The notes under the pieces: generated by a model
Told to the model about the DNA's origin: nothing
The model's input: the letters and a program-made list of their open reading frames with translations, nothing else
Database searches by the model: none
Made by a program: the position numbers and the translations under genes
From: Dehalococcoidia bacterium
Lineage (GTDB): Bacteria; Chloroflexota; Dehalococcoidia; Lucifugimonadales; UBA3495
Direction of reading: 5' to 3'
Assembly (NCBI GenBank): GCA_965220245.1
Contig: CBDCPI010000008.1
Coordinates: 198,412-262,411, forward strand
Length of the DNA: 64,000 bases
Shown here: piece after piece, positions 1 to 64,000 of the stretch
Layout: each line of letters opens with the position of its first letter
Numbering within the stretch: position 1 is the stretch's first letter

Positions 1-22
1 CGCGCTCTTTGAGTGTAAGAAA

Positions 23-886
23 ATGCCCAGCGTTAGGGACATAAGGCGCCGCATCCGCAGCGTGCAAAACACCGGCAAAGTCACCAATGCCATGTCGCTA
101 ATTGCCGCGTCCAAGATGCGGCGGGCGCAGATGGCAGTGACCCAAGGGCGGCCCTTCGCCGAGAAGATCCAGGAGGTCATAGCCCACTTGGCGGCTCAAC
201 CCGGCGAAGAAGGCGCGGCTCCCCACGCGCTATTGCAGGAGCGGTCCGTGCAGCGCATAGGAGTTCTGGTGATCAGCCCGGACCGGGGTTTGTGCGGCGG
301 AATGCACGCCAACCTCAACCGGCGGGTGGCCCAGTTTATCTTGGACCAACAGGCGCCCGCCCGCGTAATTGTCGTTGGGCGTAAGGGCCGCGATTTTATG
401 GTCCGCTACGGGCAGGACGTGAAGGCGGTGTTCACCGACATGGGCGAGCAGCCGGTCTTGGCCGACACCACGGCCGTTTCGCGCATGGTCATCGATTCTT
501 ACACCGAAGAGGACGTGGACGAAGTGTACTTGGCTTACACCAGGTACGTGTCCATCCTTTCCCAGCAACCGGCGGTGGAGAAGCTCTTGCCGGTGACTCC
601 GGCGGCGCTGACGGCGGGAGAGCGGGTAGGCTATATCTACGAGCCGGACAACCTGGCGGTGTTAGGCAGCCTGCTGCCCAGGTTTGTGGAGATGGAAGTT
701 TACCACGCTTTGCTGGAGTCCATCGCCAGCGAGCAGTCGGCCCGCATGGTGGCCATGCGCAGCGCCACTGACAACGCCAATGGCTTGGTGGACGATCTGA
801 CTCTGGTGATGAATAAACTCCGCCAAGACAGCATTACCAACGAATTGCTGGACTTAGTGGGCGGGCAAGTAGCTCTGGAAGGCTGA
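23..886 (+). CDS. atpG: F0F1 ATP synthase subunit gamma
   Basis: 287-aa ORF. It has the conserved gamma termini MPSVRDIRRRIRSVQNTGKVTNAM... and ...NKLRQDSITNELLDLVGG. It lies upstream of atpD-atpC. Confidence 0.95.
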   Translation: MPSVRDIRRRIRSVQNTGKVTNAMSLIAASKMRRAQMAVTQGRPFAEKIQEVIAHLAAQPGEEGAAPHALLQERSVQRIGVLVISPDRGLCGGMHANLNRRVAQFILDQQAPARVIVVGRKGRDFMVRYGQDVKAVFTDMGEQPVLADTTAVSRMVIDSYTEEDVDEVYLAYTRYVSILSQQPAVEKLLPVTPAALTAGERVGYIYEPDNLAVLGSLLPRFVEMEVYHALLESIASEQSARMVAMRSATDNANGLVDDLTLVMNKLRQDSITNELLDLVGGQVALEG

Positions 887-920
887 GGCTGACACGGGAC
901 TTATCATCAAAAACTACACT

Positions 921-1268
921 GTGACCGGCGACAAGGACAGCGTCACGGTTCGAGCATTGCTCGACACCGGGGCCGGAGCTTCGTTCCTACGGAAGGACAT
1001 TGCCGAACGAGTAGGGACGGTTGTGGCGACCCCCACGCCGCAGCGCTTTACCCTGGCCGACGGGAAAGGGACTCTCACGGTGGACCAAGTTATTCATCTT
1101 GACGTTGCAATAGGCGACGTGTCGCTATTCTTCACCTTCCTGGTGATTGAGGAACTAGGCGAAGAGATGATTATCGGCGCCGACATGATGCAGCGCTGGA
1201 AGATTCGGCTTGACCCCGAGAAAGAGGCCGTTTCTATCGACCCGATTGCCCTCCGGCTGAGGGTTTAG
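921..1268 (+). CDS. retropepsin-like (clan AA) aspartic protease domain protein
   Basis: 115-aa ORF with the signature LLDTGAGASF and a later hydrophobic-Gly motif MIIGADMM. It starts with GTG. The frame is open from 873, so the start is uncertain. It is co-oriented between atpG and atpD. Confidence 0.6.
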   Translation: MTGDKDSVTVRALLDTGAGASFLRKDIAERVGTVVATPTPQRFTLADGKGTLTVDQVIHLDVAIGDVSLFFTFLVIEELGEEMIIGADMMQRWKIRLDPEKEAVSIDPIALRLRV

Positions 1269-1291
1269 AATAACATAGAGGTACGCCCTAA

Positions 1292-2704
<1,413 letters not shown>

Positions 2705-2715
2705 AGGACTAAGCT

Positions 2716-3177
2716 ATGGCGCCGATGTTGCTGGAAATCATTACCGCCGAAAACCAAGTATACGGTGACGACGTCGACTTGATCGTAGCCCCGGGGATAG
2801 ATGGGCAGTTGGGGATTCTGCCACACCATGCGCCGTTGATGACCATGCTGCAACCGGGTGAGATACTGGTGCGCAAGGACGGCGAAGACACCTACTTGGC
2901 CGTTACCGGCGGCTTCATGGAAGTCATCAGCAACAAAGTAACAATTTTGGCGGATGCATGCGAGCGGTCGGAGGAAATCGACGAGTCTAGGGCCCAAGCG
3001 GCGGTGGAGCGGGCCCGAGAGCGCCTTGCCAGCCAAACCAGCGATATGCAGTTGGAGCGCGCCCTTGGCTCCATGCGGCGGGCCCAAGTGCGTCTTAACG
3101 TGGTCCGGCGGCGGCGGGCCAGGGGAGGCGCTATCTCGCCCGGGACCGGAGACTCGGGACCAAGCGGGGGCGCTTGA
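2716..3177 (+). CDS. atpC: F0F1 ATP synthase subunit epsilon with basic/Gly-rich C-terminal extension
   Basis: 153-aa ORF directly after atpD. The N-terminal beta-sandwich region LEIITAENQVY...GILPHHAPLMT is typical of epsilon. Confidence 0.9.
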   Translation: MAPMLLEIITAENQVYGDDVDLIVAPGIDGQLGILPHHAPLMTMLQPGEILVRKDGEDTYLAVTGGFMEVISNKVTILADACERSEEIDESRAQAAVERARERLASQTSDMQLERALGSMRRAQVRLNVVRRRRARGGAISPGTGDSGPSGGA

Positions 3178-3200
3178 CGCCCGGTAATAGCGCCTGAGCT

Positions 3201-3860
3201 TCAGTCATTGGACTCGCCCAAGTAGTAAGTCATCGACTGAAGGGCGATCACCGGATCGATGTTTCGGATTCTGACTCCCTCTTGGACTTGGGGTGAAGTC
3301 GGCGCGTAGTTGAGAATCGCCCTTACCCCGCATTGCACCAAGCGGTCAATCACTTCTTGGGCGTACACCACCGGCACTGCCACAATGGCGATGCTAATCT
3401 GATTCTTGGTGACTACATGGCCCATCTTTTCCATGGACTGAATGGTCAAGTCCCCAACCTGTTGGCCAACTAGGTCGGTGTTGGCGTCGAAAGCCGCCAC
3501 CAAGTGAAAGCCGTCGGGAGTGAATCCAGGATAGCTGAGGATTGCCCGGCCCAACCGGCCAACGCCGATCACTGCCACGTTCCAATAGGAGTTGAGCCCT
3601 AGGATTTCCCTCAAACGGTCGTGCAGGTGGCGAACGCTGTACCCTCGGCCTTGCTTCCCGAACCGCCCAAAATAGCTCAGGTCCTTTCTGATTTGAGCGG
3701 GGGTGACTTGCAGTTTTCCCCCCAATTGCTGGGAGCTGACTACCTCGGCGCCCTCTTCCAATAGGAGGCTGAGGATGCGGACGTACTGGGGCAAGCGCGC
3801 GACCACTACCTCAGGCACATCGGACCGAGACTCGGGCGCAGATTGGGGACTTGCCGCCAT
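3201..3860 (-). CDS. rex: redox-sensing transcriptional repressor Rex
   Basis: Motifs RLPQYVRILSLL, IRKDLSYFGRFGKQGRGY and the Rossmann segment VAVIGVGRLGRAI. I set the start to Met24 of the 242-aa track ORF; the longer start at 3929 is possible. Confidence 0.85.
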   Translation of the reverse strand: MAASPQSAPESRSDVPEVVVARLPQYVRILSLLLEEGAEVVSSQQLGGKLQVTPAQIRKDLSYFGRFGKQGRGYSVRHLHDRLREILGLNSYWNVAVIGVGRLGRAILSYPGFTPDGFHLVAAFDANTDLVGQQVGDLTIQSMEKMGHVVTKNQISIAIVAVPVVYAQEVIDRLVQCGVRAILNYAPTSPQVQEGVRIRNIDPVIALQSMTYYLGESND

Positions 3861-4076
3861 GATCGTAGGCGCTCCTTCAATCCCTAAGCCAAGGCGAGTT
3901 ATCGGCCCCATACCGGCGGAATCAAGCAAACCACCTTATAGGACTACAAATAGCCTATAGCCGACCCATTCCGCCTATAATCTATAATGACATTTTAGAT
4001 GCCGTCAAGGTATTTGTGAAAATTGGTGCGAATCACGCCGGATTGTAGCGGGTCAGGTTAGTCTAGGAGGTGGGTA

Positions 4077-4370
4077 TTGCACATTGGGGTATGCACACTG
4101 CACGCTCATCTGCCCGGGGCCGGCAGCCTAAAAGCCAAACGCCAAGTGGCGCGGTCGTTGACCGCTCGGCTGAGAAACCAATTCAACGTGGCAGTGGCGG
4201 AAGTGGATGACAACGACCTGTGGCAACGCCTCACCATCGGGGTGTGCTGCGTCAGCAACGATTCTTCCCACGCCGACCAAATGCTCTCCCGAGTGGTGTC
4301 CTTCGTCGAGACTTTCCGCAGTGACCTGGTACTGCTGGACTACGAGACCGAGATCATATCGGGAGTGTAG
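4077..4370 (+). CDS. DUF503 (YlxP-like) protein
   Basis: 97-aa ORF. The pattern GSLKAKRQVARSL..RLRNQFNVAVAEVDDNDLWQRLTIGV matches the DUF503 family. Confidence 0.7.
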   Translation: MHIGVCTLHAHLPGAGSLKAKRQVARSLTARLRNQFNVAVAEVDDNDLWQRLTIGVCCVSNDSSHADQMLSRVVSFVETFRSDLVLLDYETEIISGV

Positions 4371-4446
4371 CCTGCGGTTAGGTCGCCAGCGGGGGCAATG
4401 TCTTGCATGGATTAGGCAGTATTGACATTTCATTCGGCAGCGGCGC

Positions 4447-4785
4447 TTAGCTCTCCGCTATGGCCGGTACGCCGTCGGCGTTGGTCTCTATCGGCCGCAC
4501 CCGTACTACAGACGCGGTGTTTAACGGGCCGTAAATGTGGGGGTAGACCTCGCCGGAGCGGCTGGCCTCGCGTTGGACCGGCGAGTCTAGGTCCTCGGTG
4601 TCCACATCCAGCAGCATCAGGTCGCTTCGTCCGGCGTATAAGCGCGTCACCACCCGGAGGGCCTGTTCTTCATTCCCGGAGCAGTGGATGAATCCTTCCG
4701 CCACCAGACTCTCGGGCCTTAACTCGCCCGCCGCTTTGGCTCGCTCCCAGTCGGAGGCCCCGGTCAAGTGATAGATGATGGACAT
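4447..4785 (-). CDS. DUF952 protein
   Basis: 112-aa ORF with IYHLT..W......G......SL..EGFIHCS...Q and C-terminal YPHIYGPLN. Confidence 0.7.
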   Translation of the reverse strand: MSIIYHLTGASDWERAKAAGELRPESLVAEGFIHCSGNEEQALRVVTRLYAGRSDLMLLDVDTEDLDSPVQREASRSGEVYPHIYGPLNTASVVRVRPIETNADGVPAIAES

Positions 4786-4912
4786 AAGCTCTTGCTCCCG
4801 GAGTAAACTCTCTTATTCCCAATTGTCCAAGGGGCGAGCCGATGTTAGGATTGGTAGCGCCGAATTCAGGCAGTCCCTTCGACAAACTCAGGACAGGCAA
4901 GGAGCGGCTAAC

Positions 4913-5593
4913 ATGCAGGGAGAACGCCACCAGGGAAATGGACTCCAGTACTTGACCGTGACTCCGGATGATTACGCGCCGGAGAAGCCCTACCCTTTGG
5001 TTATCATGCTCCACGGGTTTGGGGCCAACATGCAAGACTTGGCCGGTCTGGCGCCGGTAATCAACCGCACCGGCTACGTCTATGCTTTCCCCAACGCGCC
5101 CATCGCTTTCAACTTGGGCTTGGGCCACGCCGGTTACGGCTGGACGTCTCCCCGAGGCGAAGCCTCCGCCGAAGAGTTCCACAACGCCGAGAGTCTGTTG
5201 AGCGCGTTCTTCGATGAGGCATTCGCCCAGTTTCAGGTGCCCCCCGGCCAGTCCCTGCTGCTGGGATTCTCCCAAGGCGGCGGGATGACCTACCGCTGCG
5301 GCCTTAGCCGCCCCGACACCTTCGCCGGGCTAGTCGCCTTAAGCGCCTCCTTGCCCGACCCTAAAGTCTTGGAGGAGCGGCTGCCCCAGGAGCGGACTCA
5401 GCCCATATTCATCGCCCACGGGCTTTCCGACCCTTTGATTTCCGCCGAGACCGCTCAGAACGCTCGCAAGTTTTTGACTCAAGCCGGGTACACCCCCGAA
5501 TACCACGAGTACAACATGGCCCACGAGATCAGCAGCGAGGTAATCAGCGACTTGACGCCCTGGATGGAGAAGGTCTTGCCTCCGCTGACCTAG
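4913..5593 (+). CDS. phospholipase/carboxylesterase-family alpha/beta hydrolase
   Basis: Nucleophile elbow GFSQGG and C-terminal HGLSDP...H. I moved the start to ATG 4913, which is preceded by GGAG. The longer track start at 4775 overlaps DUF952. Confidence 0.8.
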   Translation: MQGERHQGNGLQYLTVTPDDYAPEKPYPLVIMLHGFGANMQDLAGLAPVINRTGYVYAFPNAPIAFNLGLGHAGYGWTSPRGEASAEEFHNAESLLSAFFDEAFAQFQVPPGQSLLLGFSQGGGMTYRCGLSRPDTFAGLVALSASLPDPKVLEERLPQERTQPIFIAHGLSDPLISAETAQNARKFLTQAGYTPEYHEYNMAHEISSEVISDLTPWMEKVLPPLT

Positions 5594-5636
5594 CAGGGAG
5601 CGCCTTTTCTAACTGGCGATCCAGAGACACCAATAA

Positions 5637-6053
5637 TTAATCGTCGTCCTTCCAATTCGAGACCCGGGCCACTCGAATTTCCAGAAGCACCAGCCGGTCG
5701 CCGGCAAGCATCTCCTCGGCGAAAACCCTCCCCCGTTCCGGCCCCTCATAGCGGGTACAAATGCGCTCCACGATCTCCGGCAAGTCCTGCTTCGTGGTCT
5801 CGGCCTCACCCTGCAACACCACGTATTTGAACGGCCGTTGGTCGGTGGCGATAGACAAGGCGACCTGGGGATTTTGACGCAGGTTCTTTACTTTCACCGC
5901 CCCGGCGTCGGCCATGACGAAGGCCCGGCCCTCTTCCTCCATAAACCAGACCGGGGCTACGTGAGGCCGCCCATCGGGACGGACGGTGACCATGTGGGCT
6001 ACATGCACCTCCCGTAGATATTCGTCTATTTCCTGCTGGCTTAGGCTAGGCAT
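5637..6053 (-). CDS. pyridoxamine 5'-phosphate oxidase-family (PPOX-class, possibly F420-dependent) protein
   Basis: 138-aa ORF with a typical split-barrel N-terminus: L..EIDEYLREVHVAHMVTVRPDGRPHVAPVWF. GGAGG lies 8 nt upstream of the start. Confidence 0.8.
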   Translation of the reverse strand: MPSLSQQEIDEYLREVHVAHMVTVRPDGRPHVAPVWFMEEEGRAFVMADAGAVKVKNLRQNPQVALSIATDQRPFKYVVLQGEAETTKQDLPEIVERICTRYEGPERGRVFAEEMLAGDRLVLLEIRVARVSNWKDDD

Positions 6054-6354
6054 AGAAGTACCTCCGTATTGGACCGAATGCCCCGGTTGGCGCTCCTAGT
6101 TGATATGCTATAGGATCATCCCCCGGCGCGGTCCGGATGGCCGCCGCCATCCTGGCTTGTTCGCCGGGGATGTCCTCAGGCTGTACCGGGATGGGCAGCG
6201 CCGCCAGTAACTCCAACACCGTGCCTTCCAACACTGATTGCTCCTCTTGGGTAAAACCGGCCCGGTGGCCGATGTCCCCTGGACTGTAAAGCACCGCTTG
6301 TCGGAACCCGTAATCGGCCACCGCCCGGTTGGCAATGCTTATTAGTCTATCCAT
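6046..6354 (-). CDS. small hypothetical protein (weak NHLP/Nif11-leader-like N-terminus)
   Basis: 102 aa counted from Met35 of the track ORF. The longer form would overlap the SDR gene. Its stop overlaps the PPOX start by 8 nt (ATGCCTAG), which suggests translational coupling. Confidence 0.4.
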   Translation of the reverse strand: MDRLISIANRAVADYGFRQAVLYSPGDIGHRAGFTQEEQSVLEGTVLELLAALPIPVQPEDIPGEQARMAAAIRTAPGDDPIAYQLGAPTGAFGPIRRYFYA

Positions 6355-6374
6355 AAATGAGTGCCCCCGGACCG

Positions 6375-7139
6375 CTATTCGGCCCCGGCCCAAGCGCCGC
6401 CGTCGATAATGTAGTTGATGCCGCTCACATAGGAGGCTTCGTCGGAAGATAACCAAGTTATCAGGTTGGCGATTTCCTCGGGCCGCCCCACCCGGCCCAG
6501 CGGGTGCTCTTCGTTCCGTTCCCGAAAAGTCTGGGCGCTAGCCGTGCTACCTCGCATCTGGGGCGTGTCGACACCGCCCGGCGATATGCAATTGACTCGC
6601 ACACCTTGGGTCGAGTATTGCGCCGCCGCCACCTTGGTAAGGTGGATCACCCCGGCTTTACTCACTGCGTAGGGCACCGAGTAAGCGACGCCCCGGACGC
6701 CGGACATGGATGCTATGTTTACAATGGAACCTGCGCCTTGGGACAGCATGGGCGGTATGGCGTACTTGCAGCAGAGGAACAGGCCCTTGATGTTAGTGTC
6801 CATGGTCAGGTCCCAGTCCAGCTCCTCCACCTCAACCAATGGCGGGGTGCGGACCAGGATTGCCGCTCCGTTGACCAGCACGTCCAACTTGCCAAACCGG
6901 GAGACCATCTCCGATACCAGCGCCTCAACTTGATCGGCCTTGGAAATGTCCACCGAAATTGCCGCCGAGTCGCGGTCGGTCCCTTCCATTAGCTGGCAAG
7001 TCTCTTCCGCCCCGGCCCGGTTCCGGTCGGCAACCACCACCCGGGCCCCTTCCTGAAAGAAACGTTGGCAGGTGGCCCGGCCAATGCCGGAAGCACCCCC
7101 GGTTACAATCGCCACTTTATTTTCCAGTCTGCCAGCCAT
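6375..7139 (-). CDS. SDR-family oxidoreductase (3-oxoacyl-ACP reductase-like)
   Basis: 254 aa with TGGASGIGRA cofactor motif, NGAA, and catalytic YAVSKAG. Confidence 0.9.
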   Translation of the reverse strand: MAGRLENKVAIVTGGASGIGRATCQRFFQEGARVVVADRNRAGAEETCQLMEGTDRDSAAISVDISKADQVEALVSEMVSRFGKLDVLVNGAAILVRTPPLVEVEELDWDLTMDTNIKGLFLCCKYAIPPMLSQGAGSIVNIASMSGVRGVAYSVPYAVSKAGVIHLTKVAAAQYSTQGVRVNCISPGGVDTPQMRGSTASAQTFRERNEEHPLGRVGRPEEIANLITWLSSDEASYVSGINYIIDGGAWAGAE

Positions 7140-7154
7140 AGGCCGATCCTCAAG

Positions 7155-7308
7155 CTAAACTAAAGCCAAGGTGAAATGTACATATCGCCAGAACGCCCTG
7201 TCGGTGCCCACCAGGTTGGGGCCTAAGGGTGATATGAGGTGCCGTAGAGTCCTTTCGATCCTCGTCAAAACCCCCGAAATGCACATCCCACTTTGGTATT
7301 GGTTTAGT
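7155..7308. repeat. 154-bp MITE-like repeat, copy A (copy B at 53136-53289)
   Basis: 153/154 nt are identical to 53136-53289 in the same orientation. It has imperfect terminal inverted repeats CTAAACTAAAGCCAAGGTG / CACTTTGGTATTGGTTTAG. Confidence 0.85.
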
Positions 7309-7384
7309 CTTCCCGCCTTTTCCGGTCCGGCGCAATTATAGCACGGGCAGCCGCGCTTTGGCTGGCTGCTCCTGGCGCCGGGGT

Positions 7385-7628
7385 CTTTTCATTGTCACCC
7401 CGTCACCCCGTCACCCCGTCACCCCGTCACCCCGTCACCCCGTCACCCCGTCACCCCGTCACCCCGTCACCCCGTCACCCCGTCACCCCGTCACCCCGTC
7501 ACCCCGAACGCAGTGAGGGGTCTAAGATTCCTCTGGAAAGGCGAAGTTGGCCCCAGCAAGAATTTTAGATTCCTCCACGCTGCTCGGAATGACAGAAAGG
7601 AGGCTCCAAATGAGAATGAAAAGGCCCT
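7385..7628. repeat. MITE-like element (family 2) carrying an expanded 8-mer array
   Basis: It aligns end to end with 27420-27558 apart from 13 extra GTCACCCC units. Terminal inverted repeats are CTTTTCATTGTC / GAGAATGAAAAGG. Confidence 0.8.
7394..7505. repeat. perfect tandem repeat (GTCACCCC)x14
   Basis: I counted 112 nt of uninterrupted 8-nt units. The minus strand reads (GGGGTGAC)14. Confidence 0.95.
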
Positions 7629-7744
7629 GCGGTAGCGCGCCTTCCCCTTGCGCCGCCTTGGGCCCCAAGTTATTATCCTAAGCGCCCCGGTTTCGAGCCA
7701 TTTCCGTCCCGATAGCAGCGGCAGCAACCAAGAGGCAGCAATAG

Positions 7745-8866
7745 TTGGCCGACGAAAACTTCCAAACAGCCCTTTATGACACCCATATTGAGTCCGGGGC
7801 CCGCATGGTGCCCTTTGGCGGCTGGGACATGCCGGTCCAGTACTCGGGCATTCTGGCCGAGGTCAAGGCGGTACGCACCGCCACCGGCGTCTTCGACGTT
7901 TCGCACATGGGCCGGCTGTACATTTCCGGGGACCGGGCCACCGAATTTTTGGATTGGGTCTTGACCGGCTCGGCCGAGAGCCTGCGGGTGGGCCGGGCCC
8001 GGTATTGCCTGATTTGCAACGAGGCCGGGGGCGTCATCGACGACACGATTTTCTATCGCTTGGCCGAGGACCAATATCTGCTGATACCGAACGCCGGTAA
8101 CCGTGAGGCGGTGGTCGAGTGGTTTGAACGCTGGGTCCGGGAAAGGTTCACCGGCGGGTGCAACATCGAGGACCGTACCCGGAGCACCTCGTTGATTGCC
8201 GTGCAAGGCCCTAGCGCCGCCGGGATAATGGACCAGCTATGCCGGTTGGATAGCAACAGCCCCCCATCCAGCCTCCGGCCCTTCGCTTGGGGCGCGGCCA
8301 CCATGGAAATGACCGGGGAGGGTAAGCCGGTCTTCGTCGGCCGCACCGGCTACACCGGGGAGGACGGCTTTGAAATAATCGTGGACAATGACCAAGCAAA
8401 GTTTGCTTGGCAAGCCGTCTTGGGCTTGGGGGCCGTGCCTTGCGGGCTGGGAGCCCGGGACGTGCTTCGCTTGGAAGCCGGGCTCCCCCTTCACGGCCAC
8501 GAGATAGATGAACAGACCAGTCCGATTGCGGCCGGGTTGGAGCGCTTTGTCCGTTTCGACAAAGACTACGTCGGCGCGCCGGCGCTGCGACAACAGCACG
8601 AGCAAGGCGGGGCGCAGGTCTTGGTAGGTCTAAAAGCGGCGGGGCGAAGTGCCCCCCGGCAGGGTTACCCGGTCCTGTACCAGGGAGAAGAAATCGGCCG
8701 CATCACCAGCGGCAGCTACTCTCCCACTCTTGACACCAGCATCGCCATGGGCTACGTTTCGGTGCGTTATAGCACACCCGGCGGAATTCTGGACGTGGAC
8801 GTGCGGGGACGAGTCGTCGAAGCTGAGGTGACGCCTCTGCCCTTTTATACCAGGCCTGGGAGGTAG
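7745..8866 (+). CDS. gcvT: glycine cleavage system aminomethyltransferase (T protein)
   Basis: 373 aa with GARMVPFGGWDMPVQY and FDVSHMG. It is followed by gcvH and gcvP. The track start is TTG. Confidence 0.93.
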   Translation: MADENFQTALYDTHIESGARMVPFGGWDMPVQYSGILAEVKAVRTATGVFDVSHMGRLYISGDRATEFLDWVLTGSAESLRVGRARYCLICNEAGGVIDDTIFYRLAEDQYLLIPNAGNREAVVEWFERWVRERFTGGCNIEDRTRSTSLIAVQGPSAAGIMDQLCRLDSNSPPSSLRPFAWGAATMEMTGEGKPVFVGRTGYTGEDGFEIIVDNDQAKFAWQAVLGLGAVPCGLGARDVLRLEAGLPLHGHEIDEQTSPIAAGLERFVRFDKDYVGAPALRQQHEQGGAQVLVGLKAAGRSAPRQGYPVLYQGEEIGRITSGSYSPTLDTSIAMGYVSVRYSTPGGILDVDVRGRVVEAEVTPLPFYTRPGR

Positions 8867-8874
8867 GAAGCGCG

Positions 8875-9267
8875 TTGAATCCCAACGACCGCAAATATAG
8901 CCGGGAGCACGAGTGGGTCAAGGTGGAAGACCCCGATTCCGGCCGCGCTGTGGCTGGAATCACTCACTACGCCCAGGACCAGTTGGGCGACATCGTCTTC
9001 GTTGAGTTGCCCAAGCTCGGCTCCACGGTCAGCCACATGGGAAAGATGGGAGAAATCGAGTCGGTGAAGTCGGTTTCGGACCTGTTCTCCCCGGTAAGCG
9101 GTGAGGTCATTGCCGTCAACGAAGACCTAATCGAACACCCCGAGCTAGCCAACGAAGACCCCTTTGGCGAGGGTTGGTTGATTCGCATTAGCATGACCGA
9201 CACTTCCGAGCTTGACGCTCTCCTCACCGCCGAAGAGTACGAGGCATTGACCGGCGAGGATTCATGA
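8875..9267 (+). CDS. gcvH: glycine cleavage system H protein
   Basis: 130 aa with the lipoyl-lysine motif GEIESVKSVSDLFSP. Confidence 0.93.
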   Translation: MNPNDRKYSREHEWVKVEDPDSGRAVAGITHYAQDQLGDIVFVELPKLGSTVSHMGKMGEIESVKSVSDLFSPVSGEVIAVNEDLIEHPELANEDPFGEGWLIRISMTDTSELDALLTAEEYEALTGEDS

Positions 9268-10643
9268 GCACCCGGCAGCCACTCCGGCAGGAAACTGTCG
9301 AAAGCCCGTTCCAGTCCCACTACATCCCCAACACTCCCGAAGAGCAAGCTGAACTGCTGGAGGCCGTGGGCCTGACCACCCTGGACCAACTGTTCCAAGA
9401 TATTCCCGAGGCCTACCGCAACCCGGCGTTGGACCTGCCCGGTCCTCTCTCCGAGTTGGAAATCCAGCAGGAGTTGAGTTCCTTGGCCTCCCGCAACCGC
9501 GCCCTGGGCAGCGGTCCTTCTTTCTTAGGCGCCGGGTCCTACCACCACTTCATCCCTTCCATCGTGAAGGCCCTGGTCACCCGCGGCGAGTTCCTTACCG
9601 CTTACACGCCGTACCAAGCCGAGGCCAGTCAAGGCACTCTGCAAGTGATTTTCGAGTTCCAGACCATGGTCTGCAACCTCTTTGGCATGGAAGTCGCCAA
9701 CGCCGGGATGTACGACGGTGCCACCAGTCTGGCGGAAGGCGTCCTGATGGCCTGCCGGGTGACCCGGCGCAACAAAATAGCCTTAGCCGACACCCTATCG
9801 CCGGTCTACCAGCAAGTAATCCGGACCTATTGCCAAGCCCAAGGGCTTGAGGTCACGACAGTCCCCGCGGAGAAGCCTCCCATCGACGGCGAGACCGCCT
9901 GTTTGGTGGTGCAATATCCGAACTTTCTCGGCTACATCGAGGACCCCAGGTCCCAAGGGGAAGCGGCCCATGCCCAAGGCGCGCTTCTCGTGGTTTCCAC
10001 CGACCCGATAGCCGTGGGGATGTTTCACCCGCCCGGCCACTATGGGGCCGACATCGTCACCGGCGAGGGCCAGCCCTTGGGAATACTACCCAGCTTCGGC
10101 GGCCCCTACGTCGGGCTCTTCGCCACCAAACAGGAATACGTCCGGCAGATGCCCAGCCGCCTTTCCGGGCGCACCGTGGACCGGCAGGGAAATACCGGCT
10201 ATGTTCTGACTCTCCAAGCCCGGGAACAGCACATCCGCCGGGAGCGGGCCACCAGCAACATCTGCACCAACGAAGCCCTTTACGCCTTGGCGTCGACCAT
10301 CTACGTGGCTGCCTTGGGCAAGCAGGGACTACGGAAAGTCGCCGAACTCTGCTACCAAAAGGCCCACTACGCCGCTTCCCAAATCTCCCGGATACCGGGC
10401 TACTCGCTGCCGGTTGACAGGACTTTTTTTCAAGAGTTCGTCGTGCAGTGCCCAGCGGCGCCCGCGGTGATCAACCAGCGGCTGATGGAGCGTAACATCC
10501 TCGGCGGACTCGACCTCACCGGTCCCGACTTTGTCAGCTTGGGCCAAGACCTGCTGAGCAACGCGATGCTTCTTTGTGTGACGGAAATGAACTCCCGGGC
10601 AGACATTGACGCCTTGGTGGCCGCACTATCGGAGGCGTCTTGA
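9264..10643 (+). CDS. gcvPA: glycine dehydrogenase (aminomethyl-transferring) subunit 1
   Basis: 459 aa with a 4-nt ATGA overlap with gcvH. It has the conserved YTPYQAEASQGTLQ segment. Confidence 0.93.
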   Translation: MSTRQPLRQETVESPFQSHYIPNTPEEQAELLEAVGLTTLDQLFQDIPEAYRNPALDLPGPLSELEIQQELSSLASRNRALGSGPSFLGAGSYHHFIPSIVKALVTRGEFLTAYTPYQAEASQGTLQVIFEFQTMVCNLFGMEVANAGMYDGATSLAEGVLMACRVTRRNKIALADTLSPVYQQVIRTYCQAQGLEVTTVPAEKPPIDGETACLVVQYPNFLGYIEDPRSQGEAAHAQGALLVVSTDPIAVGMFHPPGHYGADIVTGEGQPLGILPSFGGPYVGLFATKQEYVRQMPSRLSGRTVDRQGNTGYVLTLQAREQHIRRERATSNICTNEALYALASTIYVAALGKQGLRKVAELCYQKAHYAASQISRIPGYSLPVDRTFFQEFVVQCPAAPAVINQRLMERNILGGLDLTGPDFVSLGQDLLSNAMLLCVTEMNSRADIDALVAALSEAS

Positions 10644-12115
10644 TGGACAGCAATACTAGGGACACCTCCCGTCTCCTCATGGAGCGCAGCCGACCGGGGC
10701 GGGCCGGCGCCATCCTGCCTCCCTCGGACGTCCCGGAGCAGGCCCTGCCCGATGCCTCCTTACTGCGGGGCGACTTAGACCTTCCGGAGGTCTCTGAGCC
10801 GGAAGTGGTCCAATACTTCACCGGCCTCAGCCAGCTCAACTTTTCCATCGACACCAACTTCTATCCGTTGGGCAGTTGTACCATGAAGTACAACCCCAAG
10901 ATTAACGACGAGATGGCTTTTGCCCCCGGGTTCGCCGGAGCCCACCCGCTACAGCCCTCCGGCTTGGCCCAAGGCGCCTTGGGGCTGCTATACCGTTTGC
11001 AAGAATTCCTCGGCGAAATCACCGGCCTAAACCGGGTCAGCCTGGCCACCTTGGCGGGAGCCCACGGAGAGTTGGCCGGGATGTTGATGGTCCGGGCTTA
11101 CCACCAAGCCCGGGGCGACACCGGCCGCCGCAAGGTAGCAATACCCGACAGCGCCCACGGCACCAACCCGGCTTCGGCGGCCATGGCGGGATTCGAGGTC
11201 GTCGACCTGGCTTCGGACGGTTACGGCAACGTCGATCTCAACGTGTTGCACGAGGTGGCCGGGCCTGACCTTGCCGGGGTAATGATTACCTTGCCCAGCA
11301 CCCTGGGCCTATTTGACTCCAACATTCTGGAAGTCTGCCGGGTGGTGCATGAGGCGGGCGGGCTGGTCTATGGCGACGGGGCCAACATGAACGCCCTGCT
11401 GGGCCGGGTCAAGCTGGGCGAGCTAGGGTTCGACGTGGTCCACCTGAACTTGCACAAGACTTTCAGCACGCCCCACGGCGGCGGCGGTCCCGGCGCCGGA
11501 CCGGTATGCGCCGGAGAGCTTCTCGGGCCCTATTTGGCGGCCCCGGTGGTAATCAACAGCGTGACCGTCGAAGGGGATGGCGAATTTACGTTGACCGCCC
11601 CCGAACACACTATCGGGAAGATGAGCGCGTTCCACGGCAACTTCGGAGTCTTGGTCCGGGCCTACACCTATATTCGCACTCTGGGGGCCGCCGGGCTGCG
11701 CTCCATCAGCGGCAACGCAGTGCTGAACGCCAACTACCTGATGGAAGCCCTGAAGGACACTTACCTTCTACCCTACGACCGCCGTTGTATGCACGAAGCC
11801 GTGTTCTCCGCCGACTGGCAGAAAGCCCGCGGCGTCAGCGGCTTGGAGATAGCCAAGCGGTTGCTGGACTACGGAGTCCACGCTCCTACGATGTACTTCC
11901 CGCTGATAGTCCACGAGGCTTTGATGATCGAGCCGACGGAGTCGGAGACCAAAGAAACTCTGGACGGCTTCATCCAAGTCCTCCGGCAAATCGACCAAGA
12001 AGTTACCGAAAACCCCGACCTGGTGCGGCAAGCGCCCCATACCACGCCGGTGACTCGCTTGGACGAAGCCAAGGCCGCCCGCCAACCCGACCTGCGCTGG
12101 CGGCGGACGGAGTAA
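10640..12115 (+). CDS. gcvPB: glycine dehydrogenase (aminomethyl-transferring) subunit 2
   Basis: 491 aa with the PLP-lysine region HLNLHKTFSTPHGGGGPG. It overlaps gcvPA by 4 nt. Confidence 0.93.
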   Translation: MMDSNTRDTSRLLMERSRPGRAGAILPPSDVPEQALPDASLLRGDLDLPEVSEPEVVQYFTGLSQLNFSIDTNFYPLGSCTMKYNPKINDEMAFAPGFAGAHPLQPSGLAQGALGLLYRLQEFLGEITGLNRVSLATLAGAHGELAGMLMVRAYHQARGDTGRRKVAIPDSAHGTNPASAAMAGFEVVDLASDGYGNVDLNVLHEVAGPDLAGVMITLPSTLGLFDSNILEVCRVVHEAGGLVYGDGANMNALLGRVKLGELGFDVVHLNLHKTFSTPHGGGGPGAGPVCAGELLGPYLAAPVVINSVTVEGDGEFTLTAPEHTIGKMSAFHGNFGVLVRAYTYIRTLGAAGLRSISGNAVLNANYLMEALKDTYLLPYDRRCMHEAVFSADWQKARGVSGLEIAKRLLDYGVHAPTMYFPLIVHEALMIEPTESETKETLDGFIQVLRQIDQEVTENPDLVRQAPHTTPVTRLDEAKAARQPDLRWRRTE

Positions 12116-12118
12116 CGT

Positions 12119-13054
12119 CTAGCCCTGCTCTTCTTCCAGGGCCCGGGCCAATACGTCCTCGGGGACCCGCACCTCAACACCGGCCCGCTCTTCCTGCAAC
12201 AGCATCGCCACTCGCGAGTCCCGGTCTCCCCAGCCCCGGTTGATGGCTTTCGTCATTTCCTGAAGCGCCAGATTGGCCAACCGCATCGGGACATCGAATT
12301 CTCTCCCCACACCCACCGCCAAGTCCACGTCCTTACGGGCCAAGCGCAGAGCGAAGTCGGGCGGGTCGAACTTGCCGGGCAGCAGGTGTTCCGCCAAACC
12401 TTCAAAGGTCTCCCTCCGGCCCTGAGCACCCTTGCGAACCGCTTGCCACAGGGCTAGCGGCTCCACTCCGGCCTTGACTCCCATGGTAAATACCTCGGCC
12501 AAGGCCGCTTGCACGATATACCCGGTGCAGTTGTGCACCAGCTTGGCAATCGCGCCGCAGCCGATGGGCCCGACGTAATAGGCTTTGTCGCCGATGGCGT
12601 CCAACACTGGCTTGCACCGTTCGTAGACTTCCCGGTCACCGCCCACCCAAATAGCTAGGTTTCGAGTCCTAGCGCCCCGGGGCCCGCCGCTGACCGGCGC
12701 GTCCAACACGTCAATGCCCCTGGCTCCCAGTTGTTCGTGGATGCGGCGGATTAACCCCGGGGTGCTGGTGCTAAGGTCGAAATACACTTTGCCCGCCGTC
12801 AGCCCTTGGGCCAAGCTCTCTTCACCCAGAGCCACCGCTTCCACCTCAGTAGGCCCCGGCAATGACGTAAGCACTACGTCGCTGGCTTCCGCCACTTCCC
12901 GGGGAGTGTCGGCCCAGACCGCGCCGGCTTCCAAGTGAGGAGTCGCCGCCTCTCGCCGAATATCATGGACCACCATTTCGTGGCCGCCTTGCAGCGCGTT
13001 GTAAGCCATGCTCCCGCCCATGGTGCCCAAGCCAATAAATCCTACTTTCATCAT
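12119..13054 (-). CDS. NAD(P)-dependent oxidoreductase, 3-hydroxyisobutyrate dehydrogenase family
   Basis: 311 aa with N-terminal Rossmann motif KVGFIGLGTMGGSMA and the HIBADH-like central region GDKAYYVGPIGCGAIAKLVHN. Confidence 0.8.
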   Translation of the reverse strand: MMKVGFIGLGTMGGSMAYNALQGGHEMVVHDIRREAATPHLEAGAVWADTPREVAEASDVVLTSLPGPTEVEAVALGEESLAQGLTAGKVYFDLSTSTPGLIRRIHEQLGARGIDVLDAPVSGGPRGARTRNLAIWVGGDREVYERCKPVLDAIGDKAYYVGPIGCGAIAKLVHNCTGYIVQAALAEVFTMGVKAGVEPLALWQAVRKGAQGRRETFEGLAEHLLPGKFDPPDFALRLARKDVDLAVGVGREFDVPMRLANLALQEMTKAINRGWGDRDSRVAMLLQEERAGVEVRVPEDVLARALEEEQG

Positions 13055-13101
13055 TCCCTCCTGGATAATGTCTCAGTTTGAAAAACCGCGGGGGCTGGGG
13101 C

Positions 13102-13488
13102 CTATCCTCCCATCGCGGCAATGCGCCGAACCATCCACGTGATGTATGTCTTGCGGGTCATGCCACGTCGGCGGGCTTCGCTATCAATGAACTCTGCAAC
13201 ACCTTCTTCCAGGGTCAAACCGGCCCGGACACTTTTGCCTGAAGGCCGGATCAGTGGTATGGAAACCAACTGATTACCATTTGGTGTTTCAATGGACCGG
13301 AATGGACTGGGGGGCGCGAGTTCTTCACCGTCCTTTTCAGCCTCGATCGCATAGTCCCGGAGCACGTCCTCGGCATTCAGAAGGGCCTCGTCCACAGTGT
13401 CACCCATCGCACCAACGCCGGGAATGTCCGGAAAGACTACACCATAAGCTCCCTCGTCACCGTCTATCAGCGCCGGATATCGAATCAC
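13102..13488 (-). CDS. hicB: type II antitoxin HicB
   Basis: 128 aa with the HicB N-domain YPALIDGDEGAYGVVFPDIPGVGAMGDTVDEAL and a C-terminal RHH-like tail. It lies directly downstream of hicA. Confidence 0.8.
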   Translation of the reverse strand: MIRYPALIDGDEGAYGVVFPDIPGVGAMGDTVDEALLNAEDVLRDYAIEAEKDGEELAPPSPFRSIETPNGNQLVSIPLIRPSGKSVRAGLTLEEGVAEFIDSEARRRGMTRKTYITWMVRRIAAMGG

Positions 13489-13497
13489 GGTATCCTC

Positions 13498-13695
13498 CTA
13501 TTCTATCCAACCCGCCTTCTTTGCAATAGTGCTGGCCATTCCAATAGAGAGTACCTGGTGACGGGGCAAGGTTATGATGCCTTTGATGCGCGGATGCCGG
13601 TAGATGTCGTGGCTTGAACCATGCCGGTCCAAGCGCCAACCCTCCTGCTCCAGTCTCTGCCCTACCCGCCTCCTGCTTGTCTCCATTGCGTGCAA
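13498..13695 (-). CDS. hicA: type II toxin HicA (mRNA interferase)
   Basis: 65 aa with LEQEGWRLDRHGSSHDIYRHP...ITLPRH. The start could instead be Met4 at 13686. Confidence 0.8.
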   Translation of the reverse strand: MHAMETSRRRVGQRLEQEGWRLDRHGSSHDIYRHPRIKGIITLPRHQVLSIGMASTIAKKAGWIE

Positions 13696-13884
13696 ATATT
13701 AGCACGTGGCATTTGAGTTGTCACGCATTCTCGGGCGGCTTTTATCGATCAGCCTGATTATCCACTCCAAGACGTTGGGGTATTCCGCCAAGTCCTCTGC
13801 CATCGAGCACTTTCTGAGGGGGCTTCAAACTGAGACACTACAGGGCGCCCCTATTATGGTATTCCCGGAAAGTGAAGTGTAAAC

Positions 13885-14388
13885 TTGAGGTTATCCGGAG
13901 GAGGATTATCGTCAGCAAGTGATTACCGAAGCTTTCGAGTTAGACGGTTGAGTTGGCAGTACCTAGCCCTAATAGCACTAGGCTGCCTCGCCCTGACAGC
14001 CTTGCTCTGCTTCGGCTTGGTGCGTTTTCTAGGCAAGCGGGAGCCCTACGCCGGGTTCCTTAGCTTGGACACCCGGGGGAAGCTGACGTTTTTCCGCTTG
14101 TTGCTCCAAAGCAACCAGGTCCCTCTATACGTCAAATTGCTGCCGGTGGTCGCCGTAATCTACTTTGTAAGTCCCATTGACCTGCTGACCGGCATCCCGA
14201 TAGACGACCTGGCCATTGCTCTTTTGGCGTTGTTACTGGTCATAAAATTTACGCCGGCCCCGGTGCTGGCGAACCTTTTGGTGCAAGCTGCCGAATCTTC
14301 GGCGGCGAAGCGGGATGAAAAATCCGGAGCCAAGGACCGGGCCCGGCTGCCCTTCATTTCTTGGTTGAGAATCGGGCCCCTAAAGTAA
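13885..14388 (+). CDS. DUF1232 (YkvA-like) membrane protein
   Basis: 167 aa. The motif VIYFVSPIDLLTGIPIDDLAIALLAL sits between hydrophobic segments. The track start is TTG. Confidence 0.65.
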   Translation: MRLSGGGLSSASDYRSFRVRRLSWQYLALIALGCLALTALLCFGLVRFLGKREPYAGFLSLDTRGKLTFFRLLLQSNQVPLYVKLLPVVAVIYFVSPIDLLTGIPIDDLAIALLALLLVIKFTPAPVLANLLVQAAESSAAKRDEKSGAKDRARLPFISWLRIGPLK

Positions 14389-14410
14389 TTGCTCAACGGC
14401 GATTAGAAGC

Positions 14411-15217
14411 ATGGAGTTGATGGAACTGGGAAAGACCGGAGTGATGGTGTCGGAGGTGGGACTGGGCACTTGGCGCTACGTGGGCGGTGAAGCCCCTTTG
14501 CGTAAGGGCATCGAACTAGGCGCATTTTTCATCGACACCGCCGAGATGTACCGCAACGAAGAACTGGTGGGTCTAGCGATTCGGGGCCTTCGAGACCGGG
14601 TGTTCTTGGCCACCAAGGTCTTGGGGAGCAACTTGCGCCGCGACCAAGTATTGAAAGCGGCGGAGGGGAGCCTTCGCAAGCTGGGGATAGACCAAATCGA
14701 CCTGTATCAAGTCCACTGGCCCAATCCGCGGGTGCCGATCAAAGAGACCATGGGCGCAATAGCCGAGCTAGTTGAGCGCGGAATGGTAAAGCACGTGGGC
14801 GTCAGCAACTTCTCCAAGAGAGAATTACAGGAAGCCCAAGCAGCGATGTCCAACATCCCCATCGTTTCCAACCAAGTCCATTACAATCTAAAGCGCCGGG
14901 AGATTGAGCGGGACCTTCTACCCTACTGCCAAGACAACGGAGTCACCGTCATCGCCTACACGCCCTTGGCCGATGGTTCGTTGGCGGCCAAGTCCCGGTT
15001 GCGCTCGGACCGGCGCCTGAAGACGCTGGAGTGGCTGGCCGAGCAAGTAGGCAAAACGATGGCCCAAGTAGCCCTCAATTGGTGCCTCTCCCGCCCCAAC
15101 GTCATGGTCATTCCCAAGACCAACAGCGTGCAACGGACCGTGGAGAATTGCGGAGCTTCGGGTTGGCGGCTGTCCCCGGAACAAGTGGAATTGCTGGACC
15201 AGACCTTCAGCCGCTGA
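14411..15217 (+). CDS. aldo/keto reductase
   Basis: 268 aa with IDTAEMY, DLYQVHWPN and GVSNFS motifs. Confidence 0.88.
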   Translation: MELMELGKTGVMVSEVGLGTWRYVGGEAPLRKGIELGAFFIDTAEMYRNEELVGLAIRGLRDRVFLATKVLGSNLRRDQVLKAAEGSLRKLGIDQIDLYQVHWPNPRVPIKETMGAIAELVERGMVKHVGVSNFSKRELQEAQAAMSNIPIVSNQVHYNLKRREIERDLLPYCQDNGVTVIAYTPLADGSLAAKSRLRSDRRLKTLEWLAEQVGKTMAQVALNWCLSRPNVMVIPKTNSVQRTVENCGASGWRLSPEQVELLDQTFSR

Positions 15218-15230
15218 GGATGAGGGTGAG

Positions 15231-16466
15231 ATGCTAAATGGCGCCAATGTTGTATCCATCAAGTCACTGTGGAAGGTATTTGGGAAGAACCCGGAGAGAG
15301 TCTTAACCGCCGATACTACGGATTTGGACAAAGCCGAAGTCCTCAACCGGCTGGGTTGTGTGCTGGCGTTGCAAGACGCCACCTTTGACGTAGGGAATGG
15401 TGAGACCTTCGTGGTGATGGGACTATCCGGAAGCGGGAAGTCCACCTTGGTACGGTGTTTGATTCGGCTTATAGAGCCGACCGGCGGGGAAATTCTCATT
15501 GATAATCAGGACATTCTCCAATATGACGACACCGAGCTTAGGGAATTTCGCCGCACCAAGGTGGCCATGGTGTTCCAGCATTACGGCTTGCTGCCCCACC
15601 GGACGGTGTTGGACAACGCCGCCTATGGCTTGGAAGTCCGTGGGGTGGGCCCAAACGAACGCTACGAGCGGGCCGCAGCCATGCTGGAGAAGGTTGGCCT
15701 TAGAGGCTGGGAGAGAGCTTCCACCAGCGAGCTTAGCGGCGGTATGCAACAACGGGTCGGTTTGGCCCGCGCTTTGACGGTAGACCCGGCTATCCTGCTT
15801 ATGGACGAGCCTTTCAGCGGGCTGGACCCGCTGATCCGGCGGCAAATGCGGGAGGAACTCGCGAGCATTCAGGAAGAACTCAAGAAAACCATCATTTTCA
15901 TTACCCATGACCTGGAAGAAGCAATCACCGTGGGTAACCGCATCGCCATCATGCGGGACGGAAAAATAATTCAGCTTGGGACTCCCGAGGAAATCGTCAG
16001 CAATCCGGTGGACGAGTTCGTTCAGGAATTTACCCGAGGCATTTCCAAGACCCGGGTCCTTTCTATCGCCAACATCATGCGAGACCCCGAGACCGTGGTG
16101 TCGCACACCGACTCGGCCCACTCGGTCTTACGCGCGATGGAGGCCAGCGGGCAGACAGTGGCGTTTATAGTCGGTGAAAACCGGGAATTTGTCGGCGTAG
16201 CCACCAAGGATCAAGTGGTTCCCGCCGCGGCCAATAACCACCCGTCGCTAGAGGATATAGACACGACCACTCTTCGAGCGGTGCCCAGCACTACCCCTAT
16301 CGAGGAAGCCCTACCCTTGGTGCTTGGGCACGGGATGCCCATACCAATATCAGACGAACAGGGCCGGCTGGCTGGCGTAGCAACCCAAGACGACATCTTG
16401 GACATCGTTGCTCGCAGCCGCCAAGAACAACAAGACCTCTCCTCGGTCACCGCTCAGGTTTTCTAA
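15231..16466 (+). CDS. proV: glycine betaine/proline ABC transporter ATP-binding protein with C-terminal CBS pair
   Basis: 411 aa with Walker A GLSGSGKST, signature LSGGMQQRVGLARAL and Walker B ILLMDEPFS. Confidence 0.9.
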   Translation: MLNGANVVSIKSLWKVFGKNPERVLTADTTDLDKAEVLNRLGCVLALQDATFDVGNGETFVVMGLSGSGKSTLVRCLIRLIEPTGGEILIDNQDILQYDDTELREFRRTKVAMVFQHYGLLPHRTVLDNAAYGLEVRGVGPNERYERAAAMLEKVGLRGWERASTSELSGGMQQRVGLARALTVDPAILLMDEPFSGLDPLIRRQMREELASIQEELKKTIIFITHDLEEAITVGNRIAIMRDGKIIQLGTPEEIVSNPVDEFVQEFTRGISKTRVLSIANIMRDPETVVSHTDSAHSVLRAMEASGQTVAFIVGENREFVGVATKDQVVPAAANNHPSLEDIDTTTLRAVPSTTPIEEALPLVLGHGMPIPISDEQGRLAGVATQDDILDIVARSRQEQQDLSSVTAQVF

Positions 16467-16504
16467 CCATCTTCTCAGACCAAGCCCGGCCCGATACTCC
16501 CTCT

Positions 16505-17566
16505 TTGCTTCGCCAGGTACCGAAGGTCCTATTCCCTTGGAGGATTCTTGATATGGTATCCTCGATTGAAACGAGCAAGAACATGATGGTTGAGCCCGCA
16601 AGGGTATTTTCCCTTGCCCTAAAATTAAACGCTCTTTTGTGGTTTGTCTTGGTGGCGGCCAGCGGCATAGCGGCGTCGTTTTTGATCCATGCCTATGGAG
16701 CCGACGGAGCTTTGGAATTCCCCGTCGACTTCGGCCCTGCGATCACCAATTGGATCGACCGCCAGCTGGAGTGGCTGGTGATTAACTTGGCTTGGTTCTT
16801 CGACGGAATCAGCACCAATCTGAAGATCGCCCTAGGAGACCTCCGGGACTTCTTGATCTGGGTCCCTTGGCCCGTCTTTCTAGTCATCATTTTTCTGGTG
16901 GGCTGGAAAGTGGCCGACTTCCGCATTGGGCTGGTTTCCAGCATCGCGCTCGGAATAATCGGCTTGGTCGATCTTTGGGAGAGCGCCATGATAACCGTGG
17001 CCATCATGGTCGTCTCGGTGACCATTTCGGTGGCCATCGGCATCCCCCTTGGGGTTTTAGCCTCGCGAAGCCGGTCGGTAGATGCCGCCCTCCGCCCGCT
17101 GCTGGACGGGATGCAGACCATGCCGGCCTTCGTCTACTTGGTGCCTGGCATTATGTTCTTTGGCTTGGGGAATGTCCCTGCGGTATTGGCAACGGTGCTT
17201 TACTCGATTCCCCCGTGCATCCGCCTGACCAACCTGGGCATCCGCCAAGTAGACCCTTCGGTGGTGGAGGCGGGCCGGGCCTTTGGCTCCAGCCGGTTCC
17301 AACTGCTGACCAAAGTCCAATTGCCTTTGGCCGTCCCCACCATCATGGCAGGGGTCAACCAGACCATCATGTTGGCCCTGTCGATGGTGGTTATCGCCGC
17401 GATGGTGGGAGCCGGCGGCTTGGGTTTGGACGTTTTGAGGTCGATGGGCCAACTGGAACAAGGAGATGCCTTGGTCGCCGGCGTCGGCATTGTGGTCTTA
17501 GCCATCATTGTGGACCGCATCTCCCAGGGGTACATCCGCTCTAGGGGGAACAGCGGCAGAGTTTAA
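16505..17566 (+). CDS. proW: glycine betaine/proline ABC transporter permease
   Basis: 353 aa and polytopic. The EAA-type loop is VVEAGRAFGSSRFQLLTKVQLPLA. The start within the first ~25 codons is uncertain. Confidence 0.88.
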   Translation: MLRQVPKVLFPWRILDMVSSIETSKNMMVEPARVFSLALKLNALLWFVLVAASGIAASFLIHAYGADGALEFPVDFGPAITNWIDRQLEWLVINLAWFFDGISTNLKIALGDLRDFLIWVPWPVFLVIIFLVGWKVADFRIGLVSSIALGIIGLVDLWESAMITVAIMVVSVTISVAIGIPLGVLASRSRSVDAALRPLLDGMQTMPAFVYLVPGIMFFGLGNVPAVLATVLYSIPPCIRLTNLGIRQVDPSVVEAGRAFGSSRFQLLTKVQLPLAVPTIMAGVNQTIMLALSMVVIAAMVGAGGLGLDVLRSMGQLEQGDALVAGVGIVVLAIIVDRISQGYIRSRGNSGRV

Positions 17567-17573
17567 GCCGCTC

Positions 17574-17724
17574 GGGGAACGCAAAGGCGCAAGGACGCAA
17601 TGGCGCGAAGGTTTTTCCTGCTTATCCTTTTGAACGATGCTGACGCCTTCGTGTACCGCTCACTCTAAACGCTAAACGTTTTTCGACCCTTGCGTCTCTG
17701 CGTCCTGGCGCCTTTGCGTTCCCT
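17574..17724. repeat. MITE-like element with ~26-37-bp terminal inverted repeats
   Basis: The left arm GGGAACGCAAAGGCGCAAGGACGCA pairs with the right arm TGCGTCCTGGCGCCTTTGCGTTCCC (25/26 match). The arms sit ~100 bp apart between convergent proW and proX. Confidence 0.75.
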
Positions 17725-17832
17725 CGTTCATTCCATCAGCCAGGCTCGGTGTAGGAAGCAACAAAAGACCCGGGACCTTCCTCTGGAGAAGACCCCGGTT
17801 ATTGGTCCCGGTTAGATTGCCTAGATAATGGT

Positions 17833-18843
17833 TTAGGGAGCGGTTTCTTTAGCTAACGCATCCCGGACCCTTTGCTCCACGTCATCCGGGACCCACTCCG
17901 TCCAAGAGTCGCTGTTCTTGAGGAAGTAAATCCCTGTCGCTTGGTACGGCTTGTCGTAATCGTCTTTGTTGGCTTCATACCAACCTTCGGCAAAAATCTG
18001 GTTCGTGCCGTTCCAGTCCCAGTTCCTCAGAAACTCAATGACCTCGGGTGCTTCCGTTGCCAAATCGTTGTTTACCGCTATCAGCACCTCGGCCGGTGGG
18101 AAAGCGCAGCCCTCACCGGGGTCGGCGCAGCCCGAAGCGTCCGGTTCTTCCAGCAAGGTCAAATCCAGCTCATTGGCTGGCTTGGTGGGCCCCCACAAAT
18201 ATCCCAACCAAGGCTCGCCCTTCAGATAGGCCCCTTCCAATGACGCAAACAGACCCGCCTGAGTCCCCGGGTCACGGAGCTCGACCACGTCTTCCAGATC
18301 GTAGGCGACAATCTGTTCTTCGTTTACTCTGCGGCAGGACCAACCGGAGATACACCCGATTAGCACGGCTTTGCCGCCGCTGTCTGGCTGGACCCACAAC
18401 TCTTTATGGTCCGCAATATCCGAGACTGATACCAAGTCCGGGTTTTGCTCGACTAGGTAGGTGGGCACCACGAAAGTGCTTTGCCAGTTATCTTCCAAGC
18501 TCTTGCCCACCGAGATTACCTCACCATTTTTCAGGGCCTCGGTCCAGATTCCCACCTGATTGGGCAACCAAATCTCCATGGTGATGTCAATGTCGTGCCG
18601 GATCAGGCCTTGGAACAGCGGCACCGTTGACCCGTCTATGGCATCGGTGGGATACCCGTACCCCTTCTCTACGATGTACCGCGCCACCCCGTTCTGCACC
18701 TGGGCGCTAGTCCAGTCCAGACCTGCGAAAATCAAGGGCCTTTTAGATTCTTGGCTCCCGCCACAGGCTCCGATTAGAGCGAACGCGGCCACCGCCACCA
18801 ACAATACCAGTAGCGGCCTAAAAAACTTTCGGTTGGTATTCAT
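17833..18843 (-). CDS. proX: glycine betaine ABC transporter substrate-binding lipoprotein
   Basis: 336 aa with signal peptide and lipobox ALIGAC. The aromatic-rich OpuAC-type domain contains LDWTSAQVQNGVARYIVEKGYGY. Confidence 0.85.
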   Translation of the reverse strand: MNTNRKFFRPLLVLLVAVAAFALIGACGGSQESKRPLIFAGLDWTSAQVQNGVARYIVEKGYGYPTDAIDGSTVPLFQGLIRHDIDITMEIWLPNQVGIWTEALKNGEVISVGKSLEDNWQSTFVVPTYLVEQNPDLVSVSDIADHKELWVQPDSGGKAVLIGCISGWSCRRVNEEQIVAYDLEDVVELRDPGTQAGLFASLEGAYLKGEPWLGYLWGPTKPANELDLTLLEEPDASGCADPGEGCAFPPAEVLIAVNNDLATEAPEVIEFLRNWDWNGTNQIFAEGWYEANKDDYDKPYQATGIYFLKNSDSWTEWVPDDVEQRVRDALAKETAP

Positions 18844-18997
18844 TATTGTATCTCCATCATTCGATCAAAGTTGTGGAAAGAGAAGGGAGAAGAAGCCAAG
18901 GTTTTGCCTTGTCCCAGCAGGGCATCCCAGTCCAGTTTAAGGTAGGCTAGCAGCTTGAGAAAAACATGCTAAAGTTATACCAAACGACGGTGAAGCG

Positions 18998-20497
18998 TCA
19001 ACCACTGTGGCTCCCGGCGTTGCCTTCTTTGGTGGGGCGCCGCTCCGTCCCCATGAGCAAGGCCGGCACTATCGCCGCTAAGATTACCCCGGCGGCGACG
19101 CGGAAAAAGCTGTGGAACAGGGTCATACCGGCCTCGGTTAAGCGGGAATTATATTCGGCAAGCTGTGCTTCGACCTCCGCTGCCGCTTCTCCAACCCCTT
19201 GCAGAGGCAGTTCCAGACCACTGGTTAGGGCCTGAAAGTGTTCCACTCCCCAAGCCGCCAACGCGGCTAGGCCCAGCGTCATTCCCAGCATCCGCGACAC
19301 CACCACCAAGGAGGCGGCTGTGCCCCGGTGCGCGTCCTCCACGACGCTGAGGGCCCGGGTCATGATGGGGGTATTGTTCAGCCCGAATCCTAGGCCAGCG
19401 ACCGCCAAATGCACTGTAAGCCAGGGCTCCGATACCTCCAAGTCCCAGGTGCTAACCAAGACCAAGCCCAGCGCCGTCAAGGCGAGTCCGGCCACCGTCA
19501 CCGGCCGGACCCCAACCACCGTCAGCAGCCGTCCCCCCAGCACGGCTCCCAAGGGAATCGCCGCCGTCATACGCAGGAGCCACATCGCCCCGGTGAAAGG
19601 GTCCTTTCCCATGACCGTGTTCGCCATCAACGGGACCGTGACCATGGCAATAATCAAGGCCACGCCTTCGAGCAACTGGGTCAAGTTGGCGGCGACAAAG
19701 GCCCGGGAGCGCAATAGAACAGAGTCCAGCAATGGCTGCCAGGTTCGGCGTTCCACCGCCGCCAAGACCCCGACAAGAACCAACCCGGGTATACCCAGGA
19801 TCAGCGGCGTAGCCGAAGATAACGAAAACAGGCCTTGCCTGGAGAGCGCCAAGGACACCAAGAGGAGCGCGGCGGTGAGTAAAGCCCCTCCCAGGTAATC
19901 CACCCTGCCCCGGCTATCCGGTACGTCGGGCAACCGAAACAACGCTGCGAACAAGAAGGCGGCCTGCGGCACGTTTAGCCAAAAGATCCACCGCCAGTCC
20001 AAATAGTGAATTATCGCTCCGCCGTAGGCCGGTCCCAGCATCGACCCCGCTTCGGCTGCCCCAATGACGATGCCCAGCGCCAGTCCCCGGTGGCGTTCGG
20101 GCAAGGCGGTGCTGGCGATAGCGAGCCCAATAGGGACAGTGGCCCCGCCCCCCACGGCTTGGACAACCCGCGCGCCTATCATCCACTCTAGGCTGGAGGA
20201 AAGAGCCACCAGAGAGGTGCCGATGGCAAATACCACCAACCCGCCTCTATACACCCGGGAATACCCATAAACATCCCCAATCCTGCCAAGCAACGGCATG
20301 GTCACCGTATATCCCAGCAGATAGGCGGTAACCGTCCAAGAGACCCGGTCCAGCTCAACGAAAGGGACTTTGAGGTCCAGCATTACGCTGGGTAGAGCCG
20401 TGACCACCACTGTCTGGTCCAGGGCCGTGGTGAAGGCCCCCAGGCCAATGATCGAGAGGACCAGAGTAGGCGCCAAGGGCCGCTGCCAGCCGGTCAT
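18998..20497 (-). CDS. MFS transporter, DHA2/EmrB-like (about 14 TM)
   Basis: 499 aa with MFS motif A-like LGRIGDVYGYSRV and many hydrophobic segments. It lies 14 nt downstream of the LprG-like gene. Confidence 0.85.
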   Translation of the reverse strand: MTGWQRPLAPTLVLSIIGLGAFTTALDQTVVVTALPSVMLDLKVPFVELDRVSWTVTAYLLGYTVTMPLLGRIGDVYGYSRVYRGGLVVFAIGTSLVALSSSLEWMIGARVVQAVGGGATVPIGLAIASTALPERHRGLALGIVIGAAEAGSMLGPAYGGAIIHYLDWRWIFWLNVPQAAFLFAALFRLPDVPDSRGRVDYLGGALLTAALLLVSLALSRQGLFSLSSATPLILGIPGLVLVGVLAAVERRTWQPLLDSVLLRSRAFVAANLTQLLEGVALIIAMVTVPLMANTVMGKDPFTGAMWLLRMTAAIPLGAVLGGRLLTVVGVRPVTVAGLALTALGLVLVSTWDLEVSEPWLTVHLAVAGLGFGLNNTPIMTRALSVVEDAHRGTAASLVVVSRMLGMTLGLAALAAWGVEHFQALTSGLELPLQGVGEAAAEVEAQLAEYNSRLTEAGMTLFHSFFRVAAGVILAAIVPALLMGTERRPTKEGNAGSHSG

Positions 20498-20510
20498 GGG
20501 GACTCCGGCC

Positions 20511-21251
20511 TTACTCTGGCGGAGTGATGACCACGGGGGCGTTAATGTCGTCCAGAGTAAGCCGACGCAATGTGTCGGCTTCGTCAGTGGGAATTACCTT
20601 GCCGGAGATCAGGACCTGCAGAAGCAGACCTCCCGGATGCTCAAGCCAGAGGTCCAACTTCACGTCAAAACCCTCCCCGGCCCCCGGCACTAAGCTCCCC
20701 AAGACTTGAGAGCGGATCCGGCCTTGAATCTGCCGGGTGTCAAAGCCATTCACCCGCTCGGCGCCAACCACGGTTGGCGACTCTACTGCCATGATGATCT
20801 CCGCCAACGTCTGCCCCAAGTTCGTGAGCCTAAATGGTAAGACCTCCGGTTCGACCTTACCCCACTCTCCGGTAATCGGGTCCGTCATGTAGGCTTGATC
20901 GTCTATGGTGATAATGTCAACCTCGACATAGGAGCGCGGCAGAACCGTCTCGGCTTCGACTTTGAGGCGGAATTTCCCCGGAATGTCGGCCACTCCGTAC
21001 ACTTTTTTCATTTCCAAGAACCCTGGAATCAGCGCCGTAGTACCCCGTAAGTGCTCCAAGGTGAATGAAGCCGTTTCCAGCTCCAGGATTTCATCTACCG
21101 CCTGAAGCAACACCTCTTTGGCGTCCACTGGCTGGCTAGCCGGGACCGGGGAGGTAGTAGGCGCCGGGGAGCCGCAACCCACTGAGGGGAGAGAAGCCAG
21201 AACGACGGCGGCCAAGCCAATGAATACCCCCCGGCAGGCGGCGATTCCCAT
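20511..21251 (-). CDS. LppX/LprAFG-family-like lipoprotein
   Basis: I chose Met36 as the start because it gives the signal peptide MGIAACRGVFIGLAAVVLASLPSVGC. The mature ~215-aa domain resembles LprG-type lipid-binding lipoproteins. The alternative start is 21356. Confidence 0.55.
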   Translation of the reverse strand: MGIAACRGVFIGLAAVVLASLPSVGCGSPAPTTSPVPASQPVDAKEVLLQAVDEILELETASFTLEHLRGTTALIPGFLEMKKVYGVADIPGKFRLKVEAETVLPRSYVEVDIITIDDQAYMTDPITGEWGKVEPEVLPFRLTNLGQTLAEIIMAVESPTVVGAERVNGFDTRQIQGRIRSQVLGSLVPGAGEGFDVKLDLWLEHPGGLLLQVLISGKVIPTDEADTLRRLTLDDINAPVVITPPE

Positions 21252-21346
21252 CCCTGGCCGGAGTCCAGCCACATTCGCAAGGTCCATCAGAAACCCGATA
21301 TACCCCGTCGACCAGCATCCTAACTGCTGGGGAGGAAACCTCCGGC

Positions 21347-22798
21347 TCAATTCCAAGACCAGACGGCCAGCGTTCCCGTTGCGATCTCTTGTGGAGTTTG
21401 GCCTCCGTTGGTATCCAAGACGAAGACCCGGTCACCGGTAGGCGTGTGCCCGTTTTGTCGGCCAAAGGTGGGCTGCATAGTCCCCGCAACCACCAAGCGC
21501 GACCCGTCGGGGGACCAAGGAGAGTGGGAATAAGCATACTGGTCAAAAAATCCGAGCATGGTTAAGGTGTCGCTGGAGGGCTGAAAGCCAAAGAGAGGCT
21601 GGGGCTCTTCGCCCGAGACTCCGGACGCCATCCACTCGAAGGTCCGGTTACGAGTATTGAGGGAAACCCAAGCAATCTTATCGCCCTGCGGAGACCAGAA
21701 GAACGCAAAAATCGGTCCCTCGCCAACCGTCCTAGCCAAGCCCGTAGCCGTGGAAATAATCTGCAAACGATCAAATACTGCCCCACCAGCACTGCGCTGA
21801 TCGGCTACGGCCAGCTCTTCCCCATTCGGCGACCATGCCAAGGCGGCCAGGCCGCCAACGTCGAGCAGCTTGGAGGCGTCTCCGGGAGAAGCAACAGGGG
21901 AGACTAACAGGCTGCGGCCCGTACCGGTGTCCCCGAAGTAAGCAAATTGGGTCCCCCTTGGAGATAGCGCAGGCACTCGAAAAGGAACATTCGACGTCAA
22001 CAGCGGGCGCGGCGGCTCCCTAAAGGGCCTTTGCGCCAGCATGATTTCCGGGCCGCGGTGGATGAGAAGGGCGCTGCTATCCGCTGCCCAATGGAAATAC
22101 AGCGGCGCTCCCGATTCGACGGCTACCGGCGGCTCCTCACTCTCGACCTCATCCAAGAAGAGGGTCAGGCCTTCACCGGTCGCTGCAATAAAAGCCAAGT
22201 AACTACTATCCGGAGACCAGTACAGGTAATGGGGAGCCCCCTGCGCTACCAGACCGCCGCCGGCGTTGACGTAAGCTGACTTAGCCAGGGAGGTGCTGGT
22301 GTCGATAATCTCAATAGAGACCTGGGGTTGATTGTTAACCACCCGCACTCTGGAGGCGGCTATCTTCCTTCCGTCAGGGGACCATGTCGGCCAAGCATAA
22401 TAGGCGTCAACGTTCAACGTCTGCGCTTGCAGTTGGCCCGCAGCGCCGGCCCCGGCTTGGCTACCGCCAGTCAATGACCGTTGATCGCGGCCATCAGGCC
22501 CAATCATAGCCAAGTTGCCCGTGGAGTTTACGTAGACTATTCGGTCCAAGGCCAATCCAGACACCGAGTCGGAACCCGGAGTTTGGGGCTGCACCGTCGG
22601 CGTTTCGACTGCCTCAAGCTCGCTGCCCCGCGGGGGTGTTGCAGTACCGTTGCAGGCCGAGAATAGTATCGCTGCCGAGACTAACGTAAAGGCGGCCAGT
22701 CCCTTGATTCCCTTCCACAAGCCGACCCCAATACCCTGATTTACCCTATCCAAGTCCCTGCCTCCGGCTCCGCCGCACCGGTTGCCCCAGAATACCAC
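21347..22798 (-). CDS. TolB-like PD40 beta-propeller lipoprotein
   Basis: 483 aa with lipobox ILFSAC. It has five WSPDG-type blades: WSPDGRKIA, WSPDSSYLAF, WSPNGEELAV, WSPQGDKIAW, WSPDGSRLVV. Confidence 0.75.
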   Translation of the reverse strand: MVFWGNRCGGAGGRDLDRVNQGIGVGLWKGIKGLAAFTLVSAAILFSACNGTATPPRGSELEAVETPTVQPQTPGSDSVSGLALDRIVYVNSTGNLAMIGPDGRDQRSLTGGSQAGAGAAGQLQAQTLNVDAYYAWPTWSPDGRKIAASRVRVVNNQPQVSIEIIDTSTSLAKSAYVNAGGGLVAQGAPHYLYWSPDSSYLAFIAATGEGLTLFLDEVESEEPPVAVESGAPLYFHWAADSSALLIHRGPEIMLAQRPFREPPRPLLTSNVPFRVPALSPRGTQFAYFGDTGTGRSLLVSPVASPGDASKLLDVGGLAALAWSPNGEELAVADQRSAGGAVFDRLQIISTATGLARTVGEGPIFAFFWSPQGDKIAWVSLNTRNRTFEWMASGVSGEEPQPLFGFQPSSDTLTMLGFFDQYAYSHSPWSPDGSRLVVAGTMQPTFGRQNGHTPTGDRVFVLDTNGGQTPQEIATGTLAVWSWN

Positions 22799-22925
22799 TA
22801 CCTCGCGTAGGCTAGCAACGAATCCCTGTTAGGCGTAACCGCTCAGAGTTGGTGAGGAGAATTCACTGGGAGCCACATCCGCAATGCCAATGCTAATCTC
22901 CCCACGACACTTTGCCGCCCGAACC

Positions 22926-23044
22926 CGTCATTCCCGCGCAGGCGGGAATCCAGAAACGCCAAGAAAGGGAACCCTTCGACAAGCTCAGGACAGGCGTTGC
23001 TGGTTGCAAACGCTTCTGGATTCCGGCTCAAGGCCGGAATGACG
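22926..23044. repeat. REP/MITE element with hairpin termini
   Basis: The ends are CGTCATTCCCGCGCAGGCGGGAATCCAG and CTGGATTCCGGCTCAAGGCCGGAATGACG. It contains the dispersed motif CCCTTCGACAAGCTCAGGACAGGC. Confidence 0.75.
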
Positions 23045-23102
23045 TATCAAGTCTGAACAGTTACGTTTGGCGTGTAACCGCTCAGAGGAGGACAACAACA
23101 AT

Positions 23103-23315
23103 TTATCCGTGGATAACTCCGCCCGGAGCCGTAATAGTTCAGCGCACTTTATATATAGAGCCGCCGGAATATTCACCGGTATATTGTCGCCCGCGTCGTA
23201 GCCGCCAACATATCCACGGGGATTCCGGTGTTATCCACGCATAAAGGGGCCTTCTTCATGTTAAAATTGCACCACTCAGGCCGCCTCCAGCTACTTTTAC
23301 CAGGAGTTATTCACT
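23103..23315. promoter_or_regulatory. cluster of five DnaA-box-like 9-mers (candidate oriC-type or DnaA-regulated region)
   Basis: The boxes are TTATCCACG (minus strand, 23108-23116), ATATTCACC (23169-23177), ATATCCACG (23210-23218), TTATCCACG (23231-23239) and TTATTCACT (23307-23315). An AT-rich tract at 23330-23360 follows. Confidence 0.3.
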
Positions 23316-23360
23316 ACGCCCACACCCTTATTATGATTATTTCTTGTAGAGTTCTTCTTT

Positions 23361-24638
23361 ATGATTGATACTGTTAGACTCAACGTAAAAGCAGGAAATG
23401 GTGGCAATGGCTGCATTAGTTTCTTGCGTGAGAAATACAACCCGAGGGGTGGCCCCAATGGTGGTGATGGGGGAGAGGGTGGCAACGCTTACGTCTGCGG
23501 GGACTCTTCCCTCAACACTTTACTTCATCTGAAGTTTAACAGTACGATTTACGTAGAGCCTGGCGGCCACGGCAAGGGCAAGAACAAACGAGGAGCCGAT
23601 GGTGAGGACGTCACCATTAGGGTCCCGCTAGGCACGCAGGTGTATTTATATGGGCCATCGGGGGAGCGGAGTTTGTTATATGACGTGGTCGACTCCTCTC
23701 CCCACCTGCTGTCCAAGGGCGGGAGAGGTGGCTGGGGCAACGCTCATTACGTGTCTTCGACCAATCAGGAGCCGGTGTTGGCCCAGCGCGGCGGAAAAGG
23801 TGAGCGCTCCGTATTATTCCTAGAGCTCAAGCTGTTGGCGGACGTGGGGTTACTGGCCCGGCCTAACGCTGGTAAGTCCACTTTAATATCTCGCTGTTCG
23901 GCAGCTAAACCCCGAATAGCCGATTACCCCTTTACCACTGTCGAGCCGGTTTTAGGCGTAGTCTCAGCCTACGGCGACAATTTCGTTATGATGGAAGTCC
24001 CAGGGTTGTTGGAGGGCGCCCACCGGGGAGTTGGCTTGGGGCACCAGTTCTTGCGCCACGCCGAGCGTACCCGTATCTATGTCCATCTCATAGATGGTCT
24101 CTCCGAGGACCCGGTTGCTGATTACCACATGCTGACGAATGAATTACAAGAGTTCAACCCGGCATTGGCTGGAAAGCGTCAGATAATCGCCGTCAACAAG
24201 TTGGACGTTACCGAGGTAAAGGAACTGAGGGATGAGATTGCTCTCTCCCTAAGGGAAGCCGTCGGGGACCCTGCGGTGCCAATAACCTTTATCTCGGCGG
24301 CGACCGGGGAGGGGGTGCCTGAGCTGCTGGGGACCATGGTCGAATACTTGGCCGCTGCAAAGACCGAAGAGAGTGAGACCGCGTTAGAGGAAGGGCGTTT
24401 CCGGAAACCTGCGCCGCGGTCCATGCCGGAACGTGTCTACAAATACCAGGGTCTTTATGTAGTCGAGTCGGAGGAACTGGAGCGTTTGGTAGCGCTGGCG
24501 GACCTCAGGGACCAGCGGGTCATTCTTCAGTTATGGCGGGAAATGACCCGCCGTGGTCTGGCCAGGAAGTTGGCTGATCTGGAGATCGAAGCGGGGGACA
24601 CGATTCGCATCGGCCAGTTTGAAGTGGAGTGGTTCTGA
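23361..24638 (+). CDS. obg: GTPase Obg/CgtA
   Basis: 425 aa with Gly-rich Obg fold GNGGNGCISFLREKY..GGPNGGDGGEGG, G1 motif ARPNAGKST, and a C-terminal Obg_CT-like domain. Confidence 0.93.
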   Translation: MIDTVRLNVKAGNGGNGCISFLREKYNPRGGPNGGDGGEGGNAYVCGDSSLNTLLHLKFNSTIYVEPGGHGKGKNKRGADGEDVTIRVPLGTQVYLYGPSGERSLLYDVVDSSPHLLSKGGRGGWGNAHYVSSTNQEPVLAQRGGKGERSVLFLELKLLADVGLLARPNAGKSTLISRCSAAKPRIADYPFTTVEPVLGVVSAYGDNFVMMEVPGLLEGAHRGVGLGHQFLRHAERTRIYVHLIDGLSEDPVADYHMLTNELQEFNPALAGKRQIIAVNKLDVTEVKELRDEIALSLREAVGDPAVPITFISAATGEGVPELLGTMVEYLAAAKTEESETALEEGRFRKPAPRSMPERVYKYQGLYVVESEELERLVALADLRDQRVILQLWREMTRRGLARKLADLEIEAGDTIRIGQFEVEWF

Positions 24639-24639
24639 T

Positions 24640-25863
24640 ATGCGAATTGGTATTCTAGGGGGTACCTTCGATCCTGTTCATCTGGGACACTTGATGGCGG
24701 CCGAAGAGACGCGGGTCCAACTCCGGTTGGACCAGGTCTGGTTCATGCCTGCGGGGCAACCCTGGCTGAAGGAAGGTCAGAAGGTCACGGCCGCGGCAGG
24801 CCGGGTGGAAATGTTGCGGTTGGCGTTAGCTTCCAACCCCGGGTTTCACCTCTGCCTTGATGAAGTGGAGCGGCCCGGCCTTACCTATACCGTAGATACC
24901 TTGCGGGGGATTAATTCCAGGCTTGGGCCGGAAGATGACCTCTTCTTTATTCTGGGCTTTGACGCGATGAAGCAGTTTCACCGCTGGAAGGAGCCTGAAG
25001 AGCTACTGGACCTGTGCCATTGGATTGTCGTGGAGCGGGCCGGCTACGAGGGATTTGACCTCACGGAGTTCTTGGACCGTTTCCCCAATGCTGCCGGTAA
25101 GGTTACCGGCTTATCTGTACCCCTGATGGGGATTAGCGGCAGTGAGATTCGCTGCCGGGCATCTACCGGGCTGCCGCTGAGGTACCACGTACCCGACTTG
25201 GTGGAGCAATATATCCGGGAGCGCCGACTGTATCAAAGCGATGATGACGACCAAGAGTGGTCCCGGGAGTCTCCGGAAGACCTCGGGGCTGCTGCCCGGA
25301 AGTCTACTTTGGACCGCCTGTTGGAACTGGCTGTGGAACGGGGCGCCATCAAGTACGGGCAGTTCACCCTAGCCTCGGGAAGAAGCAGTTCGTACTACTT
25401 TGACGGGCGTCTACTGAGTTTAGACCCGGAAGGGGCCCGGCTTATAGCGGAGGCGATGTTGCCGGGATTTAGGCAGGCCCGGGTTGCGGCGGTGGGAGGT
25501 CTTACCCTCGGCGCCGATCCGATAGTCGCGTCCATCGCGTTGGTCAGCGGCCAAGAGGGTGAAGGCATACCTGGATTCATCGTCCGGAAAGAGGTGAAGA
25601 CCCACGGCATGGGACAGTCGACCGAGGGCCCGCTCCGGCCGGGAAGCCGGGTGGCGATTGTCGATGACGTTTGCACCAGCGGCGGGTCTCTCTTCCAAGC
25701 CATCGAGGCGGCAGAGCTAGCGGGTTGCACCGTGGTTAAGGTGGCTGCGGTCCTGGACCGGAACGAGGGTGGGTCTGCGGAACTGGCGCGCCGCGGTTAT
25801 CCTTTTGTAGCTTTGCTGCGGGCGACCCCTGAAGGCCGGGTTGAAATAGCGGACAACCCTTAG
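24640..25863 (+). CDS. nadD: fusion protein: nicotinate-nucleotide adenylyltransferase (NadD) + orotate phosphoribosyltransferase-like (PyrE) domain
   Basis: The start ATG at 24640 lies 1 nt after the obg stop. The N-terminal part has GGTFDPVHLGH. An acidic linker DDDDQEW follows. The C-terminal part has KYGQFTLASGRSSSYYFD and the PRPP loop VAIVDDVCTSGGS. It is one uninterrupted frame. Confidence 0.8.
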   Translation: MRIGILGGTFDPVHLGHLMAAEETRVQLRLDQVWFMPAGQPWLKEGQKVTAAAGRVEMLRLALASNPGFHLCLDEVERPGLTYTVDTLRGINSRLGPEDDLFFILGFDAMKQFHRWKEPEELLDLCHWIVVERAGYEGFDLTEFLDRFPNAAGKVTGLSVPLMGISGSEIRCRASTGLPLRYHVPDLVEQYIRERRLYQSDDDDQEWSRESPEDLGAAARKSTLDRLLELAVERGAIKYGQFTLASGRSSSYYFDGRLLSLDPEGARLIAEAMLPGFRQARVAAVGGLTLGADPIVASIALVSGQEGEGIPGFIVRKEVKTHGMGQSTEGPLRPGSRVAIVDDVCTSGGSLFQAIEAAELAGCTVVKVAAVLDRNEGGSAELARRGYPFVALLRATPEGRVEIADNP

Positions 25864-25876
25864 CCGGGACACAGGC

Positions 25877-26965
25877 TTAAGCCTCCTGCTCCGGCCCGAA
25901 CATCTGGGGCAAGCCCAGCACCCGGGCCGAGCCTTCGGCAGGCGCTTCCATCTCCAGCACCCGGCCCGCGGTAGCTTGTGCCGTGCGCACGTAGGCAAGG
26001 CCGACCCGCTGTTCATCCACTGGGAGCGGGGCCACCGAGGTGACCTTGCCTACCCGTTTGCCGTCTTCAAGGAGAAACGCGCCTGGCGAGACTACGGCCC
26101 CTTCCTCGAATGCGAGCCTGACCAGGTACTTCTGGACTTTGTGGTAGGAGTCCAGCCTGGCGATGACTTCTTGGCCGATGTAGCAACCCTTGGTGAAGTC
26201 GATGGAGCCGATAAGTCCGGCTTCCAGCGGATTGTAGTCCTCGCCAAGCTCCGGGCCGTGGGAGGGCACGCCGGCCCGGATCCGGGCCGTCTCATGGGCG
26301 TGAGCCCCAATAGGCTCGGCGCCGGCCTCGACCAAGCTTTGCCAGATTGTGGGGGCGCTGTCAACGGGGCCTAGCAGGTAAAAACCGGGTATATCGGACA
26401 TTGGACAGGAGACTACCTGCACCTCGCTGCCCCCTAGGTCTACAGGCTGGTTATGGTACCGGGGCAAGGCCGCCAAGGGGCCGCCAGTGGCCCGCTCCAA
26501 GCTCACCGCGGCATCCGGTCCCCACAACGCTATCATGCAAGTGGCGGAGGAGACGTCTTCAACGGCCATGTCCTCCATGATGGTGTACTTGTCCAGCCAC
26601 TCGATGACCGCATTCTGGGTCTCGGGGCTGGTGAGCAACAGAATGTGGTCGCCGACGTGGACTACTATAACGACGTCTAGAATGCGGCCCCGGTCAGTGG
26701 TCAAGATTGTGGGAGTTCCCTGCCCGGAGGTTAAGTCGACTACCTTATTGGTGGAGAGACGGTTCAGAAGGTCCAGGGTGTCCTCTCCGGTGGCTTTTAA
26801 GCGGCCCATATAGGAAGCGTCGTACACTGCCGCTGCGGTGGTAGCTGACCGGTATTCGGCTTCGGCGTCCCTAAAGGCAGCCGGCAGTTCCCAACCGTAG
26901 TGTTCGAGGAACGTGCTGCCTTCGGCAGAGGCCAACGGATGGAGTATCGAGCGTTGCAGAGCCAT
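25877..26965 (-). CDS. GcvT-family folate-binding protein (YgfZ-like)
   Basis: 362 aa with an aminomethyltransferase-like fold: VYDASYMGRLKATGED ... KGCYIGQEVIARL. Confidence 0.75.
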   Translation of the reverse strand: MALQRSILHPLASAEGSTFLEHYGWELPAAFRDAEAEYRSATTAAAVYDASYMGRLKATGEDTLDLLNRLSTNKVVDLTSGQGTPTILTTDRGRILDVVIVVHVGDHILLLTSPETQNAVIEWLDKYTIMEDMAVEDVSSATCMIALWGPDAAVSLERATGGPLAALPRYHNQPVDLGGSEVQVVSCPMSDIPGFYLLGPVDSAPTIWQSLVEAGAEPIGAHAHETARIRAGVPSHGPELGEDYNPLEAGLIGSIDFTKGCYIGQEVIARLDSYHKVQKYLVRLAFEEGAVVSPGAFLLEDGKRVGKVTSVAPLPVDEQRVGLAYVRTAQATAGRVLEMEAPAEGSARVLGLPQMFGPEQEA

Positions 26966-26975
26966 GGCTCACTCC

Positions 26976-27335
26976 CTAGAATGGTCTTGCATGAAATTTC
27001 TTTGGGACTAATTTTTCTTCTATTGGGTCTACCGTCAAATTAAAAATTTCTAAAGCGGTTGACCCCAACAGATACTCATCTTCAGGACCAAAGATGACCG
27101 GACAGTACCATTTACGGTTATCAATAGTGAACAGTGCCATTCCGTAACCAGACTCCACCTCACTACCGCCTACGGCAACCCACCTGATGTACTCAGATGG
27201 TTCTAAACCAAGTTGAGTCAATATTGATGTGGGCATCATCGAGTGAGCGGCTCCGGTATCAACCATTGCTGATACTGATACCGTATCACTATCATGAGTA
27301 CGACTTATACCAACTTTAACTTCAAATGTTCCCAC
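26976..27335 (-). CDS. retropepsin-like (clan AA) aspartic protease domain protein
   Basis: 119 aa with MVDTGAAHSMM and a later YLLGSTALE motif. The gene is markedly AT-richer than its surroundings: five 60-nt lines I counted give 32-53% GC. Confidence 0.6.
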   Translation of the reverse strand: MGTFEVKVGISRTHDSDTVSVSAMVDTGAAHSMMPTSILTQLGLEPSEYIRWVAVGGSEVESGYGMALFTIDNRKWYCPVIFGPEDEYLLGSTALEIFNLTVDPIEEKLVPKKFHARPF

Positions 27336-27419
27336 GGTTTTTGCACCTACTTTATATACACCTCCGTGACGTTAAGGGATACTCGCCTAATTCAGGACGA
27401 TTGCAAAGTCAGTCAGGCG

Positions 27420-27558
27420 CTTTTCATTGTCACCCCGAACACAGTGAGGCGTCTAAAATCCGTCTGGAAGGGCGAAGTTGGCCCCAGTAAGAACTTTAGA
27501 TTCCTCGCGCTGCTCGGAATGACAGAAAGGGGGTCCAGAATGAGAATGAAAAGGCCCT
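27420..27558. repeat. MITE-like element (family 2), unexpanded copy
   Basis: 139 bp collinear with 7385-7628, but with a single GTCACCCC unit. It has the same termini CTTTTCATTGTC / GAGAATGAAAAGG. Confidence 0.8.
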
Positions 27559-27576
27559 TAATTACCGGTAGATGTC

Positions 27577-27613
27577 TAAAAAGCGCCGCCCGCAAAAGCA
27601 TCAGGGCGGCGCT
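27577..27613 (-). terminator. Rho-independent terminator downstream of the erpA-like gene
   Basis: On the minus strand, AGCGCCGCCC, a 12-nt loop and GGGCGGCGCT are followed by TTTTT. It starts 25 nt after the stop at 27638. Confidence 0.7.
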
Positions 27614-27637
27614 CAACAATACGCGGGGGAGACTTAC

Positions 27638-27994
27638 TTACACAGCGAAGGAAGTGCCGCAGCCGCAGGTCTTCTTAGCGTTGGGGTTGCTGAATATGAA
27701 CCCCTTCCCGTTTAGGCCATCGGAGAACTCCAGCTCGGTGCCCACTAGGTAGATGTAGCTCTTCTTGTCCACCATTACCTTGACGCCGTGCTGCTCGACA
27801 ATTTTGTCGCTCTCCAGCTCTTTGTCGGTGATGGTCAGGTCGTAGGTTAGGCCGGAGCACCCGCCGCCCTTTACGGCAACTCGGACTCCGACGCTCTGGG
27901 ATACTCCGTCTTTGGCGGCGAAGTATTTTATTTTCTCGGCGGCTTTTTCGCTAATAGCCACAGTCAGTTCCACGCCGTTTTGGGTAATCGCCAT
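27638..27994 (-). CDS. erpA: iron-sulfur cluster insertion/assembly protein (IscA/ErpA/HesB family)
   Basis: The C-terminus has the CGCGTSF signature and there is an internal GGGCSG. I set the start to ATG 27994, which is preceded by GGAGGA. Confidence 0.85.
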   Translation of the reverse strand: MAITQNGVELTVAISEKAAEKIKYFAAKDGVSQSVGVRVAVKGGGCSGLTYDLTITDKELESDKIVEQHGVKVMVDKKSYIYLVGTELEFSDGLNGKGFIFSNPNAKKTCGCGTSFAV

Positions 27995-28337
27995 CACATC
28001 CTCCGGGAGGAGAAACATATTTTCAGGTTTAGTAGTAGACCAAGTTCAAAAGCAAGTGTATTTTATAGGAGCAGCAGGAAGACAGTCAAGGAACGGAGGG
28101 ATTCACAACTGACCAAACCGGGGTAAGTCGACGGTGGAACACGATTGTACGGAGACTTCGAGAAAGTAACATATCACGGATGTCAAATGGTTGAACCCCT
28201 ATGATTTCTCGCTGTATGATATGCTCCATCTTAGAATCTTAGACTGGCAGTTTGACTTATCAGAGAACACGAGTAGACGTGGTTATTAGGTAGCTATTTC
28301 GATAGGGCTTGAGAGGCGGAAGAGGTAATTCGTTAAT

Positions 28338-29591
28338 ATGCCGAATTCGATGGTCAAAAAGATAGCGTGGCTTTGGGACGGGCTACAAGTAGGCAGTGTT
28401 GTCCATTCCCTTGCCGGTAACCGGACTGAACAACGGTTCGGCCTGACGTTTCGCTACTTCTCCTGGAAAAAGCTACTGAATGTGCTTCGGGTTGAGGCAC
28501 AGTTAAGAATGGGGCGCCGTAAGGTCTGGGGAATGCCCTTTGAGTGGGAAATCGATACCACCAACATTTGCCAGCTCAAATGCCCCTTGTGCCACACCGG
28601 GTTGGGCACGGTACATCGCGACAAGGGGATTATGCACTTTGATGTGTATACCCAGACCATCGACCAAATCAAGGACTACTGCGTGTGGCTGAGCTTGTAT
28701 AGCTGGGGTGAGCCCTTCCTGAACCGCCGGATCCATGAGTTTATCGAATACGCTCACCGGAACAGAATCGCGACCATCATGAGCACCAACCTCAACAAGC
28801 CCCTGACCCCGGAGATGGCGGAGAATATTATCACGTCCGGCTTGGACGTCATGATCGTATCTCTGGATGGGGTGACCCAAGAGGTCTACGAGCAGTACCG
28901 TGTGGGCGGCCGGTTGGACCGGGTGTTGGACAACTTGCGGTTAATCATTCGGAAGAAGCGAGAACTGGGATACTCCACTCCGCACCTAGAGTGGCAGTTC
29001 ATTGTCATGCGCCAGAACGAGCACCAGATTGAAGACGCCAAGCGGCTAGCGGCGGAACTGGGGGTGAACTCGCTCATCCTGAAGAATGTGGACTTCCCTC
29101 ATGGGATGAGCGACCCCAAGGAGGCCGAGCGCTGGGTGCCCCGGGACCATCCTGACTACCTTCGCGAAGACCCGTTTCTGAAGCCCTACCAGGAAGATGG
29201 GCGCCGTTGCTGGCGGCTTTGGCGCAGCGCCGTGGTCAACTGGGACGGCGGCCTGGCGCCGTGCTGCTACTTGACCGATAAATCGGAAGATTTCGGCGAC
29301 GTTACGGCTAACCCGATCAAGCAAATTTGGAATAACGAGAACTACACCACGGCTCGGGGGATGTTCCAAGACGGGTACGTACCCCGGAAGTGGGTGGGAT
29401 GCACTTCCTGCAGCGTCTATCTCGGAAGCCGGGCCGCCCGCAAGCGCGGTCCCGTGTCGGTCGAGCCCGAACCGGTACTCGTTAGCTCCGGTGGTGGTAT
29501 CTCCCGTAATAATTTGGAAGAGGTATCCGCAATACAGAACCTGCCCGTTCGTCTAGGAACGGACAATGTCGATGACATAAGCAAGGAGTAG
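28338..29591 (+). CDS. radical SAM/SPASM-domain protein
   Basis: 417 aa with the CX3CX2C cluster motif TNICQLKCPLCHTG and the GEPFLN segment. The C-terminal auxiliary-cluster pattern is CWRLWRSAVVNWDGGLAPCC ... CTSC. Confidence 0.8.
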   Translation: MPNSMVKKIAWLWDGLQVGSVVHSLAGNRTEQRFGLTFRYFSWKKLLNVLRVEAQLRMGRRKVWGMPFEWEIDTTNICQLKCPLCHTGLGTVHRDKGIMHFDVYTQTIDQIKDYCVWLSLYSWGEPFLNRRIHEFIEYAHRNRIATIMSTNLNKPLTPEMAENIITSGLDVMIVSLDGVTQEVYEQYRVGGRLDRVLDNLRLIIRKKRELGYSTPHLEWQFIVMRQNEHQIEDAKRLAAELGVNSLILKNVDFPHGMSDPKEAERWVPRDHPDYLREDPFLKPYQEDGRRCWRLWRSAVVNWDGGLAPCCYLTDKSEDFGDVTANPIKQIWNNENYTTARGMFQDGYVPRKWVGCTSCSVYLGSRAARKRGPVSVEPEPVLVSSGGGISRNNLEEVSAIQNLPVRLGTDNVDDISKE

Positions 29592-29765
29592 TCGCTAGGT
29601 CGTCCTATCACGGAAGCTTCGCCCCCCATGCGTTCAGGATAGGTTTGTATTCGCGGACCAGTGCTCTGGCAGAAGCGCTGATATGAATCAGTCAAGATAC
29701 TGCATGTCCCCAGAAGCAGTGAATTATGTGCGGCCACCAAGGTTTCTGGTGGTGGTTGGACTGTT

Positions 29766-30743
29766 GTGGCGGACCTCCTCGAGTGGCTCGCACTCTCTTG
29801 GGGCCGGTTGATGGCGAACGGGCGGATGAACCTCCTCCGGCGCGCTTGGGTGCGGTTGGTGCTGCCCCACCTATGGGAGTTGGCTCTAGTCGGCGGCGCT
29901 TACCTGGTCTATATGTACGCCAGGTCACTAGTCTTGAGCGACTTCGTTTCTACCGCGTTGGCCAACGCCAATATCATTATCTCCTTGGAAAGGGAGTTGG
30001 GCTTCTTCTGGGAGCCCGAGTGGCAGGCTTGGGCCCTCTCCAGCGCCAAGCACATGGTGATCTTCTTCAACTGGGTTTACATCGTAACCTTCTGGCCCGT
30101 ATTAATCATTACCGGCGTCATTCTTTACGTGGTCAACCGGCAGCGGTATCTGTACTACCGTAACATCGTGCTGCTCAGCTTTATATTCGCGTTGCTCGGC
30201 TTCACCCTGTTCCCGTTGGCCCCCCCGCGAATGATCGCCGACCACTTTGTGGACACGATCAAAGCTTTCGGCCCCGCTTTCTACGCTAGCCGCGCGATGG
30301 CGAGTTTTTATAACCCCTACGCTGCTATGCCAAGTTTGCATTTCAGTTGGACTCTAATGTTTGGCGTTTTGTTCCTGAGGATGCCCAACAAGTGGATTAA
30401 GGTCATGGGCGTCCTGTATCCAACAATGACCTTATTGGCGATTACGATTACTGCCAATCACTACATCATGGATGCAATGGCCGGAGCCCTCTTGGTGATA
30501 GCGGCGTTCCTTACTATGGAGCTGGGATTCCGGCGCCGGTTTTTCTTGCCCACTATTTTGGCGCATTTAGGCATGGAATCCTGGGCGCGCCGGGTCCGGT
30601 TCCTAAATCAGCCGAGCGAACCAAGCAAAGACGCCAGAGATTCCCGCTCAGTTATTCGCCGCCTAGCCACGGGTTCCAGACTGCTCTCCTTTGGGAGAAC
30701 CCAAGATAACATTACCGGCGAAACCGGTAGCTCAACGCAGTAG
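29766..30743 (+). CDS. PAP2_3-type (IPC-synthase-like) integral membrane phosphatase/phosphotransferase, paralog 1
   Basis: 325 aa and polytopic. Motifs are AAMPSLHFSWT and ITANHYIMDAMAG. It has a GTG start and a basic C-terminal tail. Confidence 0.65.
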   Translation: MADLLEWLALSWGRLMANGRMNLLRRAWVRLVLPHLWELALVGGAYLVYMYARSLVLSDFVSTALANANIIISLERELGFFWEPEWQAWALSSAKHMVIFFNWVYIVTFWPVLIITGVILYVVNRQRYLYYRNIVLLSFIFALLGFTLFPLAPPRMIADHFVDTIKAFGPAFYASRAMASFYNPYAAMPSLHFSWTLMFGVLFLRMPNKWIKVMGVLYPTMTLLAITITANHYIMDAMAGALLVIAAFLTMELGFRRRFFLPTILAHLGMESWARRVRFLNQPSEPSKDARDSRSVIRRLATGSRLLSFGRTQDNITGETGSSTQ

Positions 30744-30770
30744 CGGTTACCGGGGGACGGGGTTTATCTG

Positions 30771-31871
30771 ATGGAAGCCAACCATCAACGATTTCGACAC
30801 TATCTTAGTTTGGTTACTGCTCGAGCCAGGTCCGGTCTGGGAATGACGGGGTCCCGGATGCGGTCTCGCATGGACGGCATACCCCAGGTCTCGGTGGTCT
30901 GGGCTTGGAAGCACCATTTCCTCGAGATCTGTCTGATCTTGGGTTCTTATTTGGCTTACGTTCTCAGCCGCGGGGCCATTTATCCCGACCACGGCAGCAT
31001 CGGGTTGGTCAACGCGGAGCGGATCGTCACTGCGGAAAGAGCTTTGGGAGTTTTTTGGGAGCCGGTATGGCAGTCATGGGTGCTAGCCTATGCCCAACCA
31101 CTGGCCACCTTTCTGAATTGGACCTACATCTTTACCTACTGGCCGATCATTATCGTGGCAGGCTTGGTCTTGTACTTGGGAAATCGCGCCAAGTATTACT
31201 ATTACCGCACCGTGGTCGCGATTAACTTGGTGTTCGCGTTACTGATCTTCATGGTGTTCCCGGTTACCTCGCCATTCAACCTTACCGGCTACTTCGTGAA
31301 CACCATCCAGCAACTGGGGCCCGCGTTCTACGGCAGTCCCGAGATGGGCGCCTTCTATAACACCCACGCAGCGATGCCCAGCCTGCACTTCAGTTGGACC
31401 GTAATCTTGGGGGCCTTGTTTTTCCGCTCCTTCAAGGGCTGGTTCAAAGTGGCTGGCGTGGCCTATCCGGTGGCTACTTTCCTGGCGATTATCATTACCG
31501 GCAACCATTTCATTCTGGATGCCGTAGTGGGCGGAATGTTGGCGGTTGCGGCCTTTGCGGTTGTGGAACTCGGCTTTCGTGGTGGGGTCTCTAGGGCAAA
31601 AACCCAGGCTGCATTGCAGTGGCGCCGCGCTTTTGGGCCGGGAAGGGAGTACCGGAAGGTCTGGCCGGGTCTGAGCCAGAGGCTCATTGGCCGGGCGCGG
31701 GCTGGTGGAATGCACTACTGGGAAGCCTGGTCCAAGCCGCGGGAGGCGCTAAGGAAAAAGGTACGGGCCAACCTTTCCCAATACCGCGGAATTTGGCTGC
31801 GTATCCAAGAGAGAAGGCCCGTGGCCTTTCGGCGGCGCCCATTTACCCGGCGAAGGACGTCCGCCTGGTAG
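30771..31871 (+). CDS. PAP2_3-type (IPC-synthase-like) integral membrane phosphatase/phosphotransferase, paralog 2
   Basis: 366 aa, collinear with paralog 1. Shared blocks include ERxLGxFWEPxWQxW, AAMPSLHFSWT and ITGNHFILDAVVG. The C-terminal tail is Arg-rich. Confidence 0.65.
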   Translation: MEANHQRFRHYLSLVTARARSGLGMTGSRMRSRMDGIPQVSVVWAWKHHFLEICLILGSYLAYVLSRGAIYPDHGSIGLVNAERIVTAERALGVFWEPVWQSWVLAYAQPLATFLNWTYIFTYWPIIIVAGLVLYLGNRAKYYYYRTVVAINLVFALLIFMVFPVTSPFNLTGYFVNTIQQLGPAFYGSPEMGAFYNTHAAMPSLHFSWTVILGALFFRSFKGWFKVAGVAYPVATFLAIIITGNHFILDAVVGGMLAVAAFAVVELGFRGGVSRAKTQAALQWRRAFGPGREYRKVWPGLSQRLIGRARAGGMHYWEAWSKPREALRKKVRANLSQYRGIWLRIQERRPVAFRRRPFTRRRTSAW

Positions 31872-31946
31872 CTTTCATTGTCTGGGGGTTGTGCGGTAGG
31901 GCGATCACAAGGGTCGCCCTTGGTGGCCGAGATGTCAAGGCTCCCA

Positions 31947-33257
31947 CTACCGTCGGCGGCCCCACATGGGGTGCCGGAAGGTAGGCGCCAAGGCCGGGTC
32001 CACCGCCACCGGCTCCGGTTGTTCGGACCGGGGGTCCGGGGATGGAGGCTCCGGCTCGGCGGGGGGCGGCGGCCGGTATACGGGGCCGGGCTTGCGTTTA
32101 GGTCCCAGGTTGCTTAGGTGCCGGGCCAGTTCGTCAAGGCTGTTCAGGTTGTGGACGGGAAGGAAGTCGTCCACATAGGGCAACGCGGCTTGCATTCCCT
32201 GGGTTAGCGGCTGGTAGCCTGGCGCACCTACCAAGGGATTCAGCCAAATTAGGCGGTGGCAGCTTCGTTGCAGCCGGGCCGTTTCCCGGGCCAGTAACTC
32301 CGGGTCACCTCGGTCCCATCCGTCAGAGATAATCAAGACCACGGCGCCGCCGTTCAACACCCGCCTCAGCCACTGGAAATTGAACGTCTTGAGCGCATGG
32401 CCGATTCGGGTGCCACCGGCCCAGTCGGGCACAGCTCGGGCCACTTCGTTAACGGTCTGGTCTACCCCTCGATGGCTCAAGTAGCGGGTGATGCGGGTGA
32501 GCCTGGTGGCGAAGAGAAATGCCTCCACACGTTCGGCATCCCTGGCTATCGAGTGGATAAAGTGGAGCAGCATACGGGTGTAGCGCTCCATGGAGCCGCT
32601 GACATCGCAGACCAGGACCAGCGGTCTGGTCTTATCCTTCTCCCGCCGGTGAGACAATTCCAAGGGCTCGCCGCCGTACTTGAGGTTACGGCGCAGCGTC
32701 CTTCGCAGGTCCAGGGTCTGTCCGGGGCCCGGCATCAACCGGCGGGTACGGCGTTGGCCCGGATTCCAAGAAAGCCGCTGCATCATGCGCCGGGCTTCCC
32801 GGATTTCCCCGGGAGTAAACTCGGCGAAGTCCTTTTCCCGCAGCACCTCCCGAGCGCTGTAGGTCCGGGTAAGGTCGATCCGGTCCCCTAGCCCGCTTCC
32901 ATCGTCAATTCCAGCACCGTCCGGCCCTTGATCACTGCCCGGCGGCGGCGCTGCTTGGGCTTTTCGGAACCGCCTTTGCTCTCCCATGGAGCGCAAGTCG
33001 CGCCTCGCTGAACCGGACGCCGGGGTTCGCCAAAACACTTGAAAGGCTTCGTCAAACACCGGTAAATCTTGCTTCCGGTGTACTAACAGGCTGCGGGCCG
33101 CCTGATAAAAGTCTTGCTTTCGGCCCATGGGGGCATATTCGGTGGCGCGCACCAAGTCCAAGACGTTGCCCGAGCCCACATCCAGGCCGAGGGCCCGCAG
33201 CACCTCGGCGAAGAGCATCAGGTTGTGGAGAATGTAGCCGGGGGCCTCCGGCATCAA
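31947..33257 (-). CDS. VWA-domain protein, CoxE-like
   Basis: 436 aa with MIDAS LVLVCDVSGSM and a Pro/Glu-rich C-terminus. It overlaps the MoxR gene by 4 nt. Confidence 0.8.
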   Translation of the reverse strand: MMPEAPGYILHNLMLFAEVLRALGLDVGSGNVLDLVRATEYAPMGRKQDFYQAARSLLVHRKQDLPVFDEAFQVFWRTPASGSARRDLRSMGEQRRFRKAQAAPPPGSDQGPDGAGIDDGSGLGDRIDLTRTYSAREVLREKDFAEFTPGEIREARRMMQRLSWNPGQRRTRRLMPGPGQTLDLRRTLRRNLKYGGEPLELSHRREKDKTRPLVLVCDVSGSMERYTRMLLHFIHSIARDAERVEAFLFATRLTRITRYLSHRGVDQTVNEVARAVPDWAGGTRIGHALKTFNFQWLRRVLNGGAVVLIISDGWDRGDPELLARETARLQRSCHRLIWLNPLVGAPGYQPLTQGMQAALPYVDDFLPVHNLNSLDELARHLSNLGPKRKPGPVYRPPPPAEPEPPSPDPRSEQPEPVAVDPALAPTFRHPMWGRRR

Positions 33258-34210
33258 CCGCCTCCCCCGCCCCGGCCGCGGCGGGGGCCCTGGTTTCTGG
33301 CCCGGTCCAGCATGGTTTGGACCGGTTCCCCGCGCACCAGTTCGATGTCGTCTTGGTACTTGAGCATGATCCCCAGGGTATCGTCGATCACCTGGGGGTC
33401 CAGTTGGGTCTGGTTTAAGGCCAGCAGCGCCGCGGTCCAGTCGATGGTCTCCGATATCCCGGGCACTTTGTAAAGCTCGGTCTGGCGCAGCTCTTGGATG
33501 AAACCGGTCACCTGCTCGGCCAAACGTCTAGGCGCGCCGGGGACTTTGGCGGTGACTATTTGCAACTCCTTTTGAAAATTCGGATAGTCGATCCAGCAAT
33601 AGAGGCAGCGCCTCTTTAGAGCGTCGTGAATCTCCCTAGTCCGGTTAGAGGTAATAATCACGATAGGCCGGTGTACTGCCCGGAAGGTCCCTAACTCGGG
33701 AATCGTTATCTGAAAGTCCGCTAACAACTCCAACAGGAAGCCTTCGAATTCCTCGTCGGCGCGGTCCAATTCGTCGATTAGCAAGACCGGAGACTTTTCC
33801 CGGGTGGCGTCGATGGCTTGAAGTAAGGGCCGCTTGATCAGGAACTCGTCGCCGAACAAGCTGGCGGTGGCCGCCTGCCGGTCCACGTTGCCCGCCGCTT
33901 CCATTAACCGCAGCTCCAATAGCTGGCGGGCGTGGTTCCATTCGTAGACCGCGTGGTTGATGTCCAGTCCTTCGTAGCATTGGAGGCGAATCAACTCGGT
34001 GTCGAGTCCGGCAGCCAACGCTCGGGCAATTTCGGTCTTGCCCACTCCGGCCTCACCTTCCAGAAATAGCGGGCGTTCCAAGGTCATGGCCAGAAAAATG
34101 GGCACCGCCAAGGTACGGTCGGCCACATAGCTCTGCCCTTGCAGCAGGCGTTGCACGTCATCTATCGACGCTGGAATTGCGTTAGTGGTGGTCAAGATGG
34201 AGCTCTCCAA
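33254..34210 (-). CDS. MoxR/CoxD-like AAA+ ATPase
   Basis: 318 aa with Walker A GEAGVGKT and Walker B VLLIDELDRA. It has an Arg/Gly-rich C-terminus. Confidence 0.85.
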   Translation of the reverse strand: MESSILTTTNAIPASIDDVQRLLQGQSYVADRTLAVPIFLAMTLERPLFLEGEAGVGKTEIARALAAGLDTELIRLQCYEGLDINHAVYEWNHARQLLELRLMEAAGNVDRQAATASLFGDEFLIKRPLLQAIDATREKSPVLLIDELDRADEEFEGFLLELLADFQITIPELGTFRAVHRPIVIITSNRTREIHDALKRRCLYCWIDYPNFQKELQIVTAKVPGAPRRLAEQVTGFIQELRQTELYKVPGISETIDWTAALLALNQTQLDPQVIDDTLGIMLKYQDDIELVRGEPVQTMLDRARNQGPRRGRGGGGG

Positions 34211-34304
34211 CTGTGCAGGTGTTCAATGGCGAGGATACACGGGTCGCCGTGCCGGTTCAGGGCAGGCACTATTGTAGCGTATGGAGCGGCTTGATGGAGT
34301 GTCA

Positions 34305-34967
34305 TCAACCGTCGAGGGCCAACATGCTGTGCAAACGGCCTTGGACCAGCCCCCGCAGGCTCACCCAGTGGTCGCCCAACGCTTCCCGTTCTTCCATCGA
34401 GAGTTGACCGTAGGTCTTGTCAAACTGGGGAAAGTACCACACGGAGAAGGCCCAGAACCCCGACTGAGGAGGCGCCACGCCGCGCCCGTCGGAGATTACC
34501 CCGGTGGCGCCGTTCACTTGCCACGAGTCCACCACGCTGTCTTGGCTGGCGATAGCCACGGCTTCGACCCAAGACGCCGCCCGCTCTGGGCCGTGATAAG
34601 GCTGCATCAACTCGAGCAAGTACTCGATGCGCCGCGCGTTATCGGCTTCCGGCCCGGCAAACCGGTGGGTGTACCGGCTCTCCCAATTGGGTCCCAACGC
34701 GGGTAACACCAGTCCGCCGTCGGAGGCGATGGCCAACGTTGAAGCAGAACCGGAGGCCGCACGGGCCCAGTCCCAAGCCTTGGCTCGGGCAATGGCCTCG
34801 TGGGTGTCGCCCGCTTCGTCGGGAATGGGACCTAGCCCAAGTTCGGAGGAGGTAACCGGGGTCAAGGGCAGGCCTTCCAGCAGCCACCGCAGGGCGGCCT
34901 GCTTGTCGGGGTTGCTGGTGCCCAACAAAATCGGCGCGCCGGGGTTAAGGCGGGGCGGCGGTGGCAT
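34305..34967 (-). CDS. divergent Ham1/RdgB (ITPase)-fold protein
   Basis: 220 aa. Family blocks are recognisable (ILLGTSNPDKQAAL, LAIASDGGLVLPALG, GFWAFSVWYFPQFDKTYGQLSMEERE) but the usual DDSG and FGYDP residues are substituted. Confidence 0.45.
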   Translation of the reverse strand: MPPPPRLNPGAPILLGTSNPDKQAALRWLLEGLPLTPVTSSELGLGPIPDEAGDTHEAIARAKAWDWARAASGSASTLAIASDGGLVLPALGPNWESRYTHRFAGPEADNARRIEYLLELMQPYHGPERAASWVEAVAIASQDSVVDSWQVNGATGVISDGRGVAPPQSGFWAFSVWYFPQFDKTYGQLSMEEREALGDHWVSLRGLVQGRLHSMLALDG

Positions 34968-34985
34968 GGGGCAGAGGGGTTTCCT

Positions 34986-36434
34986 CTAGTCCACTCCCGC
35001 CAAGGGTTCCAGGGTCGCCGCGCGCAGGGCGGCCACCCGAGCCGCGGCGGCACTGGTCTGGGCTTCCTCGGGAAGGGAGTCCTCCCAATCGGGGATGAGC
35101 ACCCGGTCGCTGGGGGCCAACGTCAGCACCACCAGTACTCCCGTTAGGCTGAATCCGATGGACATAATTAGCACCGGGGTAAAGGTAGCGGTCACAAAGA
35201 TTACGAAGCCAGCCAGAGCGGTCGCTACCGCATGACCCAACATGGCGCCGGTCATCTCAAAGCCGTAGAAGGTGCCAATTGGCCCGGTGCCGAAGTACTG
35301 GCGGTTCACCACCGGGTAGGCTGACATCTCCCCGCCGAAGCCGGTCCCAAAGAGGACCGCGAACAAGTAGAAGGCCCAAGGGTCGCTGGCCCCGAATAAG
35401 ACGAGGACGGTTAGCCCTTGAATGCCTAGAGCCACAGCCATGGCCGGCTTGCCGCCGATTCGCTCGGCCACGATGGGGGTGATGAAACGGCTGGCGATAC
35501 TGAATATGTTGATCAGGCTCAGAATGAAAGCCGCCGCCGTCAGGCTGATCCCTTGCTCCACGGCTATGGGAATAGAGTAGATGAGGATGATCCCGTGCCC
35601 GGCGCAACCCAGGCTGTGTATCAGGGGAAGGTTCCAGAATTCCTTGGTCTTCCGGATGTGCTGGTTAAATACCTTGAGGCGGAGTAACTCTTGGGGCTTG
35701 CTCCATTCGACTTCAGGAGGGTCGTCTTCTCGGACCCCGTAGGGTCTAATGCCCATATCCGCGGGACGGTTGCGGACAAAGGGGACCACCACTAAGATCA
35801 GCACCCCGCCGACCAGCCCCAAAGTCCAGAAGGTCGTTTGCCAGCCAAAATTCTCCAGCAATGCCCCTACCGCCGGCGCTATGGCCGCGGCTCCCAGGCC
35901 TCCGGCGGCCCATAACAACCCAACGGCCAAGCCCAACCGCTTTCGGAACCACCCGTTAACCGCGGATATCATCGGGACCATGGCGATGGACTGGGTGGCT
36001 GCCAGCATTACACCGAACACTAGGAAAAAGTGCCAGATTTCTGAAATCATGCCCAGCAACAACATGCTGGAGGCAAAGAGGGCGCCACTGGCGGCTATCA
36101 TGATGCGGGGACCGTAGCGGTCGGCCAACCAGCCGCACAGCGGGGCGGTAATCGCTCCGACCAGATAGTAGGTCGCTAGACCCGCGCCGATGCTGCCCAT
36201 GCCCCAGCCGAAGCCCCCATTGGCGTCGTTGAGGGGAGCTACCATGATGCCGGCAGCCATACCGATGGACTGGCCCACTATCTGGACAACCGCCAATACG
36301 GCCAGAATCACCCAGCTATAGTGGAACCCGCCGGAGAAGTTCAGCGACCTAAGCGCCGGATAATTCCACAGGGACAAGGCAATGATCACCGCCCCGGCAG
36401 CGATCAGAATTATTGGCGCACTGACTGGCATCAT
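34986..36434 (-). CDS. MFS transporter (oxalate/formate antiporter-like)
   Basis: 482 aa with ~12 hydrophobic segments and motif A-like GWLADRYGPR. Confidence 0.8.
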   Translation of the reverse strand: MMPVSAPIILIAAGAVIIALSLWNYPALRSLNFSGGFHYSWVILAVLAVVQIVGQSIGMAAGIMVAPLNDANGGFGWGMGSIGAGLATYYLVGAITAPLCGWLADRYGPRIMIAASGALFASSMLLLGMISEIWHFFLVFGVMLAATQSIAMVPMISAVNGWFRKRLGLAVGLLWAAGGLGAAAIAPAVGALLENFGWQTTFWTLGLVGGVLILVVVPFVRNRPADMGIRPYGVREDDPPEVEWSKPQELLRLKVFNQHIRKTKEFWNLPLIHSLGCAGHGIILIYSIPIAVEQGISLTAAAFILSLINIFSIASRFITPIVAERIGGKPAMAVALGIQGLTVLVLFGASDPWAFYLFAVLFGTGFGGEMSAYPVVNRQYFGTGPIGTFYGFEMTGAMLGHAVATALAGFVIFVTATFTPVLIMSIGFSLTGVLVVLTLAPSDRVLIPDWEDSLPEEAQTSAAAARVAALRAATLEPLAGVD

Positions 36435-36551
36435 CGGCTCACTCGCGGCGTGGCATTAACTTGGGCGTCAGGCCGAAAAGCAGGTGTGTGTTTAGTGCTA
36501 ATGAGTGTTTCGTCCTTAAGGTGTTTGGGTCTAGTCTGCTCCCTGAGGGGA

Positions 36552-36752
36552 TTACCCGGCCCGGATTATCTGGACCACCAGAGCGGCGATGATACCGCCG
36601 CCGACGGCCCAAGACGCCAGAAATAGCCAGTCTATCCTAGCGTTAAGGTCCCGTTGCCCCTCCCGTAGTTCCTGAAGCCCGGCATCCAAGCGGCTGTTGG
36701 TTGCCCGGAGTTCTTCGCGGATGTCTTGGATTCCCTGGGCCAGGGTCCCCAC
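36552..36752 (-). CDS. small coiled-coil protein with C-terminal TM helix (XhlA-like architecture)
   Basis: 66 aa with a GTG start preceded by GGAAGGA. A heptad-like segment IQDIREELRATNSRLDAGLQELREGQRDLNARI is followed by WLFLASWAVGGGIIAALVVQII. Confidence 0.45.
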   Translation of the reverse strand: MGTLAQGIQDIREELRATNSRLDAGLQELREGQRDLNARIDWLFLASWAVGGGIIAALVVQIIRAG

Positions 36753-36813
36753 CTGTCCTTCCAGCCGCCCCAGCCGGAATTCGTCGGACCCGGTCGCCGT
36801 TGTCGTCGCGGCA

Positions 36814-37104
36814 TTAGTGGAACGGGCAGGCTTTTAGGAAAGCATTGCCCCACCAGCTAGCGTCTTGTTCGGTCCCGGCGCCCTCGTCATCGGTGCTCCC
36901 CGGCAGGTCCGTTTTAGCCTGGCCGGACTCACCCGTTTCACTACCGGGCGCGACCGTCGCGCCAGCGAACCCGAAGTACAGGCCCCGGTCTTCATCGCTG
37001 ACCGCAGCAGCGGCAGCCCAAGCGCCAAAGAAGATAATCAGGAACACTACCACGGACACCACCACCAGAAAGGTGGCGGGTACTGGCAGCCGGCGAATAA
37101 TCAA
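36814..37104 (-). CDS. small N-terminally anchored membrane protein
   Basis: 96 aa. The start codon directly abuts the stop of the upstream sulfite-oxidase-like gene. It has one TM segment, an acidic linker, and the C-terminal WWGNAFLKACPFH. Confidence 0.45.
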   Translation of the reverse strand: MIIRRLPVPATFLVVVSVVVFLIIFFGAWAAAAAVSDEDRGLYFGFAGATVAPGSETGESGQAKTDLPGSTDDEGAGTEQDASWWGNAFLKACPFH

Positions 37105-38211
37105 CTAGCTCACCTCTACATCTAGGGGGAACACCATGTTGTTCCCGTACCCGCGCCCGTCCCACTTGTTGGGGAACTCCATCGGCTGGGTTTCTCCCTT
37201 ATTGTTGGTGGCCCGGGACATCAGTGTGTAGCGGCCCGGACCGGAGGGTTGCCACCGGTACTCCCAACGATACCACGAATAGCCGGAATTGGGGTGCAGT
37301 ACGTCGACCGGACTCCAAGACTGTCCCCCATCGGTGCTGATATCGACCTTCACCACCTGGTCCTCGCCGGACCAAGCCGCCCCGGCCAAAGTGTAGCCGC
37401 TGGCGGGGATAACTTCCCCGGGCGCCGGGTTGGTGATGATGGACTTGACCCTCATCTTGGTGATGTAGGTGTAGGGGATTGGCGATCCCGGCTCATTGGC
37501 AGTCATGTACCGTTCGGTCATGTAGAAGCCTTTGAACTCGTGGTCCAAGACGTGAATTCCCACCAGCCACTTAACCGAATTCATGCCGTACCAGCCCGAC
37601 ACCAGCAAGCGCAGCGGAAAGCCGTGCTGTTGCGGCAGAGGCTCCCCGTTCATTTCGTAAGCCAGCAGCGTGTCGGGGTGGGTCGCTTTGGCTATGGGAA
37701 GGCTGCGTTCATAGGTGACCTCGGACGGGTCTCCCACCACTTCGTCGGGACCGTGGTCGGCCCCCTCAAACATCACCTCCACCGCCGAGGACTTCACCCC
37801 GGCTTTGGCCAGCACGTCGGCCAAAGAGACGCCGGCCCACTCGGCGTTGCCCATAATCCCGTGGCCTTTGATTTGCTCCATCGCCGCGTTGATGCGCAGC
37901 GACTTGGTGTAGTATTCCGGGACCGGGCTGTTGCCGCAGCACTCGAAAGTTACCTGGAACCGCTTTTGGGGCAGTTCCTTCAGCTCCGCGTAAGAGAGGC
38001 TCAGCGGCCGCTCCACTTCACCGTCTACCACCAGCCGGTAGCTGTCGGCGTCGATTTGGGGAGAGTCTTTCCAGTGGTTCCGGACGTAGTACAGGTCGTT
38101 GGGAACGATGTTCTCCTGAAGCACTTGGGGAGGCGTGGCAAACGTCCGCAGCCCGACGTTGGTGGGAATAAGCTGGGGCTTGACCTTCGTCACGACTTGT
38201 TGAGTTGCCAT
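37105..38211 (-). CDS. sulfite oxidase-family molybdopterin oxidoreductase (with Mo-co dimerisation domain)
   Basis: 368 aa with the Moco-Cys motif VTFECCGNS, the GFPLRLLVSGWYGMNSVKWL block, and a C-terminal Ig-like domain. I see no signal peptide. Confidence 0.85.
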   Translation of the reverse strand: MATQQVVTKVKPQLIPTNVGLRTFATPPQVLQENIVPNDLYYVRNHWKDSPQIDADSYRLVVDGEVERPLSLSYAELKELPQKRFQVTFECCGNSPVPEYYTKSLRINAAMEQIKGHGIMGNAEWAGVSLADVLAKAGVKSSAVEVMFEGADHGPDEVVGDPSEVTYERSLPIAKATHPDTLLAYEMNGEPLPQQHGFPLRLLVSGWYGMNSVKWLVGIHVLDHEFKGFYMTERYMTANEPGSPIPYTYITKMRVKSIITNPAPGEVIPASGYTLAGAAWSGEDQVVKVDISTDGGQSWSPVDVLHPNSGYSWYRWEYRWQPSGPGRYTLMSRATNNKGETQPMEFPNKWDGRGYGNNMVFPLDVEVS

Positions 38212-38239
38212 AAGGTCCTCCTAAACTAATCTAAGTTGA

Positions 38240-38590
38240 CTATTCCAAAAAGTCGGTGTCCAGCTCACCCGCAGGATAGGTGACCATGAACTGCGCCGGG
38301 ACCCAGAGGGAGTTTATCAATTTGTGGGGCGTGCCCGGAGGGGCCAGCAAGGTGCAGCCGGAACGAACTGTGCTTACCTCGTCCCCCAGTACCACTTGGA
38401 CCGCCCCGCCGGTTACCGTGATAGCCATATCCACGGGATGGGTATGCAAGCGGCCCGCGTAACCGGGATGGAGCTCTACTTCCTTGATGGTCAACGAAGC
38501 AGCGCCAACCTCAGCCGATACCAGGGTCCGTTCGCAATGCCGCTCTATTACCGGCGGCATCGGGACCTCGGTGTGCTCGATTATGGGCAT
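38240..38590 (-). CDS. cupin-domain protein
   Basis: 116 aa with the cupin motif GYAGRLHTHPVD....GG....LGD. Confidence 0.7.
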   Translation of the reverse strand: MPIIEHTEVPMPPVIERHCERTLVSAEVGAASLTIKEVELHPGYAGRLHTHPVDMAITVTGGAVQVVLGDEVSTVRSGCTLLAPPGTPHKLINSLWVPAQFMVTYPAGELDTDFLE

Positions 38591-38652
38591 CGCTTCCTCC
38601 CGGGGCCTGTCAACTCCGGCCCTTACCTAGACGCCGGGTCACCTTGGCGCTT

Positions 38653-39846
38653 CTATTCTACAGTAATGTCGTAGCCGACGATGGCGCTGAAATTCTTCCG
38701 CATATTATTATACCGGGGCTCGCGGGACTGTACCCGCCCGGCGGCGTCGGTTGCCCGCGACATCACACTGTACTTGCCGGGCGTTGCAGCCTCCCATACA
38801 TAAGACCAGCGGACCCACATCCACCGGTCAATGGGCTCTTCCAAGCGGGCAGAATGCCAAGTGTCGCCGCCGTCGACGCTAACCTCCACTTGGGTGATGG
38901 TCCCGCCGCCGCTCCAAGCGTAACCACGCACTACGTGTTGGCCCTTTGGCAGCGTGGCGGTGTTGTCGTTGGGCTGGGTGACTATGGACTTGACCCCAAT
39001 AGTGGTGATCAACTCTTTGTTGGGGTCGTCGGGCGAGTCCCCGTAGTAGTAGAAGTTGTAGTGGTACCAGCAGTCGGGCTCGTGGTCTAAAACCTCCAGC
39101 TTCCACAGCCACTTCACCGACCAGTTTCCGGACCATCCGGGGACCAGCAAGCGTACCGGAGCGCCGTGCAAGTGCTCCAAACGCTTTCCGTTTTGGGCTA
39201 CCGCCAGGAGGGTGTCGGGATGGAGCGCCTTCTCTATGGGCAAGCCCTTGTCGTAGAAGAAGGGATCGGTGCCGGGTTCCGCCGTGGCGGGGACGCCCTT
39301 GTCCCACCCTTCGGCCCGGACGTGGGTGGCCCTACCGGTAAGGCCGACGTCGTTCAATACCGCTGCCAAGGGAACGCCCGTCCATTCGCTGGCGCTGAGA
39401 ATCATGCACTCTTGGGTCCGGGAAGGTTTCGATCCTTCCCCTTTGAAATACTCAAAGTAGGTGGCGTCGCTGCCGGAACATTCCATGACGGTCCGGACCG
39501 TGCGGCCGGGATAACGCCGCAACTGGTCGTAGGTAAGCTCCAGCGGCTGCTTCACCTCACCGGTTACGGTGAGGGCCCACCTCTCCGGGGGGACCACATC
39601 CGGCACCGCGAAGTGTTGGACCACATAATGGAGTTCAGTGGGGGTCATGAGACCCTCCAACTCGGTTACCGGGGCGCGGACCCTCGTGGTCCGCCCGTCT
39701 TCGTCCAACAGAGTAACGGCCTGCAACTCCTTGCTGGGCCAACCGTACCAACTGCCTCCTCCGGAACGGCCGGGGTTCCAAGGATCGCCTTTCGGGCCCT
39801 CCATGCGCAGAAAGTCGGGGGTGGCGCTTTCTTGCTGCGTGGCCAT
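38653..39846 (-). CDS. sulfite oxidase-family molybdopterin oxidoreductase, paralog
   Basis: 397 aa with the Moco-Cys motif VMECSGSD, the GAPVRLLVPGWSGNWSVKWL block, and a C-terminal dimerisation domain. I see no signal peptide. Confidence 0.85.
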   Translation of the reverse strand: MATQQESATPDFLRMEGPKGDPWNPGRSGGGSWYGWPSKELQAVTLLDEDGRTTRVRAPVTELEGLMTPTELHYVVQHFAVPDVVPPERWALTVTGEVKQPLELTYDQLRRYPGRTVRTVMECSGSDATYFEYFKGEGSKPSRTQECMILSASEWTGVPLAAVLNDVGLTGRATHVRAEGWDKGVPATAEPGTDPFFYDKGLPIEKALHPDTLLAVAQNGKRLEHLHGAPVRLLVPGWSGNWSVKWLWKLEVLDHEPDCWYHYNFYYYGDSPDDPNKELITTIGVKSIVTQPNDNTATLPKGQHVVRGYAWSGGGTITQVEVSVDGGDTWHSARLEEPIDRWMWVRWSYVWEAATPGKYSVMSRATDAAGRVQSREPRYNNMRKNFSAIVGYDITVE

Positions 39847-39931
39847 GGATTGTCCCTCCCTATCTTGTTTTGCTGCGCCCCACGGGCCAGACTTGATGAT
39901 GGGTTACCGGGGTTAAACCAACTACGGGAAG

Positions 39932-41512
39932 CTAGTCCGCAGCGTATTTTTCACCCAGCGCGGTCTCCCATCGCAGGTAGTTCATCATCTCGGCGGGATT
40001 TCGGTCGACGCCCAAAATCACCACGTCGGTTGGTGGCGCCATAACGCCGGTGAGGCCGGTTTCCACTTCCAGCCCGGTCTGGGACCAAGCCGCCATGCCT
40101 CCCTCGAGCACCACAACGTGCTGGTAACCAAGGTCATTGAGGCTGGCGCCGGCTAGGACCGAAACCTCGCCGTTCGAGCAGGTAACGCCGATGGGCTCGG
40201 ACTTCGATGGGGCTAGGCCTTCAACCTGGAACTCCAACCATCCTCTAGGCGTCCAGTGGGAACCGGGCAGGTGTCTTCGAGCGAAGTCTTGGCTGCTGTC
40301 AACGAACAAGACAGTGGCAGGCTTGCTGGCTCGAAACTCGCTTGGGGAAAGCACTTGGACTTTGCCCAAGGCCTCTGCTTGGTTTTCCGCAGTTTCGCTC
40401 ACTATGCCTTGGTCAAGCCGGAGCCCCGCCCCGGCCCAAGCGCCGGTCCCGCCTTCCAATACGTATACTTCTTGGTGGCCCAACTGCCGGTACCAAGAGC
40501 CGGCGAAGGTGGCCCGGGCGATGCCGTCGCAGCAGAAGACCACGGTGCTGTTATGCACCACCGCCACATCATCATAGCGCTGCACCGCTTGGCCTCCGGG
40601 AAACCAGCGGAATCCCGGTATATGTCCCGACGCGAACTCCTCTTGAGTCCGCACATCGACCAAGTAGATGCTTTTCCGGTCTCGTTCCTCAAGCAACTGC
40701 CGCAGGGCGGAAACGTCCAAGTAACGCACGCCGTCTTCGGCGGCAAGTTTGGCGGCGTAAGCCTCGGCGGCGGTCAAGCCTTCGGCCGAGGGCTCGGGGA
40801 GATTCAACCGGCCGGCGCCGCGCTCGACTGGGTATCCGGCCAGCACCCATCCTGAGGTGCCGTTTTTCAACCCCAAGGCGTTGGTAAACCCCATCCGCTG
40901 CAACACCCGGGTGCCGATGATGCTCCGGGTGCGCCCGGCGCAGTTGATCACCACGGTAGTATCCGGGTCGAGGTCTTTAACCACGTCGGTAATACGCAGG
41001 GCCAATTCCCCACCGGGCATACTCCGGCCGCCGGGGATGCAAAACCTTTGGTACTCTTCCGGGGTCCGCGTGTCCAGGATGACCACCTTATCACCCCGGT
41101 CCAAGCGGCTCTGTAACTCGGGCGCGTCGATTTCCGGAACATGGTGGACCACTTCCATCTTCTCGCCGAAGTCCTTGCTGGGCACGTTGGTGCCCCACTC
41201 GGTGGGGTAATCCAAGGTGGTCCAGCGGTTGATGCCACCGTCCAGCACCGACACTTGACTATAGCCTAGGCGCTCCAAGGTATCGGCGGCGGCAGCGGCA
41301 CGCCGCCCGTCATCGTCGCAAACGACCACTTTCGCGCCCTTGAAAGGCACAGCGGGTCCTATCTGGAACTCCAGACGACGCCGAGGTATCAAACTTGACC
41401 CCGGAATGTGGGAACTGTTGTACTCCCCGGCTTCCCGAACGTCGATTAACGCGAATTCGGAATCTCCGTCAAATAAACTTTTCAGGACCTCCGCGGATGT
41501 CCTCTCGGCCAT
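39932..41512 (-). CDS. four-domain rhodanese-like sulfurtransferase
   Basis: 526 aa with four rhodanese repeats. Each has a Cys loop: VVCDDDGRRA, INCAGRTRS, FCCDGIARA, VTCSNGEVS. Confidence 0.85.
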   Translation of the reverse strand: MAERTSAEVLKSLFDGDSEFALIDVREAGEYNSSHIPGSSLIPRRRLEFQIGPAVPFKGAKVVVCDDDGRRAAAAADTLERLGYSQVSVLDGGINRWTTLDYPTEWGTNVPSKDFGEKMEVVHHVPEIDAPELQSRLDRGDKVVILDTRTPEEYQRFCIPGGRSMPGGELALRITDVVKDLDPDTTVVINCAGRTRSIIGTRVLQRMGFTNALGLKNGTSGWVLAGYPVERGAGRLNLPEPSAEGLTAAEAYAAKLAAEDGVRYLDVSALRQLLEERDRKSIYLVDVRTQEEFASGHIPGFRWFPGGQAVQRYDDVAVVHNSTVVFCCDGIARATFAGSWYRQLGHQEVYVLEGGTGAWAGAGLRLDQGIVSETAENQAEALGKVQVLSPSEFRASKPATVLFVDSSQDFARRHLPGSHWTPRGWLEFQVEGLAPSKSEPIGVTCSNGEVSVLAGASLNDLGYQHVVVLEGGMAAWSQTGLEVETGLTGVMAPPTDVVILGVDRNPAEMMNYLRWETALGEKYAAD

Positions 41513-41587
41513 CTCCGGCCTCTCCTAGAAGTATGAATCTGGCCCACGGCTTACTGATACGTGAATAAGTTTCTAAACTGTCTCATA

Positions 41588-41745
41588 CCCTGTCATTCCG
41601 GCGAAGGCCGGAATCTAGGACCGTTCTCTACCAGCTACGCCTGTCCTGAGCTTGGCGAAGGGTTCTTTGTCCTCAGAATTTCCGGATTCCGGCTCAAGGC
41701 CGGCCCTTCGGCAAGCTCAGGAGACGAGGACTGGATTAGGTAATT
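41588..41745. repeat. composite REP cluster
   Basis: It contains TGTCATTCCGGCGAAGGCCGGAATC and GGATTCCGGCTCAAGGCCGG hairpins, plus two copies (one on each strand) of the CCCTTCGNCAAGCTCAGGA motif. Confidence 0.75.
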
Positions 41746-41757
41746 GTTCACGCATCA

Positions 41758-42342
41758 TTAACAGTTGTCGTATTTCCCGGACTTGAAGGAGATTATCTTG
41801 CCGGTCTCCAAATCGTACCTCGCCCGGTCGATGCCTCTAAGGTCGCTGCCGTACACGTGAATCTCGCAGGTGGGCCGGTCGGTGAAGTTGTCCATCTCGT
41901 GGATTTCATCCACATCCGGGATGAGGAAGGTAATCTCCCCGGGTTTGAAGTTGGCGCTGCGGTCCTTCTCCAGTTGAGCATAGCCGTCCCGGGAATGGTC
42001 ATCAACCCGTTGGTAACGAGTCTCGGTCAAGGTGTTGTCCAGAATTCCGACCATGCCCCAAGTGCGGTGGTCATGGGGCCCCAAGTGTTCCCCGGCTCCC
42101 CACACCACGGCGGTGACCGAGAGCCCGCTCTCGCTTTGATACAGGAGGTAAGTGCCGTGGTTGGGCCGCCTACCGTTGGCGGCAGGTACGCGATATTCGG
42201 GATGAATGCTGCGAGGATCGGCGATTAGCCTCCCCAGCCAAGAGGACCCGGTGTCAAATATCTTTTGGGAGTCGGGCTGAGTGACTAGCAGGGCCTCCAT
42301 GTCATGGACGAAGTCGTCAAGGGAATACTTTACACTGGTCAT
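41758..42342 (-). CDS. cysteine dioxygenase type I-like cupin (thiol dioxygenase family)
   Basis: 194 aa counted from Met31 of the track ORF. The cupin metal motif is GPHDHRTWGMVGIL, with a second His in IHEMDN. Confidence 0.65.
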   Translation of the reverse strand: MTSVKYSLDDFVHDMEALLVTQPDSQKIFDTGSSWLGRLIADPRSIHPEYRVPAANGRRPNHGTYLLYQSESGLSVTAVVWGAGEHLGPHDHRTWGMVGILDNTLTETRYQRVDDHSRDGYAQLEKDRSANFKPGEITFLIPDVDEIHEMDNFTDRPTCEIHVYGSDLRGIDRARYDLETGKIISFKSGKYDNC

Positions 42343-42501
42343 AGCTCTCTTTTTGACTCCCCGAAGCCTTGTTGACCTCTTGAAGGTCCGGCGCCCAAAT
42401 TCCGGGGCCTTCTCCAGCCCCCGGTTGCGCAAGATGCAGCATAGACATGAAAAACCGAGGCTATTATCAATTTGGAGGTGTTCAGTGTCAAGTAACTGCG
42501 G

Positions 42502-44463
42502 TTAATCATTGCCGGCCGCCGCCGCTACGAGCCGTTCGGGCTGCTCCGGACAGAAGATGGCGCCGTCGCTGAAGACCACGCCGTCTTGGCAGTGAGCCTC
42601 GATGCGCCCGCCACTGAACTGCTCTGCGTACATCTTGTTATACAGGCCGCAGCGGGTCAGTAGCTCGTGGTGGCGTCCGTGGTCCACGATTCTACCCCGG
42701 TCGACCACGTAGATTACGTCGGCGGCGATAATCGTCGACAGCCGGTGGGCGATAACCAGGGTAGTACGGCCATGAATTAACGGCTGTAGCGCCGCCCGCA
42801 CGGAGCGCTCGCTGGCGGTGTCCAGCGCGGAGGTAGCCTCATCCAAGACTAAGATAGAGGGTTGGTGCAGAATTACCCGGGCGATGGAGAGTCGCTGCCT
42901 TTCGCCGCCGGATAGCCGGAACCCGCGTTCACCCACCACCGTGTCGTAACCCTCTGGCAGTTCCATGATCCGGTCGTGGATATAAGCTGCTTTGGCTGCG
43001 CTCACCACATCTTCGTGGGTGGCCTCGGGCCTGGAGTAAAGCAGGTTCCTCTCAATACTGCCGTGGAACAGGTAGTTCTCTTGGGTAACGAAGCCGATTA
43101 CCCTCGACAGGTCGGCTAGACGCACTTCGCGGACATCGACGCCGTCGATGGAAACCGAGCCTTCAGTTGCGTCATAAAGGCGAGGCACCATGCAAGCGAT
43201 GGTCGATTTGCCAGCGCCGCTGGGACCGACGAAAGCGGCCAATTGGCCGGGCAGAATGCGGAAGCTCACCCCGTCCAAGGTCCACTGGATGGTCGGCTGC
43301 GCTCCTTCATTGCCCATGCCACCCGTGCCTGGCAGCCAATTGCCCACTCGTACTGAATCGAAAGCGATCTCGCCGGAAATGTTGCTCTGCTCCAGAGGTC
43401 TGGCGCTGGGGGAATCGACTATCTCCGGTTGCAGGTCCAAGTATTCAAAAATCCGTTCGAACAAGGCCAGCGACGACTGTAGCTCAACCGAGACTTGGAG
43501 AAGTCTTTCCACCGGGTTATACAGCCGGCTTTGCAGGGCAGTGAAGGCGATGATGGTGCCAGCGGTGACGATGGATGCGCCGCCCCAAGACATTAGATAC
43601 CCGGCCAATAGATAGACTAGGGCCGGGGAGATGGTGAGAAAGGTCGTTGCCGCCATAGAAAAAGAGTAAGCGATCATCTCCTGCCGCACCGCCAAGTCAG
43701 AGAGTTGCTGGTTGTGGCGGTGAAAATGGTGCAACTCCCCGTGTTGCCGGCCAAAGAGCTTGGCCAACATGATGCCCGAAACCGAGAGAGTTTCCTGGGT
43801 GACTGCGGTTACTTGGGCCATCGACCGTTGAGCGTCGGCCATTACTTCCCTCCGCCGTCGGCCAACCCGCGTGGTTAGTATGAAAAAGAAGGGCAACATG
43901 GCGAGGGCGACCAAAGTAAACTGCCACGACAGGATGGCCATGGCGATGACGGTGCTCACGATGATGACTATGCTGGAGACCGTATCGGTTAGGGTGTTGC
44001 TGACTACCGACTGAATGCCGCTGACGTCGTTAGAGACCCGGGACTGAATTTCCCCGGTGCGGGTGCCGGTGAAGAACCTCAGGGACATCCCCTGCAGGTG
44101 CGCGTAGACCGCATCTTGCAGGTCTCCCATCACGTTCTGCCCCATTTTGTGGGTGATGTAAGCTTGGACCCCGCCCATTACCCCATTGACGATAGCAATG
44201 GCGGCCATTGCGCCGACCAATACCCACAGGAGCATCATGTTGGGCGGTCCGGCGTTGGGGAACAGCGCGGAGTCGAAAACGGCCTTGACCAATACCGGGG
44301 TTACTGCCCCCAGACCGGCCGTCACTAGGATCAGGAGGCCAGCGGCGGCCACTTGCGGCCAATAGGGCCGAAAAAGCCGGACCGCCCGGAGCAGTGGACG
44401 CTGCCGGGCGGCCGGCTTGATGGATGCCGGAGGTTGAAGGTCGGCGGGTGTTGGCGCGGCCAT
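42502..44463 (-). CDS. ABC exporter, fused permease/ATPase (MsbA-like)
   Basis: 653 aa with six N-terminal TM segments, Walker A GPSGAGKST, signature LSGGERQRLSIAR and Walker B ILVLDEATSALD. Confidence 0.9.
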   Translation of the reverse strand: MAAPTPADLQPPASIKPAARQRPLLRAVRLFRPYWPQVAAAGLLILVTAGLGAVTPVLVKAVFDSALFPNAGPPNMMLLWVLVGAMAAIAIVNGVMGGVQAYITHKMGQNVMGDLQDAVYAHLQGMSLRFFTGTRTGEIQSRVSNDVSGIQSVVSNTLTDTVSSIVIIVSTVIAMAILSWQFTLVALAMLPFFFILTTRVGRRRREVMADAQRSMAQVTAVTQETLSVSGIMLAKLFGRQHGELHHFHRHNQQLSDLAVRQEMIAYSFSMAATTFLTISPALVYLLAGYLMSWGGASIVTAGTIIAFTALQSRLYNPVERLLQVSVELQSSLALFERIFEYLDLQPEIVDSPSARPLEQSNISGEIAFDSVRVGNWLPGTGGMGNEGAQPTIQWTLDGVSFRILPGQLAAFVGPSGAGKSTIACMVPRLYDATEGSVSIDGVDVREVRLADLSRVIGFVTQENYLFHGSIERNLLYSRPEATHEDVVSAAKAAYIHDRIMELPEGYDTVVGERGFRLSGGERQRLSIARVILHQPSILVLDEATSALDTASERSVRAALQPLIHGRTTLVIAHRLSTIIAADVIYVVDRGRIVDHGRHHELLTRCGLYNKMYAEQFSGGRIEAHCQDGVVFSDGAIFCPEQPERLVAAAAGND

Positions 44464-44487
44464 GAACCTATTCCAGCACGGCGTTAG

Positions 44488-45945
44488 TATTACAACGACG
44501 GTTCAAGGAGGGACGTGTGGGGAGGCACGAAGGGCGGCTCGACGCTTGGCATGGGAGTGTCTGGCCCGCTCGTTGCATTCTTGCGTCTCCTCCAGCCACC
44601 GCAGCAGTTCAGCCGGCCCGAACCGTTCCCGGGGCAGCATCTCCCGCACCACCCGGTAGACCTGCGGTCTCGTGATCCGGGGCATCTTTTCCCCCCCAAG
44701 CCTGTTGCAGGCTCAGGAGAAACGCTCCGCCCAGCAGGCACAGGGCGACGTGATGATGCCATCCCGCCCAGGTGCGGGTCTCGTACTCGTCCAGCCCCAC
44801 GTTGCTCTTTTCCGTCTCGAACTCCGTTTCTATGCGCCACCGGGAGCCACCCACGTATGCCAGGGTCTCCAGGGGAGTATCCTCCGGATCGTTGGACAGG
44901 TAGTAGCGGGGCTCGCTGCCGTCCAGGTTCCGGCGGTAAATGGCCCAGTGGATTTCGCCAGGCTTCCGCCTGCTGGTTGGACGCACCCTCTGAGCGCTGA
45001 ACAGGTAGCTGCGGGGACCCTGGCTTCCCTCGGCCACCGTAATCTCACGCCAGGCCTCCTCCGGCAATTCATCGCTGCGCTGCTCCATGGTCCGGCGCTG
45101 ACCGTCTCGCAACTTGGGTTTGCGGGGACGCCCGAATCCCTGATGCTCCGGCCTGGTCCAGGCTGGCTCCAGCGGCCAGACCGTGGTGCCGCCGGGAACG
45201 TCCAGCACGTAGCGCATCCCCAGCGCCGCCAGTCCCTCACGGAAGGACGGCGACATCCCGAAGGCGTCGTCCCCCGCAACCCATCCGGCCCTCAGATGTC
45301 CCCGCTCCAAGGCCCGCTCCACCATCTTCAGCGCCAATTGGGTCTTCGACTGGTAGCCCTGCCTCTCCTCCGGAACCCCCGCCGCCTCACACCGGTCTTG
45401 GTCCGAGGTCCAGCTCTCCGGCAGATAAAGCCGTTTGTCCACCAGGGCCCGTCCCAGCGGGCTGACGTAGGCGAGGAACATTCCGGCCTGGCAGCTGGCC
45501 ACCTTGCCCAGCCTCCCGCAATACTGACGGGCCACTCCCACGGACTTCCTGCCCTGCTTCGGGAAGTCGCTGCCGTCCAGCACCCACACCGCATCCGGAT
45601 GTCCCAGCCGGGGTCCCAAGTACTCTTGAAGGCGTCCTATGACTGTGTCGTCATCCCAGGGGGATTCAGCGAGAAACCGCTGCATCACCCTGGCTGACGC
45701 CGGAACCGTCTCCGACAGATTCTCGGCGTTGCGCCGCTCCCCGGACTGTACCAGGAGAGCCTGGAGGTAATGGCGGCTGTGGTCCCGCGCTTCCCTGCGG
45801 CCAAACAGCGGAGCGAAGTAAGCGTGAAAATCCTGAAAGGTCCCGTACACCTGCTCGAAAACCGCAGCATCCACTTCCCTGCCTCACTTGCCCAAGCCTT
45901 CCCCAACTACCCCGTCATCCTAGCATCCCAACCGTCGTTGTAATA
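44488..45945 (-). mobile_element. IS701-family insertion sequence with 4-bp TTAG target-site duplication
   Basis: It has perfect 16-bp inverted repeats TATTACAACGACGGTT (44488-44503 and 45930-45945). TTAG flanks it on both sides (44484-44487 and 45946-45949). Confidence 0.85.
44503..45874 (-). CDS. IS701-family DDE transposase, frame broken at a C7/G7 homopolymer
   Basis: The main ORF 44609-45874 has the block RHYLQALLVQSGERRNAENLSE. The conserved C-terminal end KMPRITRPQVYRVVREML continues in another frame (44503-44685). The frame switch coincides with the C7 run at 44701-44707. Confidence 0.8.
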
Positions 45946-45981
45946 TTAGGGGCCTTCTTCCTTATCTGATGCCTCCTCAAG

Positions 45982-46761
45982 CTATTCCGGTTGTCGTTGG
46001 CGGAGCTGTTTGCGGAGTCGCCGCAATTCGGCTTCGGCAGCGTCAGCGCGGCTTTCAGCGGACCGGCGGGCGGCCCGTTCCGCTTCAAGAGCGGCCCGTT
46101 CTTGTCGCCAGTTGTCGAGGTAGGTCCCGGTGGCCGGGTCGTAGAACCGGGGCCAGCCCTCGTCCCAGCACAGGCTGAGTTTCAGCACTTCGCTGTATCC
46201 CTTGAGGATGCCGTCGGGTTCGGTGGTTAGCTCTACAAGCTGATACGCGCCGCCCACCAGCCGTCCGCCGAACAGCGGCTCCCCGTGGTACTGGCCGCCG
46301 GTGGGGTCAAAGCGCCAGTATTCGGGAACGCCGATTCGGGCGTAGATAGCGGGTTTCCGGTTGACATCCTGCGGCCCGGTGCTTTCCGAGGCCACCTCCA
46401 GTGCCCAGTCCGGCGGCTTGCCCACTTCCCAAGGCAAGTAGAGCTTGCGCGGGCGGATGGCCTCGGCGTCAACCCCGAAGGCTAGGTACAAGTCCGGGGC
46501 GATGCGGACATTGAGGTCGCGCCGGTCGTAGCAGATGTAAGTCTCGCGGCTGAGGAAGATGTCGGGCCGGCTGCCGAACCCGGTGAAGCGGGAAAGGAGG
46601 ATGCTGAGGATTTCATCCATTTCGTCGTTTTGTTCCATGGAGTCAACCGGCGGTTCTGCTACGTCGGGGTTGAAGTCCAGTCCGGCATAGTCGATTTCCC
46701 CTTGTCGGCGATAGGGCAACATGGTGAACGTGGTGGCATTGCTAACCATTGAGGGCCTCAA
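45982..46761 (-). CDS. Uma2-family (DUF820) endonuclease with C-terminal coiled-coil tail
   Basis: 259 aa with PD-(D/E)xK-like blocks APDLYLAFGV and PPDWALEVASEST, plus GVPEYWRFDP. Confidence 0.75.
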   Translation of the reverse strand: MRPSMVSNATTFTMLPYRRQGEIDYAGLDFNPDVAEPPVDSMEQNDEMDEILSILLSRFTGFGSRPDIFLSRETYICYDRRDLNVRIAPDLYLAFGVDAEAIRPRKLYLPWEVGKPPDWALEVASESTGPQDVNRKPAIYARIGVPEYWRFDPTGGQYHGEPLFGGRLVGGAYQLVELTTEPDGILKGYSEVLKLSLCWDEGWPRFYDPATGTYLDNWRQERAALEAERAARRSAESRADAAEAELRRLRKQLRQRQPE

Positions 46762-46907
46762 ATCGGCAGCGGTGTATTTCGCGCACTATGTCCCAAGCGT
46801 CAATTCAAGAAATGTTAAACGTTCTGTCGGCACGATTCAATTGGCATCCGTCCTGAAAGTCTCCAAATCCGGCAAACCCTGATACAGACGAAGAATCACC
46901 CCCGGCT

Positions 46908-47045
46908 TCAGCGCCGGAACAAGCCGTTGCCCACCGTTGGATCAAAATAGCTGTTGGGGAAGGTCAGCCGCAAAGACGGGTACTTCTCCCCCTCTTCGTC
47001 CGGGTACTCGTGATAGGGAAACTCGCTAAAGTAGTAGACTTTCAT
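46908..47045 (-). pseudogene. N-terminal fragment of an LLM-class (luciferase-like) flavin monooxygenase
   Basis: The 45-codon [48 protein letters not shown] looks like the first ~45 residues of ~330-aa LLM oxidoreductases. Its ATG overlaps the higA TGA (ATGA). Confidence 0.5.
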
Positions 47046-47617
47046 CTATCTGATTGCTCCTCAATTCCGGCCAGTTCCCGCAACTCCGGCAAGTCCGGGC
47101 GCGGGAACGGCTCGATCTTACTCAACGTTTCCGCCTCGGCCTGGGCGGCGTGATACAAGTCCCAAGCCATTTGCAGGTTCATCCAGAACCCCACCGACAT
47201 GCCGAGATACTTGGTGAGGCGCAGCGCAATGGCTGGCGTGACCCGGCGGCGCTCATTGATAATCTCGTTGACCTGCCGGTAGGGCAAGTGGATAGCGTCG
47301 GCCAGTTGCCGCTGCGTTATCCCCAGGGGCCTCAAAAATTCCTCAAGGAGCATCTCGCCGGGAGAAGTCGGCGGGCGGTATTTGGGAATAGCGCCCACGT
47401 AACCGAGATAATAATATGGGTCTTTCGTTTCGCCCGATTGCTTCGGCGGGTAGCCGGTGAAAATTTCAATATCGCCAACCCGGACATAGGGGTGAAGGGG
47501 TATAAAGCTTTTTTCGTTGGGTTCTTGCGATTCAGTTGTGTCAGCCGTGGTAGTCGACAATTTCCACTCCCTCAGCGCCTGCATCGGTCCACCGGAACAC
47601 GATGCGCCACTGGTCAT
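47042..47617 (-). CDS. higA: HigA-type antitoxin (XRE HTH) with unusual ~90-aa N-terminal extension
   Basis: The C-terminal 100 aa read [65 protein letters not shown]. The true start is uncertain. The track ORF overlaps higB by 77 nt. Confidence 0.7.
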
Positions 47618-47837
47618 TGATTCGGATGCTGTGCCAGCCTTCCAGCCTGCCGTGCAACGCTTCCAGGCGATTCCCTCGCGGCTCTAGCAGCCAATTTAAT
47701 TCGGTTGCCCGGTGCAGCGCGTCCAGTTTACGGAGGGCTACCGGCCAAATGGCCGAAGGGCAGGTACGCCTGGCTGCGGGAGTGTTCGATCCCTGCAATA
47801 TATCCGCAGTTCCCTGGCCTCCGAACCCGACAATCAC
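47541..47837 (-). CDS. higB: HigB-type toxin (plasmid maintenance system killer family)
   Basis: 98 aa with the motif [30 protein letters not shown]. Confidence 0.8.
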
Positions 47838-47880
47838 TCAAACAGGATACCACTGCTGCCATGCTACCGCTGTGCTGCGC

Positions 47881-48849
47881 TCACTCGAACCGCAGCTCCA
47901 CGGTGTCGACGGGCACGCCGAGTTTCCCCAGAAGAAATCGGGCCAACTCAACACAACGTTTTGCGTTCCAGTTTGCCTCCACAAATAGCCCGGTGGAAGT
48001 CTTGTGAGAATTCTTGAAGTTTGTCCCGCCTTTATGCGCTGCCGAAAGGGCTACGAGATATCGAGTCTTTGTTACTGCTATTGGGCCTTCCTGGCTGGTT
48101 AGTTTTCCTTCCTGGCAAAGCCATTCAGCAGTTTCGATCAGTGTCCGATTCCATGCAGTAATTGTAAGAGGGGGGCCCTGGTTAAATCTGATTGCGCTTG
48201 GAGGCCGTTTGCCTTTCTCAGGATTAACTTGAGAGATAGGCATCCAGCCCGACTTGCTGGGCAGAGGAGGTTCCGGCTTGACTTGGCTGTCCGGCACGGG
48301 TCCGGGGGGATGTGACGGTGGACTATCAACTGGAGGAGGGACTGATATGGGTTCATTTGCCCGAGTGGGTTGGCCGGTAGCCAGGTTGGGCCGCCAAAGC
48401 AGCAGAAGTTCCAGCGTGCAGTGGTGGGAAGTAGCTTCCACAATGCTCAGTTGCAGAATACGGCGCTCGTCCAGGGGTTTCTGCTGGAACACTTCGTACA
48501 GTTCCCAATGGTCGCCGTTGGTCAACCCGGCAAAGGCAACACCCACCGCGTTGGAGTAGTTGAGCATTTGCAGTCGGTGAGGCGCCAACGCCTCGCCCAG
48601 CTTTTTCGCCTCGATTAAGGCCGCGGGTTTGCCGTCGGGCGCCACCAGGGCATAGTCGGCTCGGCCGTGAGCGGCGGCGTACTCCGGGAGTACCAAAGCC
48701 GGGTCGGAGGTGTCCCACCCCAAGGCAGCCAGCATAGGGTCAACCAACGCCATGCGGGTTCGTGTCTCGTTCTCGCGCAAGGCCGTCCCGTGAGCGGCGA
48801 TGCGCTCCTTGAGCGTCTCGATTACTCTTACCAAATCGTCCAACAACAT
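47881..48849 (-). CDS. HsdR-N-terminal-like (PD-(D/E)xK) domain protein with Pro-rich linker and unknown C-terminal domain
   Basis: 322 aa. The N-terminal part reads NETRTRMALVDPMLAALGWD...GRADYALV...AALIEAKKLG. It is followed by the linker PPPVDSPPSHPPGPVPDSQVKPEPPLP and a ~130-aa domain I cannot assign. Confidence 0.55.
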   Translation of the reverse strand: MLLDDLVRVIETLKERIAAHGTALRENETRTRMALVDPMLAALGWDTSDPALVLPEYAAAHGRADYALVAPDGKPAALIEAKKLGEALAPHRLQMLNYSNAVGVAFAGLTNGDHWELYEVFQQKPLDERRILQLSIVEATSHHCTLELLLLWRPNLATGQPTRANEPISVPPPVDSPPSHPPGPVPDSQVKPEPPLPSKSGWMPISQVNPEKGKRPPSAIRFNQGPPLTITAWNRTLIETAEWLCQEGKLTSQEGPIAVTKTRYLVALSAAHKGGTNFKNSHKTSTGLFVEANWNAKRCVELARFLLGKLGVPVDTVELRFE

Positions 48850-48875
48850 GCGGCCTCTATTTGCCAGTGTTTCGG

Positions 48876-49685
48876 TTACCCCAGCAATTCATCCACCGTA
48901 AGGCGTATTTCAGGCAAGGCTTGGATGTTTAGCGTGTCGCCGCGCTGGTACCGCGTGACTTCCCGGTACCCTTCGGGCGTGGGGCCGCGGTAGACTTCGA
49001 CTGCTTCTCCGTTAATATCGATAAGCCACGTTTCGGGGATGCCGTTGTTGGCGTAATACGGCAACTTCACTCTACGGTCCGATCGTATCGTGGTGTCTGA
49101 TACCTCTACTATCAGCAAAACGTCGGCCGGCTCGGGATGCCGGGAGCGGTAGGAGCCTTCCCGTCTCCGGAGCAACATTAAGTCCGGCTCCGGCTCGCCG
49201 CTATCCCTCAGACGGACCGGGCCTTGCACCCGAACTCTTGCCATCGTTGAGAACCTGGTGACGAACAACTCGGTGATGGTGTCTACATTCTCTTGGTGAG
49301 GACTTCCGATTGGAGGCATTAGCACGATCTCCCCGTCTATCAACTCCACCCTATCGTCTTCCGTCAGGATGCCTGCTTCCCCCATAGCGTGGTATTCGTC
49401 AACCGTGTACTTGTGAATACAAGCATCCACCTCCTCCGACAGGTCCTCCATTTCATTCAAAAAGCGGGTTATACCACCCTTGAGCGCAGGGTGGGAGCGG
49501 TTCCTTACCAGAGGAGCCCGGTCCCACACCACGCCGTCCAGCAATTCCTCCCCGTGTCCCCAAGGCAGGATTCCAACCTCTGCCATCTTGAAATACTGGT
49601 CCACGTTGAACTTGTAGCGCATGATTTCCGTTTGTTTGGTTTCGTCGTCCATGTCCCGCCTCCCTCCGGGATGTGTAGCCCTCAC
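48876..49685 (-). CDS. Uma2-family (DUF820) endonuclease
   Basis: 269 aa with YTVDEYHAMGEAGIL..DDRVELIDGEIV, PEPDLMLL, LLIVEVSDTT and GIPETWLIDI. An extra partial N-terminal repeat of the first motif is present. Confidence 0.75.
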   Translation of the reverse strand: MRATHPGGRRDMDDETKQTEIMRYKFNVDQYFKMAEVGILPWGHGEELLDGVVWDRAPLVRNRSHPALKGGITRFLNEMEDLSEEVDACIHKYTVDEYHAMGEAGILTEDDRVELIDGEIVLMPPIGSPHQENVDTITELFVTRFSTMARVRVQGPVRLRDSGEPEPDLMLLRRREGSYRSRHPEPADVLLIVEVSDTTIRSDRRVKLPYYANNGIPETWLIDINGEAVEVYRGPTPEGYREVTRYQRGDTLNIQALPEIRLTVDELLG

Positions 49686-49689
49686 TGGT

Positions 49690-51594
<1,905 letters not shown>

Positions 51595-51608
51595 GGCAGT
51601 TCTCCTTA

Positions 51609-51803
51609 TTATTGCCTTCCGATTTCCGGGACCGATAGGTTGCGGCAGATTTTACGGGCCAGCACGTTTTTAATCTCGGTATGCCGTGGTATGGCTTCAA
51701 CTTCTCCAGTGGCGGGGTTTGTCCACAAAGCATGAGAGCGTCCTTGCCGCAGAAGTTCACAGACGTTGCGCCGGAGATGACGAAGCAAAGAAGTCAGCTT
51801 CAA
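51609..51803 (-). CDS. hicA: HicA-family toxin
   Basis: 64 aa with LRQGRSHALWTNPATGEVEAIPRHTEIKNVLARKICRNL. Confidence 0.65.
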   Translation of the reverse strand: MKLTSLLRHLRRNVCELLRQGRSHALWTNPATGEVEAIPRHTEIKNVLARKICRNLSVPEIGRQ

Positions 51804-51815
51804 AAGAAATCAGCT

Positions 51816-52064
51816 TCATACGATATAGTAGATTCCGTCGGGGAGGGCGTCCGGGAGGACTATGGTTTCGGGGTTGATGCCGTAGGGGACGCCCCGCATC
51901 CCGCTTTCGCGGCGGTGGTGAAGGATGAGGGCTATAGCTTCGGCCAAGTTGGTGCGGCATTCGTCCTTGGTCTTACCCTGGCCATTGGCGCCGGGGATTT
52001 CAAGGCAGTAGGCTATGTACCAGTCGTCGTCCTGTTCAAAAATCGCAGTGAATTCATTGTGCAT
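51816..52064 (-). CDS. hicB: HicB-family (UPF0150) antitoxin
   Basis: 82 aa with FTAIFEQDDDWYIAYCLEIPGANGQGKTKDECRTNLAEAI. Confidence 0.65.
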   Translation of the reverse strand: MHNEFTAIFEQDDDWYIAYCLEIPGANGQGKTKDECRTNLAEAIALILHHRRESGMRGVPYGINPETIVLPDALPDGIYYIV

Positions 52065-52308
52065 TGACTCGTCCTCCCTGCGTTTGCCAGTCTACAGGTC
52101 GGCCAACTCCCTTGGATTACGTCGTATTACGTCCGTTGCTGTCGTGTCTGCCCTATTCTAAACCCGCCATCAGATGGCAACAAGAAACGCAGAGTTCCTC
52201 TGGTTGACCCTCAAAAGGGCGTATCTTACAATCTGCGTGAGCTTGGGCCGGCCCGGTCCAATCGCTCAAAAATCGTTGCAAAACCGTCAAAGCTGGCCAG
52301 GAGGACGT

Positions 52309-53139
52309 ATGACGATTTCAGAGGGGTTTGCCCACCCGGAATACTTGGTGGACGCCGAGTGGGTTGACGCCCATAAAGACGATACCAACGTGGTCATTAT
52401 TGATTGCGACGTGGACGCCGGGTACAACCGGGGCCACATACCCGGCGCGGCCTTGGTGCCGGACAATTTCGAGAAGAACCCGGACACCAATCGAGTCCAC
52501 CTTATGAACCCCGAGCAGTTTACCGCCATGTGCCAAGGGTTGGGGATTGGCGACGACTCCCTGGTGATCACCTATGACAACGGCCAAAGCCTGACGGCGG
52601 CCCGGCTGTGGTGGGCCCTTAATACCTACGGCCACTCCGAGGTCAAGGTGCTGGACGGCGGCTGGCGGCGCTGGGTAAGCGAGGGCCGGCCCGTAAGCTT
52701 CGGCCGGCCCAAGCCCCCTTCCGGGGCCAGCTTCACTGCTAAGTCCGATGAGTCGATGTTGGTCAAGGTGGACGAGCTCAAGGCCGCTTGTGATATGTCC
52801 GATGCGGTCATCTGGGACGTGCGCAGCGACGGAGAATGGGACGGCAGCCAAAGCCGGAACAACAAGCGGCTGGGCCACATCCCCGGCGCAATCCACTTGG
52901 AGTGGTTCAACGTCATGGACCGGGAGACGCACTGCTTCAAGTCGCCCGGCGAAATCCGCCGCGTACTAGCTGAGGCGGGGATTACCCCGGAAAAGAAAGT
53001 CTACACTTATTGACAGGGGGGCATCCGTGCGGCGCACGGTGTATTCGTACTGAAGCTTCTCGGCTATGGCGAGACCAAGAACTATGATGCCTCTATGGGG
53101 GAGTGGGCCAACCGGGACGACACTCCTATGACAGTCTAA
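52309..53139 (+). CDS. two-domain rhodanese (thiosulfate/3-mercaptopyruvate sulfurtransferase type) with in-frame TGA at the catalytic Cys position (candidate selenocysteine)
   Basis: ATG 52309 is preceded by GGAGGA. The ORF stops at TGA 53011-53013 within ...KKVYTY-TGA-QGGIRAAHGVFVLKLLGYGETKNYDASMGEWANRDDTPMTV-TAA (53137-53139). The same frame continues with the conserved active-site loop and C-terminus. Confidence 0.6.
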
Positions 53140-53289
53140 ACTAAAGCCAAGGTGAAATGTACATATCGCCAGAACGCCCTGTCGGTGCCCACCAGGTTGG
53201 GGCCTAAGGGTGATATGAGGTGCCGTAGAGTCCTTTCGATCCTCGTCAAAACCCCCGAAATGCACATCCCACCTTGGTATTGGTTTAGT
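53136..53289. repeat. 154-bp MITE-like repeat, copy B
   Basis: 153/154 nt are identical to 7155-7308. Its first bases contain the TAA stop of the rhodanese gene. Confidence 0.85.
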
Positions 53290-53335
53290 ACCGGAGCTTT
53301 ACCTAACCAATACAGAAATTGATCAGGAGGACGTC

Positions 53336-53626
53336 ATGCCCGCTTGGGTTTTTGGCGCGATTCAAAGCATTAGCGACCCCGCCGGATTTGCCGCGTATCA
53401 AGGCGCGGCCGGCCCTACCATCGCCAAACACGGCGGGAAAATCATCGCTGCCGGAAACAAGATAGAGGTTGCCGACGGCAACTGGATGCCGGTTGGAGTC
53501 GTCGTGCTCGAGTTCGAGAATCTGGAGAAGGCCAAGAGTTGGTATAACTCGTCGGACTACAACCCGTTGGTGTCCCGGCGGACCGCTTCTAGCGACGCTA
53601 GCATGGTCTTCGTTGACGGGGGCTAA
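53336..53626 (+). CDS. DUF1330 protein
   Basis: 96 aa with the pattern Y..AAGPTIAKHGGKIIA.G........G.W.P.GVVVLEFENLEKAKSWYNSSDY. Confidence 0.7.
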   Translation: MPAWVFGAIQSISDPAGFAAYQGAAGPTIAKHGGKIIAAGNKIEVADGNWMPVGVVVLEFENLEKAKSWYNSSDYNPLVSRRTASSDASMVFVDGG

Positions 53627-53632
53627 GGCAAC

Positions 53633-54769
53633 TTATTCCCGCAGCAACTGCCTGGCTATCGTTTGTCGCTGGATCTCCGAGGCGCCTTCATAGATGGTGA
53701 GGGCCCGTACCTCCCGGTATAGCCGCTCAATCCGGCTCCCCTTCTCCAGACCGGCGCCGCCGTGAATCTGGAGGGACTCGTTCACGATGCGGGACGCCGC
53801 CTCGGTGGCGAAGAGTTTGGCAAAGGAAGCCTCTTTAATCACCATCTCTTGCCCCGAGTCCTTCAGCCAAGCGGCCCGGTGCGACAGAAGGCGGGCCGCA
53901 TCCAGAGACACGGCCATATCCGCCAGCTTGAACTGGGTAGCCTGGAAATCGCTAAGTTGCTGCCCAAACATGGTCCGGCCCTTGGCGTAGGCCAAGGCCG
54001 CTTCGTAGGCCGCTTGCCCCATACCCACTGCGGCGGCGGCTACGGTGGTGCGGAAGGTGTCCAGGGTCCCTAGGGCCAGCCGCAAACCCTGTCCCCGTTC
54101 CCCAATCAAGCTCCCTTGGGTCACGCGGCAGTCGTCGAAGACCGGTTCCCCGATGGGGTGAGCCGCCATCAAGTCCATGCGCCGGGAGTCGTCGAAGCCC
54201 GGCGTCCCCTGCTCGACGATGAACGCCGATAGGCTGCGGCTGCCAGCCTCGGGGTCGGTCTTAGCGAAGACGGTATAGGTCTGCGCGTCACCCGCTTGGG
54301 AGATGAACTTCTTGCGGCCGTTCAGCACCCAGTCGTCGCCGTCCGGGACCGCCTGAGTGGTCATGCTCAGCACGTCGGAGCCGCCGTGGGGCTCGGTGAG
54401 GGCAAAGGCGGCGATGGCCTCGCCGTTGGCGATGGCGGGCAGGTAGCGCTGTTTCTGCTCGGAAGTGCCGCCCAAGGTAATGGGGTAGCTGCCCAAGCCT
54501 TGCATGATGAAGTTGGTATCTGCTTGGGCCGACACCCGGGCCAGTTCCTCCCGCACGATACACAGGTCCATCACCCGGACGCCGTAGCCGCCGTACTCCT
54601 GCGGCACGGTGTAACGCAACAAGCCCGACTCGGCCAGCACAGCCATCAACCCTTGATGCACCCGGCTGGACTCGTCGGCTTCCTCGGCGATAGGCGCGAT
54701 GCGTTCCTCGGCCAACCGGCGGACGTGGGTTTTTAAGGCCTGCTGTTCGGTCGAAAGGCTAAAGTCCAT
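53633..54769 (-). CDS. acyl-CoA dehydrogenase
   Basis: 378 aa with ALTEPHGGSDV, QIHGGAGLEKGSRIERLYREVRALTIYEGASEIQ. Confidence 0.9.
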   Translation of the reverse strand: MDFSLSTEQQALKTHVRRLAEERIAPIAEEADESSRVHQGLMAVLAESGLLRYTVPQEYGGYGVRVMDLCIVREELARVSAQADTNFIMQGLGSYPITLGGTSEQKQRYLPAIANGEAIAAFALTEPHGGSDVLSMTTQAVPDGDDWVLNGRKKFISQAGDAQTYTVFAKTDPEAGSRSLSAFIVEQGTPGFDDSRRMDLMAAHPIGEPVFDDCRVTQGSLIGERGQGLRLALGTLDTFRTTVAAAAVGMGQAAYEAALAYAKGRTMFGQQLSDFQATQFKLADMAVSLDAARLLSHRAAWLKDSGQEMVIKEASFAKLFATEAASRIVNESLQIHGGAGLEKGSRIERLYREVRALTIYEGASEIQRQTIARQLLRE

Positions 54770-55331
54770 GAGTCTCCTTTAGATTGGGAGCCTGTGACCA
54801 AATCTTGCCCCTTCTCCTGAGGGAGAAGGTCGGGATGAGGGTGGAATGCCTGGGCACATATAAGTTAGGCGTCACCGCCAAACGGCCCTAACCCTCACCC
54901 TCTCCCCGCTGACAGGGGTAGGTAAAAGATGAAACAAGGATAGGAACTTGGAAAGCGCACGGGTTTCTGGCATCTTTTTGGTGTCAAACAGAAAGGTAGC
55001 CAGAGGTTCGCGATGCGTCTCCCATCTGAATGTTACCAGATGCAACAGACGGTAGAACACTACCTGCCGCACCTCACCCGGTCTCAGGTCAGGGGACTGG
55101 CGCCCTGGGTCTATGGGACCATACTGGCCGAGAGCGGCTGCCAGAACGCCGTGGTCACGGCCCTTTTGGCGGTGGGCCGTTGGAACAACCTGCGCCAGCA
55201 CCTCCGGGAGTGGCTGTACAACGGGCGCGACCGCGCCAGCCCCTGCCGGGCGCAACTGGAGGTGAGGCGGTGCTTTGTTCCGCTGTTGAGATGGCTGCTG
55301 GCATGGTGGCAGCCGGACCGGCTGGCGCTGG

Positions 55332-55396
55332 CGATAGACCCAACCGATAGACCCAACCGATAGACCCAACCGATAGACCCAACCGATAGACCCAAC
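55332..55396. repeat. tandem repeat (CGATAGACCCAAC)x5
   Basis: Five perfect 13-nt units sit inside the IS4 transposase frame. The 52 extra nt shift the frame by +1. Confidence 0.95.
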
Positions 55397-56078
55397 GATG
55401 AAGGGGGCCCAGATAAACTCTATCGTCATAAGCGTGGTCCACCGCAGTTGCGCTATTCCGGTGGCCTGGCACATCCTGCCGGCCAACAAACCCGGGCAGT
55501 GGGTAGCGTCGGCGGTGAGTCTGCTGAAGTTGCTGTCCGAAGCGGTCCCGCCGGACATGACGGTGCTGGTAATGACTGACCGCGGTCTGAGGAGTCCGCG
55601 GCTGTGGGAGCAGATACGCGCTCTGTGGGGTGGCATCCTTACATGCGTCAATCGGTCAACACCGTGTTCTGCCCTGAAGGAGGGACCCGCCTGCCAGCGC
55701 GAGCGCTGGTACCGGGACCCGGGCACGCATATGTTGGGTCCGGGACGGCTTTCCGGGACCGCAGCAAGCGCCGCCGTGAGACGATGATTGTGGTCTGGGA
55801 CATCCGCCAGGACGAGCCGTGGGTGGTGATGGCCAGCGTCCCGCCGGATGCCGCAGGAGCGTGCTGGTATGGGCTTCGCTTCTGGATAGAACCGGGCTTC
55901 AAGGCGCTGAAGAGCGTTGGGTGGCAATGGCAGAAGACTCGAAGGACTGACCCGGAACGGGTCTCCGGGCATTGGCTGGTATTGTCCGTGGCGACGCTGT
56001 GGGCGCTGGCATACGGGACCCGAGCCGAAGACGCCAACGGCCTGGGCATACCCCCCGGCCGCCTCCGGAAGCCTCCTA

Positions 56079-57039
56079 AGTGCCTATCCTAAAAACAGAA
56101 TTCGAGCTAAACTAGTGGTATGACGAAAGCGAAGGAACCCAAGCCGCCACGACCGAAGCGCGCCGGCCCAGCGGCGCCGGTCAACCCCACCACCGGCTCC
56201 TTTCAGGTATCCGATGAACTGTGGGAAGTGCTGGCCCCGTTGCTTCCCCAGCGGGTGAACACTCATCCCCGGGGCGGAGGCCGTCCCCGGGTCCCGGACC
56301 GGACCTGCGCCAACGGCATATTCTACGTGCTGCGCACCGGCTGCCAATGGAAAGCCCTGGATGCCACGGGCATTTGCTCCGGATCCACCGCCCATCTGCG
56401 CTTCCAGGAGTGGGCCGCCGCCGGGGTGTTCCTGGAGCTGTGGCGGGCGGGCCTGCAAGAGTACGATGAATTGAAGGGTCTGGACTGGAGTTGGCTGAGC
56501 ATGGACGGGGCGATAACCAAATCCCCCCTGGGCGGGGGGAAAAACCGGCCCCAACCCCACGGACCGGGGCAAGAGCGGGGTCAAACGCAGTCTGTTGACC
56601 GAAGCTGAGGGCATCCCGGTGGGGCTGGCGGTGGACGGAGCCAACCGCCACGACATGAAACTGGTGCGGGCTACGCTGGACAGTTTCCCGGTGCCGCGCC
56701 CGGCGCCCACTCCGGAGCGTCCCCAAGGTCTGTGCCTGGACAAGGGCTATGACTATGAGGAGGTGCGCCGAACCCTGGAGGAATTCGGCTTCACCGCCCA
56801 CATCCGCAGCCGGGGCGAGGAGGCCCAGGCCATCAAAGCCCAGGCCATCAAAAAGGAGGCTGGCTTCAAAGCCCGGCGCTGGGTGGTGGAACGCACCCAC
56901 AGTTGGATGAACCGCTTCCGGCGCATTCTGGTGCGCTGGGACAAGTTTCCCAGAAACTACATCGCCTTTCTTCATTTCGCCTGTGCCCTTATTGCTTTCA
57001 GGGCTGCCGGATTATTAGGATAGGCTCTTAGTCGCTGCC
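56079..57039 (+). mobile_element. IS5-family (IS427/IS1031-like) insertion sequence with TA target duplication
   Basis: The inverted repeats are AGTGCCTATCCTAA and TTAGGATAGGCTCT. TA lies at 56077-56078 and 57040-57041. Removing the IS and one TA restores the host transposase frame (...KPP-S-RCRPIT...). Confidence 0.85.
56120..57023 (+). CDS. IS5-family transposase in two overlapping frames (orfA 56120-56608, orfB ~56535-57023)
   Basis: orfA contains NGIFYVLRTGCQWKALD. orfB contains GGKTGPNPTDRGKSGVKRSLLTEAEGIPVGLAVDGANRHD...LDKGYD...RWVVERTHSWMNRFRRI. The frames meet at the G6A5 run 56534-56544, and orfB is in the +1 frame. Confidence 0.8.
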
Positions 57040-57541
57040 GCCCAATCACCGCACCAACCAATCGAGGCCCGCAGAGAAGGACCGTCAGTGTGCTCCAGTT
57101 GGGAATAAGTTGTCTGACTAGGTTGCTGCCCAAGGGCAGACTGTGGCGGAGGGTCTGGCTGCTTCCTGAACCGTGGCCCGGACCACCACCAAATCTGAAG
57201 ATAATCTATAGTCCTTATACCTGAAACACCAGATACCTATCCCTGTCAGGCAGGAGAGGGCTAGGGTGAGGGGCGTACCCAACAATTCAGGCATGGCAAA
57301 CTTGGCTTATTTAGGAAGAATTTCCCCTCATCCCTTCGGCAAGCTCAGGACAGGCCTAACCTTCTTCTCAAGGGAGAAGGGACTTCTAACACACCCTCTT
57401 AGGCCCGGCGTTTTCCGGTATTGTTCCCAATATCGACCCTCTTTCTCCACTAACTCCGTAATCGGTCAAATATACCCGAATTGTCTTGACATCCAACCTG
57501 CCTGAAACGAGAGTAGGGGGCAATCTTTCCGTTAAAATCCA

Positions 57542-58183
57542 TTGGGTTACGGACAGTTGAGCATCCCTTCTCGCGAGTTTAGACGTCAGCGCTTGGTAGA
57601 TAGCGCTAAAGAGGCGTTCGCTAACAAAGGCTACCACGAGACCAGTATTTCGGAAATTGTGCGGAGGGCGGGAATTGCGCGTAGTACCTTCTACCAGTAC
57701 TTCGACTCCAAGTTACATCTCTTCGAGAGCATCCTCGACTCTTTCTTGGAAGACCTCCATGAGGCCATCCGGCCCATATCCTTGGCGCCCGGGGCCGCTA
57801 CCCCCATGGTCCAAATCCAGGAAAACCTGACCCGGGTACTGGGGTTGGTGCTGGGAGAAAGGGACCTGACTCGCATCCTGATGCACCATAGCGGTTCACC
57901 GGACCGCTCGGTGGTGGGAAGGCTGGATGCCTTCTATGACGAAGCCGCCGAGATGATCCAGCGCTCCCTCAAGTTGGGGATCGCCATGAACTTGGTCCGC
58001 CCCTGTGACATCAGAGTAACTTCTTATTCCATAATCGGCGCTGTCAAAGAGGTGGTATTCCAATTGTCTCAGTCCCAAGAACCTCAGCCGTCCACCCATA
58101 AATTGGCCCGGCAACTCCAAGAATTCGCTATGGCCGGTATCTTGGTCCAGCCTCAAAGCTCTTTGATGCCCACCGGACGTTAA
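57542..58183 (+). CDS. TetR/AcrR-family transcriptional regulator
   Basis: 213 aa with the HTH segment FANKGYHETSISEIVRRAGIARSTFYQYFDSK. The track start is TTG and is uncertain. Confidence 0.85.
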   Translation: MGYGQLSIPSREFRRQRLVDSAKEAFANKGYHETSISEIVRRAGIARSTFYQYFDSKLHLFESILDSFLEDLHEAIRPISLAPGAATPMVQIQENLTRVLGLVLGERDLTRILMHHSGSPDRSVVGRLDAFYDEAAEMIQRSLKLGIAMNLVRPCDIRVTSYSIIGAVKEVVFQLSQSQEPQPSTHKLARQLQEFAMAGILVQPQSSLMPTGR

Positions 58184-58209
58184 GCCAAATAGCGCCAACC
58201 CAATCCTAA

Positions 58210-62382
<4,173 letters not shown>

Positions 62383-62438
62383 CCGAGAAACAACCAAACA
62401 ACCTTCGTAGACCCGAGGTATAGCGCTTAGGAGGAATA

Positions 62439-63983
62439 GTGATGGCCAAAGTCCTTGACGAGACCGAAATTGACGTCCAAGTAAAGCAATACGAAGAACA
62501 GCTTCGTAATGAGATGGGGCTGAATGGCAAGGAAGTCGACCACTTCCAAAAACCCCACGAATTCCAATGGACCAAAGACCAGAAGGACACCACGACCATC
62601 CTCTGGGGCGGGTTGACCCTAAACCACGAGGAACTGATCAACGAGGCCATGAAGGGCCTGGGTTACAACATCCGCCTGCTGCCCTGTCCCGACAATGAGT
62701 CTTTGGCCGTGGGTAAAGAGTACGGCAACCGGGGCCAGTGCAACCCCACCTACTACACCGTGGGTAACTTGGTCAAGCACCTGAAACAACTCAAGGAGCA
62801 AGGCGAAGAAAACATCGAAGACCGGTACGTCTTTGTTACCGCCGGTGCCTGCGGACCGTGCCGCTTCGGTATGTACGAGTCCGAGTACCGGAAGGCCCTG
62901 CGGGACTCCGGGTTTGACAACTTTCGCGTATTGCTCTTCAAGCAATCCGGCGGCCTGAACCAAGACGACGGGGAATCGGCCCTAGAGCTAAATGCCAAGT
63001 TTGCCATGACGTTGCTCAAGGGCATCATGGTCGGCGACATGATCAACGACCTCGGCTACAAGATCCGCCCCTACGAGGTGAACCCCGGCGAGACGGACCG
63101 GGTTAACCAAGAAGCCATCAGGATTTTGGGCGATGCCCTTAGGGATGGGACTTCCACTTTCCGGGCGTTGCGGCGGGTGCGAAAGATGTACAAAGAGATC
63201 AAGGTCGATTTCACCCGCATCAAGCCCAAGGTCAAAATCACCGGCGAGTTCTGGGCCCAGACGACCGAGGGCGACGGCAACTACCACATGTTCCGGTGGT
63301 TGGAATCCGAAGGGGCTGAGGTCATGGTCGAGCCCATCGGCACCTGGATCGAGTATCTGATCTGGGCCGCCCGGAACAACGCCGAACAGCACCTGGTCAT
63401 CGACAAGTCCAAGAAGAGCTCCATTCGCAAAATCAAGGCGGTCCAAGTCGCTTTCCGGACGTGGTACAACCTGTACCGCTGGGGCCTTGGGTTCAAGACC
63501 GATTCTCTGCCCAACCAGAAGAAGCTGGCGGAGTATGCCAAAGCCTACTACGACAGCCACCTGAAAGGCGGCGAGGGCCACTTGGAGATAGGCAAGAACA
63601 TTATGGCGACCAAGGACAAGCACGCCCAAATGGTGATCTCCCTCAAGCCCTTTGGCTGTATGCCCAGCACCATGAGCGACGGGGTGCAAAGCCGGGTGGT
63701 GGCGGACTACAAGGACGCTATTTACCTGCCCGTTGAGACCTCCGGAGACGGAGAGGTAAACGTCAAGAGCCGCACTCAAATGAAGCTCTACGAAGCCAAG
63801 ATCAAGGCCCGCCAAGAGCTAGCCGAGGTCTTGGAGCACCACGATGTGACCATCGAGCAGGTCAGAGAGTACGTGGACAAGCATCCCAAGTATGCCAGCG
63901 GAATGCTGATGTTGCAGCACCACCACGGAATCAGCACCGCCGCTAATTTCGTCTCCATGGTGGCCCCCCACATCAAGAAGTAG
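62439..63983 (+). CDS. 2-hydroxyacyl-CoA dehydratase-related / activase-associated partner protein
   Basis: 514 aa. AGGAGGAATAG Shine-Dalgarno ends 3 nt upstream of the start. It has conserved Cys-containing blocks GNRGQCNPTYY, TAGACGPCRFGMYE and KPFGCMPS. Confidence 0.6.
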   Translation: MMAKVLDETEIDVQVKQYEEQLRNEMGLNGKEVDHFQKPHEFQWTKDQKDTTTILWGGLTLNHEELINEAMKGLGYNIRLLPCPDNESLAVGKEYGNRGQCNPTYYTVGNLVKHLKQLKEQGEENIEDRYVFVTAGACGPCRFGMYESEYRKALRDSGFDNFRVLLFKQSGGLNQDDGESALELNAKFAMTLLKGIMVGDMINDLGYKIRPYEVNPGETDRVNQEAIRILGDALRDGTSTFRALRRVRKMYKEIKVDFTRIKPKVKITGEFWAQTTEGDGNYHMFRWLESEGAEVMVEPIGTWIEYLIWAARNNAEQHLVIDKSKKSSIRKIKAVQVAFRTWYNLYRWGLGFKTDSLPNQKKLAEYAKAYYDSHLKGGEGHLEIGKNIMATKDKHAQMVISLKPFGCMPSTMSDGVQSRVVADYKDAIYLPVETSGDGEVNVKSRTQMKLYEAKIKARQELAEVLEHHDVTIEQVREYVDKHPKYASGMLMLQHHHGISTAANFVSMVAPHIKK

Positions 63984-64000
63984 AATGGCTCTCGGTCTTA

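Follow-up and report, generated by a model that had tools for sequence, protein, structure and literature searches.

A two-domain rhodanese of SAR202-type Dehalococcoidia with a predicted selenocysteine at its catalytic position

Selenocysteine (Sec)-containing rhodaneses of the COG2897 type have been known from prediction since 2005, when a 'rhodanese-related sulfurtransferase' was put forward as a new selenoprotein family on the basis of three Sargasso Sea sequences with a predicted SECIS element (PMC1088965). The rhodanese-related selenoprotein was met again in the GOS data in 2008, there as cd01449 (PMC2398784), and a review of 2026 catalogues a rhodanese-related sulfurtransferase 'form 4' with the motif UxxG (PMC13188914); AACY01016424 and MCY3690685.1 stand as published representatives of the family. 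The reviews and papers searched contained no experimental characterisation of a COG2897 Sec rhodanese, in line with an earlier reading of the present DNA, made from the letters alone (the sequence-only reading), according to which Sec-containing rhodanese-like proteins had been predicted from metagenomes and remained uncharacterised. Nor did the literature searched yield a test of what a sulfurtransferase gains biochemically from using Sec.

The gene described here lies in a 64-kb stretch of DNA that was analysed as a whole (the window) and adds no new kind of system to those just listed. As in the Sargasso Sea and GOS family, to judge from the available parts of its descriptions, the protein is of the two-domain COG2897/TST type with a predicted Sec at the catalytic position, its U-Q-G-G conforms to UxxG, a putative bacterial SECIS element follows directly after the UGA, the origin is marine and Cys homologs are many. 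The window gene would accordingly represent the catalogued form 4, its orthologous group being placed there by COG and motif. What goes beyond the Sargasso Sea, GOS and review descriptions, as far as their accessible text reaches, is new in a minor way: the gene occurs clade-wide, being kept in every SAR202-type genome examined without reversion to Cys, and its orthologs use two hairpin designs coupled to residue changes beside the active site. Other proteins that combine a rhodanese fold with Sec, namely the COG0607 forms 1 and 2, the LYCAU-type NF041203 and the rhodanese/DsbD fusion TsoB, differ from the window protein in architecture or in Sec motif (CxU, UxxS, UxxxxU), the COG0607 forms being single-domain. 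The window protein was also considered as a LYCAU-type member and scored 44.5 bits against the NF041203 cut-off of 115, and it is therefore not counted among these other forms.

The gene and its parts, all on the plus strand, are as follows.

52204..52232, plus strand: promoter-like TTGACC-17-TACAAT, ending about 77 nt before the ATG
52299..52304, plus strand: Shine-Dalgarno-like AGGAGG, 4 nt before the ATG at 52309-52311, read from the sequence
52309..53139, plus strand: coding sequence of the two-domain rhodanese, 276 codons including the UGA (predicted Sec) at codon 235, followed by TAA
52354..52680, plus strand: N-terminal, non-catalytic rhodanese domain, residues 16-124 (Pfam PF00581 stretch)
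52756..53130, plus strand: C-terminal, catalytic rhodanese domain, approximately residues 150-274 (limits approximate), spanning the UGA
53011..53013, plus strand: in-frame UGA, predicted Sec (U235), in the catalytic-Cys column
53011..53031, plus strand: codons of the active-site loop U-Q-G-G-I-R-A, a loop shared with Cys homologs
53137..53139, plus strand: true stop TAA, ending the 41-codon tail after the UGA

The start codon finds support in ortholog N-termini, which align from residues 1-4 of the window protein. The promoter-like match could conceivably be the promoter of the rhodanese gene, one such site having been found where 0.8 would be expected by chance. From the ATG at 52309 the frame runs to ...EKKVYTY, meets TGA at 53011-53013, and then continues with QGGIRAAHGVFVLKLLGYGETKNYDASMGEWANRDDTPMTV up to the TAA at 53137-53139, so that the tail of the read-through product includes the C-terminal peptide NYDASMGEWANR. 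Pfam recognises two PF00581 rhodanese stretches in the read-through protein (E = 6e-35), which also aligns end to end with solved Cys-type rhodaneses (E = 2.7e-43 to 2.5e-31), namely 1UAR of T. thermophilus (E = 2.7e-43), CysA/SseA of M. tuberculosis (3AAX/3HWI/3HZU), RhdA of A. vinelandii (1E0C) and SseA of E. coli (1URH). The TGA column coincides with the catalytic Cys of 1UAR, 3HWI/3AAX, 1E0C and 1URH, and the alignment to 1UAR, 3HWI and 3AAX, which gives the extent of the C-terminal domain, runs through residue 273-274. The window protein shares with these enzymes the inactive N-domain, the catalytic C-domain and the six-residue loop; it differs from them in its nucleophile, encoded by UGA and predicted to be Sec, and in the wording of the loop, QGGIR as against RIAER/RIGER in 1UAR and 3HWI/3AAX. 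In the N-domain, the place of the catalytic residue is taken by Asp90 (ITYDNGQS), which is nearly invariant in the alignment of homologs. Tandem domains, a nucleophile at the start of the loop and an inactive N-domain with Asp are thus all present, as in two-domain rhodaneses at large (PF00581 twice, COG2897). Frame, Pfam and structure alignments agree with what had been claimed from the letters alone, i.e. that an intact 276-codon TST/SseA-type rhodanese has UGA only as its nucleophile codon, exactly at the catalytic-Cys position, and that the continuation supplies the rest of the active-site loop, found likewise in Cys homologs, and a conserved C-terminus that is kept in orthologs. Taken with the comparative data below, these sequence features make it very probable that the gene encodes a cytoplasmic TST/SseA-type two-domain rhodanese (COG2897) which uses Sec as its catalytic nucleophile by way of UGA recoding.

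What job might such an enzyme perform? The best NCBIfam match, to 3-mercaptopyruvate sulfurtransferase (NF008557), gives 132 bits against a cut-off of 250, which places the protein outside the SseA equivalog, so that a substrate cannot be transferred to it by homology; the rhodanese ExtH of selenite/tellurite reduction matches at a sub-threshold 70 bits. The gene stands alone, in no informative operon, among the following neighbours and transposase remnants.

49690-51594: divergent acetyl-CoA synthetase (acs)
51609-52064: HicA/HicB pair (hicAB)
53336-53626: DUF1330
53633-54769: acyl-CoA dehydrogenase

Of these genes, acs alone often lies near the rhodanese gene in relatives too, and synteny offers no hint of function. 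Some 12 kb upstream in the window, a four-domain Cys-type rhodanese adjoins two sulfite-oxidase-like genes, which points to sulfur metabolism as a theme of the genome and provides no tie to the Sec enzyme. This paralog was itself considered as a second Sec candidate and dropped, its 80 orthologs showing no in-frame stops. Rhodaneses can carry selenium in vitro, and one alternative accordingly accepts the same decoding and assigns the protein a different job, as a selenium carrier (for example one handing reduced Se to SelD) or as a detoxifying or redox-sensing protein. The merely sub-threshold NCBIfam matches (132 bits against 250; 70 bits for ExtH) and the uninformative surroundings (acs, hicAB, DUF1330, acyl-CoA dehydrogenase) leave room for such a role; against it, the rhodanese gene has no physical link to sel genes in the DNA sampled, and the Cys-type rhodanese by the sulfite-oxidase-like genes makes sulfur metabolism the obvious theme. 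We regard this other job as unlikely.

The case for Sec itself depends on what happens at the TGA column in relatives. Searched against proteins, the read-through sequence gave as its best 120 matches entries at 68-88% identity, with lengths of 223-237 residues and a query coverage of about 77-85%; lengths and partial coverage imply that all 120 were called as ending at the TGA column. Ortholog DNA was taken from 80 species-representative genomes, all of them Dehalococcoidia/SAR202/Chloroflexota MAGs, giving 81 sequences together with the window gene; complete chromosomes with an ortholog include OZ252223.1, OY763929.1 and OZ240213.1. TGA occupies the catalytic column in 80 of the 80 species genomes, and TGC or TGT in none. 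When the representatives of 50%-identity clusters were searched exhaustively, more distant relatives of two kinds came to light. Many clusters at 36-49% identity stop at ...[TSAV][YH], where the window gene has its TGA, and for two of these short clusters, P0125 (49% identity) and P0129 (44%), the DNA indeed shows TGA, the conserved tail and the hairpin CCGTGC-GGC-GCACGG. Full-length clusters (274-292 residues), by comparison, read C-Q-[GAS]-G-[IV]-R-A where the window protein reads U-Q-G-G-I-R-A. Nine full-length homologs carry Cys at the UGA column within a C-Q/H-x-G-[IV]-R loop, those with the C-Q-[GAS]-G-[IV]-R-A loop being P0143, P0156, P0158, P0136 and P0137. A conserved in-frame UGA, a coding frame downstream of it and a Sec/Cys pair, as seen in bacterial selenoproteins, are therefore all found at this locus.

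Bacterial SECIS elements recruit SelB-GTP-Sec-tRNASec at the UGA, and in E. coli fdhF the element is a hairpin within the reading frame, directly 3' of the UGA. Two nested structures occupy the corresponding place in the window.

53025..53039, plus strand: SECIS-like core hairpin H1, stem CCGUGC (53025-53030) / GCACGG (53034-53039), apical loop GGC (53031-53033)
53021..53042, plus strand: extended hairpin, with three extra pairs below H1 and U 53024 bulged

Like the fdhF SECIS, the window hairpin sits immediately 3' of the UGA within the coding sequence and has a G in its apical loop; unlike it, the apical loop has only 3 nt (GGC) and the orthologs share no bulged U in the upper stem. The sequence-only reading had set the stem seven nucleotides after the UGA: stem, loop and extension to 53021-53042 are as it described, but the distance of 7 nt holds only for the extended stem, the six-pair core starting at 11 nt from the UGA, and the pairs of this lower extension are kept to a varying degree in relatives (0-3 of 3). 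An Rfam scan of the whole window gave no family match. Energetically the hairpin is ordinary. The 50-mer after the UGA has a shuffle z of -0.8, with 39 of 200 shuffles folding as well, and a z of -0.2 against synonymous re-codings of the same peptide; in the free 50-mer, H1 has an ensemble probability of about 12% and is not the minimum-energy fold. A ribosome paused on the UGA is assumed to occlude the first 12 nt downstream, and with these nucleotides occluded H1 becomes the minimum-energy fold (P about 0.7). Since the folding energy lies within chance, the significance of the hairpin has to come from comparison.

A test of synonymous sites, in which a codon alignment of the 81 sequences was set against the family's own codon usage, provides this comparison. 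Close to the UGA the synonymous sites are frozen: TAT encodes Tyr-1 in 81 of 81 sequences, against a share of 20% among the Tyr codons of the remaining gene; GCG stands at Ala+6 in 76 of 77 and at Ala+7 in 81 of 81 (share 23%), CGT at Arg+5 in 62 of 81 (share 7.5%) and CAC at His+8 in 57 of 57. Third positions vary freely in the codons further downstream. Codon resampling under the given peptide and the codon usage of the family produces a perfect H1 stem in 1.7% of cases. All six H1 pairs are present in each of the 57 orthologs of the AAHG type and the three of the SANG type, i.e. in 60 of 60 of its type, the latter three sharing a compensatory G-C to U-A change, the one compensatory pair in all; RNAalifold, run unguided on 29 sequences including the distant P0125 and P0129, recovers exactly H1. 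In 19 AANS sequences and one AANG sequence three H1 pairs are broken, and these 20 have a different hairpin, H2, placed 8 nt further downstream, with a perfect 8-bp stem (8 of 8 pairs in 20 of 20) whose 3' arm falls on invariant TTC GTC codons; for 18 of the 20, RNAalifold returns H2 plus two further pairs. The move from H1 to H2 goes along with replacement of His by Asn and of Gly by Ser. A hairpin just downstream of the UGA with a G in its apical loop is consequently seen in both designs (H1 in 60 of 60, H2 in the 20 others), though the folding energy is ordinary, and the invariant G comes first in the loop of either, at a distance from the UGA of about 17 nt in H1 and 25 nt in H2. An apical-loop G at such a distance fits the general bacterial SECIS model. 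By the measure of these alignments, a constraint at the RNA level acts on the hairpin; the covariation is thin, the support comes mostly from invariance, and part of that invariance could reflect selection on the R-A-A-H-G peptide.

A mechanism of decoding can be proposed. The hairpin (core 53025-39), whose sequence coincides with the codons for I-R-A-A-H-G after the active-site loop, would recruit SelB-GTP-Sec-tRNASec to a ribosome paused at the UGA at 53011-53013; SelB presumably binds the predicted hairpin, and the inserted residue is presumably Sec. In the resulting full-length enzyme, Sec235 would bear sulfane sulfur, or possibly selenium, with an Se-S or Se-Se intermediate taking the place of a Cys persulfide. 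Benefits expected of Sec are a lower pKa, a higher nucleophilicity and an easier recovery from over-oxidation. As regards the Sec chemistry of the rhodanese and its physiological substrate, we infer rather than observe.

Could the UGA be read without Sec at all? Decoding at a useful frequency by some near-cognate tRNA, for Cys, Trp or Arg, or by a tRNASec charged with Cys, independently of SECIS or of Sec, might yield a full-length protein with Cys or some other residue at the column. The ordinary energy of the hairpin would suit such read-through, and so would the results of the searches for Sec machinery in the DNA sampled from carrier genomes. In the 64-kb window, ARAGORN found no tRNA gene, and tblastn and phmmer with approximate E. 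coli SelA/SelB/SelD queries found no homolog. The same approximate queries and ARAGORN detected no selA, selB, selD or tRNA-Sec in about 3.6 Mb in all, made up of the window and, from relatives, 80 rhodanese loci (3-kb and 10-kb flanks), 80 loci of the four-domain rhodanese and 29 obg loci, which amount to such small fractions of each genome that the result carries little information. ARAGORN reported a 100-nt 'tRNA-Ser(tga)' in one locus (L336) that has no Rfam match and is probably spurious. In a scan of 1.5 Mb for Sec/Cys pairs, aimed at further selenoprotein genes, the output was dominated by conserved genes matching out of frame.

Against decoding without Sec stands the column itself: it needs a nucleophile, near-cognate decoding is inefficient and inserts mostly Trp or Arg, and if Cys were the residue wanted, a one-base change to TGC or TGT would suffice, yet it is absent from 80 of 80 species. 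Both the freezing of synonymous sites and the occurrence of two hairpin designs agree with a signal of the SelB type. Moreover, carrier genomes are recorded as Sec users. BSepDB, which limits its selenoprotein search to genomes that have two or more of SelA, SelB and SelD, places Dehalococcoidia bacterium UBA1141 (49 selenoprotein genes) and Dehalococcoidia bacterium isolate 10f4566d (46) among its ten most selenoprotein-rich bacteria (PMC13326102). Both carry the TGA ortholog (loci L004 and L002, respectively), and in Slaby 2017 the COGs for SelA, SelB and SelD occur in each of the five SAR202 sponge bins (PMC5649159, Table S4). Read-through without Sec is, on balance, very improbable, and insertion of Sec remains the preferred reading.

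A truncated protein is more improbable still. On that account the gene would be a pseudogene, or would end at 53013 with 234 residues and no active site, the frame downstream being a relic; public gene calls and NCBI annotation, which give a 'sulfurtransferase' of 233-234 residues, side with it. The C-terminal domain spans the UGA, however, so a product ending there would lack its catalytic loop and the last part of the fold, and a relic frame would be expected to decay. The frame after TGA is instead open in all 80 species for 40-45 codons, reading QGGIR[AS]A...NYD[AG]SMGEWAN..DTP; with the window gene included, the tail is open in 81 of 81 sequences, 41 residues long in 75 of them and 40-45 in the remainder, and closes with TAG in 48, TAA in 21 and TGA in 12. 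Pairwise divergence at codon positions 1/2/3 is 0.20/0.11/0.43 beyond the hairpin as against 0.22/0.17/0.47 upstream of the UGA, and protein identity among orthologs is 75% downstream and 69% upstream, the likeness of the codon pattern on the two sides arguing that the tail is translated and under purifying selection as protein. The identical point of supposed truncation also recurs in lineages down to 36-49% identity. The sequence-only reading had proposed that orthologs be inspected at this column and had named truncated orthologs with a decayed downstream frame as what would speak for a pseudogene; the contrary was seen, with TGA in 80 of 80, no Cys codon, and a downstream frame that is intact and shows coding-type substitution.

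A sequencing or assembly error, or a reassigned code with TGA as a sense codon, has nothing in its favour beyond the bare presence of an in-frame TGA and can be dismissed, because the separate JGI metagenome contig L280 is identical through TGA and tail (no assembly slip), 80 other species have the TGA, and TGA terminates 15 of the 46 long ORFs of the window, among them GcvPA, whose TGA stands precisely where its NCBIfam model finishes. TGA also ends atpG (884-886) and obg (24636-24638), as had been pointed out from the letters alone in arguing that the code is not reassigned. In the 12 orthologs with TGA as their final stop, the codon stands 41 codons after the in-frame TGA, which means that its decoding depends on context. 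Intact coding tails in the orthologs, an identical separate contig and TGA stops thus exclude, for practical purposes, pseudogene, error and reassigned code alike.

The proposal of a selenocysteine sulfurtransferase, which had started from a single gene, is thereby sustained by the TGA in 80 of 80 species, the coding tail, the Cys homologs, the frozen hairpin sites and a code that is not reassigned. A more ambitious reading would make the protein an obligate, clade-wide SAR202 selenoenzyme whose hairpin and protein co-evolve, and which serves as an Se-dependent persulfide/perselenide carrier tied to sulfite or organosulfur metabolism, not as an ordinary thiosulfate sulfurtransferase. We consider this decidedly unlikely; if true, it would concern an abundant dark-ocean and sponge-associated lineage. 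The predicted Sec rhodanese adds, in any case, to the picture of SAR202/Dehalococcoidia as selenium-dependent (BSepDB), being kept in every species examined. For specialists, the interest lies in so strict a preference for Sec over Cys across a deep clade, and in two alternative hairpins within one orthologous group. The locus may also serve to illustrate, in a clean case, how standard pipelines go on cutting short real selenoprotein genes of bacteria: in public annotation (NCBI, JGI, ENA), the orthologs appear as a 233-234-residue 'sulfurtransferase', cut off at the UGA.

The core SECIS-like hairpin of the window (53025-53039) has been lost in a sub-clade of 20 loci (L002 and L004, from the isolate 10f4566d and UBA1141 genomes, plus 18 more), all of which encode the peptide RAANS at this place, except for one that encodes RAANG. 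These loci carry a different hairpin, a perfect one of 8 bp, which lies 8 nt downstream of the place of the core hairpin and 20-41 nt past the TGA, and to which RNAalifold adds two extra pairs (18 of these sequences). The switch from one hairpin to the other coincides with two replacements beside the active-site loop: Asn takes the place of His, and Ser that of Gly. Immediately 5' of the UGA, the Tyr codon (window 53008-53010) is TAT in 81/81 SAR202 orthologs, i.e. the window and the loci of 80 related species genomes (L001-L080); Tyr codon usage in the Sec-rhodanese family favors TAC over TAT by about 4:1, and in L443 the Tyr codon preceding the UGA of the distant homolog is TAC. The fixed TAT may reflect an effect of recoding context, or it may form part of the RNA structure.

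Public records of the orthologs end at the Sec codon: MYC29924.1, MCI0860081.1 and HIN06229.1, together with JGI/ENA calls, are entered as complete proteins of 233-234 residues and labeled 'sulfurtransferase' or 'thiosulfate/3-mercaptopyruvate sulfurtransferase'. This cutting of orthologs at the Sec codon is a systematic mis-annotation.

The window also encodes a second, multidomain rhodanese protein, which adjoins two molybdoenzyme genes on the - strand (37105-41512):

37105-38211, - strand, sulfite-oxidase-like molybdoenzyme 1
38653-39846, - strand, sulfite-oxidase-like molybdoenzyme 2
39932-41512, - strand, 526-residue protein with four rhodanese domains

All four domains of this protein are Cys-type, and no in-frame stop was found in its orthologs (n=80), which occur in SAR202 as well as in Entotheonella, Rokubacteria and Methylomirabilia MAGs.

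In L336, ARAGORN called a 100-nt tRNA-Ser(tga) (6379-6478, - strand; anticodon at position 39), which is probably a false call because Rfam had no match at that site.

The obg product of the window shares at most 64-69% protein identity with its nearest relatives, among the closest of which are the sponge-derived Chloroflexota MAGs RHO3_bin_2, RHO1_bin_4 and SB0662_bin_28, and it matched only 24 SAR202-type genomes. The window may come from a SAR202 lineage that lives in association with sponges and has no close representative in the searched collection.

Other features of the window are:

44609-45874, - strand, intact DDE_5 transposase
48876-49685, Uma2-family endonuclease
51609-52064, - strand, HicA toxin/HicB-like antitoxin pair, between acs (acetyl-CoA synthetase) and the selenoprotein gene
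54872-56100, transposase remnants
58210-62382, + strand, protein of 1390 residues that combines two BcrAD/BadFG ATPase modules with DUF2229 (CoA-enzyme activase type)

The 514-residue ORF that follows the BcrAD/BadFG protein had no Pfam match. One ORF in the 54872-56100 region would encode a peptide made of SIGWVYRLGLSVG-like repeats, a sign that the DNA around 55100-55400 may hold short tandem repeats.
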